Below are positions 1 to 64,000 of a stretch of 64,000 nt of DNA, one piece after another. This DNA is from Candidatus Bathyarchaeia archaeon (lineage in GTDB: Archaea; Thermoproteota; Bathyarchaeia; Bathyarchaeales; Bathycorpusculaceae): contig JBEKKK010000004.1 in assembly GCA_050010755.1 (NCBI GenBank), positions 64,001 to 128,000 of the forward strand, given 5' to 3'. Each line of letters opens with the position of its first letter. Within the stretch, counting starts at the first letter, position 1. The notes under the pieces are model-generated. The model ran no database searches and was not told the origin of the DNA. It saw nothing but the letters and a program-made list of their open reading frames with translations. Position numbers and translations under genes: made by a program.

Positions 1-255
1 GGTCTCGCCGTAGCCTTCATCATCGCTACTTATCTCGGACTGCTAGTGTTAGCGCTTGTCAAGGACTTCATAATGCCGATCATAGGTTTGATACTGAACC
101 CACTGGGATTGGGGAATTTGGTTGATGCGAAGACAACCTTTTCTTCACAGGTGTTTAGTTATGGAGACTTTCTGCTAGCTTTGATAACCTTTATCATAGT
201 AGCCTTGATAGTCTTCCTGATAGTGAAAGTCACCAAAAACTGGGGCATTGAGTAG
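1..255 (+). CDS. mscL: Large-conductance mechanosensitive channel (5'-truncated by window)
   Basis: Frame is open from base 1: GLAVAFIIATYLGLLVLALVKDFIMPII...YGDFLLALITFIIVALIVF, matching the MscL TM1/TM2 pattern. Confidence 0.85.
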   Translation, partial: GLAVAFIIATYLGLLVLALVKDFIMPIIGLILNPLGLGNLVDAKTTFSSQVFSYGDFLLALITFIIVALIVFLIVKVTKNWGIE

Positions 256-509
256 ATTCAGCAAGACAAATCAACGTCACTTCTATCCCTTTTTTATTAC
301 TCGCGCGCTGCAAAGTTATTGGAGTTGCAGTCAGTTTCATCACTGGACTCGAGTTGTGAAAGCGCGCCCGTGGAATGGTAGCCAAAACAGAACATTAGCT
401 GAGCAAGCCATCTGGAAAAAAGCAAAAGCAGCGCCCCTTTTCTTTATTTCCGACGGAACCGAAAAGCTGAAATCTCAATTACCCGCATAAACTGTACTTG
501 TGACCTTCG

Positions 510-800
510 ATGCCACACTACATTTTGTTGTCAAATCTGACAGATGAAGGGTGGAAGACAGTCAAGGAAAAACCTGAAAGGATAAAGGAAGTCAACAAGG
601 AACTTGAAGCCTTCGGCGTTCGAGTGATAAGCCAATACGCTCTGCTGGGCCCGTACGACTTCGCAAGTGTTGTGGAAGCTCCAGACAACAAAACCGTAAG
701 CAGACTTTCTATCGAACTCGGCTCACGAGGAACAATCAAGATTACCAGCATGGCCGCAGTTCCCATAGATGAATTCATTGCCTCATTAAAGAAACGCTAA
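510..800 (+). CDS. GYD domain protein
   Basis: 96 aa; L-T-D-E-G N-terminus, LLGPYDF motif, typical size. Confidence 0.8.
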   Translation: MPHYILLSNLTDEGWKTVKEKPERIKEVNKELEAFGVRVISQYALLGPYDFASVVEAPDNKTVSRLSIELGSRGTIKITSMAAVPIDEFIASLKKR

Positions 801-1057
801 AAGAACTTAAACTCCCATTTTTTTATTCGAAGGCTAGTCTTCGAAATCTAGAGCATAAGACTGCCGACCAATCGTTACTGAGTAAGATACACAAGTATAT
901 GAAATGAAGTTTGCGAGATCGTCACACATCTCGACCCGCCTTTACTGAAGAAACAATTCGATCAGAAAATTACGTCCCCAAATCAATGGAGAATTTATTT
1001 ATAGGTCTATCGTCGAAGTAGCTACCCAACAAAGGTTTCCCTTCGAGGAATCTTACT

Positions 1058-1396
1058 TTGACAGATAAAGCCTTCCAAGAGCTGGTGCTTGAGGCTGTAG
1101 ATTCAACTTTGGCTTCCTTGGGCAGTTCAGCTAGACAATCGGTCTATTACCATCTTAAGAAAAAGTTTGACATATCAAGGGACCAAATTCCTGGCCGGAT
1201 TGAAGATTTTGACCGTGGACTTGAACAGATTTTCGGGGTTGGAACACGATTCTTGGAAGTACTGATGATGAAGAAACTCTACGAAGAAATGGGCTCGAAA
1301 GGAAAGATTCTGAGGTTGGATCAAAGAAAAGAATTCAAATTCGTCGACTACATAAAGGCAGCCCAATCGACCTACTCAAAAATGAAGAAAACCTAG
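1058..1396 (+). CDS. Small archaeal signalling-associated protein (DUF3227/NitrOD5-like)
   Basis: LEAVDSTLASLG...YYHLKKKF...FDRGLEQIFG pattern; paralog of next gene; upstream of a receiver protein. Confidence 0.6.
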   Translation: MTDKAFQELVLEAVDSTLASLGSSARQSVYYHLKKKFDISRDQIPGRIEDFDRGLEQIFGVGTRFLEVLMMKKLYEEMGSKGKILRLDQRKEFKFVDYIKAAQSTYSKMKKT

Positions 1397-1529
1397 AAAC
1401 CCTTTTCTTCAACTTAAAACACTTTTTTGCAAAACGTGCTGTTTCGCAATCTATATTGCAAGTTCACAAACGTTTTATCAATGCTTGCCAAGTTCCATTC
1501 AATACATAGATAAGCTTGTTGGCGATGAC

Positions 1530-1868
1530 ATGCCATTGACACACGACGACTTTAACAAGATTCTTTTGTCTGCCGTCGACGAAGGCCTATGCTTACTCGG
1601 AGAATCATCCAAACAAGCCATAATCTTCCATTTGGAAGATTCCTTTCAGCTGAAGGAAGAAAACATTCCGTCCAACTTAACAGAATTCAAGAAAGCTCTG
1701 GACAACATTTTCGGTCCAGGTGCGGCTTACCTTGAAAAAATCATCGCGAAACGCCTTCACGAAAAACTCGGCTTGACCTTCGAAGAAGACAAAAGCACCG
1801 ATTTTCTCGAATACGTGAAGATCGCGAAGAGCCGTATCATGAAGGAAGGAGAAATTACCTTAAGATGA
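1530..1868 (+). CDS. DUF3227/NitrOD5-like paralog
   Basis: LSAVDEGLCLLG...FHLEDSF...FKKALDNIFG aligns with 1058..1396; ATG 1530 chosen over TTG 1485. Confidence 0.6.
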   Translation: MPLTHDDFNKILLSAVDEGLCLLGESSKQAIIFHLEDSFQLKEENIPSNLTEFKKALDNIFGPGAAYLEKIIAKRLHEKLGLTFEEDKSTDFLEYVKIAKSRIMKEGEITLR

Positions 1869-2023
1869 AAAACCCAACAGAGTTGATGCAAATTGAAGAA
1901 CATAAACTCCTATCTGAAAAAAGCTGCTTTCACGGAAACGATAGGAACACAAGTTTTAGAAGCGCCCAATCCTCACGGAAACCTCGCGGATCGGACCAAC
2001 GAGGGAGTGTGGAGGTGAAATAG
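1865..2023 (+). CDS. Possible 52-aa small protein bridging two genes
   Basis: ATGA overlap with the upstream stop; its TAG ends 1 nt before the receiver ATG; not in the ORF track. Confidence 0.3.
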   Translation: MKNPTELMQIEEHKLLSEKSCFHGNDRNTSFRSAQSSRKPRGSDQRGSVEVK

Positions 2024-2024
2024 C

Positions 2025-2498
2025 ATGGATAACGGCGCAAGAATCCTAATAGTCGACGATGACGAGAACATAAGAAAAGTGTTGATGGCCATACTTGAAG
2101 ACAAGGGTTACCAAATGGAGGCAGTGGGTTCAGCCATGGAAGCCATAAAAAAAACCGACAAGAAATTCTACAACTTAGCTCTAATAGACATTAGACTGCC
2201 TGACATGGAAGGAATAGATCTTCTAATGAAAATGAGAGAAACAACGCCCAGAATGCGAAAGATAATAATAACTGGCTACCCCACGCTGCAAAATGCCGTG
2301 GACGCCGTCAACAAAGGCGCGGATGCCTACGTAACCAAACCGTTCGACGTTGAAAGGGTCCTGAACACAATAAGCGAACAATTGAGAAAGCAGGAACAGG
2401 AGAAAAAATACAGCCAAGACAGAGTCGCAGAGTTCATTGAAACAAGAGTGAGAGAGCTAGACTTGGAGAAAGAGGTAGCCAATAGCAAGACCCCATGA
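2025..2498 (+). CDS. Response regulator receiver protein with short C-terminal helix
   Basis: ILIVDDD, LIDIRLPDMEG, IITG, KPF motifs; GGAGGTGA SD. Confidence 0.92.
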   Translation: MDNGARILIVDDDENIRKVLMAILEDKGYQMEAVGSAMEAIKKTDKKFYNLALIDIRLPDMEGIDLLMKMRETTPRMRKIIITGYPTLQNAVDAVNKGADAYVTKPFDVERVLNTISEQLRKQEQEKKYSQDRVAEFIETRVRELDLEKEVANSKTP

Positions 2499-2889
2499 AA
2501 ACTGCCAAGCGGCACTTTCTCTTCATATTTTCGAACAGTAACCGACTTTTCTTCAGCACCAGCCGGTCCGATACCGGTGGCCAAAGTTGACCCCGCGCAT
2601 TTGAAGAAAATAACTTCGCACGCTTAGTAGGTTAGTATACGCAGACAAAACTAATCAATAGAGCAAAGTTACAAGCTCTCCAGCCATCAAAAGAAAAACA
2701 AAATGCATTTCTGACCAACTTGCACAAATACGCATACGAAGCTGCAGCAGTTGGGCCGTCTTACTGCTGATGTTAGCTCTTCCTTAGTGTCTGATACACA
2801 ACACGGAATCTTCTTGCACTGAAAAAACTTCGTCGATCATGCGGAAAATATGTACGTAAATGCTAAAAGCAGTTAGCTCCATGCTATAC

Positions 2890-3393
2890 ATGGGAATTGA
2901 TTTGAAGGTGAAGGAAGGAAAAACAACGGATGGCGATTTCGTTCTGCGAGTGAAGATGGGCGAGTACGAAATTGAGGTGGGAGGCACCCGCGACGAAGTT
3001 CTGAAGACCATCGAGGATTTGCCCGGTCTGATCAACAATATTCAAAAAGCTTTCGACTATGCAAGACCCAAAAAGTTTGCGACGCTCACAGTGAAGACAG
3101 AAGCACCAAAGGACGAGAAAACGGTCTCCGAAAAATATCCAAGAATTTCAGGCGCGGAAACTTGTGCCGAGGCTATTTTCAGGATTCTTGAGACTGATTG
3201 GGGAAAGTGGCGTCCGCGCACGGTTGAGGAGTTGAGAGACGCTTTGAAGGCCAACGGTCTGGAGTATCCAGGGCGAACGCTCGCAGGAGTTCTGCTTGAT
3301 CTGGTTAAACAGGAAAGAATTAGGCGTTGGAACACCGACTCGGGCTACGTTTACATTCTGGCAGAAACCGAGGTTTTCCAATCGAAACGTTAG
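2890..3393 (+). CDS. Hypothetical protein, N-terminal beta-hairpin/helix plus C-terminal winged-helix-like domain
   Basis: LRVKMGEYEIEVGG...; PRTVEELRDALKANG...LAGVLLDLVKQERIRR...YVY; start uncertain (2860/2881/2890). Confidence 0.7.
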   Translation: MGIDLKVKEGKTTDGDFVLRVKMGEYEIEVGGTRDEVLKTIEDLPGLINNIQKAFDYARPKKFATLTVKTEAPKDEKTVSEKYPRISGAETCAEAIFRILETDWGKWRPRTVEELRDALKANGLEYPGRTLAGVLLDLVKQERIRRWNTDSGYVYILAETEVFQSKR

Positions 3394-3656
3394 CAATTGT
3401 ATCATGCCTCTTAAAACCCCGGGTCCAAGTGTTCCTAAATTAACCAAAAGGAAACCATCATGCTCCTGAATCGCAGGGAATGATGAAGAACCTTGGCCGA
3501 ATTAGGCCCCAAACTATCTGGAGTTCCCTGCTCCCACCTGAAATGTTTTGCACCATTTTCGAGAAGACATGCGCGAGCGTTTCCGGCTAACGAAAAACAC
3601 TCTCATATATCGGCTTCGGAATGTTGCTTAAGCGTTGGAAAGGCCCTATCCGATTT

Positions 3657-3785
3657 ATGGGAAACATTCCTAAGGAAATGGCATGCGACCATTGCGGAAA
3701 AATTCTTCCTGACTCTGAGATAATTCAAATACCTGGACAGGACTTGTGCGAACGGTGCTTTCGGCGCTTGGTCGGTTCGCGCTAA
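3657..3785 (+). CDS. 42-aa zinc-finger microprotein (CxxC-x17-CxxC)
   Basis: Hand translation MGNIPKEMACDHCGKILPDSEIIQIPGQDLCERCFRRLVGSR; below the ORF-track cutoff. Confidence 0.6.
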   Translation: MGNIPKEMACDHCGKILPDSEIIQIPGQDLCERCFRRLVGSR

Positions 3786-4155
3786 TTTGACCACCGCTCA
3801 TTGTGCATGCAATTCATGTTATGAGGATGCAGAATCGCGCGGTTTACGTTCAGGAGGTTTCAACTCCTTTCCGTTTTGTACTTTGGTATATTAACAGATA
3901 GGGTTGCTTGTTGGCTCGTTACAAAAAGTCACGAGACAGGCAGCACCATAGGCCGTAAACATAGTTCAAAAATTAGGAAAAAACTCATTCCTAATGGGGA
4001 ATCGAACCAACAAGAAAGCTCCGAATGAAATTATCGGGACAAAAATGTTATTACCCTCATTAGAAGGATTAGGAAAGAAAGAGGGGTTTATGCGGAGATG
4101 TTGCCATTTGTTAAGTGTCTGATACGGAAAGCTTTCGACTTGAGGATGGGAACGA

Positions 4156-4629
4156 ATGAACAAGATTGAAGTACGAGTCAAGACGCCATTCGGCGAAGTC
4201 GTTGTCGAGGCTGAAAACGCCCAGGAGATACTGAAAATTCTTGAGGCTTTCCCCGAAGGTTTCATGGAAAAGGTTGGAGGCTTCGTCCAGAACCGTCTGA
4301 TTCCCTCAAACGTTCAACTCAAAGGTATCATTGAGTCCACGACCGAAGGCCCCGTCATCATAGCCCGCGAAAACCTCACCCACTATGAGGCGATAGGCTT
4401 GACCCTGTTCGCATCGGAAGGGAGGAAGAGCACAGCGGCACAGATAACAAAGCTTCTGGAATCAAGCGGAATAAAATGCATGGTCCCCGCGCGCCTAAAC
4501 GAGATGACCAAAAGAGGTCAAGTCTTCAAACCAGACCCGAACAGACCCGAGTTCAAGCTTACCATGCAAGGCGAGAGATGGGTAGAAGATAACGTTCTAA
4601 ACAAGCTCAAGAGCAAAATAGGGCAATGA
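4156..4629 (+). CDS. Hypothetical protein with C-terminal winged-helix-like domain
   Basis: IEVRVKTPFGEVVVEAE N-terminus; VPARLNEMTKRGQVFK...FKLTMQGERWV wHTH-like end; GAGG SD. Confidence 0.75.
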   Translation: MNKIEVRVKTPFGEVVVEAENAQEILKILEAFPEGFMEKVGGFVQNRLIPSNVQLKGIIESTTEGPVIIARENLTHYEAIGLTLFASEGRKSTAAQITKLLESSGIKCMVPARLNEMTKRGQVFKPDPNRPEFKLTMQGERWVEDNVLNKLKSKIGQ

Positions 4630-4753
4630 AAAAGCAGGGCAAAGACATCTCGGTTCGTGTCTCTAATATTCTATTCAAATAGCCTTGGGAACAAGTTGAC
4701 AACATTTTTTAGCCATCGCTTGCAATCAGCACTAGTGCAGTGAGGAATGGAAC

Positions 4754-5314
4754 TTGGCTGAAGAGCGTGCTGTATCCACAGGAGAGCCCCCTCGAAGTCA
4801 CAGAGGCGAAGATAGGGACGAGTTGACCGTTGAGATCAGGTATAAGGGTGTCGAGAAAAAGTTTTCTGGAAACGTTGAATCGGTCTGGTTGAGTTTAAAC
4901 TTGTTTTTCAAAGAGTTCTTGCCATCCTTTGAGATTGCACAGAAGTTGATGCTGAACATCGATCTGCAGAATTTGGCCAGAGACACTGAAGGCATTATCG
5001 GTTTCGCGAAGGAAGGGCCATGCCTGGTTGTTCCGAGGAACAAGTTGACGGATAACGAGACCTTGAGCCTGCTGCTTCTGGCAGGTTACCTTGCCCATCA
5101 ATTTGGCTATGCCAGAACGGATGAAGTTTCCAAAGAGGAACTACAAGTCGAGCTCGGCAAAGACGCGAAGATTGCAAGCACCAGGCTGGGAGAACTCGTG
5201 AAGAATCATGTGGCAGCAAAAACTTCCGCAGAAAAATACAAAATCACAACTATCGGCCTAATGCAATTGCAGAAGGATGTAATTCCCAAAATCAAGACAA
5301 GAAAAGGGACTTAG
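4754..5314 (+). CDS. Hypothetical protein with C-terminal winged-helix-like domain
   Basis: TRLGELVKNHVAAK...YKITTIGL; middle region aligns with 4156..4629 (EGIIGFAKEGP vs KGIIESTTEGP; LTDNE vs LTHYE). Confidence 0.75.
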   Translation: MAEERAVSTGEPPRSHRGEDRDELTVEIRYKGVEKKFSGNVESVWLSLNLFFKEFLPSFEIAQKLMLNIDLQNLARDTEGIIGFAKEGPCLVVPRNKLTDNETLSLLLLAGYLAHQFGYARTDEVSKEELQVELGKDAKIASTRLGELVKNHVAAKTSAEKYKITTIGLMQLQKDVIPKIKTRKGT

Positions 5315-5358
5315 CAGGCTTGTTACGAGTCTGCTGTGAGGCCTGGCGTTTTCGACAA

Positions 5359-6165
5359 TTAGGTTCGTCTCTCTAATTGTTCGATTGCTTTCGTCAACAT
5401 GCTGAGAGAGGATATCGTCATATTTGGAACTGCTTTGTGGCCTTTCAGGTTGTCAAGTTTTTGCGACTGGGACAAAAGCGAGTTGGGATCAGATTCTGCA
5501 ATTCTATCTCGTCCCTCTCGGCTGAAAAAGTGTATCGCCTTTGACCCAGCATTCATCGCTCCCCAGACATCTGCTTTCAAGTTGTCACCTACGTGGACGA
5601 CTTCGCACGGCTGCACGCCCATTTTCTTTGCGGCCAAGTGAAAGATCCTTGGGTCGGGCTTGCGTATGTCTATTTCCTCCGAGAATATCATCAATTTGAA
5701 ATATTCGGCTACACCCTCATCGGCCAGAAACTGGCGTAACGCAGCCCCAGAAGTCAAGCCAGTGTTGCATATGAGTCCAATGAGTTTGTGACGTTTCTTC
5801 AAGTCTTCCAGAGCTGTCCGAGCTTCCGGATTGAGGTAAGGAGGGATCTCACGAACACTCAGGTTGTAAGCGGAAACCAATCGTTTTACCCATTCTCGCT
5901 TAAGTTCAAACGAATCTTTTGACACTTTAGCGATGATGAGTCTAATCTGGTCGATGCATGCTAGATCCTTGTTAGTTTCCCAGAGTGTCAGCATCGATGA
6001 AACCATTTCGTTAATAGCCACCGACATCTCTTCAACAGACACTGGGTGGCCAAGGCTGTTCACAGCCCGTACAAGATTCCTACAGCGTGCGTCTCTTCTT
6101 CGAGCACTCGCTCCATCCCTTTCGAAAATCAGGGTCTCCCACAGATCAAAGGTCACTGCTTTCAC
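5359..6165 (-). CDS. HAD-superfamily hydrolase
   Basis: KAVTFDLWETL, ICNT, KPDPRIF, HVGDNLKADV motifs; start GTG 6165 inferred. Confidence 0.9.
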   Translation of the reverse strand: MKAVTFDLWETLIFERDGASARRRDARCRNLVRAVNSLGHPVSVEEMSVAINEMVSSMLTLWETNKDLACIDQIRLIIAKVSKDSFELKREWVKRLVSAYNLSVREIPPYLNPEARTALEDLKKRHKLIGLICNTGLTSGAALRQFLADEGVAEYFKLMIFSEEIDIRKPDPRIFHLAAKKMGVQPCEVVHVGDNLKADVWGAMNAGSKAIHFFSREGRDRIAESDPNSLLSQSQKLDNLKGHKAVPNMTISSLSMLTKAIEQLERRT

Positions 6166-6258
6166 GGTGTGGTCATCGGCGTCTAAGATACTCACTCTCA
6201 AATTTTGGCTTGAAATTATATGCAAGTTTTTGCCTGAAAAACTTCATTGATAAATCGG

Positions 6259-6663
6259 TCAAGTTGGAGGCCTTTTTTGGGCATATTGGTATCGGCGTGG
6301 TTTTCCTTCCCGCGTTAGTATTCCGTCTTTTACCAGGTCGATTAGGGCGTGGGCGACGGCGGTGCGGTCGTAGTGGAAGCCACGTCTTGCCAGTTCGCTG
6401 TGGACTTCGCTGAGGCCTTTTGTTGTGGAGAACCAGCCTTCTTCCCATAGTTTCTGTATTATGCCCTTGCAGGTTTCTGCCCTTGGGAGTTGCGCCGTCC
6501 TTTCCGTCATAAGCGGTGTCTCTTTCAGCTTGTCCGTTACGGTTGAAAGGATTTTGTCCACCGTCGACTGCAGTTGGTCTTCTTGGCATTCGATTTCGAA
6601 TTCGACTTCTCCTATTTTCATTTTTACTCGTATCGGCGGGTGTGTTTCTTTGTCTGCCAACAT
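6259..6663 (-). CDS. Hypothetical protein, beta-hairpin/helix plus winged helix
   Basis: IRVKMKIGEVEFEIEC; LWEEGWF...LSEVHSELARRG...AHALIDLVKDGILTREG...YQY; GGTGA SD before ATG 6663. Confidence 0.75.
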   Translation of the reverse strand: MLADKETHPPIRVKMKIGEVEFEIECQEDQLQSTVDKILSTVTDKLKETPLMTERTAQLPRAETCKGIIQKLWEEGWFSTTKGLSEVHSELARRGFHYDRTAVAHALIDLVKDGILTREGKPRRYQYAQKRPPT

Positions 6664-6810
6664 GTCACCTTGTTGTTTATTGTATTGTACATCTTGGTCA
6701 TGCACAACACTTAAATATATCTTCCCTAGACAATTGGCTATTGGTGAATCTTGGTGATTGAACAATACCCTATTACAACAACACCAAAATATAACTTTCC
6801 ACAATCTACC

Positions 6811-7836
6811 ATGGACACAACATTACCCCATCAGTTCATTGAACTAAGCATTCATTCACTGAGACAGGCACCCAACCGTAGCGTTCAACTAAATCAACAA
6901 GATATTCAACAATTCGACAGCCTGGACGTTCATGAGGAAACATTGAAGCTAAAGCTTCAACCACTGCCCCTAGTCGCATCTCGGCAGGAAAAAATCGTCG
7001 CGGCCGTGGACACATCGACCATAAAGATCGGGGAAACGAGCACGGGCATCATGATAGCCATCCGAGGCGCAAACGTCTGGAAACAGAACAAATGTTATAG
7101 ATACGTTCGGTTTGGTCCATTTATATTCCATGTCACCGAGGAGAACAAGAAGCAAGTTTTTGAAACTTTGGAAAGAACTTATTTCAGCTCCAGTGACGAA
7201 CACAGCCACCAAGGCGCGCCAAGTATTCTCCAGATGCCCATGCGCATAGCGACTCTTCTTGAACGTTGGCTTCAAACTATGGCCGTAAAAACCATAAAAG
7301 ACGGGCTGATACTCTTCGATGGTTCATTGACGGCAGGAACGGCAGAAACTCCAACGAGGCGTATGAAGGAGATTCTTTGCTCGGCAAGAAAGGGAGACAA
7401 TGTTGTTCTTGCCTTTTCAAAAATGACAAATCTAAGGGCGAATGGACACCGGATAACCGAGTTGCTGCCCGATCATAAGCCGCCTTTTCTGCTTGAGACG
7501 GAGGGCCTGAGGCTCAGGCCTCCCATGGTTTTGCTCGGCGAAGTCTATGTGGCCAGGTTGACCAAGGGGAATCTTGCTTTCAGGCTGGACATAGACAGGG
7601 ACGTTCCTTCTGAGCCGCGGATCGAGGCGGTTGAAAGACTTTTGGGAAATGATCTGTTTGCGGAAAGTTATCCTGAAACTCTGCGTTTGGCTCACATTTT
7701 GTGCACTTTCACGGCTAATGAAGTGTTGGCTATGCAGCATTTTGTCACGAGAAGGTTTGGGCTTCAATTGGTTAACAGGCCAGATATGCATAGGCTTCTG
7801 TTCGGAATGTTCGGTAAGGGAGAGGGTTATCAATGA
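6811..7836 (+). CDS. nurA: NurA-family nuclease
   Basis: AAVDTS, LFDGSL, FSK and YPETLRLAH motifs; overlaps herA. Confidence 0.8.
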   Translation: MDTTLPHQFIELSIHSLRQAPNRSVQLNQQDIQQFDSLDVHEETLKLKLQPLPLVASRQEKIVAAVDTSTIKIGETSTGIMIAIRGANVWKQNKCYRYVRFGPFIFHVTEENKKQVFETLERTYFSSSDEHSHQGAPSILQMPMRIATLLERWLQTMAVKTIKDGLILFDGSLTAGTAETPTRRMKEILCSARKGDNVVLAFSKMTNLRANGHRITELLPDHKPPFLLETEGLRLRPPMVLLGEVYVARLTKGNLAFRLDIDRDVPSEPRIEAVERLLGNDLFAESYPETLRLAHILCTFTANEVLAMQHFVTRRFGLQLVNRPDMHRLLFGMFGKGEGYQ

Positions 7837-9299
7837 AGCTCTACAGGAAGGAAGGCAACATTCTTCAGATCTTAAGCTTCCCGGGTGAAACGGTTGAAAA
7901 GGGTGACTACCTGCTCGTGGAAGATGCTGATGCTGGAAGGGCGCTCATCGTGCAGGTCATCGACGTCCAGTTTGCCAGCATTCCAGGCGTTCTTGAAGAA
8001 CTGCTTCGAAGTCTCCCAGACGGGGGAGAGCTAATCAAGGGTGAGGACGTTGATCCTTTGGAGATTGCTCCGCATATCTCGTATATTCAGGACGCCAGTT
8101 TGCTCATCTGTAAAATCCGTGCAACAGCTGAGAATGACGGTTTAAACCCCAGCAGCTCATGGCTTCCGTCACGTTCTCAGTCGACGATAAAGAAGCTTCC
8201 GCTCCCCACACTGCTGAAGCTCGCCAAGATCGACGGCAAACTCCCAATAGTTATAGGTGGAACGAAGGATTCTTCTCTGCTGACGATTGATGCGACGGCG
8301 CTGGATGGAAGGTTGAACATAATAACGGGGAAGAAGGAGACGGGAAAGTCTCACTTGTCCAAGCTTCTGATGGTTAACTTGGTGGGATATAAAGCAACGG
8401 TGGTTGTCTTTGACTTGAACGGCGAATATTTGAGCTTGGGATTGACTGGCGACGGAAAGAGAAACGCCAACTATGACAAGATTCACGTTTTGACGCCTTC
8501 CCAGAACTTCAAACTAGCGCTTAAACAGTTGAACCTGCATGTGATGCTAGGAATTCTGATTCACGCGCTTCACTTGCCGGGAACGTCTGCCCGCGAGTTC
8601 AGGCGGATATGGATAGCGCTCAAAGAGAGGGATAATCTAACACTTCATGAGTTGGGGGAAACGATCCGAAACTGGAACTGCAACCAGCACGTCCGAGACG
8701 CTTTATTCTCCCGCTATCACGCTCTGGTCAATTCGGGAGTCTTCACGGACAATGCTGCCGAGGCAACGTCGCTTGAAGAGTTCCTGCTTAAGACCAGAGA
8801 GCAGGGCGGCGCTATAATATTGAACCTCCGGAATACTTCGTCGATTGACCGGCAGATTGTGGTCGAATATATTCTGGGAAAACTCGTTGAGTGTTTGAGC
8901 AGCGCGAAACTCAAGGCTGTTTTTCTCTTCGCCGAAGAAGCGCATCTTTACCTTCGGGAAACCTACTGGGATGACATCGTTACGCGGATGCGCCACTTCG
9001 GAATCTTCACCACTTTCGTGACCAATCAGCCGGATACGATACGCGAGAACATCTACAGGCAGGCTGACAATATCTTTCTGTTTAACTTCACGAACGAGCA
9101 TGATCTGGACGTGGTTTCCCGAGCCGCCCGGGTGGACGCTGAGACGGTAAGGTCCATCGCTAGAGACCTTCCGCCCCACTACTGTCTGGCCCTCGGGAGA
9201 GCCGTGAGGGACTTTCCCATAGTGGCGAGAGTGAAGGCTCTGGACGTGAAAACAATGGGAGAAACAAGGCTGTTCTTTTCATCCTCGGTCGGCCAATGA
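7833..9299 (+). CDS. herA: HerA-family ATPase/helicase
   Basis: N-terminal HAS-barrel-like region, Walker A GKKETGKS, VFDLNGEY, Walker B FAEEAH, RMRHFG, TNQP. Confidence 0.82.
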   Translation: MKLYRKEGNILQILSFPGETVEKGDYLLVEDADAGRALIVQVIDVQFASIPGVLEELLRSLPDGGELIKGEDVDPLEIAPHISYIQDASLLICKIRATAENDGLNPSSSWLPSRSQSTIKKLPLPTLLKLAKIDGKLPIVIGGTKDSSLLTIDATALDGRLNIITGKKETGKSHLSKLLMVNLVGYKATVVVFDLNGEYLSLGLTGDGKRNANYDKIHVLTPSQNFKLALKQLNLHVMLGILIHALHLPGTSAREFRRIWIALKERDNLTLHELGETIRNWNCNQHVRDALFSRYHALVNSGVFTDNAAEATSLEEFLLKTREQGGAIILNLRNTSSIDRQIVVEYILGKLVECLSSAKLKAVFLFAEEAHLYLRETYWDDIVTRMRHFGIFTTFVTNQPDTIRENIYRQADNIFLFNFTNEHDLDVVSRAARVDAETVRSIARDLPPHYCLALGRAVRDFPIVARVKALDVKTMGETRLFFSSSVGQ

Positions 9300-9350
9300 A
9301 TGAGAATGATGTTTCCAGTTTCTTGTCGCGCACAATATGCATGGGCTAAA

Positions 9351-9827
9351 TCATTCGGTCTGAGCCCGTGTGTTTGTGGCCGGTTTGCAGGAGTCGAATT
9401 TTTCTAGTTGTTTGCGGTTTTTGAGGAAGAATTCGTGGAAGGTTCTTGTCAGAGGGTATTTTTCCACGTCTTCCATTTTGACCCATCTTAGTTCGGCTGC
9501 GTCGCTGGATGCTTTCATGGTTCCGCTTTTGAGTTTCACGTAGTAGTCTATGATTACGAAGTGGTACCGTACTTTTCCGTTTTGGTCCTTTTCGACGTTG
9601 TTTACTACGTCTATGAGCTCTGGATTGTCGACCATGAGGTTTGTTTCCTCTCTGACCTCTCTTATCACCGTTTGTTTTGTCTCTTCGCCGAGTTCCACGA
9701 TGCCGCCGGGAATGCTCCATTTTCCTTTTCCAGGCTGGCTTCCTCTCTTTTCAAGCAGAATCTTGTTTGAGCAGACTATGACGGCGCCGATGCCGACAAG
9801 CGGCTGTTTCGGGTAGAGCCTCCTCAC
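9351..9827 (-). CDS. NUDIX hydrolase (ADP-ribose pyrophosphatase-like)
   Basis: Nudix box GGIVELGEETKQTVIREVREETNL. Confidence 0.92.
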   Translation of the reverse strand: MRRLYPKQPLVGIGAVIVCSNKILLEKRGSQPGKGKWSIPGGIVELGEETKQTVIREVREETNLMVDNPELIDVVNNVEKDQNGKVRYHFVIIDYYVKLKSGTMKASSDAAELRWVKMEDVEKYPLTRTFHEFFLKNRKQLEKFDSCKPATNTRAQTE

Positions 9828-10116
9828 AGTGAAGCCTCAGGCAAAAAGTCAACCCTACTCTTCTTAAACCTTCCACTCCTCTCAGCTTGAGCATCATGCC
9901 CTTTTCTCTCGTCGCGCTTTCCCCCTCCCTTTTTTTTCTTTACATCAGATGTAATGTTGCAATGTAAGTTTCCATGCTGCGTTTCGCCCCCCGTCTCTAC
10001 GATTGTGAGATTAGTGGTAATGTTATTTTGTGACGAACTTGTAGACCGCGATTAGGATTTTGGACGCTCCGGTCTGCGACTGTGTTGTTACTGGGAATAG
10101 TTGAAAAGGCGCGTGT

Positions 10117-10812
10117 TCAATCGATCAAAGTTCCGATTCGGTCTCCTCTAATCGCCTTTAAAACACTCTGGGGTTTAAAGCCGTTTACGACGATGAACTT
10201 TACTTTTGCGCGTTTGAGAATTTTGATGGCTTCTGGATCCACAATTTGATGAATACCTGCCTCATGTTTGTCTTGGACACAGACGCGAGTCAAGTCCTCA
10301 AACCTTAAGTGGTTAAGTTTCTCTGCGTCCGGATGTTTCTTGGGGTCCTTATCAAAGATGCCTTCTTGATCCGTGGCTTTTATCAATAGATCCGCATTCG
10401 AGGCCTGAGCGATCATGGCGGCCACGGTATCAGTCGTCATTCCAGGCTTCAGACCGCCCATAACCCCGATTTTGCCCTTGTTTGTGCAAGTGACGGCTTC
10501 TTCAACGGTCAGCGAAACACGGTCGCAACCAGAATTCCCTATCCTTTTTAGAAGTAGCTGGGCGAATAGTCGCGAAACCCCTATCGCTATTCCGTCCTGG
10601 GCCTCCTGGTTAAGCCCTAAATCCTTGGCGACACGGATGAATTCTCTTGCCAGAGCTCCGCCACCGACAACCACGACGATCTTATGATGGTGGGTTCTCA
10701 ATGTTTTCATCATGTCGGCGTATTCACCGATTAGTTCAGGGTTAATTGGTGAAGCCACAACTGAACCGCCTATCCTGAGCACGATTCGCACAGTTCTACA
10801 ACTCCAGGCCAT
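10117..10812 (-). CDS. pyrH: Uridylate kinase
   Basis: RIGGS, VVGGG, PGMTTD, DKDPKK; archaeal UMP kinase pattern. Confidence 0.9.
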   Translation of the reverse strand: MAWSCRTVRIVLRIGGSVVASPINPELIGEYADMMKTLRTHHHKIVVVVGGGALAREFIRVAKDLGLNQEAQDGIAIGVSRLFAQLLLKRIGNSGCDRVSLTVEEAVTCTNKGKIGVMGGLKPGMTTDTVAAMIAQASNADLLIKATDQEGIFDKDPKKHPDAEKLNHLRFEDLTRVCVQDKHEAGIHQIVDPEAIKILKRAKVKFIVVNGFKPQSVLKAIRGDRIGTLID

Positions 10813-11027
10813 TGTCTATGCATGTCTCCGCATTTAAAAATCCTGTTTGAAAGCCCACGTTCCTTGGCCAACCTTCTTTCGAATTTCGCTTTGTACTTTG
10901 TGAACTGCGACTTTCTGAGCTGTTTTCCAAGGGGGTTGGGATATTATCACTGTATTTTGGGGAGTTGCATGGAAACTGTTTTTAGAGACGTTTGGGAAGA
11001 GGCTGAAGGAAATGGAAGAGAAAGATT

Positions 11028-11954
11028 TTGCCAACAACCGCGAATTTGATAGTCAATCCAATTCCGCCTTTCGACTTCGAATTGAGTGCCATGATTTTTT
11101 CAAACGGTGACCCGCAAATCCGGAGATACGAAGGGGGAGAGTTCTGGCAGGTGATTAGAGTAGGGAGCAAGCTAATTCTCATGAAGGTAGTAAGCGCGGG
11201 AACGGTTGAAGAACCGAAAATCTCTGTTCAACTGGAATCTGAGCATAAAATCTCCAACGAAGAAAGAGAAGAGAGTGGAAAAATTGTTCGCACCCTTTTC
11301 AACCTTGATCTTGATCTGAAGCCCTTCTACGAACGAACAAAAGACGACAGCGTGATGGCAAAGTTGACCAGTAAGTTGAGAGGCCTAAGAAGCCCCACGA
11401 CTCCCACAGTCTTTGAGGCATTGATAGACTCAATCATCGAACAGCAAATCTCTCTAACAATAGCAAATACGATGGAAAGGCGACTAATCAAGTCATTCCG
11501 CGAGGTGCTCGCATTGGGCAAGGAACTCTACTATGCCTTTCCGACGCCCCAAGATTTGGCCTCAACAAGCATCCGGAAACTCCGCGGCTACGGGCTGAGT
11601 CAGAGAAAAGCAGAGTACATAAAAGACGTCTCAAAAATGGTAGCCGACGGCAAACTCTCTTTCGAGAAGCTCAAAGGCTATGAAGACGCCGACGATATCA
11701 TCGCGGAGCTTGATGCGATAAGGGGCATCGGCATTTGGACAGCCGAGATGACCATGATAAGAGGAATGCAGAGACCAGAAGCTTTTCCGGCAGATGACGT
11801 AGGACTCAGAAGGGTAATCGCACACTACTATTGCCAAGACAAAAGAATCTCGAGTGACGAGGCACGCAAAATCGCGGAAAAATGGGGAAAATGGAAAGGG
11901 CTGGCCAGTTTCTATTTGATAATCGCCAACGCCATGGATATCAATGCCCCTTAA
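11028..11954 (+). CDS. alkA: DNA-3-methyladenine glycosylase II (AlkA family)
   Basis: SIIEQQIS, FPTP, HhH IRGIGIWTAE, FPADD. Confidence 0.9.
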   Translation: MPTTANLIVNPIPPFDFELSAMIFSNGDPQIRRYEGGEFWQVIRVGSKLILMKVVSAGTVEEPKISVQLESEHKISNEEREESGKIVRTLFNLDLDLKPFYERTKDDSVMAKLTSKLRGLRSPTTPTVFEALIDSIIEQQISLTIANTMERRLIKSFREVLALGKELYYAFPTPQDLASTSIRKLRGYGLSQRKAEYIKDVSKMVADGKLSFEKLKGYEDADDIIAELDAIRGIGIWTAEMTMIRGMQRPEAFPADDVGLRRVIAHYYCQDKRISSDEARKIAEKWGKWKGLASFYLIIANAMDINAP

Positions 11955-12020
11955 GAAGCAGTTTCGTAGTAGCGGTAGATGATTCTATCCAGCCGTACGT
12001 GTTTAAATAAAGGCCTGAAA

Positions 12021-13025
12021 ATGTTAAGCACTGAAATGAAAAAAAGAAAAGCTCTTGCACTTTTGTCAGGCGGTTTGGACAGCACGTTAGCGGTGAAGCT
12101 GCTTCTGGAACAGGGCATAGATGTTGAAGCGATAAATTTCATGTCTCCGTTTTGCCTTTGCGGCCGGGGTGGATGTGGGGCGTCAGAAGTGGCGAAAAAA
12201 TTTCAAATACCGTTGAAAGTCGTCAGCGTCGGCGAGGACTACTTGAGGCTAATCAGAAAACCGAAGCACGGCTACGGAAAAAACATGAACCCCTGTATCG
12301 ATTGCAGGATCTTCATGCTGAAAAAGGCCAAGAAATACGCACGGGAAACGGGAGCCGCCTTCATCTTCACAGGCGAAGTGCTGGACGAGAGGCCTATGAG
12401 TCAGCATTTCAAGGCCTTGAAGACGATAGAAGAAGAGGCCGGACTGGAAAACAGGATTTTGAGACCATTGTCCGCAAGAGTGCTTCCAGAAACTTTCATT
12501 GAAAAAAGTGGACTGGTTGACCGCAAGAAGCTTCTGGACTTTCACGGCAGGTCTAGGAAGAAGCAGATCGAACTTGCCAAAGTGTTCAGCATAGCTGATT
12601 ATCCGTGTCCCGCTGGAGGTTGCCTACTCACCTACAAGGAATTTGCTGACAAGGTGAGAGATCTGTTCCAGAACAAAAACCGAGTAAGCCTAAAGGACAT
12701 AGCGCTGCTGAAATTGGGCAGGCACCTGCGATACGGAAAGAACAAGATAATCGTTGGCAGGAACGAGTCTGAAAACAAAGCCCTTGTTCAAATGAAATTG
12801 CCGAGCGACTACTATTTTGAGGTTCCGAACTGCGGTAGCCCAATCACGATTCTTCAGGGAACGAAAACGAAAGAAGCGATAGAGAAAGCGGCAGCCTTGA
12901 CAGCTTATTATTCAGATGAGAAAAGTTCTGAGGTCGTGGTGAGATTTGGAAAGAACAGTTTGGACAAGGAGACGAAGGTTGCTAAGCTGAGCAGGGAAGA
13001 AGTGGAAAAGCTGAGAATCATCTAA
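12021..13025 (+). CDS. PP-loop tRNA thiolation-type enzyme (ThiI/MnmA-like, DUF814-like C-terminus)
   Basis: LSGGLDS, NPCIDC, GEVLDERPMSQ, PAGGCLLT, GRNESEN. Confidence 0.8.
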   Translation: MLSTEMKKRKALALLSGGLDSTLAVKLLLEQGIDVEAINFMSPFCLCGRGGCGASEVAKKFQIPLKVVSVGEDYLRLIRKPKHGYGKNMNPCIDCRIFMLKKAKKYARETGAAFIFTGEVLDERPMSQHFKALKTIEEEAGLENRILRPLSARVLPETFIEKSGLVDRKKLLDFHGRSRKKQIELAKVFSIADYPCPAGGCLLTYKEFADKVRDLFQNKNRVSLKDIALLKLGRHLRYGKNKIIVGRNESENKALVQMKLPSDYYFEVPNCGSPITILQGTKTKEAIEKAAALTAYYSDEKSSEVVVRFGKNSLDKETKVAKLSREEVEKLRII

Positions 13026-13097
13026 GAAAAAGAAAACCAAATGCGGCTGACATTAGCATTCTGTTTTTAATAAGAAGTCTGCTAGATTATAGAGTGT

Positions 13098-14018
13098 ATG
13101 TCGTCCGCCGATGTTGCAGTCAAGGTCTTTCTCGAATTGAAGAACGAGGACTTCAGAGTTCTCCAAGCCATAGAAACGGCCATGAGCGAGCATGAATTCG
13201 TCTCGGGAGAACAAATAGCCCGATTTACCAAGCTGGACTTGCTGCGGGACACAGACTTTCGAATAAACCGCCTCAGCAAGCTAGGGCTAATCTATCGAAT
13301 GCGTGGAGCCTACACTGGTTACACTCTCAACTACGCTGGTTACGATTGCCTCGCCATAAACGGTTTGGTCAAAGCTAACGTGCTTGAGGCCTTCGGCAAA
13401 TCTCTGGGCGTGGGCAAGGAAGCCGACGTATACGACGCGCTCAAGCCTAGTGGCGAACGCATAGCAGTGAAATTTCACCGCTTAGGAAGAATCAGCTTCC
13501 GGCAAATCATCAGAAGAAGAAGCTATTCGACCGAACGCAGTGCGAGTTGGCTTTATCAATCTAGGCTGGCGGCACAGAGAGAATACCAGGCTCTGCAAAT
13601 CCTTTTTCCATGTGGCGTAGCTGTTCCGGAACCGATAAGCCAGAACCGTCACGTTGTAGCCATGGGAATCATCGAGGGGGGCGAACTCGCAGATTATAAG
13701 CGTTTATCAAGAACGGAAAGAATCTTGAAGGAGATTCTTCGCAACGCACGCAAGGCCTATGTGAAAGCGGGCATAATTCACGCAGACTTGAGCGAATACA
13801 ACGTCATCCTGAAACCTGACAGACACATATTGATAATCGACTGGCCGCAATACGTTACCAAGGAACATCCAAACGCCGAAGAACTGCTAAAACGCGACGT
13901 CCACAACATTCTACAATACTTCAAGCGCAAGCACAAGGTCAATGCAAGTCTTGAGGAAACGATGGAATACGTAACTGGAAAAAATAGATCCCTTATCTTA
14001 CAGGTACGTCCAGCATGA
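13098..14018 (+). CDS. rio2: RIO2-type Ser/Thr kinase
   Basis: N-terminal wHTH, GVGKEADVY, KFHRLGRISF, HADLSEYN, IDWPQ. Confidence 0.93.
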   Translation: MSSADVAVKVFLELKNEDFRVLQAIETAMSEHEFVSGEQIARFTKLDLLRDTDFRINRLSKLGLIYRMRGAYTGYTLNYAGYDCLAINGLVKANVLEAFGKSLGVGKEADVYDALKPSGERIAVKFHRLGRISFRQIIRRRSYSTERSASWLYQSRLAAQREYQALQILFPCGVAVPEPISQNRHVVAMGIIEGGELADYKRLSRTERILKEILRNARKAYVKAGIIHADLSEYNVILKPDRHILIIDWPQYVTKEHPNAEELLKRDVHNILQYFKRKHKVNASLEETMEYVTGKNRSLILQVRPA

Positions 14019-14232
14019 TGTAGAGGACGTTGTTTCCACGCAATAGGACATTTCCATAGTTTGTTATCAGCTGATCATCCTTAGACTCTGTGGCTCCTTC
14101 CAGGAGAATGTTCATGTGACCATCGCATTTGATCATCTTGCCCTTGTACTCTCCGCCATTCTTGAGTACCACGGCAATGCCCGCGTTCAACTGCTTCACA
14201 AGAACGTTCAGCGGCTTCTTGCTAGGCTCCAT
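13993..14232 (-). CDS. Sm-like (Lsm) RNA-binding protein
   Basis: Sm1 YKGKMIKCDGHMNILL and Sm2 LLRGNNV. Confidence 0.92.
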   Translation of the reverse strand: MEPSKKPLNVLVKQLNAGIAVVLKNGGEYKGKMIKCDGHMNILLEGATESKDDQLITNYGNVLLRGNNVLYIMLDVPVR

Positions 14233-14464
14233 TAAAGCACCCTAATCCAAACTTAATTAAACATACCACCAGCCACCACATATAAAAGCCTTGTGAAGAT
14301 GAGTTCTGTGACAACATCGGATTATAGCCTTAAGGTGCAAGTCGTGGGAATAGCCCCCTTTCAGAACCGCGCCAGAAAAACCTCGCGCGCGCAATGCTGT
14401 GACGTGCAATATAAGAGCGTTCCACAATTGTTAATTCTTTGAGTTGCTTATATTCAGTTGCAGA

Positions 14465-16390
14465 ATGGGGAGAGGAGTCAGTTTGTTTGGAAAGAGTGTT
14501 TCAAGCCTAATGCTGCTCTTGCTTTTTGCAGGCATGTTAGCCTCGGCATTCACGGTCACGCACTCGAGCGCGGGCGTGCTTGACTCGATGTGGGTGTCTC
14601 CTTCAATGATAAACTATAGCGCAAGCAAAGCAAGTGTAGGAACCTTGTTCAATGTTACTGTTTGGGCGAACATGCAGAACGGTACGTATGACTGGCAGGT
14701 TAATATGAACTTTGATGCGTCAGTATTTCAAGAAGTGGCTTGTGGCTACACAGATGGGACAACGAGCGCATACTTTTTCGGACATACCACTGTACCTATC
14801 ACTCCATTCGTGAACAATGCTCTGGGGACTATACTGTTTGGCGAGAGTCTAATTGGCTTGACGGATTACGCACCTGAAGAAAATGCCAGTTTGATGTATG
14901 CTGAGTTTAACATCACGAAAATGCCCACAACGACAACGCCATCATACACCGGGGTCTTTGACATCAATGCTACTGGCAGCAGGGGCACGTTCTTCGACGA
15001 TTTCAACGGAAACAATATCGTTTTGGCGGCCAACCTCTACGATGCAACCTATACACTCACATATAGCGCTCCAGGCTTGCTTGACTCGATGTGGGTGTCT
15101 CCTTCAACCATAGCGTATAGCACAGACAATGCGAGTGTGGGAACCCTGTTCAATGTTACGGTATGGGCCTACATGCAGAACGGTACGTTTGACTGGCAGG
15201 TGACAATGAAATTTGATTCTTCAGTATTTCAGGAAGTCAAGGTAGGCTATACGGACGGGGCGACAAGCGCATACTTTGCGGGGCACGTCACAGTGCCTGT
15301 CTATCCTGTTGTGGACAACGTTGGGGGTAGTATACTCTTTGCCGAAAGTCTCATAGGCGAGAAGGTTTACGCACCTGAAGAAAATGCCAGTTTGATGTAT
15401 GCTGAGTTTAACATCACGAAAATGCCCACAACGACAACGCCATCATACACCGGGGTCTTTGACATCAATGCTACCGGCACCACAGGCACGTTCTTCGACG
15501 ATTTCAACGGAAACAATATCGTTTTGGCGGCCAACCTCTACGATGCAAACTTTACCCTATCTCACGTTCCCGTTCCAACAATCAGCTCTTTAACCCAGGT
15601 TCCTAACGTCATCAGCGTTAATGACAGCGAGGCCGTAGCAGCGTCGGCAAACGTGACTGACAACAGCGGCACAGGAATTGCGAACGTTACCCTCGTCTAT
15701 TCACTCGAAGGTTGGACTGTAAACTCCACCGCTGCAATGACGCTGAACAGTAGAACTCGGTTGTACGATGGCACCATTCCAGGATTCCTGAGCGGAACGA
15801 TCGTCTACTATGTCATCCAAGCCTACGACAACAACGGAGGCTTCACGGAAACCCCGCCCGAAACTTATACAGTCCTCTCAAAAGCGGCCGCGCAGGCGCT
15901 CGTGCAGGTTACAAAGATAACATCCAACACTACATGGGTTTATCAAGGGCAAGTTGTAAACGTCAACGTAACGGTCAGCAACGTCGGAGACCCTCCAGAA
16001 AATGTTTGGGTCACACTTTACTACAACATGACAGCCGGCAAAAGCATAGGCGCATACCCCGTCTACCTAGATATTGAGCAAAATTATACATTTCTGTTCA
16101 TGTGGAACACGGCAGGCATACCGTGCCTTAACTACACCTTGACAGCGGTAGCAACAATACCCACAGGTTCGAACACGTTCATCGACGGTAGCATAACAAT
16201 TAGGCTCGTAGGCGACGTGAACGGAGACGGGAGAGTAGACCTGAAGGACATCGCGTTGGTGGTTCGCGCCTTTGGCTCAACTACGACACGTCCCAATTGG
16301 AACCCCGCGGCGGATCTCAACGGTGACGGCATAGTCAACATGCAGGACGTCGCAATCGTAGCCAGGCAATTCGGACAACACTACCCATAA
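14465..16390 (+). CDS. Secreted surface protein: two cohesin-like repeats, Ig-like/CARDB domains, C-terminal dockerin
   Basis: Signal peptide; duplicated 167-aa unit; GDVNGDGRVDLKD...DLNGDGIVNMQD dockerin; many N-x-S/T sites; start uncertain. Confidence 0.8.
   Translation: MGRGVSLFGKSVSSLMLLLLFAGMLASAFTVTHSSAGVLDSMWVSPSMINYSASKASVGTLFNVTVWANMQNGTYDWQVNMNFDASVFQEVACGYTDGTTSAYFFGHTTVPITPFVNNALGTILFGESLIGLTDYAPEENASLMYAEFNITKMPTTTTPSYTGVFDINATGSRGTFFDDFNGNNIVLAANLYDATYTLTYSAPGLLDSMWVSPSTIAYSTDNASVGTLFNVTVWAYMQNGTFDWQVTMKFDSSVFQEVKVGYTDGATSAYFAGHVTVPVYPVVDNVGGSILFAESLIGEKVYAPEENASLMYAEFNITKMPTTTTPSYTGVFDINATGTTGTFFDDFNGNNIVLAANLYDANFTLSHVPVPTISSLTQVPNVISVNDSEAVAASANVTDNSGTGIANVTLVYSLEGWTVNSTAAMTLNSRTRLYDGTIPGFLSGTIVYYVIQAYDNNGGFTETPPETYTVLSKAAAQALVQVTKITSNTTWVYQGQVVNVNVTVSNVGDPPENVWVTLYYNMTAGKSIGAYPVYLDIEQNYTFLFMWNTAGIPCLNYTLTAVATIPTGSNTFIDGSITIRLVGDVNGDGRVDLKDIALVVRAFGSTTTRPNWNPAADLNGDGIVNMQDVAIVARQFGQHYP
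14578..15550 (+). repeat. Internal tandem duplication, 501-bp period
   Basis: TTGACTCGATGTGGGTGTCTCCTTCAA at 14580 and 15081; near-identical blocks about 14867-15047 and 15368-15548. Confidence 0.95.
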
Positions 16391-16496
16391 TCTCCTTCTT
16401 TTTTCACTTCTACTGTCGTCCCCCACTCACGCGTAAGTCGTATCAACAAATAGCTTTTAGCTTCACTGAGGCCTTTCAATCAGGAGGGCAAATCCA

Positions 16497-16681
16497 ATGG
16501 TTGACTATTGCTTGACAAGACTCTGCCACATTTGCGGCACACGCATGCCATTTAGGGTACGCTCACCGTCCAAAATGTACTAATTGCATCTGCTTCCTTT
16601 GTGAAGTGATATGGAGACAAAAGGAAAATATTCTGTCAAATGCCAATGTGCGACGAGAAACTTCAACAGTCTTCGGATTAG
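16497..16681 (+). pseudogene. Possible decayed Cys-rich zinc-finger microprotein
   Basis: GGAGG SD, then MVDYCLTRLCHICGTRM...stop; further Cys pairs (KCTNCICFLC, FCQMPMC) continue in shifted frames. Confidence 0.3.
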
Positions 16682-16751
16682 CGCGCGCTAGTCTGAAAAT
16701 TTGGCAACATAAAATTTAAGTGAGTGTCCACCTGCTTCAAAATGATGAAAA

Positions 16752-17690
16752 ATGAATATAGTTGTCGTTGATCACGTTTATCTTGAACCGGAGCACATTG
16801 GCAGGTTGCAATCGCTTGGAAACCTGAAAATTTTCAAAAATCCTCCCACATCGGTTAATGCTTTGAAGCGAAGAATAGCGGGTGCAGACGTCGTAATTGT
16901 TGGATGGAATAAAGTAACCAAAGACGTCATCGATTCCTCCAAGAGGCTCAAGATGATTTCGATATGGGCTACCAGCTGTCATTACGCTGACGTTCAGGCA
17001 GCGAAGGAAAAGGGAATCACTGTCACTCACGTTCCGGGCTATGCCACGGAAGCAGTGGCTGAACACTCTTTCGCTTTGATGCTGGCAGCTGCCAGAAGAC
17101 TGATATTGGCAGATGAGCATGTGAGAAATGGGGAGTTTGACTGGAGACCTTTTGGGGGCGTCGAACTTCATGGGAAAACCCTCGGCGTAATCGGTACCGG
17201 TACGATCGGTTGCCGAGTAGCAGAAATATCCAAAGCTTTTGGAATGCAGGTTCTAGGTTACGACAAGTACCCAAATGTTGAGAAGGCCAAGGAACTCGGG
17301 ATAAAATACGTCGACCTTCACACGTTGCTGAGAAACAGCGACTTCATATCCATACACGTCACGTTGACACCAGAAACAGAAAAGCTTCTGGGACAAAAAG
17401 AGTTCGATGCCGTGAAAAAGGGCGCCGTGATTGTCAACACTTCACAAGGGAAGGTTATCGATGAGAAAGCCTTGATAAAGGCGTTGAAATCGGGCAGAAT
17501 ATCTTATGCTGGACTCGATGTTTTTGAAGACGAGCTGCCCCCCAGGAAAAACCAGCTGTTCGCACTGGATAACACGGTACTCTCGCCTCACGTTGGGTTC
17601 CACACCGTCGAAGCCGTTAAGAGATGCACTGACCTCTGCATCGACAACGTTGAAAAATTCTTGGAGGGTCATCCGCAGAACCTGTGCTAG
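16752..17690 (+). CDS. D-isomer-specific 2-hydroxyacid dehydrogenase
   Basis: GVIGTGTIG, AGLDVFEDE, SPHVG. Confidence 0.92.
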   Translation: MNIVVVDHVYLEPEHIGRLQSLGNLKIFKNPPTSVNALKRRIAGADVVIVGWNKVTKDVIDSSKRLKMISIWATSCHYADVQAAKEKGITVTHVPGYATEAVAEHSFALMLAAARRLILADEHVRNGEFDWRPFGGVELHGKTLGVIGTGTIGCRVAEISKAFGMQVLGYDKYPNVEKAKELGIKYVDLHTLLRNSDFISIHVTLTPETEKLLGQKEFDAVKKGAVIVNTSQGKVIDEKALIKALKSGRISYAGLDVFEDELPPRKNQLFALDNTVLSPHVGFHTVEAVKRCTDLCIDNVEKFLEGHPQNLC

Positions 17691-17731
17691 GGCAGAAATT
17701 GACTGCACAATTATTAAGGAGTGACTTTGGG

Positions 17732-18937
17732 ATGAATTTGACCAGAGAAGAAGAAAAAATGCTCGGCGGCGAACTCGGGCGGGGTAATCAGGCAGCTATG
17801 GAACTGCTTGTGGCCATAGGAGACGCGTACGACGCTGAGAAAATGATTCCTGTCACCCGTGCGCATGCGGCTTCCAGCGGCCAGGAGGGAGACCTGTACT
17901 TCGTCGAACTGTTGGCAAATGGCGGTGCCAAATGTCGAGTTCCGACGAGCACTAATCCCGTATATGATATAGAATTTTTCCACAGACTGTTCGAAATTCC
18001 AAGCGACGAGGCGGAAGTCGCTCGCAGAGTCATGGAGGCCTACAAGAAAGTCGGCGCCATCCTGAGCTGGAGCTGCGTACCATACCTGACTGAGAACATT
18101 CCTCTATTCGGCGAAACTGTGGCATTCTCAGAATCGAGCGCAACGCCATACGTGAATTCTGTAATCGGCGCAAGAACAAATCGAGAGGCGGCTCAGAGCG
18201 CCCTTGCGGCTGGAGTCGTCGGCAAGACTCCCGAGTACGGGCTGCACTTGAAAGAAAATCGAAAAGGCACAGTGCTGATTGACGTTGAAGCAGCCTTGAG
18301 ATGCAGCTTTGACTACACCCTTTTGGGGCAGTTCGTAGGGGAGCAGATAGGTTTCGGAATTCCAGTCTTAACCGGCATTAGCAGGCGTCCGAGCACGGAA
18401 GAACTCATAAACTTCTGTGCAATGTCAAACACCTCTGGAGCGGTTTCCATGTTCTACATACCAGGGTTCACCGTTGAAGCCCAGACCGTCCAAGAGGCCT
18501 TCCAAGGCGACATCCCAGAGGACAGAATCACTGTGACCAAGGCAGAACTGAAGCGCACTTGGGAGAAGATGCAGACGACAACTGGGGCGATCGATTTTGT
18601 CATGCTCGGATGCCCCCACTATACTCTCAAACAGATGGCGGAAGCCGCAAAACTGTTGGATGGAAAGAAGATTCATCGCGGAGTCTCCTTCTGGATTTGC
18701 ACGTCATCTACCACCAAAGCTTTAGCCCAGAGAATTGGGTACGTGGACACGATAGAGAAGGCCGGCGGAAGGGTCGTGGTCGACACGTGCATTGATGAAC
18801 CGTGCTGGACGATTTATAGGGACAAGGTCGGCATGACCGATTCGCCAAAATGCGCCTATTACCGAAGGTTCAAAGACGTTGTGGTAGCTGGACTCGAAGA
18901 CTGCGTGGAAGCGGCAATCAAGGGGAAATACGAATGA
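17732..18937 (+). CDS. Aconitase X large subunit (DUF521)
   Basis: SCVPY, SESSATPYVNSVIGARTNRE, GCPH, DTC motifs. Confidence 0.9.
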   Translation: MNLTREEEKMLGGELGRGNQAAMELLVAIGDAYDAEKMIPVTRAHAASSGQEGDLYFVELLANGGAKCRVPTSTNPVYDIEFFHRLFEIPSDEAEVARRVMEAYKKVGAILSWSCVPYLTENIPLFGETVAFSESSATPYVNSVIGARTNREAAQSALAAGVVGKTPEYGLHLKENRKGTVLIDVEAALRCSFDYTLLGQFVGEQIGFGIPVLTGISRRPSTEELINFCAMSNTSGAVSMFYIPGFTVEAQTVQEAFQGDIPEDRITVTKAELKRTWEKMQTTTGAIDFVMLGCPHYTLKQMAEAAKLLDGKKIHRGVSFWICTSSTTKALAQRIGYVDTIEKAGGRVVVDTCIDEPCWTIYRDKVGMTDSPKCAYYRRFKDVVVAGLEDCVEAAIKGKYE

Positions 18938-19356
18938 AAGCTAGAGAAACTAGACTGAAATGTCACAGGATTGTTGGAGGCTGCGGGGAAGGCGAAGCCC
19001 TTGTCTCCCACGAGCCAATCTGCTTCTACCTGACAGACCCGAGAACGGGCATAGTTCGTGAGAAAACTCATGAGCTTTCGGGAAAGAACCTGTCAAACAA
19101 GGTGCTCGTGTTCCCGTCTGGAAAAGCCAGCTCGGTAGTGCAGATAGATGGCCTCTTCAAGCTGAAGTCACACAACCTGGCCCCCAAAGCGATGATAGTT
19201 AAAGACATCGAAACCGTGCTCATAGTCAGCGCAGTGTTGGCAAAGGTTCCTCTGGTGGACAGACTTGAGAAAGACCCGTTTGATGCAATTCACACGGGCG
19301 ACACCGTAACCGTGGACGCAGACAAGGGAATGGTCACGGTGAGAAAGAACTCCTGA
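18934..19356 (+). CDS. Aconitase X small (swivel) subunit (DUF126)
   Basis: GEGEALVS, HELSG, VLVFPSGKASS; ATGA overlap with the large subunit. Confidence 0.88.
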   Translation: MKARETRLKCHRIVGGCGEGEALVSHEPICFYLTDPRTGIVREKTHELSGKNLSNKVLVFPSGKASSVVQIDGLFKLKSHNLAPKAMIVKDIETVLIVSAVLAKVPLVDRLEKDPFDAIHTGDTVTVDADKGMVTVRKNS

Positions 19357-19367
19357 ATCATGCCACT

Positions 19368-20531
19368 TCACTCTTTGCGGTTGAGACACGTTCTGATACG
19401 TTTCATTCCTTCCCGAATCTGTTCATAGGAGATGGAGTAGGATAATCGCAGATGTCCTTCGCCACTTGTTCCGAAACCAGATCCGGGCACGGTTACCACT
19501 CCAGCCTCTTTCAGCAGGCGCAAGGCAAGGGCCTCGTCCGATTTTTCGATGGCTGAAAAGTCTGGAAAAACGTAGAACGCTCCGTTTGGCACGGTGTAGG
19601 CTAAGGACTGAATGTGACTTAGCTCGTCTATCACCAGGCTTCTTCTTCTGCCATACTCTCTGAGCATTTCTTGAACGCAGTCTTGCGGTCCGGTCAGTGC
19701 AGCAGTTGCAGCTTTCTGGGATATTGAGTTTGGGCACAAGGTTGCGTAATAATGCAGTTTGCGCAGGGTTGCTGAGAGCTTCTTTTTTGCGACTATGTAT
19801 CCGATTCTCCAGCCGGTCATTGCGTAGGCTTTTGAGAAGCCGTTCACCGTGATGGTTCTTTCTTCCATGCCTGGCAGTGAGGCGATGCTGATGTTTTTGG
19901 ACCTGTCGTAAGTGAGTTTTTCGTATATTTCGTCTGCAAAAACCAATAGGTCGTGTTCCTGTGCCACTTCCGAGATATGTTCGAGGTCTCGTTTTGAGAA
20001 TACATGACCCGTCGGATTACAAGGGTTAGACAGCCAAATCATCTTCGTTTTTTCCGTTATTTTCTTTTCTAAAACGTCGACGTCTAAGCCGAAGTTCTGG
20101 CTTTCGTCGAGCGGCACCGTTACCGGCGTCGCTTCCGCCACTAGCGTGTCCTCAAAATATGCAGGGTAATACGGGTCGAGAATGAGGGCTTCGTCTCCCC
20201 GATCCAAAAATCCCAAAGCGGTTATAAGCATGGCTTCCTGAGAACCAGAGGTGACCGTCACTTCTGTTTTGGCATCAGCGTCAATGGAATTGTCGCTCTG
20301 GAGTTTCTCTGCAATCGCTTGGCGCAGCTCCATGGTTCCGTCAACTTCTGTGTAATGAGTGAAACCACTTCTAGCAGCCTTGACAGCAGCTTCAACGATG
20401 TGATCTGGTGTTTTAAAGTCAGGTTCTCCCTGCTCGAAGTGCACCAGATTTTCCATGCCTGAAGAATAGTCAAGCATTCTCCTAATCGCTGATGGTTTCA
20501 GCCAGCTAACCCTGTTGGAAGATTGTGACAA
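19368..20531 (-). CDS. PLP-dependent class I/II aminotransferase
   Basis: GEPDF, NPCNPTG, DEIY, SKAYAMTGWRIG. Confidence 0.95.
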   Translation of the reverse strand: MSQSSNRVSWLKPSAIRRMLDYSSGMENLVHFEQGEPDFKTPDHIVEAAVKAARSGFTHYTEVDGTMELRQAIAEKLQSDNSIDADAKTEVTVTSGSQEAMLITALGFLDRGDEALILDPYYPAYFEDTLVAEATPVTVPLDESQNFGLDVDVLEKKITEKTKMIWLSNPCNPTGHVFSKRDLEHISEVAQEHDLLVFADEIYEKLTYDRSKNISIASLPGMEERTITVNGFSKAYAMTGWRIGYIVAKKKLSATLRKLHYYATLCPNSISQKAATAALTGPQDCVQEMLREYGRRRSLVIDELSHIQSLAYTVPNGAFYVFPDFSAIEKSDEALALRLLKEAGVVTVPGSGFGTSGEGHLRLSYSISYEQIREGMKRIRTCLNRKE

Positions 20532-20674
20532 TATTCTTCACCAAAGCTCTGTAAATCGCTCGCTTGAGGGGCACTTGTATGCGCAATATAATATAAGACT
20601 TGACAAGTGCAAATGAAAAGAGAGTTGTCGAAAGTAAGGATTGATCTTTCAGACCCTTTTGTCATATCTTGAAT

Positions 20675-20687
20675 TGGTCGGGCGGGC
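20675..20687 (-). repeat. Copy of the tRNA-Tyr 3' end plus CCA (possible att scar)
   Basis: Minus strand GCCCGCCCGACCA; 11 nt identical to 24080-24090. Confidence 0.45.
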
Positions 20688-20727
20688 CAGCTTTACAACT
20701 GCGTTTAAATTCTTCGCATAGTCCGCG

Positions 20728-23472
20728 CTATGGATAGTGTTGCCTGAAGTTCCTGGCTACCAATACGATGTCTTTCATATTGACCGCGCCGTCACCGTTG
20801 AGGTCTGCGGCTGGGTTCCAGTCTGGACTAGTGGGCGTGGAGCCAAAGGCGCGAGCTACTGAAGCGATGTCTTTCATGTCGACTCTTCCGTCGCCGTTTA
20901 CATCACCCATAAGTCTGACCGTTACGGTCGCGTTTGATTCCCCGTTAATGCCTGTGGTTGACGTTATGACTGCAGTGAGCGTGTAGTTCAGACACGGCAC
21001 ATTCTCTGTGTTCCACGTGAACGGAAGAACACAAGATTGTCCCACATCTAGGTAAACGGGGTAGGCGTCTGCGCTCTTGCTTGCGGATATGTTGTAGTAA
21101 AGAGTGACCCAGATGTTTTCAGGAAAATCCCCGAGATTGGTAACGGTGACGTTGACATTGGCTGTTAGTCCCTCGTATATCCATTTACTTCCTGTTATCT
21201 GTGTGATTTTCACTTGGTGGACATCGGTCACGTAGCTGCCCGTTACGGTTCCTGGGCCAGTTACGTTCATTGAGCCCGACTGCAGCGTTAACAAGCCCGT
21301 TGTCGAATTCCAGAAGTAAGGTTTCACTCCAGAGCCGTCTCCGAGGGGAGACTGGTAAGCAAAGGTGTGGATTGAGCCGCTGTCCCACCAAAAGGACGCC
21401 GGGAGTTCGCTGCCGGTGTAGGGAATTTCTCCGTCAACCCACAAGCAGATTGCCGGACAGTCTGAGCCGATACCGGTTTGACAGAAAGTTACATTGTATT
21501 GAGCGAGATAGTTTGCCGTCACAGTTTTGGGAGCATCCATCAGAACAGTTGTGGAAGGAGAGTCGGGATTTCTTATGTCAGTGACGTTGCCTCCGCTCCA
21601 GTCGCTGAAGCGATAGCGTAAGGCATCTGACTCCAAGTCAAGTCCTTGCTGAGTCGAAATCGTCGCATACGTGTTCGCGTCATACCAGCCCTGACCAGTC
21701 GCATTCACAAGGCTTGGAAGATTCGTTTGAACAGTCAAGAAGTATCTGGCTCCATAGTTCCCAGTTATGATGTGCGGACCATTGACGTCTACGATGACAG
21801 AGCCAGTCTGTTCAGTTCCAGTCCCTATGGTGGTGGATCCTGAGCTGAAGTACTCCCAGGTTGTTGTCTGATAATAATATTGTTCGGTGCCTTCAACGTA
21901 GAACGGGGAGAAGTAAGAGTACGTGTGCACAGAAGCCGGCTCCCACCAGAACGAAACAGGAAGGCTGCTTGCCGTGTAATTTGTCCCATCAATACTGACA
22001 ACCGTGCCATTAAAGTCGTTTCCGATGCCCGTTTGACCAAAGGTGATTTGGATGTCGGTAGCAGGCCACGTAGTGAAAACAGCTTCTAGCGACTGTTCGT
22101 CGTCCATAGTCACGGTTATCGGGTTCGAATATCCAACGTTTACCCCGTAAAGCTGCCAATGGTTGAGGTAGTAGCCACTGTACGGCAACGCAGTGACGTT
22201 TACAATCGTTCCGAAGGAGTAGGTGTAAATTCCAAGAGTTGGATCTGTCGTTCCACCCGTAGCGGCTGTGATGGTTAGGTCGAAGGTCGCTGAAATAGGG
22301 GGTGGGGTCCAAGGCTGCATGAGCGGGTAGTGGTCTGTGTTGTTACTGTCGACAACGTAAGGGGTATCGCCTATCCCATCGCTTCCCGTGACATTCTGGT
22401 ACGGCCCGCTGTAAGAATCTGTCCCGTTGTAGTCGCTCCAGTAGTTGCCGCCAGAAAGATAACCATTATCCCATGAATTGGAATTAGGACCGGACGATGC
22501 TGCTTGCTGTGAATTGTTCACGAAATTGTTGTGGTAAATGGCGTTGTTTGAAGAGGAACTACCTATTAGAGAAGTATATAGCCAGATTCCGCCGCCATTT
22601 CCTGACACGTTGTTGCAACGTACGATGTTGTTGCAAGAAGCGCTGAGCGAGATGCCGCTTCCCGTGTTACTGGATACGTTGTTCTCTGACACTGTGTTAC
22701 CATAGGAAGCGTCTAGGTAAATACCCTCGGAGTTTTCAGTCACCTTGTTTCCTGACGTTAGAGTGTTCGAGCAGCCAACCAGACGGATTCCCCATCCACC
22801 ATTTTCACTCACGTCGTTGTCTGAAACGACGTTACTTTCTGAAGAGAAACCGACGCATATCCCCATACCGTTTTGAGAGGCGTTGTTGTTCGAGACCGTG
22901 ACGAGAGAAGAGTCAAAGGCGACAGCAATGCCATAACCCCCGTTTCCGCAAGCCACGTTGTCCAGAACTTCATCGTTAGAGGAAGAGTTGACCCAGATTC
23001 CAATAACGTTTCCGAGAGCATTGTTGTTTGAAACCGTGTTGTAAAGGGAATAATCGAGTAAAATTCCGACGGAATCGGCTGTCACATTATTGTCCGTCAC
23101 GGTGTTGTTGGATGAGGAGTTTAGGTGAATGCCGTTTTGGAAGCCGTTGACGGTCACGTTTTCGATTGTGACGTTGCTTACAGATTCAAGGTCCACTCCG
23201 TTGCCAACAGCAGATCCTTGGACCGTGTAACCTCCGCCGCAAAACGTGATGTTGTTTCTTTCTATGACGATAAATGTATCCGCAACGTTGCCTGTTAAAC
23301 TGTAATTGACGTTGTCTAGAGTTGCGATAGGAGCCGAAGATGGAGAAACGCTCCCGTCAGCGTTGATGTAAACTGTTTCCCCCTGCGCAGAGACGAGACC
23401 GATGTTAAACGCCAAGGTGAACGTGCCCATCAAAATGAGCATGAAGAACAACGCAGAAACCGTCCTTCTCAC
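20728..23472 (-). CDS. Secreted beta-helix (NosD/CASH-like) protein with CARDB and dockerin
   Basis: Signal peptide; repeated GI-x-L-xxS-xxN-x-V-xxN; GGNYWSDY...DGIGDTPY; dockerin GDVNGDGRVDMKD. Confidence 0.85.
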   Translation of the reverse strand: MRRTVSALFFMLILMGTFTLAFNIGLVSAQGETVYINADGSVSPSSAPIATLDNVNYSLTGNVADTFIVIERNNITFCGGGYTVQGSAVGNGVDLESVSNVTIENVTVNGFQNGIHLNSSSNNTVTDNNVTADSVGILLDYSLYNTVSNNNALGNVIGIWVNSSSNDEVLDNVACGNGGYGIAVAFDSSLVTVSNNNASQNGMGICVGFSSESNVVSDNDVSENGGWGIRLVGCSNTLTSGNKVTENSEGIYLDASYGNTVSENNVSSNTGSGISLSASCNNIVRCNNVSGNGGGIWLYTSLIGSSSSNNAIYHNNFVNNSQQAASSGPNSNSWDNGYLSGGNYWSDYNGTDSYSGPYQNVTGSDGIGDTPYVVDSNNTDHYPLMQPWTPPPISATFDLTITAATGGTTDPTLGIYTYSFGTIVNVTALPYSGYYLNHWQLYGVNVGYSNPITVTMDDEQSLEAVFTTWPATDIQITFGQTGIGNDFNGTVVSIDGTNYTASSLPVSFWWEPASVHTYSYFSPFYVEGTEQYYYQTTTWEYFSSGSTTIGTGTEQTGSVIVDVNGPHIITGNYGARYFLTVQTNLPSLVNATGQGWYDANTYATISTQQGLDLESDALRYRFSDWSGGNVTDIRNPDSPSTTVLMDAPKTVTANYLAQYNVTFCQTGIGSDCPAICLWVDGEIPYTGSELPASFWWDSGSIHTFAYQSPLGDGSGVKPYFWNSTTGLLTLQSGSMNVTGPGTVTGSYVTDVHQVKITQITGSKWIYEGLTANVNVTVTNLGDFPENIWVTLYYNISASKSADAYPVYLDVGQSCVLPFTWNTENVPCLNYTLTAVITSTTGINGESNATVTVRLMGDVNGDGRVDMKDIASVARAFGSTPTSPDWNPAADLNGDGAVNMKDIVLVARNFRQHYP

Positions 23473-24080
23473 ACGCCTCTCCCTCGCATGATAACTATAG
23501 ATACTAAGCGCTAGAATGGTATATGTTTTTGGGAAAACAAAGTTCTTCGAAGCACTTGTTTTGCCAAATCCACGCAGGCCAGGAGATGGGCAATGTCCAA
23601 ATCTCCCTTCGCGCGCGTTAGTTACTGGGTAAATGTAGTTAGAGCGCTAATGCCCAATGGGTTTAGCTGGGTACTGTTTTCCGGCGCACGGTGTCATTGC
23701 TTTTGTTGCAGCTTGGCCTTGGGGGCGACGTTATATCAGTTCAGGAAAGTGGTGAGGTAGTCAACTGCAAAATCGAGAAAAACAGTTACATTAATGGCGC
23801 GGTCCGGCAAAATGCTTGATTGGTGCTTCATTTAAGAGAAAACTGTCCACTAAAAAACCATTCGACTATTCGGAAACGCTCAACAGACTACCAGTCACGT
23901 TTGCTGTAAGCAGAATCGTCAGCGCACGCGAGTTGAGATTCTGGAGGGTTATAAGAGTTTTAAACCTTAAAGTGAAGCCCAACCTTCATAACGAAATCTT
24001 GGAAAGAGAAAAAGGGAAATATAGAGTTTTTGGCTCTAAATAGGCTCAAATCTAACTTATTTCGGCGAAAGGAGCTTTAG

Positions 24081-24241
24081 TCGGGCGGGCAGGATTTGAA
24101 CCTGCGACAATCCGGTTTCTGCGTGTAAGCCTGGTAGGCTGGGTGACGCCCACCTTTGGCAGACGTCTACAGCGTCTCCGCCAGCTAAAATCCTTTGACC
24201 TACGCTGGCTCGGAAGCTCTGCCAGGCTGAGCTACCGCCCG
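24081..24241 (-). tRNA. tRNA-Tyr(GTA) with two introns (30/31: 24210-24174; 37/38: 24166-24117)
   Basis: C1:G72 acceptor CGGGCGG/CCGCCCG; T-arm GCAGGTTCAAATCCTGC; removing 37+50 nt gives a 74-nt tRNA with TCCGG-CTGTAGA-CCGGA. Confidence 0.88.
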
Positions 24242-24621
24242 TTGCCCGACCGACAATAACAAAAACCGAAATAGTATATTAACCTTAATCTGCAGCGATT
24301 CTCTGCGCACGTGTGGTTCGAAACAGTACCATAGTGCACATGGGACCGACAGTTATGAAAGAACTTCTTTGGTTGGGTTTGTGATCCCAAAGATTCTTGG
24401 TATAATTGCCGTTTCAAGCGTCCTCGGTTCCATTGTGGTATACCCTGCACGCATTGCTATATTTGTGTAAACTCAAGATTGGAATGAATGGTTCGACACG
24501 AATTCAGTTGACATTTTTTGTCAAATTCAAGATCCAAAGGCCCGAACCGAGTCATTATTTTGGCAGAGTAGAGTTTTTAGGGTAAAACGAGATATTGTTC
24601 TCTAGAGGTGACCGGAGGAAT

Positions 24622-25038
24622 ATGGCGAAAGATGTCCGGATCATGACTCCTTTTGATACAAGCAAGATTTCTGTAAGCCAGAATCCTAGATTTCCTGAAG
24701 CATACATCGTTGATCTTCCGTTGGATTCCGTTCCTGACCGAGAATGGCGAGAAGCGTTTGATTTGAAATGGAAGTCAAGCAGAGACCTGTGGGACAGGAA
24801 GCTTCTGCTGATCCAAGATAAGGTTAGGCTCATCACCACCGCAGACGAATTCATGGAAAAACTCGACTGGGTTGAAAGGACGATACGCGATACCAATATT
24901 GCCATCAAGGATCAGTACCGTATCATCGATAAAGAAAAAGAAATGATTCAAGAAGCAACGACAAAACAGGTATTGCAGACGGATATGCACGGCTCTGAAG
25001 CTATTCTAGACACGTTGAGAAAACGATTCAGCATGTAG
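24622..25038 (+). CDS. Hypothetical protein
   Basis: GGAGG SD before ATG 24622; protein-like composition. Confidence 0.65.
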   Translation: MAKDVRIMTPFDTSKISVSQNPRFPEAYIVDLPLDSVPDREWREAFDLKWKSSRDLWDRKLLLIQDKVRLITTADEFMEKLDWVERTIRDTNIAIKDQYRIIDKEKEMIQEATTKQVLQTDMHGSEAILDTLRKRFSM

Positions 25039-25060
25039 TGAATTGCAAAGCCAGAGGGTT

Positions 25061-25213
25061 CTAATCGTACTTTTTAACACCTATCATTTTTCTGTAACAT
25101 CTAAGGTCTGAGACCACAGTCTTTAGAAAGCTCAAATCCATCCTTTTGGTTTCAAGCAGTAAGAGTTGGTCACTGAATTTCTTCGTTGAAATCGTGTCAT
25201 CGCTCGTCATCAT
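25061..25213 (-). CDS. 50-aa hypothetical small protein
   Basis: GAGGGTGA SD, then MMTSDDTISTKKFSDQLLLLETKRMDLSFLKTVVSDLRCYRKMIGVKKYD; not in the ORF track. Confidence 0.45.
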   Translation of the reverse strand: MMTSDDTISTKKFSDQLLLLETKRMDLSFLKTVVSDLRCYRKMIGVKKYD

Positions 25214-25756
25214 TATCACCCTCGGTCTGCTGAAAACGACTTACAAGTTCAGCTGCACTACTTATTTAGCTTATGAATTCAAAATCAACGTTCTCACATG
25301 AAGATCCCCTATTGCAAATAACCAGCGACGAGGCCTAGCGAAGTCAAAATGGTGACTGTGTTGAGCTCCAACCCGGATCGGGAACATTGGCTTAGGTTGC
25401 AGTGCAAGCTGCCTAACCATTGGCTCCAGAAATAGAAATATACGATGAAAAGCGATATATGCCAAACGGGGCACAACATTTTATTAAGTTTCTGCATATC
25501 TTCGTACCTGTGTGGCGTGAGAAAAGGAGAAGGCTTCTCACCATTACAAAATTCTTGATTGACCGCGTTTTTTCAATTTCTTGTTCCGATTCTGGTTTCT
25601 TGCTCACAGGTGATTTGGCTCGCAAATGTGAAATTAAGATCAAGAAGACCATAATAGGTGGATAGCACTATGATTAGAATGCTACGTAAGCGATCTTAAG
25701 TGTTCGGATGAGAAACCTCTAGCCAAACGTACATTTTTGATAAATATATGATTCTT

Positions 25757-25999
25757 TTATCGGACCAGCTTTATTCTTGCCAAAAACTTCTTGGACTCTT
25801 TAGTTGTCTTCTGAGGTGGATGGACTTCGTAGACTTCAAGAATTGCTGCGCAATGTTTGCACTGGAAGTATGTTTTGTCGCGTTTTGCAATGAGCCAGAA
25901 GCCCTGCGTCGAACTGCAATGTGGGCAGTTCTTTAGCGTTTTTCGAAAATTCTCGATTTCTTCTAGGCCCAACTGCACTCCCAATACTTGTAACTTCAT
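25757..25999 (-). CDS. Zinc-ribbon small protein
   Basis: CPHC...CKHC, 80 aa. Confidence 0.7.
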   Translation of the reverse strand: MKLQVLGVQLGLEEIENFRKTLKNCPHCSSTQGFWLIAKRDKTYFQCKHCAAILEVYEVHPPQKTTKESKKFLARIKLVR

Positions 26000-26354
26000 T
26001 GTTTCATTTATGTGTTATGAAGCAGTCTTCAGTTAAAGAATGCCGGAGCTATTTCCCTCTTACAATCATCATCGTTATAACACGAATTATCGCGGTCGGC
26101 CGAAGCTTCGTAGAACAAAGCCTATGGAACAAAGCATACTAACATTAGCCTGAAGAGCATATTCCAGTCCAAACCAAAGGATCTGAAAACCATCTTATCG
26201 AACCTGACCCCTCGACGAAAAGTATTGATCCATGAAACGCTAGAAGGATCATGGACGCCGAGGGCTTGAGCGTCTTGCTCAGGGGGGCAACTGCTTTCTT
26301 CTCAACCCTGAAACGTGTTTTCTTTTGGTGGGTGTCGACCGTTGCTTCCTGCTG

Positions 26355-26654
26355 CTACTCGTTTTCGGATTTGCCTGCTATTCCCCATAAGGCAAGTAGC
26401 AGATAGATTGGAAGAGTGATGACCAGGAATACTGCAAAGAATACTGCAATCAGTAGCCACCAGGGTGCGGAGGATAAGCTTGTGCCCGAGGATGGAAGGC
26501 CCATTGCGAGTACAACGATAAGTGACAGGACAATAGCAATGAAAGTCCAAACGAGGGCAATCACCTGCTTCGCGTTTATCGTAATTTCCACTATCTTCAC
26601 CTCCTCCACGTCTAAATTTCGGTCCTCGTATCTCCTTCTGACAGTTCCTATCAA
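26355..26654 (-). CDS. Small two-TM membrane protein
   Basis: Two long hydrophobic stretches; GAGG upstream. Confidence 0.55.
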   Translation of the reverse strand: MIGTVRRRYEDRNLDVEEVKIVEITINAKQVIALVWTFIAIVLSLIVVLAMGLPSSGTSLSSAPWWLLIAVFFAVFLVITLPIYLLLALWGIAGKSENE

Positions 26655-27057
26655 TTCCTCACTAAATAAATGCTTATGGAACTAACTTCTATGTCTCCAA
26701 CGTCGTCCCTAAGGTTGCATGGTTGAAATGTTCCATATTCCACAGAAAAGACGCATGATGCATCGCGACCATTGAATTCTTATGGAACCAACGAGACCAA
26801 ATCTTGACAGGAGCGCACTATAGAACCAACGGCGAGTGGCCCAAAAGGACGATTCTAGATGATCCAGCAAAGGCACGTACGCCTCAAAAATCCGCGTTGA
26901 AATGTTCGTGTGCTGTTAATCAAATCCCAATGCGTTCCTAGTTCGAGCATGTTATCTGGTTTTTTTGGGCATGTTTTGCACGCGCGCGTCGAAGATGACA
27001 AGCCATTGCAAGATTTAGCGTAAGTGTTTTAGAGCAGGACACTCGCATTCGATATTT

Positions 27058-27780
27058 ATGAAGAAACAGATGCTTTACCGGGAACTTGCGAAATATTACG
27101 ATTTGATATACTCGACTAAAGATTACAGAAAAGAGGCTGCTCGAATCAAGGCGATGGTCTCGAAGTACAAGAAATCGGATGGAAAAAACCTTCTTGACGT
27201 TGCCTGTGGGACAGGGCATCATCTGGAGTACTTGAAGGACGAGTTTTCTTGTATGGGCGTTGACATAAGCGACCAGATGCTGGAAATTGCAAGGAAGAAT
27301 GTTGAGGGAGTTGTTTTCGAACGAGCAGACATGACAGAATTGAATCTCAGCAAGAGTTTTGATGTGATTACTTGTCTGTTCAGTTCCATCGGTTACGTGA
27401 AAACCTACACCAAACTGAGAAAAACCATTCAGAGTTTCTTCAAACATCTGAAAACAGGAGGTGTCGTGTTGATTGAACCATGGTTCACGAAATCAACCGC
27501 GATAGCAGGCGCACCGAGCATGAACACGTATGACGGAACGGATGTCAAGGTGGCGCGACTTAGCGTTACTGAAATCAGAGGCAACTTTTCAGTTCACGGC
27601 ATGAACTACTTAGTTGCTGAGAGGGATAAGAACGTCAAACACTTTGTCGACAGACATGAACTGGGACTCTTCGAGACTGACAAAACTCTGACGATCATGA
27701 AGAAAGTGGGCTTTCAAGCAAAATTCCTGAAAAAAGGTCTGAAGCAAAATAAGGGATTACTTGTCGGAGTAAAACCATAG
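27058..27780 (+). CDS. Class I SAM-dependent methyltransferase
   Basis: YYDLIY, LLDVACGTG, FDVITCLFSSIGY, IEPW. Confidence 0.92.
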   Translation: MKKQMLYRELAKYYDLIYSTKDYRKEAARIKAMVSKYKKSDGKNLLDVACGTGHHLEYLKDEFSCMGVDISDQMLEIARKNVEGVVFERADMTELNLSKSFDVITCLFSSIGYVKTYTKLRKTIQSFFKHLKTGGVVLIEPWFTKSTAIAGAPSMNTYDGTDVKVARLSVTEIRGNFSVHGMNYLVAERDKNVKHFVDRHELGLFETDKTLTIMKKVGFQAKFLKKGLKQNKGLLVGVKP

Positions 27781-28109
27781 ACAACCTCAGTTTCAAGCGA
27801 GTCTTTTCCATTCTGAACTTTCGACTGATATCAGTGTCAGGAACTCTTTGTAATAACACTTTCGCCAAAATATCATGTTTCCTTGCGATACATCCATGGC
27901 GGCACGTGCTTCGGTTTTGCGCTTCTATCAGTGACAAAGATTATTCTCGTCTTTTCATAGTTGATCATCCAAGCCCTTCGACGCCATTTCTTCTCAGCCT
28001 TTTCCTTCCTGTGAGACAGCTTCATGGTTGTTTGACCGTCTACAGGGTAGAAAAGGCATATTCCTACAGGGCAATATGCTAAAGACGGGTGTTCGGAGTT
28101 TGCGTAGAA

Positions 28110-28856
28110 TCATTCGTTTAAATTGGGTTGGCCTACAACGCTGAGGTATAGTACACTCTCTTCTATCCCGTCTACTCCGATGATTTGGTTGATTTCATCA
28201 TCAAAGAAAGCGCCGATTTGGCAAGACCCCAAGCCGATACTTGTTGCAGATAATGCAAGGTTCTGTGCGATGTGCCCAGCGTCCAAATAAACGTATCTGT
28301 AAGCTCGTTGTGCGTATTTCCATTTGGACCTTGCAAAAATGGCCGTCCAAATCAATACAACTGGCGCTTCAATACACATTTCCTGTCCTAAAGCTGCGTG
28401 AGCAATTTTTCCTGAAAAACTTCCGCCTTTCAATTCTTCCAGTGAATGCGCTTGTATGTTGTAATGGTACAAACCCTTTTCCAAATCTTCCACGTTGTTG
28501 ACAATAAGGTAGGTTTCGATTGGGTATAGTGCTCCGGCAGATGGAACTGTGCGGAATTCGTAGCCTTGATCCTTTCTCTGAATACCTGTTGAAGCCCATA
28601 GAAGAAAAGATAGGTTAGCGATGGATAACGGCGCATGTGAGAAGGAACGTACGCTTTTGCGTTTTTTCAACACCTCAACTAAGGGAAGAGATTTGCTTGG
28701 AAATTCTGCGGAAAGCGGAATCTGCAGGGCAGACGGATATTTCTTGTAAGTACCCGGCTTGTTTGCCCAGTCTAAATGGCCACCGAGAAGTCTCTCCCTC
28801 CGGTGTTTTGTGCTCATCTGGAACTCATCTCCAATACCAGCGGACATTATTCTCAC
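28110..28856 (-). CDS. SagB/ThcOx-family nitroreductase
   Basis: RKSVR, RTVPSAGALYP, DAGHIAQN. Confidence 0.92.
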   Translation of the reverse strand: MRIMSAGIGDEFQMSTKHRRERLLGGHLDWANKPGTYKKYPSALQIPLSAEFPSKSLPLVEVLKKRKSVRSFSHAPLSIANLSFLLWASTGIQRKDQGYEFRTVPSAGALYPIETYLIVNNVEDLEKGLYHYNIQAHSLEELKGGSFSGKIAHAALGQEMCIEAPVVLIWTAIFARSKWKYAQRAYRYVYLDAGHIAQNLALSATSIGLGSCQIGAFFDDEINQIIGVDGIEESVLYLSVVGQPNLNE

Positions 28857-29163
28857 CTATCTGAGCCGAACTCCTCTCCAATATTTTAACTGATTGCACT
28901 TAAAAGGGCAGAAAAAAGACAGGTTGTTGCTTGCAGGAACATTATACTGTGATCAGTTTGCGTTCCTATAGCACGAAAAGCCGAACTAAAAGCACTATGA
29001 TCCTTCGTTACAGCGGACACTTCTACAGGGTCTTCAAAGTGGGGCGCCCGCCCTCTATTTAGCATTTGTTAGAAAAGTTGGGTGTTACACACGCCCTGCC
29101 TGTACAGGAAGAATTGTAAAGCGTAACAAGTCACTTTGCGCGCTTTTGGTTTGTTGAGGGCAT

Positions 29164-30015
29164 TCACAGTCCTAGGGCTAAGTAGAGCAGGCCGCTGGCG
29201 ATTGCTATTGTTCCAAGCGCGGCTGTTAGGTAGGTTATTTTTTGTTTTCCAGCGACTTTGATTAGGAAGTCGATTAGGAGTAAGCTGATTATGGTTGATG
29301 TGATTATCGCTAGGACTAACCCTGTCAGACCTATTTTGGCTATTGAGGCGGCTACGTTTGATTCTGTGGCCACAATGGTTAGTCCGAAGGCTGCCAACGC
29401 GGCGAAGATTCCTGCGATGAAAGACAGTTTGAAAGCTTCGTCAGGTTCAACGTTTAACAGCAGCATAGTGCTGGTCGTGATTCCTGACCTGCTGACCCCA
29501 GGCAGCGCCGATATGCCTTGTGTGACTCCTATCAACACGTAGTCTTTGAAGGTTAGGTTTTCCAGTTTTCTCGGGACTATGCCCTTCTCTCGCCTTTTTT
29601 TAGAGTATCTTATGAGGGCCGCGTCGGCTAAGAGGACGAAACCTATGATCAGCATGGGTATGCCCACGGCAATTTCGGGTATCGAATCTGCGATGAGGTA
29701 CAGTGGGGCGCCGATCACACCGGTGAATACGGTGACGAAGAAGACGTAAGTGAACAGTTTTCTTTGCTTCTTATCCTTCGAGCCCAGAATGACTTGTATT
29801 AACTCGGCCAACTCTTTTCTGAAGTATATTACTGCGGCAGCCATTGTGCCTATTTCCATGAACAAGCCGAAAGTGTATGCTTGCTGAAACGAAAGCTTCA
29901 GAAGAATAGTTGAGGAGACAATTATCTGCGTCTTGCTGCTTATGGGAAGCCACTCTGAAACGCCCTGGATTATCCCTATTATTATGGAATAGAGCAACTG
30001 AATAAGAGTGGACAA
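29164..30015 (-). CDS. uppP: Undecaprenyl-diphosphate phosphatase (BacA/UppP family)
   Basis: QGVSEWLPISS and PGVSRSG motifs, multi-TM. Confidence 0.9.
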   Translation of the reverse strand: MSTLIQLLYSIIIGIIQGVSEWLPISSKTQIIVSSTILLKLSFQQAYTFGLFMEIGTMAAAVIYFRKELAELIQVILGSKDKKQRKLFTYVFFVTVFTGVIGAPLYLIADSIPEIAVGIPMLIIGFVLLADAALIRYSKKRREKGIVPRKLENLTFKDYVLIGVTQGISALPGVSRSGITTSTMLLLNVEPDEAFKLSFIAGIFAALAAFGLTIVATESNVAASIAKIGLTGLVLAIITSTIISLLLIDFLIKVAGKQKITYLTAALGTIAIASGLLYLALGL

Positions 30016-30150
30016 AGACCTAATCAGCTCAGAGAGATTAAACTAGGAACTTAAAACGAAAAATATAAGCATTTAGCGAATAAACCGCCCAGTGCGCGTG
30101 TGACACGAAAGCTTTTAGTTGCACTTACTCTGTTGTTCCCTTGTGAGAAA

Positions 30151-30678
30151 ATGAGCAGTGTTGATTCGATTCTCAGCATCAACGATCTAGTGTTGAAGAA
30201 GAAGATACTCTCTATGCGTGAGCACTATGACCTAGAAGATAAGAATGGGACAAAACTCGCAGAGGCAGATGGCAACCTCTTTCAATTTCCCGCCAAGTTT
30301 GTGGTCACTGATACCAACGGTTCAGAGTTGATGCGCCTCGACGGGAAGATGCTATCGCTCAGAAAAGAATTCACGTTCTATGACAATACTGGAAAGGAAC
30401 TGGGAACCATAAAGAAGAAGCTTGCCAAGCTGATCGGGCAAGAGTATTGGGTGGAAAAGGACGGCGTGGAGTTCATGCGCGTCTTCGGGAACTTCTCGGA
30501 CCATGACTACCGGATACAGGTCAACGGGGCCGACGTTGCCTCTGTGCACAAGAATTGGTTCTCGGTGCGAGATCAGCTTGGAATTTCGATAACAGGCGAA
30601 GTTGACCACCGAGTGGTGGTCGGAGCGGTGGTAGTGATAGAACACATTGAAGTTACAGAAAAGGAGCACCAGCACTAG
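30151..30678 (+). CDS. LURP-one-related/scramblase family protein
   Basis: Repeated KKKILSMREHYD / KMLSLRKEFTF / KNWFSVRD pattern. Confidence 0.8.
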   Translation: MSSVDSILSINDLVLKKKILSMREHYDLEDKNGTKLAEADGNLFQFPAKFVVTDTNGSELMRLDGKMLSLRKEFTFYDNTGKELGTIKKKLAKLIGQEYWVEKDGVEFMRVFGNFSDHDYRIQVNGADVASVHKNWFSVRDQLGISITGEVDHRVVVGAVVVIEHIEVTEKEHQH

Positions 30679-31237
30679 ACCATAACAAAACTGGCGCGCG
30701 CCGCATATTATACATGTAGCTCCATGGCCTACCCCCACCGTAATACCGACCCTAATTAAACTGAGCCCCAAGTTGTATTCTGTGGCTTCGAAAATTTCGG
30801 GGAATATCTTCGGAGTCAGCTTTTGCAATCGTGAGTTCCTTAATTCCATTTCTGAAATTCTGAACGCGCGCGCTAAATCTTTAATAAGTTACAAATCTCT
30901 ATTGCCATTGAGTTGTTGGGATGGCCGCACAGCTGACTCTTCTAGGCTTACAATTGCTCTATTACAGAATGCTTCTTCAATACTACCATTTCTTGGTGCG
31001 AATAGGCGCATCGGAAAGGATTCTAGCAGGCGTTCGAGCCAAGCTAGCGAAGAAAGGCATGTTCGGCGCAGTAGGAATCTGAAATTTTCTCTTGGTGCTC
31101 AGCAACAACTCGTAGCGCGCGCACATATCGTTGGCCCCAAGCGGAGAGTAAATTTGCAGATTGCGCCGTTATTCAGCAATTCCAATTGAATTAGAGCCTG
31201 AATCGGCAAGAGTATCCTACGTTCCATACCCAAATGG

Positions 31238-31336
31238 TGGCGGGCCCGCCGGGAATTGAACCCGGGACCCCCGGATTTCCATGCTTAGCACAGAGCTTAA
31301 AAGTCCGGTGCTCTGTCCTTACTGAGCTACGGGCCC
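31238..31336 (-). tRNA. tRNA-Lys(TTT) with a 21-nt intron near 37/38 (31297-31277), encoded CCA
   Basis: GGGCCCG/CGGGCCC acceptor; CCGGA-CTTTTA|intron|A-TCCGG; T-loop GGTTCAATTCC. Confidence 0.92.
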
Positions 31337-31699
31337 TTTTTCGCTGGGTTAGGTCTAGAGTTGAGGATAAGGTGTTTTTTAGTGTTTCTATCGATTGATC
31401 TGAAATCAAGTCTTGGCTGGAATTGAGCCTTAAAGGAATAATGACTGAACTCTTGAATTTCATTTTCAGGGTGGCGTATATTCTCTCGGCCATTCTTGCA
31501 AAGTGGCATACGCAATGGAAAGTTTTCAATTATTTGCTGGAGATTTTGCATTTTTTAACGCATTGAAATGTGATTGAAGGTTTCGGTTTTTAAAGGTCAG
31601 TCTCCTGTGGAGTTGAAGAAACTGCAGAAACTAACAGTCGGAGATATACCTGCATGTTAACAAAGATTATCTGCTTCTTTCAGGGTAACCAGTTGCTCG

Positions 31700-32299
31700 G
31701 TGCAAAAATTGATATCATGGAAACACTCATTCAGCAGGTTGAACGAAGAATACGAGCTAGCGAACAAAAAGAAACAAGCTTTGAGCAGTTTACTGGAAAC
31801 CGGCAAGATTTCAGAGACAACGCATAGCCTTTTCGCACGTGAGATAGACGAAGCCGTTGCAGAAATTGACTGCCAACGCAAAGCTTTGCTGGGAAAAATG
31901 TCCTCTAAGGCAATGGAACTCCAAGAACAGATTAGGACGTTGGAAATTCTTCTCGCAAACCTCGAGATTCAACACGTGACCGACGAAGTGGACGACGAAA
32001 CATACCGCCGCGAGACCGAACTCCTAGGCACGGGACTTGAGACAGCAAAGAAGGAATTGGATGATGTCCAATACGCGGTTAACCAGCTTTCTAACGATGA
32101 AGTGAGTATGGAGCAAGACGCTGAACCGCCACAAATCCAAGCCCCGGAACCAGAGGTGCAGTTTTCGGAAGAAGCTCCAAAAACGACGGAAAATGAACAG
32201 ACTGAACCTGTGCAGGCCGTGGTGGAGACAATCCAGTGCAAAGAAGAACCACAACATCCTGAGACAGAAGCCAAAGCAGAAGAGAACCAGCAAGCTTAA
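31700..32299 (+). CDS. CdvA-like coiled-coil protein with acidic tail
   Basis: KKKQALSSLL...GKIS and LANLEIQHVTDEVD align with RKDQALKDL...KKKIP and LVNLEIEHEIGKVD in 62864..63595. Confidence 0.75.
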   Translation: MQKLISWKHSFSRLNEEYELANKKKQALSSLLETGKISETTHSLFAREIDEAVAEIDCQRKALLGKMSSKAMELQEQIRTLEILLANLEIQHVTDEVDDETYRRETELLGTGLETAKKELDDVQYAVNQLSNDEVSMEQDAEPPQIQAPEPEVQFSEEAPKTTENEQTEPVQAVVETIQCKEEPQHPETEAKAEENQQA

Positions 32300-32407
32300 C
32301 TGTCAACAAAAGCCTCTCCCCTCTTTTTTCCTTCTCTCAGCAGAAAAAGTTCTTTGCATACGGTTTTATATCCCGCGAAATTCACCTCGGTTTGAGCGCG
32401 GAGCCGT

Positions 32408-33505
32408 TTGATCCAGAAGACAGTGATAAGCTTCAACGAAAAGCTCACCCAGTACGACTTGGGCGAAGGCCACCCTTTCAGAGGCGACCGCTTCATCAAC
32501 GCCATGAAATTCTTCGAAAACCAAGGCCTGTTCCGAATGCCTGAGGTTACCCTAATCCAGCCCGAACCCGCAACAAAAAAGGACTTGCTGAGAGTTCACG
32601 ACCGTGACTACGTAAATCTTATCTTCAACTTGGCCAAGGAAAGCAGGCGATACGACATCGAGACTCCGGTATCTCCGACGATTCTTGAAGGTGCACTGCT
32701 CATCTCTGGTAGCGCGGTGTTATGCGGCAAGACGATTCTTGAAAACGGAGCAAAGCTAGCCGTCTCTCTGGGCGGCGGCCATCACCATGCGGGAAGAAAC
32801 TACGGCGGCGGGTTCTGTCTCTTCAACGATGTCGCCGTCTTAGTTGAATATTTGAGGGCCAAACACGGCATTGAACGGTTTCTGATATTGGATCACGATG
32901 TCCACTTTGGAAACGGCACGAGCGACATCTACTATCGAGATCCCACGGTGCTCTACATCTCTCTGCACCAAGACCCATGCACGCTTTATCCGGGAACGGG
33001 ATTCGTATGGCAAATCGGACAAGACGCAGGAGAGGGCTATAACGTGAACGTCCCCTTGCCGCCGGGCACAGGCGACGACACGTACCTCTATGCCTTGAAT
33101 GAAGTCTTCGTTCCCATGGCGGAGGAGTTTAAACCTCAAATCATCATCGCGAACGGTGGAAGCGATCCCCATTTCGAAGACAGTCTGGGGAGCTTGGCCC
33201 TAACTGCCAAGGGCTTCTTTGAATTGGCCCGAATCGTCAGGAACACAGCTGACAGAGTTTGCGATGGAAAACTGGTGCTAATGCCAGGAAGCGGGTACAA
33301 CCCGGAAATCCTGCCACTCTGCTGGTACGCGCTTGTCGCGGGAGCAGCCTGCCTTGTCAAAATAGATGTTAAAGAGAATCATCCAGCGCCCGTGGAACCT
33401 TTTCATTGTCGCGGAACAGTTGAAAAAACGATTGATGAGTTGAAGAGACTGTTGAGGAAAAACTGGGCATGCTTCGGCGGCTTCACAATATCCGGCGTCC
33501 AGTAG
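32408..33505 (+). CDS. Histone deacetylase-family (AcuC-like) protein
   Basis: GGHHHA, GGFCLFND, DHDVHFGNG, GSDPH, GSGY. Confidence 0.93.
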   Translation: MIQKTVISFNEKLTQYDLGEGHPFRGDRFINAMKFFENQGLFRMPEVTLIQPEPATKKDLLRVHDRDYVNLIFNLAKESRRYDIETPVSPTILEGALLISGSAVLCGKTILENGAKLAVSLGGGHHHAGRNYGGGFCLFNDVAVLVEYLRAKHGIERFLILDHDVHFGNGTSDIYYRDPTVLYISLHQDPCTLYPGTGFVWQIGQDAGEGYNVNVPLPPGTGDDTYLYALNEVFVPMAEEFKPQIIIANGGSDPHFEDSLGSLALTAKGFFELARIVRNTADRVCDGKLVLMPGSGYNPEILPLCWYALVAGAACLVKIDVKENHPAPVEPFHCRGTVEKTIDELKRLLRKNWACFGGFTISGVQ

Positions 33506-33616
33506 CGCCGCAAAATCACAGGGGCAAGCATAAATCCTTTCAGAGAGCGCGTCCCAATCGCTACAGTAACCGCTATTAATGGATTATTCATAGAATAGCA
33601 TCGAGAATGATTCCCC

Positions 33617-34756
33617 ATGGATAGCGTGGAAAAGATACGTGAGCAGTTTCCAGTGACCAGGAAGAAAGTCTTCTTGAACCATGCCGCGGAGTCTCCGTTT
33701 CCGAAACCTGTGGCTGAAGCCGTTAAGAAATACGCGACCGAGTTCTCAAGCACTGGCAGAACCTCGATTGACTGTGAAGATAGCGGTAAACTCTGCTTCG
33801 GGAGACTAGTAGGAGCGAAACCTGGAGAAATAGCCCTGGTCGAGAACACGTCCGTGGGGCTTAACATAGCTGCAAACGTCCTTGACTACCCGCATGGCTC
33901 AAAAGTCGTCACTACGGATCTCGAATATCCCTCGGTGGTCTATCCTTGGCTACGCAAAAGCCTAGGCGTCAAAGTCCAGTACGTGAAGAATGTTGGCGGA
34001 AGAATACTTTTGGACGACATGGAGAAAGCTGTGGATGATAAGACCGTGGCCGTCGCAATAAGCCACGTTGAATACTCAAACGGCTTCCGCAATGACCTGA
34101 GGGTTTTGAGCGAAATAGTCCATGAGCACGGAGCCTACCTCATCGTTGACGCGATACAATCAGTGGGCACGATGCATCTGGACGTTAAACGCGACGACGT
34201 TGATTTCTTGATGGCCGCCTGCTACAAGTGGCTACTGAGTCCTCACGGCGCCGCATACCTCTACGTAAAGGACGAGCTGATAGAAAAGTTTGAGCCACCA
34301 TTCGTCGGCTGGGCAAGCGTCAAACAAGAAACGTTCGACACCGCTGATTTCTACGACATCTGGAAACTGAACCTCTCGAAAACCGCGAGCCGCTTCGAAG
34401 TCGGCACACCCTGCACGATAAGCTTCGTAGGCGCAAGAGAAGCAATGAAAATGCTGCTCAACTACGGAATCGACAACGTTCGAAAGAGAATCGTGAAACT
34501 GACGGATCGACTAATAGAAGCTGCAAAAGATTTGGGGCTCAAGCTTCAAACCCCTGAAGAAAAGCAGTCCCGCTCCGGCATAGTTAACTTCAAGATTGAT
34601 AAACCTCAGAAACTCGTTGAAAAACTGGCCAGGAAGGGAATAGTTGTGTCCGCCCGAGCAAACGGAATACGGGTCTCACCGCACTTCTACAACACCGAAG
34701 AAGAAATCGACTCGCTGATGAAAGAAACCGGACGATGGTTAACCTCCAATGGCTAG
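33617..34756 (+). CDS. Class V PLP-dependent enzyme (cysteine desulfurase-like fold)
   Basis: FLNHAA, VDAIQ, YKWLLSP, RFEVGT, RVSPHFYN. Confidence 0.9.
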   Translation: MDSVEKIREQFPVTRKKVFLNHAAESPFPKPVAEAVKKYATEFSSTGRTSIDCEDSGKLCFGRLVGAKPGEIALVENTSVGLNIAANVLDYPHGSKVVTTDLEYPSVVYPWLRKSLGVKVQYVKNVGGRILLDDMEKAVDDKTVAVAISHVEYSNGFRNDLRVLSEIVHEHGAYLIVDAIQSVGTMHLDVKRDDVDFLMAACYKWLLSPHGAAYLYVKDELIEKFEPPFVGWASVKQETFDTADFYDIWKLNLSKTASRFEVGTPCTISFVGAREAMKMLLNYGIDNVRKRIVKLTDRLIEAAKDLGLKLQTPEEKQSRSGIVNFKIDKPQKLVEKLARKGIVVSARANGIRVSPHFYNTEEEIDSLMKETGRWLTSNG

Positions 34757-35540
34757 TATCGAAGAAATCAACGAGACAAACAAACCGCCATTCATAGAAT
34801 CTCTCAAGCCAGACTTTATCAGACACGTCTTCGCCATCTACGACCTGCAAAAAGATCCGCAACACACGACGGCTTATGCTGCTTTTGAGAACGGTAAGCT
34901 TGAAGGCTACATCCTACTCTACACGGCTGCAGACGTTCCAAGCGTGGTTCTAGAAGGCGAAAACGACGTGGCAGAGAAACTGCTTGAACACGCTCCGCAC
35001 GGCAAGTTCATCATTCACGCACCACCAAACCTGCTTCCAGCAATAAAGAAGCGGTTCCCAGATGCAAATCACTATTTCGAAGATTGGATGCTAGTCAGGA
35101 AGAACGAAGCCAGGTTTTTCGAGTCAGGACTGGTGAGACGGCTCCGCACCGAAGAAGACGCTGCGAAACTGGCTGATCTTCTTCTCAGCCGAGCAGATCG
35201 CCCTCCGAACTCGAGAACGAAATATGCGGAATGGATAAGCAGGACGCCCCTCTACGGCGTCTTCAAAGAAGACCGACTCGTTTCCTATGCAGGGTCATTC
35301 ATTCAACTCCCGCAAGTTTGGCTCATTGGAGGGGTCTACACCGATCCGGAACACAGAAACAACGGTTATGCAACCTTAGCAACGTCCGCCATTACCAAGG
35401 AAGCATTGGAGACGGCTGAAGCGGCAGCTCTTTTTGCAAGGGCAGACAATCAACCGGCAATAAGAGCTTACGGAAAAATTGGTTACAGAAAGATAGGGGA
35501 AAAAGTCTGGACGGATGTTGGAACTGGCCTGAGGCCCTAG
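34749..35540 (+). CDS. GNAT acetyltransferase
   Basis: VYTDPEHRNNGYAT, NQPAIRAYGKIGY. Confidence 0.9.
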   Translation: MASIEEINETNKPPFIESLKPDFIRHVFAIYDLQKDPQHTTAYAAFENGKLEGYILLYTAADVPSVVLEGENDVAEKLLEHAPHGKFIIHAPPNLLPAIKKRFPDANHYFEDWMLVRKNEARFFESGLVRRLRTEEDAAKLADLLLSRADRPPNSRTKYAEWISRTPLYGVFKEDRLVSYAGSFIQLPQVWLIGGVYTDPEHRNNGYATLATSAITKEALETAEAAALFARADNQPAIRAYGKIGYRKIGEKVWTDVGTGLRP

Positions 35541-36277
35541 GCGCGCTTCTCGAGAAGATCTTTTAGCAGTTTTATCGCCGACCACGCGGCAAGCGCGCTC
35601 GTTTTGGGATTCTCAGGATGTGGATCGTTCTCAAACTTTAGATGCATGTCGCCGTGCACCCATTTGACCATTATCTCATGCGTGTTTCTTCTGGTCTTAG
35701 GGTCTGAAATCAACTTGACCATCAGTCTGTCACGCGGAACTGTCAGTGCCAGAGTGGCCGCAACGTTCATCTCTCGCGGAAAACGGTGAACCGCCTCTTG
35801 CGCATTTCCCTCGTACACCAGTTTCTCTTGCTCGTTGTCCATGTCCAAGGTCTTGGGGTGTTTTCTAGTGGTCAAGACAACCTGTTCGACTCCGGCAAGT
35901 GCAGCGCTCGAAATAGCGTCTAACCCTCCGATGGCTCCCGAAGGCGTGTGAATCCTGTCACTCTTCAAGTTGTAATCCAGAAGGGCGCCTACACTCATGA
36001 CTATCAGTTCGATGTTGTTGTCGACGATTGGGCCTATGTATTCTCGGGCAGCTTCTTGCGATGCAGCTTCAACGATGACTGCAGGATGCGATCTGAGCAT
36101 TTCGTCGAGGTTCGGCACGACTCTGGTCGCAACGTTCAATGATTGTTGGAGGCGTTCCGCCTTTTCCAAGTCATGGTCGAAAAGAATCAACTCGTCAACG
36201 TCGACGATTCCTTTTTCAGCCGCCTCAGCGATTAATGAGCCGATTGCGCCGCAACCGATTATTCCGACTCTTTTCAA
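35537..36277 (-). CDS. nadX: L-aspartate dehydrogenase
   Basis: IGCGAIG, SVGAL, PSGAIGGLD, NVAA, NPKTS. Confidence 0.9.
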   Translation of the reverse strand: MKRVGIIGCGAIGSLIAEAAEKGIVDVDELILFDHDLEKAERLQQSLNVATRVVPNLDEMLRSHPAVIVEAASQEAAREYIGPIVDNNIELIVMSVGALLDYNLKSDRIHTPSGAIGGLDAISSAALAGVEQVVLTTRKHPKTLDMDNEQEKLVYEGNAQEAVHRFPREMNVAATLALTVPRDRLMVKLISDPKTRRNTHEIMVKWVHGDMHLKFENDPHPENPKTSALAAWSAIKLLKDLLEKRA

Positions 36278-36295
36278 CTTGGACCAGCTTCTCAG

Positions 36296-38761
36296 TTACT
36301 GTGAGTATTCTGCATTGAAATGGATGTCGTAGGGTTTGACTTCTCGTCCCTCGCCTTTGTCAGGCAACACTGAAATGTCAACGGCTTTGCAGGCTCCAGC
36401 TATGTCGTCTTGGCCCAGTGTTATCATTTCTGCAACGGTTTTTTCGCCGGCATGGATTGTCAATCTTGTAATCTTTGAGTTGAGTGGCAAGTGCTTTTCG
36501 GCTTTTTCTCTTCGGACTTCTCCTATTATTGCTACGACAATATCTCCCTGCTTTTCAGCTTCTTCATCAATGAGTTTTTCATCGGTTGTCGGCCAGTGTG
36601 AAACATGTATGCTTTGGAAGTTCTTCGGGTCGGCATACAGGGTCTGGAATATCTCCTCAGTAATATGGGGTATTATGGGTGCAAGTAGTTTCAGAGCCTT
36701 TTCGAGAACAACATAAAGCGTGTACTGGGCGGCCCTCTTCTTTTCTTGCCCGTAGGCTTCGGGGTTGTACAGTCTGTCTTTCACGGCTTCCAAGTAGCAG
36801 TCGCAGAATGTGTGCCAGGTGAAATTGCGAATCTCCTCCAAGGCAATGTTGAACTGACACTTCTCGAGCGCATCCGTGACTTTCCCTGTTAATTTCTCAC
36901 ACTTGCTCAAAACCCATTTGTCCAACGGTTGCAGAACTGGGAATCCATTGTCACCAGGAGTGTAGTCTTTGAGCAGCTTGCTCACAAAGCCCGCAGCGTT
37001 CCATAGCTTAATCAGAAAACGCCAGCCATAATCCACGTCGGGCCATCGGAACGGTATGTCTGAACCCGTGGTTCCGCCGCCAGCAGCCCATTGCCTAGCG
37101 GCATCAGCTCCGCGTTTGTCCAATACTTCGGGGGTGGCAACGTAGTTCTTCAGTGATTTGCTCATTTTTCTGCCATCCGCGCCCAAGACCATGCCGTTGA
37201 TCAGACAGCTCTTATACGGAGCCTCGTCGAACAACGCCAAGTGTCTGACCATCAAGTAATATGCCCAAGTGCGTATGATGTCAATGCCAGATGGATGCAC
37301 ATCCGCTGGGAACAGTCTTTTCCAATCTCTTCTATCTGGCCAACCCGCGTGGACAGCGCATGATATCGATGAATCCATCCACGTGTCAAAAACGTCAAAC
37401 TCCGGAACAAATTCTGACGAACCGCACTTTGGACACTGCTTTATTCTTGGCTTTTCCGTCTTCGGATCGATTGGAACCCAATCCTGTTCAGCCAGAATCG
37501 TTTCATCGCACTTCTTGCAGTACCATATGGGTATCGGCGTGCCGAAAACTCTTTGTCTACTGATAACCCAGTCCCAGTCCAAGGAACGAGCCCAGTCAAT
37601 CAGACGAACTTTCATGTAGTCAGGATACCACAACACCTTGTTAGCCGCGTTCTCCACTTTGTCCGTTAGTATGCGCGTTTTCATGAACCATTGCGGAAGC
37701 TCGAGGATCTCCACTGGCGAATCACATCTATCACACAGGCCTATTTCCTGTTTGATGCTCAACGTCTTTTCTAATAGGCCGTCTTCCGCGAGATCGGCAA
37801 CGATAGCCCTCCTCGCCTCAATGGAGGTCAGACCAGCATATTTTCCGCCGTTCTTGTTTATCTTTCCGTCTCCAGTTAGGATGATGGTGACTGGGAGTTT
37901 GTGGCGAATCACCGTTTTGACATCGGCCTTGTCCCCGTAGGTGCATATCATGACAGCACCCGTGCCGAATGAGGGGTCAACCGTCTCGTCAAAAACTACG
38001 GGCACCGTACGCTGCGTTTCTGGAACCTTCAGCTTCTTATCTTTGTACTTTGAGAATCTCGCGTCTTCAGGATGAACTGCAACTGCTACGCATGCCGGTA
38101 ACAATTCGGGACGCGTTGTTGCTATTGGAACGTATTCGTCGCTGCCCTCGACCGAAAATTTTAGGAAGTGTAAGGTGCCGTTTCGCTGCTCGTAATTCAC
38201 TTCGGCGTCAGCGATGGCAGTCTCGCAACGCGGGCACCAGTTAACTGGATGTGTACCTTTATACATGAAACCTTTCTTGTACAAGAGTATAAAGCTGAGC
38301 TGCGTTCTTCTCCAATAGTCTGGATCCATCGTCCGATATTCTAATGACCAGTCATTGCTGCACCCGAGCCTCATAATGCCCTCTTTCATTATCGCAATAT
38401 ACTTATTGACAAGTTTTTCACAGAGTTGTCGAAACTTGTCTGGGGACACCTCCCTTTTCTTAATCCCATTCTCTTTTTCAGCTTGAACTTCGATGCCCAA
38501 TCCATGACAATCCCAACCCTGAGGAAAATGAACGTTGAAACCATTCATCCGCTTAAACCGTGCTAAAATGTCAAAATAGGTCCAGTTCAAAAGATTTCCC
38601 ATATGAAGATCGCCCGACGGATAAGGAGGCGGTGTGTCAACACTAAAACTGGGCCTTGCTCTGTCCTTCCAATCAAAGCGATAGATCCCCACTTCTTCCC
38701 ATTTGCCCTGCCATTTCTTCTCTATCGCCAAAATGTCGAGTTCCCTTGGCAGCTCTCTCAT
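36296..38761 (-). CDS. valS: Valyl-tRNA synthetase (archaeal type)
   Basis: DTPPPYPSG, HMGN, DWVISRQR, DTWMDSS, KMSKS. Confidence 0.95.
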   Translation of the reverse strand: MRELPRELDILAIEKKWQGKWEEVGIYRFDWKDRARPSFSVDTPPPYPSGDLHMGNLLNWTYFDILARFKRMNGFNVHFPQGWDCHGLGIEVQAEKENGIKKREVSPDKFRQLCEKLVNKYIAIMKEGIMRLGCSNDWSLEYRTMDPDYWRRTQLSFILLYKKGFMYKGTHPVNWCPRCETAIADAEVNYEQRNGTLHFLKFSVEGSDEYVPIATTRPELLPACVAVAVHPEDARFSKYKDKKLKVPETQRTVPVVFDETVDPSFGTGAVMICTYGDKADVKTVIRHKLPVTIILTGDGKINKNGGKYAGLTSIEARRAIVADLAEDGLLEKTLSIKQEIGLCDRCDSPVEILELPQWFMKTRILTDKVENAANKVLWYPDYMKVRLIDWARSLDWDWVISRQRVFGTPIPIWYCKKCDETILAEQDWVPIDPKTEKPRIKQCPKCGSSEFVPEFDVFDTWMDSSISCAVHAGWPDRRDWKRLFPADVHPSGIDIIRTWAYYLMVRHLALFDEAPYKSCLINGMVLGADGRKMSKSLKNYVATPEVLDKRGADAARQWAAGGGTTGSDIPFRWPDVDYGWRFLIKLWNAAGFVSKLLKDYTPGDNGFPVLQPLDKWVLSKCEKLTGKVTDALEKCQFNIALEEIRNFTWHTFCDCYLEAVKDRLYNPEAYGQEKKRAAQYTLYVVLEKALKLLAPIIPHITEEIFQTLYADPKNFQSIHVSHWPTTDEKLIDEEAEKQGDIVVAIIGEVRREKAEKHLPLNSKITRLTIHAGEKTVAEMITLGQDDIAGACKAVDISVLPDKGEGREVKPYDIHFNAEYSQ

Positions 38762-38974
38762 ATTCTAAGACGACATCCCTTTGTGATTTTCAAGCATTGT
38801 CTAGGAAAAGTAATTGTACCAATAAAAAAGCCTTCTGGACGCCATTTCATTGCCGGGCGAAACAGGATGAAGAAGACTTCCAGTTTTTCTCCTCAAGCTT
38901 TCAAAAGTCAGTTAATTTCAAAAAAGAAAAAGGGGATTTTTGGGGATATGGGTTTGGCTGAGATTCTTGCGAGG

Positions 38975-41818
38975 CTAAAGTCCGAAGTTTCTTTCCACCA
39001 AAGTTAGGTCCAGCATGGTGACTGTGCCGTCCGGCACTAGGTACACTGGGCCGGTGATATCGCAGGTGGGGTTCCAGTTGCTTGAGGTTGAGTTGGAGCC
39101 TAAAGCCCTTGCTACGAGTGCTTGGTCTTTAAGGTTGACTGTGCCGTCGCCGTTTATGTCGCCCACGTACCTTATTGTGAGGTGGCTTACAAGTACGTTG
39201 TTTGCGGTGTTGGCTTCTCCGGGTACAATCGTTGCTTGTGCTGTAACTGTGCAGTTGGCGTTGGGCGTGAAACTTGCCGTGTTCAGCGAGAACGTTTCGT
39301 TGATCGTTGCTCCTGGGGCTAAATTGACGATGTAGAAGGTGTAGGTTGTGATGCTGCCGGTGTCGTTGGCCGTTACTGTCACGTTAAAGGATTCCGTCAC
39401 AGCTCCAAGGTTCGCAGCTACCACGGTGACGTTAGTAGGTTCTCCCTGATAAGCCCATGGGCTGGGAACTTGATGAACTGCTACGGAAGCTGGATAGCCT
39501 GGGAACGAATAGAAAATGTTCGCGATTGCGACGTCGATGAGAGCCCCAATTTGGACTTGTCCACCTGTGAGATAGTTGTTTGTAAGGTTGTATTCGAACG
39601 GAACGTAAGAAGCAAAAGCTGACATTACATACGTGCCCACAGCAAGGCCAGTCGTGTTCCAAACGAACGTCAGGACGGTGTTCGCGCCCGATGCAAGGTT
39701 CACGACTGGAAGATTTCCTATGATAGTGCTGTTGTAGTAGGCCGTTACGTTGAAGTAGGGTTCGGTCAGGTTTCCGAGGTTTGCGGCAGTTACCATTACG
39801 TTGACGAGTGTTCCCTGTACGGTAGAAGAAGTCGAGGGAACAACGCTTGTTATCGCCACATCATGTATTACAGGATATATCGCCACTTGACCGTCCGAAA
39901 GATAGTTGTTTGCGGTGTTGTACTCGCCTGGAAGAATTGTAGCAAAAGCAGATATCGTGTAGTTGCCAACAGGAACGCTGGTCGTGTTCCAAACGAACGC
40001 CAGAACAGTGTTCGCGTTAGATACGAGCCCCGTAACCGGAAGAGTGCCGATGGTGCTATTGTTGTAGTATGCCGTCACGCTGAAGCTTTCTGTCAGGTTT
40101 CCCAAGTTCGCAGCTGTCACGTTAATGTACTCGTTGAGTCCTTGGAACACCCAGCTCGGTGAAACGACGATGTTTGTAACCGCTACGTCAGTTATTATCG
40201 GATACACCGTCACCACACCGTCTATGAAGACGTTGTTGGCCGTGTTGAAGTATATCTCGTACGGCACAATAGAGGCAACGCCGCTCATAGTGTAGTTTCC
40301 AATTGGCACTCCTGTGGTGTCCCATGAAAACGTCAAAGTGCTGCTTGCGCCCGGAGCCAAGTTTGTAACCGTGCTGGTTCCTATGGCTGTGCTGTTGTAG
40401 TACGCGGTCACGTTAAAGGTTTGACTGATGCCCCCTAGGTTTGCGACTGTCACGTTTATGTTTTCAACATATCCTTGGAACACCCAGCTCGTGAATGGTA
40501 CAACATTTGTCACTGCTACGTCTATTACGATGTTGATGAACAGTCCGTTGAACACGTTGTGATCAACAGGATTGCCCAAAGAGTCCAGAAGTTGTGTATT
40601 CGTCAGGTTTATTTGCGATATTCCATAGGAAACGACGAAAAAGCGGATTGTAACCAGAGGCTGCGCCCCAGTGGTGCTGAAGGCTGTTGGATAGGTGAGA
40701 TTGAGCCAAATGGAACCTGACGGATAAATCTCTGCGCTTGCAGTCGGAAGCTCGCCTTGAACTTGAAACAGTTCGATTCCTGCCCATCTTAAGATTGAAG
40801 AGTCATACGTCATGTTAAACCCGCATGATGCGATGTTTGAAGCGTTGGCCAGTGTCACGTTGATGTAGAACATGGATGACGGAACCAATGTTAGGTCCAC
40901 GATGTGCGATGGGTCAACGTACATTGAGGTTCCCGCAAGTGGTGGCATAACCGTTATCACGATGAGGTTTGACTCTGCATTCGCTCCAATATTGTCTGTG
41001 ACATTAAGGTACACACCATACATACCGCTCGCTGCCGGTGTGAAACTCCATGTGCCGAACGTCGCGCCTGACACGGCACTTCCGTTCTGGTACCATTGAA
41101 GCGTGTATGGTGGTGATCCTCCGCTGACCGTGGCGTTAAACTGTACCGATTGGCCGAGGTAAATTGAGGTTGTTGGATACGCAGCTATGGCAACCGACAG
41201 CCCTGTCGGCTGTGGCCCTACGAAACTGTATGCACAGTTGCCTAAGTTGAATCCTGATTCCGCGATGCCAAGTGTATCAAAACCGTAGGAAAAGCCCGGG
41301 TCAAATTGGATAAGGCTAGAGAGCGTAATCCCTGCTCCAGGGGCTCGGGTAATGTTGAATTCTATGATGAACAGACTGCCAAGATTGCTCGTTGCGAGAT
41401 ACGGGTAAAAAGCTGATTCGCCGAAACCACTAGGCTCGCCTATGGTGCCGGCCGTGTTGTTCCAGCTTGGTGGCTCTGAAAGAATGCTCGTCGTGGGAAT
41501 ACCCGAAGTTTGCAGCCACTGGCTTTCTGTTCCTCCTGAGCCACTGAACGTTCCCATCACCACCTGAAGTTGTGATGGGTCGAAAGTCAGCGCAGCGCTC
41601 CAGCCAGAGCTAGTTTCCGTTGTGTTAATCCATCCAGTCACGTTGAACAGTGTCCCGACAGAGGCAGTGCTGATGTTGAAGGCCTCGGTGTCAGGTTGAA
41701 GCCACATTGCAGGTGCTGGCGGTTGAGCCTTCACCGTTAACACGGATATCCGAAGAACGCCTAAAAGCATAGTCATTACAAGAACCGTTGCAAGAAGTCT
41801 ACTCACTTTATGATTCAT
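38975..41818 (-). CDS. Secreted scaffold-like protein: cohesin-like, PKD-like, cohesin-like, CARDB repeats, dockerin
   Basis: Signal peptide; repeated DVAVTNV...ANLG...FNVTAYYNST...WNTT units; GDINGDGTVNLKD. Confidence 0.82.
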   Translation of the reverse strand: MNHKVSRLLATVLVMTMLLGVLRISVLTVKAQPPAPAMWLQPDTEAFNISTASVGTLFNVTGWINTTETSSGWSAALTFDPSQLQVVMGTFSGSGGTESQWLQTSGIPTTSILSEPPSWNNTAGTIGEPSGFGESAFYPYLATSNLGSLFIIEFNITRAPGAGITLSSLIQFDPGFSYGFDTLGIAESGFNLGNCAYSFVGPQPTGLSVAIAAYPTTSIYLGQSVQFNATVSGGSPPYTLQWYQNGSAVSGATFGTWSFTPAASGMYGVYLNVTDNIGANAESNLIVITVMPPLAGTSMYVDPSHIVDLTLVPSSMFYINVTLANASNIASCGFNMTYDSSILRWAGIELFQVQGELPTASAEIYPSGSIWLNLTYPTAFSTTGAQPLVTIRFFVVSYGISQINLTNTQLLDSLGNPVDHNVFNGLFINIVIDVAVTNVVPFTSWVFQGYVENINVTVANLGGISQTFNVTAYYNSTAIGTSTVTNLAPGASSTLTFSWDTTGVPIGNYTMSGVASIVPYEIYFNTANNVFIDGVVTVYPIITDVAVTNIVVSPSWVFQGLNEYINVTAANLGNLTESFSVTAYYNNSTIGTLPVTGLVSNANTVLAFVWNTTSVPVGNYTISAFATILPGEYNTANNYLSDGQVAIYPVIHDVAITSVVPSTSSTVQGTLVNVMVTAANLGNLTEPYFNVTAYYNSTIIGNLPVVNLASGANTVLTFVWNTTGLAVGTYVMSAFASYVPFEYNLTNNYLTGGQVQIGALIDVAIANIFYSFPGYPASVAVHQVPSPWAYQGEPTNVTVVAANLGAVTESFNVTVTANDTGSITTYTFYIVNLAPGATINETFSLNTASFTPNANCTVTAQATIVPGEANTANNVLVSHLTIRYVGDINGDGTVNLKDQALVARALGSNSTSSNWNPTCDITGPVYLVPDGTVTMLDLTLVERNFGL

Positions 41819-42299
41819 TTTTCCTTCTCCCTTCTCTTTATTTTTTTCTTAATTCCTTCTAAAAGCAATCTAAGAAACTCGTGATATAAAGCTTTACCCC
41901 CTACAGCGACAACGACAGCCACAACTCTCTCTGCAACTCAACCGAGAGGGCGCACTGAAAGAAAATATGGAAGAACATTCATGCGAGGCACCATGGATAA
42001 CACCAACGAACGTCGAGGTTTTTGCACGCAACAGAAAGAAAAATCAAGATAACCATAACCCTCTGAATGAACGCGCGTCGCCGTCATCGACAACTTGATC
42101 GCACGAGCCAAAGTCACAGTGTCACTCATGCAGGCAAAATGGCCCCCCACGATGAATGCACTCTTCCTCGCAGGTTCAGCAAACTTATCGCTGCAGTTGG
42201 AACCAATCATACGATAGAAAATCAGATAGGTGCTGTGCGCGAGCTTTTTCTCATTTCTGGTTGGAAAGTTGGATAGCTCTTTCGATGCTGAGCAAAGAG

Positions 42300-43103
42300 T
42301 CATCCTTGCTTAAGCGCGTGTTTTACGTATTGTTTTGATATTAACTTTGGAGTCAAACCTGTTTCCTCTCTTATCTTGGGCAGAATTTTGAGCCAAAGTT
42401 CTCTGGTTGCCCTGTGTCTACGGTCGAGGTCAGTCTTGGAAAGGTTCCTGATTGTCATGGCTTCGTGAACGAGCTTCTCGTAATCGGCGGGCAGCCATTT
42501 CAAAGCGTCGGAATAGAACATCTCCCATTTTGGGGGAGGAAGGAACTCCCTGTTCAGAGCGAATATTATTCTGATCAGAAGCGTCAAGGCATAGTTCAGA
42601 CAGTAATGAGCCGAAGTCAGATCTCCCCTTTCAACCCATGCGTCAACCAATGTTTCACCATCTTCCTTAGGCGAGCAACAATACCATCTAACGTATTCTC
42701 CATACACAACGATACGCCTCAGCCAAAAACTGTTCGGGACACTTAACTTCGTCCTCAAAAGTCTCTGCACTTCGCCTCCCCGGTCGTAGACTACACTTGC
42801 ATGTGAAAAATCCCATCTCATTATCTCACTCCAATTCCGAGCCACAAAGTCCCCGAGATAGTGAACTTCCAAATCCACGTCCACACCCGAACGACTATTC
42901 TCACCCAAACCAATCTTCCTAATCCTTTCTCCCAGGCTTTCGTCCTTTTTCCCCAGAAAAACCATAACGTCAACATCCGAATACCTGTCAGCGAAGCCTC
43001 TCGTCAACCCGCCCATGAACACTATCCCTGAAACGGCTTCGCATGAAAGAATCTTCCGCTTGAGCAGTTCCCCAATTTCCTTAAACTCTCCTATCCTGTT
43101 CAT
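42300..43103 (-). CDS. Nucleotidyltransferase-domain protein (DUF4037-like)
   Basis: GGLTRGFADRYSDVD; helical C-terminus with LNREFLPPPKW. Confidence 0.75.
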   Translation of the reverse strand: MNRIGEFKEIGELLKRKILSCEAVSGIVFMGGLTRGFADRYSDVDVMVFLGKKDESLGERIRKIGLGENSRSGVDVDLEVHYLGDFVARNWSEIMRWDFSHASVVYDRGGEVQRLLRTKLSVPNSFWLRRIVVYGEYVRWYCCSPKEDGETLVDAWVERGDLTSAHYCLNYALTLLIRIIFALNREFLPPPKWEMFYSDALKWLPADYEKLVHEAMTIRNLSKTDLDRRHRATRELWLKILPKIREETGLTPKLISKQYVKHALKQG

Positions 43104-43361
43104 CCCGCGCAATCTCTTCACATAATTCACCAACAGCCAGATATTTCCATTCAACGGATTGCTAGGATCTATATTAACGCAACGAAGCGAGCATTTCGTT
43201 ATAAAACCTTCTTGCAATGAGGCTCCGCGAGGGAAAACAATTGAGATTCAAGCATAGCCTCCAAAGATATGATGAAAGTAAATGTCCAATCCAAATCTGA
43301 ATCGATAATATGGAATGTGTTGCAGAAGCTTTATTTACGAAGAAACAACAACCCTTTTCTA

Positions 43362-43460
43362 GGGTTTGGGGGAGCTGGGACTGTGACCCGGCTGAGAGGA
43401 CGGTTGAACACCGTCGACCCTTGGAACCTGACCCAGACAATACTGGCGGAGGGAAGAACA
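43362..43460 (+). promoter_or_regulatory. TPP (thi-box) riboswitch
   Basis: GGGG-AGCTGGG...CCCGGCTGAGA...ACCCTTGGAACCTGA-CCCAG-ACAATA-CTGG-CGGAGGGAAG; upstream of thiT. Confidence 0.9.
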
Positions 43461-43577
43461 GTGAATAAACTTAACTACCTTGACAGACCAAGTCAAACAG
43501 CCTACGCGCGCCCTAGGAATACAAGGAATTCCGCAAGTAATTTTGGAAAAGGCGAGGCAAGAGGCAAAATCCGCGGA

Positions 43578-44147
43578 ATTGACTGGAAACCACAGACTAA
43601 GCCGACGATACAAACTGGAAAAAAGACTTTTCCAACCCTAGTCTTGGCAGAGATAGTAGTTTTTGTCTCTTTGGCGACAGCGTTGAGCCTTGTGAGCCAT
43701 AGCTTCTTCAGTCTTCCCCAAGGCGGATCCATAAACATTGGAATGATCCCTGTCTTCTGGCTAGCGCTAAGAAGGGGACCGAAAATAGGCATCTTCGCGG
43801 GAGCAGTGTTCGGCGTGGTAGATCTTGCGATCGAACCATTCGTCGTCAATCCTATTCAATTTATTTTAGATTATCCCTTAGCCTTCTCGGCGCTCGGACT
43901 TGCAGGCTTCTTCAAGAACTGGCGAGTGTTCGGGCCAGTGGTAGGCGTGGTAGTCGGAGGTACAGGTCGATTCTTGAGCCACTTTGTTTCAGGCATAGTG
44001 TACTTCGCATCTTATGCACCGCCAGGACAGAGCCCCGCGCTTTACTCGTTGATCTACAACGGAACCTACATGTTCCCAAGCATCGTCATATGCGCAATCG
44101 TGATTTTCTCATTGCAGGCGAGCAAATCTCTCGATATTCACCTGTGA
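43578..44147 (+). CDS. thiT: ECF transporter S component for thiamine (start uncertain)
   Basis: LPQGGSI, RRGPKIG, QFILDYPLAF, RFLSHFVSG, YSLIYNGTY. Confidence 0.85.
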   Translation: MDWKPQTKPTIQTGKKTFPTLVLAEIVVFVSLATALSLVSHSFFSLPQGGSINIGMIPVFWLALRRGPKIGIFAGAVFGVVDLAIEPFVVNPIQFILDYPLAFSALGLAGFFKNWRVFGPVVGVVVGGTGRFLSHFVSGIVYFASYAPPGQSPALYSLIYNGTYMFPSIVICAIVIFSLQASKSLDIHL

Positions 44148-44162
44148 CGGAACTAAATCAAA

Positions 44163-45161
44163 ATGGGAAAACTTACCAGCGAAGAACTCTCAAAACTTTT
44201 AGGATGCATAGACAGAGATCCCCGCGTAATCATTCCACCAAAAGTAGGCTACGACTCAGGGGTCCACTTGATTGGCGACAAATGTCTAGTAGTATCCACC
44301 GATCCCTGCATCAACGTTCCAAGAGACTGGTTCGGCTGGCTACTAGTAAATTACGCGGCTTCAGACGTAGCCTTGTTCGGAGCAAAACCAGAATTCTGCA
44401 CCATCAACCTCCTTGGCCCACCATCAACCAAGCCACAAACCTTTCAACGGATCATGGAACAAACCTGCCAAGCCGCCCACGACCTACATATAGCTATCGT
44501 GACCGGCCACACAGGAACATACCATGGACTTTCAACTTCCGTTGGAGTTTGCACAGCCTATGGAACTATCGACAGGGACAAACTCATAACACCTGGCGGC
44601 GCTAAGCCTGGAGATTACGTTTTCTGCCTAAAACCCTTAGGTCTAGAGGTCGCCGTCAACCTCGCCCTTACTCGCAAGACACTGGCAAAGAAGCTATTCG
44701 CTGAAAAGACGAAGGAACTGGAAAAACTTGTACCTATGCAGAGTTGCGCTCGAGAAGCTTTACTTCTCGCAGAAACGTGCGACGTTCACGCCATGCATGA
44801 TGTCACTGAAGGAGGCTTGACCGCAGCTTTGAACGAAATGGCTGAAGCTTCCAATGTCGGTTTCAAAATAGACTTTGAAAAGATTCCAATCAGCGACGAA
44901 GTGCAAAAATTGATGAGAGGTTTTCATTTGTCAGAAAAGCAGCTCTTGTCGATGTCATCTACTGGAACAATTTTGGCTGCCGTCGGTCCGAATGGAAGAG
45001 AAAAAGTCGAATCAGCGATGTGTCAAAGCAATGTTCAAGCAAACGTCCTAGGCATTTTCAGAGAGGACTCGCGCCGAATTCTGACAAGAAACCGCAAAGA
45101 GACCTCCTTCCCAAAAGTTGCGCACGATCCTTACGCGATGATTCTCTCGGGAAAACTGTAG
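44163..45161 (+). CDS. AIR synthase-family (ThiL/HypE/PurM-like) protein
   Basis: VSTDP, AASD, TGHT, MHDVTEGG. Confidence 0.85.
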   Translation: MGKLTSEELSKLLGCIDRDPRVIIPPKVGYDSGVHLIGDKCLVVSTDPCINVPRDWFGWLLVNYAASDVALFGAKPEFCTINLLGPPSTKPQTFQRIMEQTCQAAHDLHIAIVTGHTGTYHGLSTSVGVCTAYGTIDRDKLITPGGAKPGDYVFCLKPLGLEVAVNLALTRKTLAKKLFAEKTKELEKLVPMQSCAREALLLAETCDVHAMHDVTEGGLTAALNEMAEASNVGFKIDFEKIPISDEVQKLMRGFHLSEKQLLSMSSTGTILAAVGPNGREKVESAMCQSNVQANVLGIFREDSRRILTRNRKETSFPKVAHDPYAMILSGKL

Positions 45162-45925
45162 ACGTTCATCCTTCTACCTCGAACAAACCCAACTAGAGTA
45201 AGCCCCGCATCTTTGGCAATGGCAATGCCGGAGTCTATGGCAGCAGCAAGCGAAGCCACTATCGGCAGACCAGTTTTCGCAGCCTTGAGAACAATATCGC
45301 TGGTCAACCGCCCACTCAAAGCAAGAAAGCAATTGCGAACGTCAATTTCCTTCATGATGCATGAACCAATCACTTTGTCAACAGCGTTGTGGCGACCAAC
45401 ATCCTCAGCGAATGTGACGAGCGTTCCATCGGTCGCATATATTGCGGCAACGTGCACACCTCCGGTCTTCCTGAAAGTCTCTGCAATGAAGTTTAGACGG
45501 TTGACGCAATTCGACACTGTTTCGGCTTTGACCTTCACGTCTGACTGTATCTTGCTGAGCCCCAAGCTTGGTTGATAGGGTGTGTTGCTTCCGCAGGCTG
45601 AGAAGATGACGCGGGAGAAATGCTGCGACAGTTTCAGGCGCTCGTCAATCTTGACATCAGCTCGCAGGTTGATCCTGCAAACTCCTTCCTTTTCCTTCAG
45701 GTCCACTCCCTCAATCTCGGCCATTGACTTCACTACTCCTTCAGAAATAACATGCCCAACTGCCAGCTCCTTCAAGTTTGATGGCGAACAGAAAACTGTG
45801 ACGTACCGAGTCCTGTTCAGAAATATGTGCAAGGGCTTTTCTTCAGCCACGTAATCCGTCGTCTTCTCAGCCTTTTTGGGCGATACGTCAATTCTTACGA
45901 TGTTTACCTTGGGCATGGGAGTCAC
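45131..45925 (-). CDS. fdhD: Formate dehydrogenase accessory sulfurtransferase
   Basis: TGGVH, EDVGRHNAVDKVIG, SGR, GFVRG. Confidence 0.93.
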   Translation of the reverse strand: MTPMPKVNIVRIDVSPKKAEKTTDYVAEEKPLHIFLNRTRYVTVFCSPSNLKELAVGHVISEGVVKSMAEIEGVDLKEKEGVCRINLRADVKIDERLKLSQHFSRVIFSACGSNTPYQPSLGLSKIQSDVKVKAETVSNCVNRLNFIAETFRKTGGVHVAAIYATDGTLVTFAEDVGRHNAVDKVIGSCIMKEIDVRNCFLALSGRLTSDIVLKAAKTGLPIVASLAAAIDSGIAIAKDAGLTLVGFVRGRRMNVYSFPERIIA

Positions 45926-46800
45926 TTCTTTAGCTCGGAGAACACGAAATCCAGAATCTCATCGGCTATCTTGACGCGAGTGACTGTTTGCAAGCCTCTC
46001 CATCCGGGTTGACTGTTAACTTCGACAACGATCGGTCCTTTTGGGCTTTCGAGTATGTCAACTCCAGCTATCTTGCAGTCGATAAGCTCAGCTGATTTAA
46101 TGGCTATTTCTTCAACCTGTTTCTCCAGGCTTATCGCTACAGGGCGGGCCCCCTGGCTGTAGTTGGTTTTCCAATCCTGCGCAACCCGCCTCATAGCAGC
46201 CACGACCCTATTGCCCACCACGAAGGCTCGCAAGTCAGAGAAGCCATGGTGCACAAATTCTTGAAGGTAAATCACCCCATGAGAGAACCTAATCGCCGTA
46301 AAAACCGTCGAAGCGACTTCACGATCGTTGATTCTCGTGGCTCCAACTCCCCTAGAGCCGAACACGGGCTTGACAACCACATCTCCTCCCAGCTCATCAA
46401 AAGCCTCGAGCGCTTCCTCGATATTTTCAGTCACAGCTGTCCGCGGAACGGGCAGACCGTTCTCCTCCAAGATGGCAAGGATGTCGTACTTGTCAACACA
46501 GTGCTCGATGGCCTCTGCGGGATTTATCACGTACAAGCCTAAACGTTGAAGCCTGTACAAGACGTCCATCCTGAAAACCAACTCCTCGAGCGACCCCTTA
46601 CCAATCGGACGGACGATCAAACAGTCCAGCTCTTCACTGAGTTTCAGGTTTCCAGACTCCACGAACGGCATACACCCCACGTGAGCCATTATACTAGGGA
46701 AACTGAAACAAACGTACGGAGTGCCACGCTTGTCCAAAGCTTCCCGCAACTGGGCAGAACTGTAAGAATTTGGGTTCCTCGTCGCGATTCCAACCTTCAA
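45922..46800 (-). CDS. RimK-family ATP-grasp ligase (possible H4MPT/F420 glutamate ligase)
   Basis: KPVFGSRGVG, WKTNYSQG, EVNSQPGW; C1-gene context. Confidence 0.85.
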   Translation of the reverse strand: MKVGIATRNPNSYSSAQLREALDKRGTPYVCFSFPSIMAHVGCMPFVESGNLKLSEELDCLIVRPIGKGSLEELVFRMDVLYRLQRLGLYVINPAEAIEHCVDKYDILAILEENGLPVPRTAVTENIEEALEAFDELGGDVVVKPVFGSRGVGATRINDREVASTVFTAIRFSHGVIYLQEFVHHGFSDLRAFVVGNRVVAAMRRVAQDWKTNYSQGARPVAISLEKQVEEIAIKSAELIDCKIAGVDILESPKGPIVVEVNSQPGWRGLQTVTRVKIADEILDFVFSELKK

Positions 46801-46873
46801 AAACGATCCCTCCGTGGGCTAAGTCTTTGAAAGATGCCACTTGGCTGTCTTAAAGTTTCCGCGCGAATAAACC

Positions 46874-47803
46874 TTAGAATTTGTGAATGTAAGGGATCAA
46901 CTCATTGGCGTTGTCGAACTCTTTGTCGAGTTTCACGTCCAAGTAGGCCCCGAAGGCGTTGAAGTATGGCGGACCTTTTCGCGAAAACAGGGTCAAAACC
47001 TTGCCGTCGTGGTTGATCTTGAAGCCATCCTCGCAGGGTTCATGCCCCCTTATCAGAATCTTCGCGTTCAACTTCGCCAGCACCCTGTCTGTCACATTCT
47101 CGCCGAATAGGTTTCCTGCACCTCTGGACGATGCACTTGTTTCCTCAACTAAATCGTCAGGATCGCTCCATAGAATCTCCTCTAACAAAGAGCGCTTGGG
47201 ATGCAAAGTGTGGGCAGAAGCCATGTCCTCAACCGTCCTCGCTTCTTTCGGCAACCCGCCGTGTACCATTAAATATCGTTCTTCAACTAGCACCGCGTTG
47301 TATAAGCTTTCAAACAATGCACGAACTGCGGTGTACGCCTCGGTCCATTTCTTTCCAAATCTTGCTTGAAACTGGTCTGGCAAATCGTGTGGGGACGGCA
47401 TGAGATCTTCTGGGCCTTCATGGTTGCCCCGCATCAGGATAACCTGGTTTGGATGGAGCAGTTTCACCTTTAAAACTGTATAGTAGGTTTCCGCTGGGTA
47501 TGCTCCTCGGTCGCCGTAGTCGCCCAGAAATATAAGGATGGATTCGGATGATTTGTCGATTCTTTCGAGAATGTTGCTGTGCTGCAGGATATCTATGAGG
47601 CTCTCGAGATCTCCATGCAGGTCGCCGACGACGAGGGCCTCGCCTTTCGGGTCAACCTCTATGAGTCTGCCTTTGACGCGAAGGTTTCCCACTCTTCCGT
47701 CTTCTTTTTTAAGCAGTTCAGTAGCCTGTTCGACTGTCTGGGTGAATTCTGAGGCGTCAATTTCCAGAGCTTCTTTAACGATTTGTGAAAGGACAGTTGG
47801 CAA
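46874..47803 (-). CDS. PPP-family Ser/Thr protein phosphatase
   Basis: GDLHG, GDYGDRG, RGNHE, HGG, WSDP, RGAG, IRGHE. Confidence 0.93.
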   Translation of the reverse strand: MPTVLSQIVKEALEIDASEFTQTVEQATELLKKEDGRVGNLRVKGRLIEVDPKGEALVVGDLHGDLESLIDILQHSNILERIDKSSESILIFLGDYGDRGAYPAETYYTVLKVKLLHPNQVILMRGNHEGPEDLMPSPHDLPDQFQARFGKKWTEAYTAVRALFESLYNAVLVEERYLMVHGGLPKEARTVEDMASAHTLHPKRSLLEEILWSDPDDLVEETSASSRGAGNLFGENVTDRVLAKLNAKILIRGHEPCEDGFKINHDGKVLTLFSRKGPPYFNAFGAYLDVKLDKEFDNANELIPYIHKF

Positions 47804-47816
47804 GAATTATCTCAGC

Positions 47817-49076
47817 TTATTCGATTTTGACGGTTTTGTTCAAAGAGCTGAGGATGTTCTTCCCTATCTCGGACTTGTGATAGCGGATCTTCTCTAACGT
47901 CTCCTCTTGTGCTATTTTGACTGAGGCTTCTTCTGTCTCCACTACGGCTCGTTTTCTTGTCAGCTCTTCGACGTGGGCTTGGATTTTTGAAAGGTTTTGC
48001 TGCATAGCGGTTACTTCTTCCGACGTTGAAAGTTCAGTCTTGCGGGTCATTGCGTCCCTGCTCTTCTGGTGGAGATATGCCAGAATGTTTCTGTTCACGA
48101 TACTGTCTATGGTCTGTTCCGCCTTTCGTATTTTCTCTGGTTTCAGTTTCAGTTTCCCCTCGGAGATGGAACGGTCCAGCTTCATGAGTATCTGTCTCAG
48201 TAACGGGTGCCCTGGAGCTTCGGTAGAAAATGCCTCGAACGGGTTTTCCACGTACTGGTAGAGTTTGCTGAGTTCTTCTGGGTTCAAACCACTCCCTGTT
48301 CCATGCGTTGCGAGCGATTGAAGTTTTATGAATGGTTTTTGAAGGTGCTGTAAGCTGTGCTTCACTTCCATGCTCAAGGAATCTATTTCTGTTCCTGTTT
48401 GATGCAGCTGGCCGATACTTCCCCGGCTTCTCAGTTCAGCCATTTTCTGCTTTGCTTCATCTATTTCCTTTTCGATGCGTTCCCTATCGTTTCCAGTTTT
48501 CGCCATACGTTCTCCGAGACCTGTTAGCTGTTGTTCCAGTTCAACCAGTTTATCGATGAGCTGAAAAGTCTCTTCAAGAGTCTTGGTCTTGACGTATTCT
48601 TTCGTCAGGAAATTCTGAAGATCTCTCAGAGATTCTTTTGCCCTGTCAAAAATGGCTTGGAATCTTCGCCTGTCAAGAATGAAGAACGGCGAGATTCTCG
48701 GGAACCAATTTCTAATATCGACATCGATAACGTTGAAGACTTTTTGCAGTTCTTGAATGAAGTCGCTGAAGCTGTCGTATGAAACCTTTTCCGGAACTTT
48801 GAGTTGTCGCATTCGTTCAGAGAAAAGTTTGCCCAACCTGTTCAGCGCTCTGGCCCTCCGATAGGTCTTCATGTTCCTTTTTTCAATCTCTCTAGCGCTG
48901 TTATCCATAAGCATCTTGGAAACTTCAGAAAGACTCTCCAGCGTCCGGCGCATCTCGTCGATCAGTTTCTGAGCTCTAGCGTGAACAGGAATGAAGACAG
49001 ATCCCGTTTCTTTCTCAAGCCATCCTTTGATGTCCCTTGAGGAAAACTTCAGCGTCTCCGACAAAGACTTTCCCAT
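47817..49076 (-). CDS. Long alpha-helical/coiled-coil hypothetical protein
   Basis: Charged heptad-rich ORF of about 419 aa; no catalytic motif recognised. Confidence 0.75.
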   Translation of the reverse strand: MGKSLSETLKFSSRDIKGWLEKETGSVFIPVHARAQKLIDEMRRTLESLSEVSKMLMDNSAREIEKRNMKTYRRARALNRLGKLFSERMRQLKVPEKVSYDSFSDFIQELQKVFNVIDVDIRNWFPRISPFFILDRRRFQAIFDRAKESLRDLQNFLTKEYVKTKTLEETFQLIDKLVELEQQLTGLGERMAKTGNDRERIEKEIDEAKQKMAELRSRGSIGQLHQTGTEIDSLSMEVKHSLQHLQKPFIKLQSLATHGTGSGLNPEELSKLYQYVENPFEAFSTEAPGHPLLRQILMKLDRSISEGKLKLKPEKIRKAEQTIDSIVNRNILAYLHQKSRDAMTRKTELSTSEEVTAMQQNLSKIQAHVEELTRKRAVVETEEASVKIAQEETLEKIRYHKSEIGKNILSSLNKTVKIE

Positions 49077-49199
49077 TACCAAAATATGCACACGCATATT
49101 AATCTAATCTTTCAAACTCGTCTTCTAATCGTACCCTTTTCTGGGTAGTTACTCTTAAATAATCACTTGCAACATTGGCTTTGCCAAGAAGCGAAAGAC

Positions 49200-49757
49200 A
49201 TGAACACAAGAGACCTGGCAGCCATAGCAATCTTCAGCGCGCTTGCTATCGTTCTTAACTTTACGATTAGAATCCCCGACCCCCTTGCGACGTTTCTCGT
49301 TTATCAGATATGGGAAATACCCATATTGGTAGCTTTTTTTCTATTCGGATTAACGGTGTTGTTTTTTGTAACTGGCATAAACCTCGTTATTCTTTTCTTG
49401 TTCTTTCAGGGGGCTTCTATACTGGGTCCGGTATACTGGCTCGCGGCCTGGCTGAGCATGATGGCCGGCATAGGACTCATCAAGTTATTGCTGGATAGAT
49501 TTGCTGTGAAGAACGTCGCTGTTACAGCTGCCCTTTACGCTGCATTCGGAGTTGCCTTTAGAACTGCAGTTATGGTTCTTGTCAATTATTCGGTCCTTCG
49601 CTTTCCGCCGCCATTGGGTTTCAGCTATCCTGAGCCGGTTATCCTAGGCCTCGTTCCGGTACTAGCGTTTTTCAATGCAACGTTGGCTCTGTACACTATT
49701 CCAATTAGCTATTCACTCGCACGATTTGTAGCCCGAAACATCAGGACATCTATATAG
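49200..49757 (+). CDS. ECF transporter S component (substrate unknown)
   Basis: TRDLAAIAIFSALA, FLVYQIWEIP; about six TM segments. Confidence 0.75.
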   Translation: MNTRDLAAIAIFSALAIVLNFTIRIPDPLATFLVYQIWEIPILVAFFLFGLTVLFFVTGINLVILFLFFQGASILGPVYWLAAWLSMMAGIGLIKLLLDRFAVKNVAVTAALYAAFGVAFRTAVMVLVNYSVLRFPPPLGFSYPEPVILGLVPVLAFFNATLALYTIPISYSLARFVARNIRTSI

Positions 49758-49821
49758 ATAGCTTCTGGCATCCATTGTTTAGAGAGGTAACAGAAGCCAA
49801 GTCTGTTGACCATTGGCAGTT

Positions 49822-50787
49822 TCATTTAATATCGAAGGATCTTCTCAGTGCGTCGGGGTTTATTTTGCCTACCTGAAAGGTGTTTCCTGTTCTTGCGTTG
49901 TTAATAGCCACAACTGCTGGGGCAAAGAGGTCTGGGTCAATTTTGTAAAAGTCGTACTTTGCTTCTTTGAATATTTCTATGAAGGGTCTCCCGTAGGCTT
50001 CGGACGCCGTGGACGGAGCTTTTTTCGCAATATCCATCAGTTTTTCGTCGTCCTCATGCTCAACGATGTAATAGGCAGTTCCGCCGTAGAGGATAGCGTC
50101 ATTAGTCCTCGCCATTGCCCTCACGAACTTCGGATGAATAGGGGAAATTGGCGCACACCCTGAAGCATAAATAATCACATTCGGATCTAATCCGAGCCTT
50201 CGGAGTTTGTGGATCCCTGTTTCGATTATCCTGCCTGAAACTTGAGTCGCTCCAGCCAGACTGGCTGTCGGGGTCAAGACGATTGCCAGATTTTGAGGTG
50301 GGATTTTGCAGTCTCGCGCGAAACCATCTACAACATTCGCTGGCGGACTCTTTTCAGCTTCAAGCACTATGATTCCTTTGTTGAAATTGTCCTCGTATCC
50401 GATTTCTCCGTAGATGTCCTTCGGCTTCTGTGCCAGTGCTCTTGCCGGTCCCGAGCCTATTGCGAAATACCCATCTTTGTTTATTTGCCATCCAGCATAC
50501 TGTGAGCCTAGTGTTGCAATGACTGGATGGTCTGAATATATTTGTATTGAGGGTAGGTCTAGGTCTCCGTACTTTTGGTGAGTTATTGCGGCTTTTGCGC
50601 AACCTCCCATGCAGATCTCGGTTATGATTCTTCCCGCCTCAAACCCGCCGCGGGCATTCGCTCCTGCGTCGATTATAGTGGTTCCCGAATCCGTTTCTCC
50701 GATTTTGATTCCGTAGACTTCTGCGTGTTCAACGAGTTCGTCCAACAGCTTCCATGCCTGTTGATTTACGCTCAACGTTTTCTTCAT
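49822..50787 (-). CDS. mch: Methenyl-H4MPT cyclohydrolase
   Basis: LSVN, EICMGG, SQYAGW, GSGPARALA, TNDAILYGG, DFYKIDPDLFAPA. Confidence 0.96.
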   Translation of the reverse strand: MKKTLSVNQQAWKLLDELVEHAEVYGIKIGETDSGTTIIDAGANARGGFEAGRIITEICMGGCAKAAITHQKYGDLDLPSIQIYSDHPVIATLGSQYAGWQINKDGYFAIGSGPARALAQKPKDIYGEIGYEDNFNKGIIVLEAEKSPPANVVDGFARDCKIPPQNLAIVLTPTASLAGATQVSGRIIETGIHKLRRLGLDPNVIIYASGCAPISPIHPKFVRAMARTNDAILYGGTAYYIVEHEDDEKLMDIAKKAPSTASEAYGRPFIEIFKEAKYDFYKIDPDLFAPAVVAINNARTGNTFQVGKINPDALRRSFDIK

Positions 50788-50800
50788 CGGGTTTTCTCCT

Positions 50801-51625
50801 TTAGAGGAATTTCTCGTAAGAGTTTAGATGTGGATTTTTCTGTTTGGAGACATAAAGCTTGCCGTTTCCGTTTTCCACGCGGTCTCCGAGAAAGACGTAG
50901 AGGGGTCCTTCGGCCACTTCGTTTTCTTCAATTTTTACTTTCGGTCTGATGCCGTCTATGGTGAATGAGGGGAGTACAGACTCCAGGTGCCCTCCTACTA
51001 TGATTTTGCCGTCTACCATGCATGCTCCTGTCCTTCCTTCACAGTTTCCTTGAACGTAGATTGTTCCGTCATGCATGCGGAAGCCAGCGAATTGGCCTGC
51101 ATTGCCATAGATTTTGATGATGCCCTTCTTCATATTCGCTCCCACCTCGGTTCCAGCGTTTCCCCGAATGATTATTCTTCCCCCGTGCATGCCCTCTGTG
51201 CTTCCCCGGTAAGGGGCGCCCAAGTAGTCGCCTGCGCTTCCTTGAATTTCGATCGTGCCCCCCTTCATCATCGAACCCGCCCATGCTCCGGCGTTTCCGT
51301 GAACGGTAATGCTGCCGCTCTTCATCTCTTCGCCGAGGTGCATTCCTGCGTCGCCGTTGATTGTTATCTCTCCGTTCTTCATTCCTAACCCGATTCTTCG
51401 AACCTGGCTGACGTCTCCGTAAACGGATATGGCTGGGATGTCAGGGCTGTTTTCTGTTTTGACTTCGTCAATCTTGAAGAGTTCACAGAGTTTTTTCTGT
51501 TTGTTGCCTTCCCAAACTTGCAAAGCTTCGATTTCGCTCAAAGTCTTTCCTGAGAAAACATCCGGGTTTATGCACTCGGCTTGGACTGGAAACCTGAAAT
51601 CCTTCAGAGGGCGCAGGTTTATCAT
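50801..51625 (-). CDS. fwdC: Formylmethanofuran dehydrogenase subunit C
   Basis: GXGXG beta-helix repeats, GAPYRG. Confidence 0.95.
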   Translation of the reverse strand: MINLRPLKDFRFPVQAECINPDVFSGKTLSEIEALQVWEGNKQKKLCELFKIDEVKTENSPDIPAISVYGDVSQVRRIGLGMKNGEITINGDAGMHLGEEMKSGSITVHGNAGAWAGSMMKGGTIEIQGSAGDYLGAPYRGSTEGMHGGRIIIRGNAGTEVGANMKKGIIKIYGNAGQFAGFRMHDGTIYVQGNCEGRTGACMVDGKIIVGGHLESVLPSFTIDGIRPKVKIEENEVAEGPLYVFLGDRVENGNGKLYVSKQKNPHLNSYEKFL

Positions 51626-53317
51626 TTATACACTAGCCTTCACGGTTATCGGGTTCAACCCCTTGAGGTGCTCCCCGCTTACAGGATAGTTTTCGTACTC
51701 AACTGTCCAATACTCTTTGAACCTTCTCTTCATGTCATCGGTTATTCTTGCAGGTTCGGAGACCTCTACGTCAAGCCACATCGTGCGGCCGTCAACGTGC
51801 TTGAGAACCGCGCCGTCCCTGACAACAAGCTCTCCTCCTTTTATGGTGTAGGCGGCGCGTCTGAACGCTCTTCTCACGGTTCTGTACTTTCTTGAAATGT
51901 CGGTTGTTTCGGGGTTTACGTTGTAAACGGCCACGTCAGCGTCGGCTCCTACGCCTAGATGTCCCTTGTTCTTCAGACCTAGGGCCCTGGCTTGTCCCGC
52001 CCTCGTCACAGTTGCGATTTCGTAGAGGCTTAGCTCCCGATCAATCGACGGCAGAAGGCTTCGGCTGCGCGCCCGAGCGTTGATTCTCTTCAAGCTTGCT
52101 TCTCTCGCTTTCTTGCTTATGAGCCAAGCGATAATCTTCGGATAAGCCGTGAAAGGCCCCCCGTTAGGATGGTCTGTCGTCATCAATATTCTCCAAGGAT
52201 CCTTGATGAGGAGGGCCAGTTCTAGGCCGATGGACCACTGGACCGCATGAACGTAGCTTTTACGATGGTAACGGAAAGGCACGATGCCCCCGCTTGTCTC
52301 GGTTTCCACATCATGGTTCACCCACTTGTTCCCGGTGAGTCCATAAAGCGCGTATTGGAATGGGCCGTCAGCGGTCATGGTTGTCGTGTCCGTGAATATT
52401 ACTTGACCCATATCCATAGTCGCGTGAATGTGACCGTTCATGTAGGTTGCTATCTCTTCTGCTCCTGACTCCAGTGTTCTCCAGTCATCGCCCTTGAATG
52501 CGCTGAATTGACAGTGCGTCAAATGAATTACGGGCTTGTCTCCGGTTGCTAGGTCTTCGACGCACTTCAGAGTTTCTAGGGCGGTTGTGTAGTTTCCCGG
52601 CTTTCCGAGGTTGTTTGCGTGAACGTGAATTGTGTGTGGAAGGTTCAGGAGTTTGTTTGCTTTACACAGCCCGCGGATGATCTCTCGCGGCGTCGTACAG
52701 AAGTGAGGGACCTGATCGTCCAGATCTTTGACGTTTTGGCCGAAGCCCCAAGCTTCAAGTCCACCTGGGTTGACGATTTTTATGGCATACCCTTTCGTCG
52801 AACTCATAATCCAAGCGATGTGTCTCGCGCATTCCTCGATTTTTCCTTGGGCCAAGTATTCAAGTGCGAACCACCAGTCGCCCAGAAGCGGGTAAGAAGC
52901 CTTGTCAAGCATCGGGGTGTCGTTTAACTCTTCGTGTGTGTGCTTCGCCTCCAGAGGCGGCATAGATGGGTTCATTATCGTCGTGTACCCCATTCTGGCG
53001 TAGCGGTAGCCCGTGGTGAACGTCGAAGGAATAGAACGACCGACTCCAGCCCTCGTCACTGACGTTTTTGATTCAAAATCTCTGAAGTGGTCTTCGGGCC
53101 TCAGAAGTCTCCCTGTGTTGACCTCCGAGCCAGCGATGTGAGTGTGAATATCAACGCCGCCGGGCATAACAGTCATTCCAGAGGCATCGATCTTTCTTGC
53201 TCTTCTTGCGCTGACGCTTTCGACGATTTTTCCATCTCTGATGGCGATGTCCATCTTTTCGCCGTTGACACCGTTCAGTGGGTCGTAGACGAAGCCGTTC
53301 TTTATTAGAAGCTCCAT
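51626..53317 (-). CDS. fwdA: Formylmethanofuran dehydrogenase subunit A
   Basis: DIHTHIAG, RPEDH, KIVNPGG, TTDHPNGGPF. Confidence 0.96.
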   Translation of the reverse strand: MELLIKNGFVYDPLNGVNGEKMDIAIRDGKIVESVSARRARKIDASGMTVMPGGVDIHTHIAGSEVNTGRLLRPEDHFRDFESKTSVTRAGVGRSIPSTFTTGYRYARMGYTTIMNPSMPPLEAKHTHEELNDTPMLDKASYPLLGDWWFALEYLAQGKIEECARHIAWIMSSTKGYAIKIVNPGGLEAWGFGQNVKDLDDQVPHFCTTPREIIRGLCKANKLLNLPHTIHVHANNLGKPGNYTTALETLKCVEDLATGDKPVIHLTHCQFSAFKGDDWRTLESGAEEIATYMNGHIHATMDMGQVIFTDTTTMTADGPFQYALYGLTGNKWVNHDVETETSGGIVPFRYHRKSYVHAVQWSIGLELALLIKDPWRILMTTDHPNGGPFTAYPKIIAWLISKKAREASLKRINARARSRSLLPSIDRELSLYEIATVTRAGQARALGLKNKGHLGVGADADVAVYNVNPETTDISRKYRTVRRAFRRAAYTIKGGELVVRDGAVLKHVDGRTMWLDVEVSEPARITDDMKRRFKEYWTVEYENYPVSGEHLKGLNPITVKASV

Positions 53318-54781
53318 TCACTTCACCTCTGTTGGGAGTTTCTTTCTCTTTTTCACTTTCCTTACCTCCAGCAGCAGTCTTCTCAGAATTTCCTCGTCCG
53401 ACAAAACCCCTCTGGGAGGTTCAACAACTTTCTTGAGCGGAAGAGGCACGTGATCCATGCGGTAGGCTGTTCCACTAGCTTCTATTCCAACGAAGGCCGA
53501 GGGGAATACGATGTCAGCCATCTGGCTCGTCGCGTTCATGTGTGGATCTATGGCTATCAGGGGATTGTTCACCAGGTGTTCAGCTGCTTTTCTTGGAAAG
53601 TTTGAAACGGGGTCTGAAGCGATTACTAACGCCGCATCTGATTCTTTCCGCAGGAGAACATCGATGGCGGAGGTCTCTCCAGGATTGTACCTCGGATAGC
53701 CCAAGGAAAAATCAACTGCGTAGGGGTAGCCCGTCTGCCACAGGAAAACCGTGTCTGCGCCCGAGACGTTGAAGTGTCCTCGCATGGGCATTATGACGAA
53801 TTTGGTTCTTGCGTTTAGATCGCGAGCTAAGTGCAACGCCGCGTCTACATTCCGCAGTTTGCCCTTGCTCATGGTAAGTCCAAGACCGAAAAAGATGACT
53901 CCGAAATTGCAGCCGACCATTGCTTCAGAGACTTCTTCCAAGTATTCAACGGGCACGCCAGCGACCTTGTCGGTCTCTATTTCTTGATCCCGAATCAGAG
54001 CTCTGAAGGCTTGCAGAAGCTCATAATCCTTGTTGGGTTCAACCTGAATGAAGTAGTCGGCGATTTCTGCCGTTCTGGTCTTTCTGACGTCTATCACTAT
54101 CAGTTTTCTGCCGGCTTTCAGGATTGCGGGACAGGGTCCGCGTTCAACTGGCGTTGATGAGACGGAAATTTTCTTTTTTGGCGAAACTTGTCTCAGTGCA
54201 CTCTCGACTTTTTTCTTTGCCGTTGCGGCCTTGGTTCTTGTGACGTAGGATCTCCATTCGCTTCTCTCAAACTTTCCTTCAGATAGCGTCGTATACCTCT
54301 CTATGTGTCGGGGATGAGCACTCCAGGGGTTGCTTCCCCAATAGATAACTAGATCCGCCCTGTGTCTTATCTGCCCCAACGTGCATGAAGCAATGCCAAC
54401 GTCCTGAATGCCCAAGACTGAAGGGCCGTGGCACACGGTTGACGTGTTGTCAATTACTCCTCCAACCTCCTCGGCGAGTTCGATGCCCACGCGTGTGGCT
54501 TCGCAGCTCGTGGAACTCCAACCATAGAGGAGGGGATAGTCTGCGTCAGCAAGAACTTCGGCAGCTTTGACGAGGGCTTCCCTGAAGGGCACTTCGACGA
54601 GTGTTCCGCTCTTTCTGATGAGCGGCTTCGGAAGCCGGTGTCCACTGTAACCTAAGAATTTAGATTCGCACATTGAACAGCCGTTCTTGACTTTGACAAT
54701 TCTCTTGTTCTTGATTGTCAGCTCTATGTCGTCGCAGAGACTTCCACAAACTGGACAGGTTACAGCCCTTACAATCGGCAT
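53318..54781 (-). CDS. fwdB: Formylmethanofuran dehydrogenase subunit B
   Basis: CPVCGSLCDD, VCHGPS (Cys, not Sec), HPRH, MRGHFNV, GTAYRMD. Confidence 0.95.
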   Translation of the reverse strand: MPIVRAVTCPVCGSLCDDIELTIKNKRIVKVKNGCSMCESKFLGYSGHRLPKPLIRKSGTLVEVPFREALVKAAEVLADADYPLLYGWSSTSCEATRVGIELAEEVGGVIDNTSTVCHGPSVLGIQDVGIASCTLGQIRHRADLVIYWGSNPWSAHPRHIERYTTLSEGKFERSEWRSYVTRTKAATAKKKVESALRQVSPKKKISVSSTPVERGPCPAILKAGRKLIVIDVRKTRTAEIADYFIQVEPNKDYELLQAFRALIRDQEIETDKVAGVPVEYLEEVSEAMVGCNFGVIFFGLGLTMSKGKLRNVDAALHLARDLNARTKFVIMPMRGHFNVSGADTVFLWQTGYPYAVDFSLGYPRYNPGETSAIDVLLRKESDAALVIASDPVSNFPRKAAEHLVNNPLIAIDPHMNATSQMADIVFPSAFVGIEASGTAYRMDHVPLPLKKVVEPPRGVLSDEEILRRLLLEVRKVKKRKKLPTEVK

Positions 54782-54782
54782 T

Positions 54783-55190
54783 TTATCCCTTCCCGAACTG
54801 CTCTCTGAGAAGTTCACTCAAGCCGAGAACCGCTTTATCAGGAGCAGCCTCGATTTCCGCTGGAATGCCCTTTAGAGAAGGCATGCCGACGCTGTCAGTT
54901 TCCGTGCTGACGACTCTGTTTGCCCAGACACCATAAGGAATAAAAATTACGCCCGTATGTGGTCCTCTCGGAGATTTCAAGGCCTTAAGAATCACGGAAC
55001 CATTGTCTGTCGAAACACGAACATTGGTTCCTCCTCGTATCCCAAGCTTCTTCATATCCACAGGGTCAACGTAGCAAACCGCAACACTTTTAAAATAATC
55101 TTCCGAAGCCTTCCCACGTTCTTTGCCCACACCCTGCTCTATCGTTCGCCCAGTCAACAAAGTAACCTTAAGCTTCGAATTCATTTCCAT
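54783..55190 (-). CDS. fwdD: Formylmethanofuran dehydrogenase subunit D
   Basis: LLTGRTIEQG, FIPYGVWAN, GMPSLKG. Confidence 0.93.
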   Translation of the reverse strand: MEMNSKLKVTLLTGRTIEQGVGKERGKASEDYFKSVAVCYVDPVDMKKLGIRGGTNVRVSTDNGSVILKALKSPRGPHTGVIFIPYGVWANRVVSTETDSVGMPSLKGIPAEIEAAPDKAVLGLSELLREQFGKG

Positions 55191-55453
55191 CCTTCGACCA
55201 CAGCTTAACCATCTATACTGAAGCTTGAAAACCCCTTTCAAGTTAATTCTGACTATTCAATCCGACTAGTTGATGCGCTGAATCAAAGATTCTCCTACGC
55301 ATTCCAACAAATTAAACTTGCCGTCAGATAATGCGAGAAACAGTCATTGAAGTTGATAATTTCGAAAAACAGGCCTTCCGGATTCTGCCAGGTCATTCTA
55401 GACACCTGGCCACTCGTAACCTCAACTATTTGTCCATTGGCAAACCATGAAGA

Positions 55454-55936
55454 CTACAGGTAAGGTCCAAAAACAAAAGGATTTCCCGTGCCTTGGTTTG
55501 TCAGCCGTACTTGGATTGCGGTTTCTATGAATATATAGGCCATTAGCGCCAAGGCCAATCCGATTATTAGCAGCACGTAGGCCTTTCTGGGCTTGTAGAC
55601 ATAACTTGTGCTTCGATGCATCGCCAGTAGTCCGATCGCTCCCAGAGAATAGGCAATTGCGACGAGCATGCTGTCGCTCAAGAATTGTTCGGGACCGGAT
55701 GGAGCGCCAATGACATACCCGAATGGGAAGAAACCCGCCACTGGTGGCCTCAGGATCAAATCATATACACCACCCGCGAAGAGAAAGACAGCAAGAGCAA
55801 TCGCTAATGTTGGCACGACGAGACTCGACCAATTAACAGTTGTGATTGCCCGATTTATCCTCAATGCTATTTTATGAAAAATCTTCCTGACCCAGAAGGA
55901 CATTGAAGAAAAACCCCTTTTAACAGTTCCGCTCAT
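55454..55936 (-). CDS. Three-TM protein resembling OSTC/DC2 (OST3/OST6 family)
   Basis: FLFAGGVYDLILRPP...EQFLSDSML...SLGAIGLL resembles the recalled DC2 pattern FLITGGIIYDVIVEPP...QYIMEGL...TMGGLGF. Confidence 0.6.
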   Translation of the reverse strand: MSGTVKRGFSSMSFWVRKIFHKIALRINRAITTVNWSSLVVPTLAIALAVFLFAGGVYDLILRPPVAGFFPFGYVIGAPSGPEQFLSDSMLVAIAYSLGAIGLLAMHRSTSYVYKPRKAYVLLIIGLALALMAYIFIETAIQVRLTNQGTGNPFVFGPYL

Positions 55937-56289
55937 AATTGATTCTCCGCTTCAATCAAACGCTGGGCCATCTTCTCCTTCACGCTTGTCCAAAGATTCT
56001 ACGCAATCTCCCTATAATAATCTTGTTAATTGCGATTTTGATTGATTCTGTGGTGCTTTTTTATTAATTTGATGCGTTTATCCAGTTTATTAGCTGACAA
56101 AAGAATATGGGAACGCAAGCAAAAAATAGCCTGACAGAAAACGTTGTTTCCGAAGTCATTTGCGTCGAGAAAAGAGTACACTCCAACCCTGAGGTATGCA
56201 CGGCATCACACCCGAGAACATAGATTGATAATCACTCCATAACCTTATGAAAGGTCGAAAGTGATACTGTTTGAGACGGCGAATAGATG

Positions 56290-57322
56290 GATGAAAGCTC
56301 GAGAAGGCGATTTGATAGAAAGTGAAGCTAACCTGATTTTCGATGTCAAAGGCCTAGTCCACCCTCCTAATCGAGTCGTCGCCTTCATCCGTTATTTTCC
56401 AGACGAGAAAGGCAACAGAACGAGGGAAGGGAAGCATTTTGGCAAGGTCTATTCTCTTCCGAGAAGATACGCACTCTTGAAGGAAAGGTTCCCCGGATAC
56501 CTTGTCTATGACCCTGTTTTTGATGAAACTCTGTGCGAAGTCCCAGCCGAAAATGTCAAAGAAATCTACAAGCCAGCTGACAAGCTTCAGGAACTGCGCA
56601 AGTCCAAAAATCTGGATCCGGTTCAGGACAAGGCCCTCCGATTTGCCGAACTCTTGAAAGAAAGCGCAGGTATCAAGTGGAATAACTTGGGGATTTCAGG
56701 TTCCATCATGGTTGGACTTCACACGGCAGAGTCGGACATCGATCCTGTCGTTTATGGCTCGGAAAACTGCAGGAAAGTGTATTCGGCATTGAAGAGCATG
56801 TTCGAAAACGGGAACGAATCCGTCAAGGCTTATTCAAAGAAGGATATGAAAGCGTTGTTCGACTTTCGTTCGAAGGATACTGCAATAGGGTTCGAAGACT
56901 TCGTACGAATGGAATCGAGGAAAGTGATGGAAGGCAAATTCGACGCAACGGACTATTTTGTCCGCTTCGTGAAAGACTGGAATGAAATTGACGAAAACTA
57001 CGGGGATGTTCAATACAAGAACGTCGGCAACGCGAGGATAGAAGCCACCGTAATCGATGATTCAGAATCAACGTTTACCCCATGCACCTACAAGGTCGAA
57101 AATGTCAAGCTGCTCGAAGGATCGAAAGTCGACCACATCGAGGAAATTGCGTCTTTTCGAGGCAGATTCTGTGAACAAGCCAAAGAAGGCGAAACCGTGT
57201 TGGCACAGGGAAAGGTCGAATGCGTCACACTTCGAAGGAAAAATAGTGAACATTTTAGACTCTTAGTCGGAGGCAGGCTTACGGACCATATCGTTCTGAA
57301 GCATCGAGTCCATTCGAGCTAG
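56290..57322 (+). CDS. Predicted Pol-beta-superfamily nucleotidyltransferase (COG1665-like), paralog 1
   Basis: REGD...FDVKGLVHPP; GISGSIMVGLHTAESDIDPVVYG. Confidence 0.8.
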
Positions 57323-57397
57323 CGAGTTCCCGTCTTCAACTGCGAGCGGGTATAGCATATTCCAGGCGGGGCATTTGAGAGAATGTGCAGGAGTGTT

Positions 57398-58471
57398 TCA
57401 CATTCTGGCTACTTTCAGAACCTGTTCATAATATCTTGGACAATAGGTCAACGCTATTTGGAAGCATTGGTCCTTGTCGCCAGTGACTTCTTCGAGATTT
57501 CCTTCGACGTAGATGGTTTCGTCTCTGAAAGCTTGCATTCGGAATTCTTCCACGTAAGAGATAACTCGTTTGACTTGTTGAGCTTGTCTTACTCCCTCGA
57601 GGATTTTCAACGGTTCGATGTTGTAGACTGATGGAATGAACGGAGCGTCCCTATCATCTCTTATTCGAGCAAACAGCTTTACCCAGCCTCGCTGCAGGAT
57701 CTTGTTCGCAGGGTTGTACTCGTTGCGTATCTCTTTCCAATCTTTCACTGGTTCAAACTCCGTCTTTATTGTCCTTGCAGTTCCCTTGTTTTCGAGTAAT
57801 GAATAGATGAGTTTCCTCTGCTGATGCCACAGGAATTCCTTCGGAGTGAAGTTTCGAAATCGCCACACCTTTCCACTTATCGACTTGTTTGTTTCAAATT
57901 CGTTCCGAAGCAGAGAGGACTTGGCCGTGTACAATTCGCCTAGTGTTTTGCGCAGTCTCGCCATGTTTTTTTCACCATAAACTGTGAGGTCGATATCCGA
58001 GAATTCAGGGTGATAGAAACCGTGAAGCATCGACCCGAACACGCCAAAGTTCTTAGTTGACAAACCAGACTGCTCCGTTGTAGTGTCCAAGACGTTGCCC
58101 ATTGCTGCAAGAAGGCTGTCCTTGGGTTCGGTTTGAATCAGTTTTGCAAGCACTCTTTCGGGCTTTCGAATGTTTCTGATGTCATGGTTTTTGACGCCTA
58201 CGACTTTCTTCTGGAGCATTTCGTGCAGAACCATGTACTGTGGATAGCTCTTTTCCAAGAACTTCCAACCTTCATCTTCGTAGAACTTGTAGAAGACACG
58301 TTGCCCTTTTTTTCTGAATGCTTTGGGGTTATCGGATTTGAACACGGCTGCGGGTGCGTATTCAGCATCGCACGCATGGGCATCTGGCGGGTGTGAGTAT
58401 CCAAACACTCTGAATATGAGGCCTTCGTCAGTGACGATTGCGTCGCGGTCTCTCAGTTTTGAAGTGGCCAA
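57398..58471 (-). CDS. Predicted nucleotidyltransferase (COG1665-like), paralog 2
   Basis: RDRD...[10 protein letters not shown]; [24 protein letters not shown]. Confidence 0.8.
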
Positions 58472-59475
58472 ATGTGCTCCTCCTCGCTGATGGCCGTTCC
58501 GACTACGACCTGATAAAAAACTTGGCCCGTTTCGACGTTTTTTGCTCGCTCCAGCATTCCTGAAACGCCAATCCTCTCCCCTCTTCGGGCAACGTTACGG
58601 TAGCAACCAATCATTGAAACAACAGTTTCCGGAACCTTACCTTCGCTAAGCTCTCCCGCTTCTACCACGTCGTAGTCCCCGATTCTGTAAGTGGCAGGTC
58701 GAAACATCGCTTCAGCATCGTCCTGAACCCTGCAGGTGAATTCCACAGGAGTCACGGCGTCATATTGCAGTTTGCCGTATTCTCCTCTGATTTCTTCGGG
58801 TCTCCGAATTGCGTTGTACATGAAAACCTTGTTCAGGTATTTTCCCTTATAGCGGCGACACGCATCTAAACGGTTGCTGAACTTGTAGCTCAGCTTGCCA
58901 TTTTCAACGAGTCTGTTTATCGTTGCTTCCAGCACGCGAAAGTTTTTCGCCCCGTAAACGACGAGGTCTATGTCCGATTTTGAAGTGTGCATGTTTAAGG
59001 CCACTGAGCCATGGAGACCGAAATCTTCCAACCCTATTTCTGATTCGGTCGACAGCAAATCAACAAGGTTTAAGCTCATCTTTTGCATGTTATCCTTGGT
59101 TTCAAGCCTGGCCAGATCACGTAGACAGTCCCTAGGAATGAATACCTTCTCGATAGAATCTAGTGGCGCGCTTATGATATCCTTTCTTCTGAAGGGGCAA
59201 TAGTAAACGTAGTCTGGGAAGTTATTTCGAAAGGTCTCCAGAAATGTCTGGTAGTTTTTTGCAGTGTACAGGTTTTCAGCTCGGAACAGCTTCTGCTCTT
59301 CATAGGTCCATGTGTTCTCTAAGTATTCGACGTTGAACAGCTTCTGAAAGGTAGCTGGGATGTATTTGAGGAAGGCGAAAACTCTTTTGGAGGGGTGCTC
59401 GTACCCGAAAACGTTGAAGATGAACCCGTCTCGGGTCGTGAAGGTATCTCCGTCTTCGGGAATCCAACGTTTCAG
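58453..59475 (-). CDS. Predicted nucleotidyltransferase (COG1665-like), paralog 3, probable non-canonical start
   Basis: Frame open to 59481; [10 protein letters not shown]...FNVFGYEHP matches paralog N-termini; [23 protein letters not shown]. Confidence 0.8.
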
Positions 59476-59585
59476 GTCCGTCTAAGGCGCCTCGACATGA
59501 TGTCGTTCGGAGTGACAAAAAAACCTATCGCAGAAAGCCATAACGCTTTAAGCAGGAGGACACTAAAGCAAATTTGCGTGATTAA

Positions 59586-60077
59586 TTGAACAGCAACTTA
59601 CATCCCTATGTAGTTTTTCTTCCTTCTGAACATAAGGTCAAGGTTCTGAGCGCCATCTTCGGTTCAAAAGCGGCTGTCGACATACTGAAATTCTCGCTCA
59701 AGCAGGGCATTTCGAACAAGATTTACCAGGGCGACCTCGTGAGGAAATTAGAATTTTCGAACAAGACCGTTATCGAAAACCTGAAGTCGCTGACCAAGCT
59801 TGGAATATTAACCGAGAAAATGGAGAAAACCGAGAAGAATGGCCGTATCACGTGGGTCAAAGCCTATCAGCTCGAGAGTGCGGGAAAATGGTTTGCACTC
59901 TTGTTAGCTGAAGAAAGAGAACTGTCCGACAAGGAGAAGGCGGAAATATTCCAAAGCCTCTTCAGAACCTACCTGCGATGGTCGAAGGATCTCTCCAAGA
60001 AACTGAACATAGATCTCAAAACGCTGGAAAGAGTCTTCACAGAAGAAATGCAGCGAACACAGGCGCGTGAGGCTTGA
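59586..60077 (+). CDS. Winged-helix putative transcription regulator
   Basis: YQGDLVRKLEFSNKTVIENLKSLTKLGIL. Confidence 0.75.
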   Translation: MNSNLHPYVVFLPSEHKVKVLSAIFGSKAAVDILKFSLKQGISNKIYQGDLVRKLEFSNKTVIENLKSLTKLGILTEKMEKTEKNGRITWVKAYQLESAGKWFALLLAEERELSDKEKAEIFQSLFRTYLRWSKDLSKKLNIDLKTLERVFTEEMQRTQAREA

Positions 60078-60601
60078 AGGTGATTGCCATCGGTGTAGTG
60101 GGCGGAAAAAAAACAGGAAAGACCACTACTATTGAGATTTTAACGAGGGAACTCACAAAGAGAGGCTACAAGATTGCAGTGGCCAAACACATTCCGGAGC
60201 CTAATTTTACGCTGGATACAGAACGGAAGGATACATGGCGCTTCGTTCAATCAGGTGCCAAGACGGTGGTCGCCGCATCGGCAGGCGAGATAGCAACCAT
60301 AGAGAAGACTCGCGCAAACCTCTCCCTGAAAGAGATTCTTAAGAGATGTAGAGGCAACGACATAGTTTTCCTAGAAGGCTTCAGAAAACTCTTGGCTGAG
60401 AACAGAAACATACACAAGATTGTCGTTGCAGAATCCGCCCGAGATATCAAAGAAGCGAGTGAGATGTTTATGCCCGTACTGGTCTTCACAGGACCCTACT
60501 CGCCCGAGGAACCTCACCCTGAAATCCCGTTCATAGACGTACTTAAACATGGCGAAGAAATAGCTGATCTCGTGGAAAAAATAGTCGGAAAAAAGGGGTA
60601 A
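60074..60601 (+). CDS. mobB: Molybdopterin-guanine dinucleotide biosynthesis protein B
   Basis: GGKKTGKTT, AKH, KDTWRF, FLEGFR. Confidence 0.9.
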   Translation: MKVIAIGVVGGKKTGKTTTIEILTRELTKRGYKIAVAKHIPEPNFTLDTERKDTWRFVQSGAKTVVAASAGEIATIEKTRANLSLKEILKRCRGNDIVFLEGFRKLLAENRNIHKIVVAESARDIKEASEMFMPVLVFTGPYSPEEPHPEIPFIDVLKHGEEIADLVEKIVGKKG

Positions 60602-60604
60602 CAT

Positions 60605-60728
60605 GAGTCATGTTGACGCTAGGCTGTGGGGCTTGGAGATATTATCTGAGGGGAGATGGGAGAAAGGAGATATTCCTAAAACGTAAGGTAACTCTCCAAA
60701 CCTTTCCACCCTGCGTTTCAACATGCTC
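60605..60728 (-). ncRNA. Long hairpin with bulge-helix-bulge motif downstream of cdvC
   Basis: GAG-CATGTTGA-AA-CGCAGG-GTGG-AAA-GGTTTGGAGA ... TCTCCAAGCC-CCAC-AGC-CTAGCG-TCAACATG-A-CTC. Confidence 0.6.
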
Positions 60729-60754
60729 CTGTCACGCGACTTGTATTCATCCTC

Positions 60755-61933
60755 CTAGAGCGCTTTGAAGGCTTCAAACCATCTGTTGTAGAGCGCCAGC
60801 ATGTCGAGAGACACACTGGGTTTTCTGTCTTCCAGTATCTGTCTGAAGTCGTCCATCGTTAGAGGTCTCGGTTTGGCCTGTTTGTCTTCTGCCTTTCCGG
60901 ACTCGAAGAATTCGCCTATGAGTTTCAGTTGTGCCGATTGGTTGACGTCTCTGATGTCGCTTCCTGAAAATCCTTCTGAAAGCCGTGCTAGCTCGTGCAA
61001 GTCGACGTCAGGCGCCAGCTGTAAGTTGGTCGTGTAGAGTTTGAACATCATCAATCGTGTGTGATGGTCTGGAAGAGGTACGAGAATGCGTTTCTGGAAC
61101 CTCCTTATAAATGCCCAGTCCAAGTCCCAAGGCTTGTTCGTGGCACCGATAACGTAGACGTGCAGGTTCTTGCCCTTGTCCATGATTCCGTCCATCTCTT
61201 TCAAAAACTGGTTCCTTACCCTGATTTCGCCGCCGACTTCGTTCGCGTGTTTGCCCATCATCGAGTCTAATTCGTCGATGAACACTATTGATGGCTTGCC
61301 TTCCAAAGCCGATTTCCTGACCGAGCCGAAGAGTTTGGCCACGTTCTGTTCACCCTCACCGAGCCACTTGGACATCACCGTAGCAGCGTCGATAGACAGA
61401 AAGTTTGCGTCAATCTCTGTGGCGACCGCAGCGGCCAGTAACGTTTTGCCGCAGCCTGGCGGTCCGAACAGCAAGATTCCTCTCGGCCATCCAAGCGGGA
61501 AAAGATCTGGCCTCTGAACCGGGTACACTATAGCCTCTTTCACGGCTTTCTTGGCGGGGTCAAGCCCGACGACTCCGTCCCATTTCACGTTCGGTTTTTC
61601 TATCATTATGAGTTCTTCGTAGGTTGATTTTCCGCCCTCGGTCTTTGTTTCGCCGTCAGCGCCGTTGCATTTGGTTTCGGGCCTCGGCTCGAAGGATGTG
61701 ACGGCGCCCTGTATTGCTTTGATTCGTTCTTGGTAGGCGATTGCTCTTTGTATGTAAACCTTGTTCAGACTGTATTCTGGGTAGAGTTGAACGAGTTGCA
61801 GGAGGCTTTCTATGGCTTTTTGGTACATGGTTATGGCCATGCCTTTCGCCCCCTGCTTATCGAGGCGAACTGCCTCTAGGGCGAAGTTCGTCGCGGACTT
61901 CTCAAGCTCTTGAGACGCGCTCATAACTTTCAT
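60755..61933 (-). CDS. cdvC: Vps4-like AAA ATPase
   Basis: N-terminal MIT domain, GPPGCGKT, SKWLGE, FIDELD, TNKPW, RRFQKR. Confidence 0.95.
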   Translation of the reverse strand: MKVMSASQELEKSATNFALEAVRLDKQGAKGMAITMYQKAIESLLQLVQLYPEYSLNKVYIQRAIAYQERIKAIQGAVTSFEPRPETKCNGADGETKTEGGKSTYEELIMIEKPNVKWDGVVGLDPAKKAVKEAIVYPVQRPDLFPLGWPRGILLFGPPGCGKTLLAAAVATEIDANFLSIDAATVMSKWLGEGEQNVAKLFGSVRKSALEGKPSIVFIDELDSMMGKHANEVGGEIRVRNQFLKEMDGIMDKGKNLHVYVIGATNKPWDLDWAFIRRFQKRILVPLPDHHTRLMMFKLYTTNLQLAPDVDLHELARLSEGFSGSDIRDVNQSAQLKLIGEFFESGKAEDKQAKPRPLTMDDFRQILEDRKPSVSLDMLALYNRWFEAFKAL

Positions 61934-62829
61934 TCTCCAGTTTTCAATTCGATTTTTATTTTTCCTTTTGACCCTAGACTTTCTAGGGCTTTCTCGATAT
62001 CCTCGTTCGAGGTTTCCAAGTCAACTGAGCAACGTTCCATATCGATTTGACCGTTGCTCTTCTTGACGTATTCGAGAATGGCATCCTCCAATTGAGGATT
62101 TTCGAGTTTCAAGGAGATTTCCTTGATTTCGGATTTCTTATAAGAAATGAGGGTTTGGGAAGAATCTCTTCCGGATTCTTCCGAGGTTTTGCTTATCTTC
62201 TTTTCTGAAGAGTTAGACGATAACGCAAGCATTTCTTCCAACGTGGCCCGCTCATTTTCCTGGATTTTCTGAGTAACGGGTGGTTCGGGCAGGTTTTGGG
62301 AGATTCTTTGTTCCAGAAAGCTTGAGACTTGGCTTAGCACTTCTTCGCCGCCTGGCGTCTTTCGGTCTACAGGAATGACTGATTCATCAGCTGTTATCTT
62401 TGCTGAATAGAGCGTTTCGCTTATGGTGTCGTTGACTCTGCTCAGTTCGGATGAAACGTCTGGCAAGAATTGAAAGAGCTCTTGTGATACATTCTGGAGA
62501 AGCTTCAGAGCGGGTTTTAGATCGATTACTATATCGCTCAGTTCCTTAATTGTCTCGAGTCTGAGGATTACTCGCTCGATGGCCAGCTCTACGCTGTGAA
62601 GAAAGCTGATGATCTTGCGAATTTCGGCGATTTCGTTAGCGTAGATTGCCGCACGATCTTTGTTCTTTGCCGTGACAGCTCCGACGCATGTTTGGAAAAG
62701 GATTTTATCTTTTTCTTTAAGTCTGTAACCAGCCTGTTGAAGTTTGCACTGTTGGACTCTGAGAACTCGTATTGATTTGAATGCTGTTTCACGAAGAGGT
62801 GGAGGGCTCGAACGGAAAAATCCTTTGAT
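61930..62829 (-). CDS. cdvB: ESCRT-III CdvB with C-terminal winged helix; probable ATC start
   Basis: Frame open from 62847; Snf7 core RAAIYANEIAEIRK...ERVILRLET lies upstream of the track's TTG start; wH-like C-terminus. Confidence 0.85.
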   Translation of the reverse strand: MKGFFRSSPPPLRETAFKSIRVLRVQQCKLQQAGYRLKEKDKILFQTCVGAVTAKNKDRAAIYANEIAEIRKIISFLHSVELAIERVILRLETIKELSDIVIDLKPALKLLQNVSQELFQFLPDVSSELSRVNDTISETLYSAKITADESVIPVDRKTPGGEEVLSQVSSFLEQRISQNLPEPPVTQKIQENERATLEEMLALSSNSSEKKISKTSEESGRDSSQTLISYKKSEIKEISLKLENPQLEDAILEYVKKSNGQIDMERCSVDLETSNEDIEKALESLGSKGKIKIELKTGE

Positions 62830-62863
62830 GACCCTTCCCTCCGCCCGCTATTCTCGTTCCAGT

Positions 62864-63595
62864 CTATATTCCGGTTTTTCCGATTTCCTTCACGTAAACG
62901 ACTACTGGCGGTTCTGGAAGCTCCGACTCAAGCGGTTTTGGTGGCTCAGGGATCCTGTTCTTCGCCTGTTCAACAGATCTGGAAGAGTCTCCTAGCAGGA
63001 TGCTGGATAGCTTGCTTGTCGTTAGCTCCAAGTCGGTTTTTTTCATGTGAACTCGCTTGATGTTTTCTTGAATCAGTGAAAAAGCGGTCTCGTAGTATTG
63101 GATGTCAACTTTTCCTATCTCGTGTTCGATTTCAAGGTTAACTAGGGCATAGTTTAGTGCCTTTGCCTCCTCGTTACATTCTGAGATTTCGTCGTCTATT
63201 TCTTCTCTCAGAGTCTCTGCTTCGCTCTTGAGCTGAGTGAGAGCGCCATCGAAGGTGCTGTGAAGCTCTGCGTAGAATTCTTTTGGTATTTTCTTTTTCT
63301 CAGAGAGGTCTTTGAGCGCTTGGTCCTTGCGCCAAATGAGGGGAATCTGATCGCTAAGTATGCTTGCTTGAGCCTTTATGTTGGAGATGAGGGTTACCTC
63401 AGAACCGTTGAACCTGATGTTATCTGAACATCGCTTTAGAAATCTTCCATCGCCCAACGCTATGAAGACGCCGTCGAATTTTCCACTCGGGGTCACTGCA
63501 AAAGAGGCTATCTTACCTATCGGACGTCCGTACTCGTCGTTGATTTGTTTTCCTACAGAAAGAAAAAGGTTGGGGTTTTGTGACATCTTTTTCAT
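62864..63595 (-). CDS. cdvA: Cell division protein CdvA
   Basis: PRC-barrel-like VGKQINDEYGRPIG, coiled coil, C-terminal beta-strand PVVVYV. Confidence 0.88.
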   Translation of the reverse strand: MKKMSQNPNLFLSVGKQINDEYGRPIGKIASFAVTPSGKFDGVFIALGDGRFLKRCSDNIRFNGSEVTLISNIKAQASILSDQIPLIWRKDQALKDLSEKKKIPKEFYAELHSTFDGALTQLKSEAETLREEIDDEISECNEEAKALNYALVNLEIEHEIGKVDIQYYETAFSLIQENIKRVHMKKTDLELTTSKLSSILLGDSSRSVEQAKNRIPEPPKPLESELPEPPVVVYVKEIGKTGI

Positions 63596-63604
63596 CCCCT
63601 ATGT

Positions 63605-64000
63605 TTACGAAGTCTCGGTTGACGATTTTTCGCTTACAGGGGCCGTTGGTAGTCCCGGTATTCCTGGTGGCAGATCTGGGAACTTCTCTTTGACTCTCTG
63701 TTCTGCGACTGTTGCTGCTTCTGTGAGAATTTTGCCTGCATCTTCGTTCACGTTGTCGAAGTTCAACGTCATTCCAGAGCCTGTTCCTGCTTCCATCATT
63801 ATTCCGCTCAGCATGTTGCCGATTTCGCCTAGTTCGCTCTCTGCTTCGGGGAAAACGCTAACTAATCCTGCTCTGACCGATCTCAAGACTCCGACTGCGG
63901 GGCCTAACGTTGAGACTACGTCTCCGAGTTCTGATACGGTGCGTAATCTTAACACGATCTGTTCGAGTGCAAGCCTTGCGTTTATGATAAGTTTCTCCAT
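63605..64000 (-). CDS. Second ESCRT-III (Snf7/CdvB1-2-like) paralog, 5'-truncated
   Basis: LALEQIVLRLRTVSELGD...PEAE...AGKILTEA...KFPDLP (MIM-like); no wH domain. Confidence 0.88.
   Translation of the reverse strand: MEKLIINARLALEQIVLRLRTVSELGDVVSTLGPAVGVLRSVRAGLVSVFPEAESELGEIGNMLSGIMMEAGTGSGMTLNFDNVNEDAGKILTEAATVAEQRVKEKFPDLPPGIPGLPTAPVSEKSSTETS

Follow-up and report, generated by a model that had tools for sequence, protein, structure and literature searches.

Directly behind cdvC, a gene of the Cdv/ESCRT division operon, the Candidatus Bathyarchaeia archaeon contig JBEKKK010000004.1 carries a long hairpin with two bulges, and the locus raises the question of whether the tail of this messenger RNA holds a substrate of the tRNA-splicing endonuclease EndA. 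The first-pass annotation had proposed such a bulge-helix-bulge (BHB) element, with the release of an 80-nt, possibly circular RNA bearing an anti-Shine-Dalgarno (anti-SD) loop. We analysed the window, namely the whole stretch of 64,000 nucleotides (positions 64,001 to 128,000 of the contig), and found a BHB-like hairpin on the minus strand directly behind cdvC, at 60605..60728, with the helices, bulges and coordinates that had been described. The features of the region, numbered from the first letter of the window, are as follows.

60755..61933, minus strand: cdvC, encoding a Vps4-like AAA ATPase (Pfam AAA, MIT and Vps4_C)
60751..60755, minus strand: GGAGG, which shares one base with the end of the cdvC stop codon
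60718-60725, minus strand: 5′ strand of the outermost 8-bp helix, CATGTTGA; this helix was seen only in the genus of the window and close relatives
60710-60715, minus strand: 5′ strand of the outer helix, CGCAGG (model helix 1)
60706-60709, minus strand: 5′ strand of the 4-bp central helix, GUGG (GTGG in DNA)
60703-60705, minus strand: 5′ bulge, AAA, with a predicted EndA cut at 60704/60703
60693-60702, minus strand: 5′ strand of the 10-bp inner helix, GGTTTGGAGA (as RNA, GGUUUGGAGA)
60640..60692, minus strand: apical loop of 53 nt, with a variable AU-rich part including a U-run (60678-60681), followed by a pyrimidine motif
60648-60670, minus strand: pyrimidine motif of the loop, TCTCCTTTCTCCCATCTCCCCTC (as RNA, UCUCCUUUCUCCCAUCUCCCCUC)
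60630-60639, minus strand: 3′ strand of the inner helix, TCTCCAAGCC (as RNA, UCUCCAAGCC)
60626-60629, minus strand: 3′ strand of the central helix, CCAC
60623-60625, minus strand: 3′ bulge, AGC, with a predicted cut at 60624/60623
60617-60622, minus strand: 3′ strand of the outer helix, CUAGCG (CTAGCG in DNA)
60609-60616, minus strand: 3′ strand of the outermost helix, TCAACATG
60624..60703, minus strand: putative excised RNA of 80 nt, predicted from geometry only
60576..60594, minus strand: two T6 runs (60589-60594 and 60576-60581), candidate archaeal terminators of the cdvC transcript
60074..60601, plus strand: convergent MobB-family gene (Pfam MobB), ending 3-7 nt from the foot of the hairpin

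By eye, the GGAGG at the cdvC stop codon was also seen in most same-family relatives, an impression rather than a formal count, and it was absent where the outer helix begins at the stop codon (loci L050 and L052).

Each bulge lies 3′ of its own strand of the central helix, and the outer helix of the window contains one A-A mismatch and one G-U pair. This hBHBh′ orientation is the same as in the BHBs of the tRNA-Lys and tRNA-Met introns of the window's own genome, the bulges of which (UAA/AAA) are likewise A-rich. The cut in the 5′ bulge was placed according to BHB rules and these tRNA BHBs, and the distance of 80 nt that had been given between the two predicted cuts is arithmetically correct. 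As for the enzymes, the genome encodes two EndA-domain ORFs (EndA paralogs), in the regions C1:567607-567864 and C1:1160659-1160913, as well as RtcB, and ARAGORN assigned introns to about half of its 34 tRNAs, several of them at non-canonical positions. Relaxed BHB forms are described as being within reach of (αβ)2 enzymes (PMC5829648).

A blastn search detected the core of the element in 17 of 24 same-family genomes, and its single copy in the window's genome ruled out a repeat or mobile element. The covariance model R1 identified the element in 139 of 151 same-family genomes and in 78 of 78 family genomes of high quality (≥90% complete, ≤5% contaminated). At class level, matches were obtained in 15/15 genomes of f1, 4/4 of f6, 3/5 of f7 and 1/1 of f2, so that the element occurs in the family of the window and three further families of its order; one more diverged copy was spotted by eye in G040. 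The model search returned no matches in 127 other genomes of the class, in which other orders were sampled. In all of the 60 loci compared, the element lay on the cdvC strand, 4-61 nt downstream of the stop codon, with a cdvC homolog directly upstream on the same strand.

Conservation and covariation, on which the first-pass annotation had staked its proposal beforehand, were both clearly present. In the model, 91.7% of the cells were paired, as compared with 30-55% after sliding the partner columns, and double-sided changes were found in 16 of the 20 modelled base pairs, values that none of 500 shuffles reached. A smaller, independent MAFFT alignment agreed on the covariation, and RNAalifold recovered the central and inner helices. 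The central helix measured exactly 4 bp in 60/60 copies, with 99.6% of its cells paired and with the compensatory variants GCGG/CCGC, UCGG/CCGA and UUGG/CCAA, and the 10-bp inner helix had 97.7% of its cells paired and double-sided changes at 8/10 pairs. The outer helix showed 76% paired cells and double-sided changes at 6/6 pairs, and was almost absent in several copies (L016, L069, L076, L071 and L018). The 5′ bulge measured 3 nt in every copy (AAA in 55, AUA in 2, and AAU, AAG and AGA in 1 each). These data, together with the orientation shared with the tRNA introns, bear out the geometry claimed for the central helix and 5′ bulge. The stricter claim of a full BHB stood for the central helix, the 5′ bulge and the inner helix, and gave a mixed picture for the 3′ bulge and outer helix, since strict 3-nt geometry of the 3′ bulge (0,3) was the best fit in 32/60 copies only; the others had a 1×4 internal loop (6), a 2-nt bulge (5), a 4-nt bulge (3), or another form or a weak helix (14). 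Taken together, the hairpin is a real, conserved and previously undescribed structured RNA element of one order of Bathyarchaeia.

The minimum free energy (MFE) of the minus-strand fold was −45.6 kcal/mol (z −4.36), and none of 200 shuffled sequences folded as well. Forcing the BHB fold cost a median of 0.15 kcal/mol above the MFE. In the window, the register of lowest energy has a 2-nt 3′ bulge (AG) and is 0.2 kcal/mol better than the 3-nt register, so that the 2-nt pairing, previously mentioned as an alternative, is energetically the best one there. Two other folds were discarded: pairing of GGAAAGG in the bulge region with CCUUUCU in the loop is lost in copies with an AUA bulge or a CUCCCUU loop, and pairing of GGAGA in the inner helix with the loop is lost in family f6.

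None of the known RNA classes compared accounted for the element. Searches against Rfam 15 gave no relevant match at E up to 10 in the interval 59500-62000 of the window and, across 11 loci with homologs and paralogs, none with E ≤0.1. H/ACA guide RNAs have an ACA box 3′ of the lower stem, and their upper stem contains a K-turn and a pseudouridylation pocket; here, the ACA shares bases with the central helix and does not survive in the CCGC-AG, CCGA-AAA and CCAA-AAA variants, and the alignments contain no conserved upper stem. Neither a C box (RUGAUGA) nor a D box (CUGA) was present in the conserved alignment blocks, arguing against a C/D box sRNA. A K-turn, the site of L7Ae, consists of a 3-nt bulge followed by tandem G-A/A-G pairs, and the bulge of the element is followed by two G-C pairs (25-154 and 26-153) that never vary.

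The most constant part of the loop is its pyrimidine core, CUCC(U/C)UUCUC (motif CUCCUUUCUC), which was invariant or nearly so in 60/60 copies. The same motif occupies the loops of at least six other, paralogous hairpins in the window's genome and recurs in second-tier matches in other genomes; 7 of the 15 second-tier matches re-examined had the 4-bp helix and an AAA/AGA bulge, and the paralogs include perfect stems that carry the same loop on a helix free of bulges. Upstream of the paralogs stands a conserved TTTAAAAG-type box in the CU-sense orientation. A 13-mer of the motif occurred 73 times in 41 genomes, in comparison with 5 times for the reversed control.

The motif has 16 exact copies in the genome, and, according to our own reading, about 9 of them are antisense to SD-start regions. 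Among the sites within one mismatch of the motif complement, 30 of 104 precede a start codon, and about half of these 30 belong to proteins with signal-peptide-like N-termini, as judged by eye; GGAGAAAGGAG stands before several genes for secreted proteins. The anti-SD role that had been proposed for the loop came out weakened: GGAGGGAAGG is present before cdvB at 62834-62843, and the cdvB start region ranked at the 5th percentile of 1959 ORF starts for pairing with the loop, but the match extends over 5-6 nt only and involves a generic CUCC tract. The cdv start regions as privileged targets were rejected, with cdvA (29th percentile) and cdvC (45th) being average and only cdvB scoring well. Since any CUCC tract complements any SD sequence, the target idea is unspecific. 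The loop is also not a copy of the 16S 3′ end, because the 16S rRNAs of relatives, used for this comparison as the window's own assembly lacks that end, terminate in ...GGAUCACCUCC-UA with no UUUCUCC extension.

We tentatively prefer, as the best reading of these data, the hypothesis that the hairpin is a 3′-UTR-embedded small RNA processed by EndA. On this model, the 3′ tail of the cdvC mRNA would carry the precursor, and a splicing endonuclease of the heterotetramer type, made of the two EndA paralogs, would cut in both bulges. RtcB would then join the ends into a possibly circular RNA with a predicted length of approximately 71-89 nt among the copies (80 nt in the window), and the cdvC mRNA would be left with a short stem and a 7-nt loop at its end, in the way that the exons of a tRNA close after excision. 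The exposed pyrimidine loop might pair with purine-rich GGAG-type tracts, such as extended SD regions, and such pairing might damp the translation of the targets and tie it to the expression of cdvC. We scanned metagenome contigs exactly for the predicted back-splice junction (a 26-mer of the family consensus) and, in degenerate form, for the cdvC tail followed by the exon-exon junction; both scans returned 0 hits, and both are uninformative, having no positive control and a collection that may hold DNA only. Among the 20 sequencing runs listed for the locus, none was on record as RNA, and the DNA contigs (Logan) of four of them contained no such joints and only strain variants.

The proposed RNA can be compared with several known systems. 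In the archaeal hBHBh′ substrates of EndA, i.e., tRNA introns and the pre-16S/23S stems, bulges on opposite strands are likewise placed 3′ of a 4-bp helix between flanking helices, and A-rich bulges occur alike in the element, in the tRNA-Lys and tRNA-Met introns of the same genome and in the pre-16S stem of relatives. In contrast to those substrates, the element sits in the 3′ tail of an mRNA, its conserved piece is the excised part instead of the exons, and its 3′ bulge is of 2-4 nt or a 1×4 loop in nearly half of the copies; it is known here from its sequence, and its cleavage is a prediction. BHB introns of mRNAs, which similarly lie outside tRNA and rRNA, are represented by one in the cbf5 pre-mRNA of Crenarchaeota and by another, 46 nt long, in the Haloferax HVO_1309 5′ UTR. 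The latter is reported to have been found as a circular RNA and to be cut by the recombinant enzyme, and the same report presents cbf5 as the only other known example, so that EndA substrates other than tRNA and rRNA are very few (PMC7714728). Those two introns are located in a coding region or a 5′ UTR, whereas the element follows a stop codon and is distinguished by an invariant loop motif, BHB-less paralogs and order-wide conservation, all of them read from sequence alone.

Placement after a stop codon, together with the proposed release by an endonuclease, is shared with bacterial 3′-UTR-derived sRNAs such as GlnZ, a regulatory RNA described as lying after the glnA stop codon and being freed by endonucleolytic processing (PMC9731577). 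The bacterial sRNAs use RNase E and Hfq or ProQ, whereas the tRNA-splicing endonuclease is proposed for the element, the product of which may be circular. Our literature search found no archaeal precedent for a 3′-UTR-derived small RNA of such kind. C/U-rich loops that mask ribosome-binding sites are known from RsaE/RoxS of Firmicutes and from Methanosarcina sRNA41. These RNAs resemble the element in having an unpaired pyrimidine tract within a hairpin loop, complementary to GGAG-type SD sequences, but the element has no sequence or Rfam relation to them.

The main rival explanation, which we consider possible but rather unlikely, is that the hairpin is a cis-acting element of the 3′ UTR that EndA does not cut. 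Its AAA bulge and pyrimidine loop would then form a protein-binding site, perhaps for a KH-domain factor (such as aNusA or aCPSF1/FttA) or, at the U-run, for an Sm-like protein. Between the two convergent genes, the bound protein would govern the 3′ end of the cdvC transcript, its stability or its termination, and the BHB likeness would be incidental. That 60 of 60 loci keep the element tightly linked to the cdvC stop codon is consistent with this explanation, as is the gene arrangement. The next gene was convergent in 53 of the 54 loci in which one was called and was of at least six different kinds, and mobB in the window is a neighbour that lies outside the element. Also in its favour are the T-runs: both T6 runs of the window fall downstream of the hairpin within the convergent mobB coding region, and a T-run of at least 5 was present within 80 nt downstream in 44/60 loci, as compared with 0/60 control stretches inside cdvC. 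In 39/60 copies, a T-run of at least 5, a sequence at which archaeal transcription typically stops, was found inside the loop upstream of the conserved motif; there it might end part of the transcripts ahead of the 3′ half, which also weighs against the EndA-processed RNA. Shibata et al. in 2007 reportedly observed binding of archaeal NusA to CU-rich RNA close to terminators. The 5′ bulge and its flanks (GUGGAAAGG) are near-invariant in sequence, which, like the constancy of the loop motif, goes beyond the needs of pairing; for the bulge and flanks it exceeds the known needs of EndA and hints at a sequence-specific binder. The outer helix and the 3′ bulge are only weakly constrained, which also speaks for this explanation, and aNusA is described as an RNA-binding protein of unclear function (PMC8116511). 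However, hairpins with the same loop stand alone elsewhere behind promoter-like boxes, away from gene ends, which fits an RNA product better than a terminator. Moreover, across eight different sequences, among them those of paralogs, the central helix never departs from 4 bp, as a measuring enzyme such as EndA would impose, and archaeal intrinsic termination needs no hairpin.

We regard as improbable a third explanation, in which the element is a linear small RNA of the CU-loop family, made from the cdvC transcript or an internal promoter and freed by termination at T-runs or by other nucleases, with the stem as a scaffold only. The perfect-stem paralogs suggest that the loop can function without a BHB, GGAGG and an AT-rich stretch precede the cdvC-linked copy and two paralogs of the window's genome at similar spacing, and the downstream T-runs would fit as well. 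On the other hand, in L050 and L052 the outer helix begins 0-2 nt and the central helix 4-6 nt after the stop codon, so that a separate promoter would find no space outside cdvC, and the invariant 3-nt bulge and 4-bp helix would be left unexplained.

It is very unlikely that the loop targets the 3′ trailer of pre-16S rRNA and thereby modulates rRNA processing. The basis for this idea is that CCUUUCUCC complements GGAGAAAGG, the 3′ half of the pre-16S BHB (central helix, AAA bulge and outer helix), with Watson-Crick complementarity of at least 8 nt in 17/27 genomes and a shuffled-trailer share of ≤0.07 in each of the 17. In addition, the trailer variant GAGCAAGG co-occurred with the loop variant CUCCCUU in 7/7 genomes, and the other trailer forms (18 of the GAGAAAG type and two further variants) with the standard loop in 20/20. 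However, the changes that define the two variants are not opposite one another in the duplex, the complementarity falls to 5-7 nt in 10/27 genomes, the co-occurrence may reflect a single clade, and both partners are generic GGAG/CUCC tracts.

There is equally little chance that the opposite strand is functional, as a purine-rich RNA from the mobB side, or that the region codes for a short peptide: the fold of the plus strand is about as good (−46.0 kcal/mol, z −3.05) and a 36-codon ORF from the ATG at 60724 (38 codons from an in-frame start) overlaps the element, but the downstream gene varies among genomes while cdvC is constant, the bulges on that strand would fall 5′ of the central helix and hence form no BHB, the promoter-like boxes of the paralogs are on the CU-sense side, the best reading frame is open through the element in 29/60 copies, and the lengths of 71-89 nt include all residues modulo 3, with indels that are not multiples of three and compensatory changes that alter the putative residues. 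Wobble pairs left the strand undecided, with 9 G-U pairs against 8 A-C mismatches among 23 distinct helix versions; the earlier statement that the G-U pairs fit the sense strand only therefore holds for the window but not across these versions.

Returning to the EndA-processed small RNA, its most elaborate form is unlikely in full: EndA and RtcB would carve a circular anti-SD RNA from the cdvC tail as the founding, universally kept member of the CU-loop family, and this RNA would tune strongly SD-led, largely secreted or envelope proteins or engage the pre-16S stem. By either target route, the expression of a division gene would be coupled to ribosome function. If the processing hypothesis is true, the element would be the first BHB substrate in a 3′ UTR and the source of the first regulatory RNA made by EndA, extending the role of this enzyme to regulatory RNAs from messenger tails and providing an archaeal counterpart of the bacterial 3′-UTR-derived sRNAs. 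The predicted junction sequences give clear search targets in metatranscriptomes. Even without EndA, the hairpin represents a new and well-supported RNA family, the structure of which is defined and the loop invariant, fit for inclusion in RNA family libraries, and it offers a first entry point to post-transcriptional control in the setting of the Cdv/ESCRT division operon of an abundant and mostly uncultured lineage.

The 153-nt gap between cdvC and mobB was found to contain a 28-bp hairpin with a bulge-helix-bulge (BHB) shape, read on the minus strand, with the following features.

60755-61933, minus strand: cdvC (Pfam AAA, MIT and Vps4_C)
60074-60601, plus strand: convergent MobB-family gene (Pfam)
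60718-60725 with 60609-60616, minus strand: outermost helix, 8 bp, foot of the hairpin
between the outermost and outer helices, minus strand: AA bulge, 2 nt
60710-60715 with 60617-60622, minus strand: outer helix, 6 bp, one A-A mismatch and one G-U pair
60706-60709 with 60626-60629, minus strand: central helix GUGG/CCAC, 4 bp
60693-60702 with 60630-60639, minus strand: inner helix, 10 bp
60703-60705, minus strand: bulge AAA, 3' of its central-helix strand
60623-60625, minus strand: bulge AGC, 3' of its central-helix strand
60648-60670, minus strand: loop motif UCUCCUUUCUCCCAUCUCCCCUC, within the 53-nt apical loop

When the geometry was re-read on the minus strand, the hairpin of the first-pass annotation was confirmed in its coordinates, all of which were correct, its helices and its bulges, and the predicted cuts yielded the 80 nt proposed there. 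Folding of both strands, a check suggested at that stage, showed that the minus strand beats chance (MFE -45.6 kcal/mol, z -4.36; none of 200 shuffles as good), and the plus strand folded about equally well. The element is single-copy in the genome by blastn, and no Rfam 15 family matched it. A related strain co-occurring in the sequencing run X8, G002-like in sequence, differs at 26 positions and by two insertions across window 60550-60920; on the RNA strand, its 3' bulge reads AAC for AGC, and the outer-helix pair that adjoins the central helix is also altered.

Among 40 relatives queried by blastn, the core was found in 17 of 24 same-family genomes, and the conserved segment (window 60622-60711) coincides nearly exactly with the BHB and the part that it encloses. 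A covariance model built from 18 sequences gave one strong match per genome in 139 of 151 same-family genomes, and matched all 78 same-family genomes of at least 90% completeness and at most 5% contamination. In a class-wide sample, matches were obtained in four families of a single order, f1 (15/15), f6 (4/4), f7 (3/5) and f2 (1/1), and in none of 127 other genomes; a diverged copy is present in one f7 genome that the model missed. No copy was present behind cdvC in three f10/f11 genomes whose 3' flanks were inspected. In one of the f11 genomes without the element (locus L127, G184:C12), a tRNA-like gene was seen by eye some 65 nt past the stop codon of cdvC.

A cdvC homolog lies upstream on the same strand in 60/60 loci, its end separated from the central helix by 4-61 nt. 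In two of them, the outer helix starts 0-2 nt past the stop (central helix 4-6 nt past). A next gene was called in 54 loci, and in 53 of them it is convergent. Since the kind of this gene varies (MobB-like commonest, at least five others besides) while cdvC is constant, the element is tied to cdvC. We also noticed GGAGG 0-6 nt after the cdvC stop in most same-family relatives (window 60751-60755, minus strand; loci L009-L026), in a spacer that is not conserved, and no ORF follows that it could serve. It may act by retaining the ribosome at termination or by pairing with the CUCC loop, or it may be part of a promoter-like box. A promoter-like box, GGAGG-N5-AT-rich, is common to the cdvC-linked copy and two paralogous hairpins.

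In the 61-row model alignment, which was fitted to the model and has one reverse-strand row, 91.7% of cells were paired, as compared with 30-55% when the 3' partners were slid, and none of 500 shuffles attained any of five pairing measures. Covariation behind cdvC, another check proposed in the first pass, was borne out together with conservation, as 16 of 20 pairs showed double-sided changes. An independent MAFFT alignment of 18 sequences gave 88.9% pairing and eight doubly changed pairs, and RNAalifold recovered the central and inner helices. Distant families keep the same architecture in other letters, both in the central helix (UCGG/CCGA, UUGG/CCAA, GCGG/CCGC) and in the inner helix (GAUUUGAAGA/UCUUCAAUUC, GGUUCAGAGA/UCUCUGAACC, GGUUUAGAGC/GCUCUAGACC). 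The data firmly support the existence of a new structured RNA, order-wide and linked to cdvC. A small coding gene was rejected: no reading frame is conserved, with the best one open in 29 of 60 copies, and lengths range from 71 to 89 nt.

In the tRNA-Lys and tRNA-Met introns of this genome, the 5' strand runs outer-central-bulge-inner and the 3' strand inner-central-bulge-outer, with bulges of UAA and AAA; correct exon ends result if each bulge is cut after its second base. The orientation of the element is identical. The central helix is 4 bp and the 5' bulge 3 nt in all 60 homologs (AAA in 55), and a fold constrained to the BHB core lies a median of 0.15 kcal/mol above the MFE. Classed by the best contiguous outer helix, the 3' bulge is a clean 3 nt in 32 of 60 copies, a 1x4 internal loop in six (f6, f7), 2 nt in five (this genus, f2), 4 nt in three, and of other form or with nearly no outer helix in 14; the outer helix has 76% of cells paired, as compared with 98-99% in the other helices. 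The alternative 2-nt-bulge pairing flagged earlier is indeed the slightly better register in the window by energy. Because the 3' side is loose, only the 5' cut would be canonical in some genomes, a point against excision. The genome encodes RtcB, an RNA ligase, and two ORFs with a domain of the tRNA-splicing endonuclease EndA (190 and 195 codons), from which we infer a heterotetramer-type EndA. About half of 34 tRNAs carry introns according to ARAGORN, several at unusual positions. One default call, 'tRNA-Stop (tta)' at window 31238-31336 (minus strand), becomes tRNA-Lys(UUU) when introns are allowed; its intron is 21 nt long and lies in a BHB that has the central helix CUUU/AUGG and UAA and AAA as bulges.

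Within the loop, all 60 copies keep CUCC(U/C)UUCUC with little or no change, and the motif 13-mer occurs 73 times in 41 genomes, as compared with five for its reversed control. Weaker model matches were other hairpins whose large loop has the same U-run and pyrimidine motif. At least six such paralogs, all intergenic and in varied contexts, lie in the genome (G000, outside the window), as listed here.

C1:1081421-1081529, plus strand: hairpin with U-run and CUCUCCUUUCUCCCC loop
C1:965785-965889, plus strand: the same
C1:~966885, plus strand: the same
C1:1190677-1190778, minus strand: further paralog, same loop
C1:~921654, plus strand: further paralog, same loop
C1:~979590, minus strand: further paralog, same loop

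This multi-copy 'CU-loop' family had no Rfam match. A AAACTTAAAAG box precedes two of these paralogs. Seven of 15 second-tier matches in other genomes have exactly a 4-bp helix (GCAG/CUGC in three; GAGG/CCUU, CUGG/CCAG, UGGG/CCCA, GCGG/CCGC), together with a long inner helix and a bulge of AAA or AGA. Among the others are perfect stems preceded, on the CU-sense side, by a conserved TTTAAAAG-type box. The CU-sense strand was assigned because of this box and the co-orientation with cdvC. That G-U pairs fit the sense strand only, as first claimed, held in this window and failed across homologs, where wobble pairs (9 G-U vs 8 A-C) do not settle the strand. Judged from these comparisons, the loop is probably the conserved functional part, and the element appears to belong to a wider hairpin family. 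Locus L120 (G066:C3:48878-49298) has the same scaffold, CUGG-AAA-GGUUUAGAG ... CUCUAAACC-CCAG, with a different loop lacking the pyrimidine motif; scaffold and loop may be separable modules. In several genera, perfect-stem paralogs are followed after some 20-40 nt by a second conserved block, approximately CTTATAGCTTGTGGAAGAATCTTCTAT (seen behind G000 C1:1081529 and loci L112, L117 and L122); it may belong to the RNA itself or to an adjacent promoter.

As for partners of the loop, complementarity of at least 8 nt to the 3' half of the pre-16S BHB, which lies in the trailer, was found in 17 of 27 genomes. In relatives, this stem reads CUCC-AAA-UCCAG in the leader and CUGGA-GGAG-AAA-GG in the trailer (16S 3' flanks L092-L108, L252-L263). 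The trailer half GGAGAAAGG and the loop CCUUUCUCC are perfect complements in many genomes; the trailer variant GAGCAAGG and loop variant CUCCCUU occur together in 7/7 genomes, and in 20/20 the standard loop accompanies the other trailers. However, because the variant changes are not opposite each other in the duplex and 10 of 27 genomes show poor complementarity, such pairing may be taken as a lead only. An anti-Shine-Dalgarno function is speculative. By our reading, about nine of 16 exact genomic 11-mer copies correspond to GGAGAAAGGAG-type Shine-Dalgarno regions read on the opposite strand. With up to one mismatch allowed there are 104 sites, of which 30 lie ahead of a start codon that opens an ORF of 60 codons or more; about half of the 30 ORFs have signal-peptide-like N-termini by eye. 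The proposed pairing with cdv start regions fared well for cdvB (5th percentile of 1959 ORF starts), but not for cdvA (29th) or cdvC (45th). The cdvB-like frame (window 61930-62843) is open from about 62830 to 61930 on the minus strand behind a strong GGAGGGAAGG; it has no in-frame ATG, GTG or TTG until 62466, so that ORF calling yields two ORFs there, of 67 and 178 aa, in separate frames. Translation may begin at a non-canonical codon (ATC at 62827?), or the sequencing or assembly may be at fault.

T-runs of at least five are typical archaeal terminators. Of 60 copies, 39 have such a run within the loop and 44 have one downstream, as compared with none of 60 control stretches of cdvC; those in the loop would count against excision. 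The invariance of GUGGAAAGG, which suggests a sequence-specific partner, was likewise counted against it. Scans of metagenome contigs for the junction sequences, run without a positive control, gave no matches. A precedent exists in the Haloferax HVO_1309 5' UTR, whose BHB intron is a 46-nt circle and is cut in vitro (PMC7714728); that paper gives the cbf5 mRNA intron as the only other non-tRNA, non-rRNA case. Our literature search returned nothing on 3'-UTR BHBs, RNA elements at cdvC or Bathyarchaeia non-coding RNAs. The element resembles both a BHB intron and a 3'-UTR-derived sRNA, and is a candidate EndA substrate. Its processing by EndA and RtcB is plausible, and we tentatively read the whole as an EndA-processed small RNA that would be embedded in the 3' UTR of cdvC.
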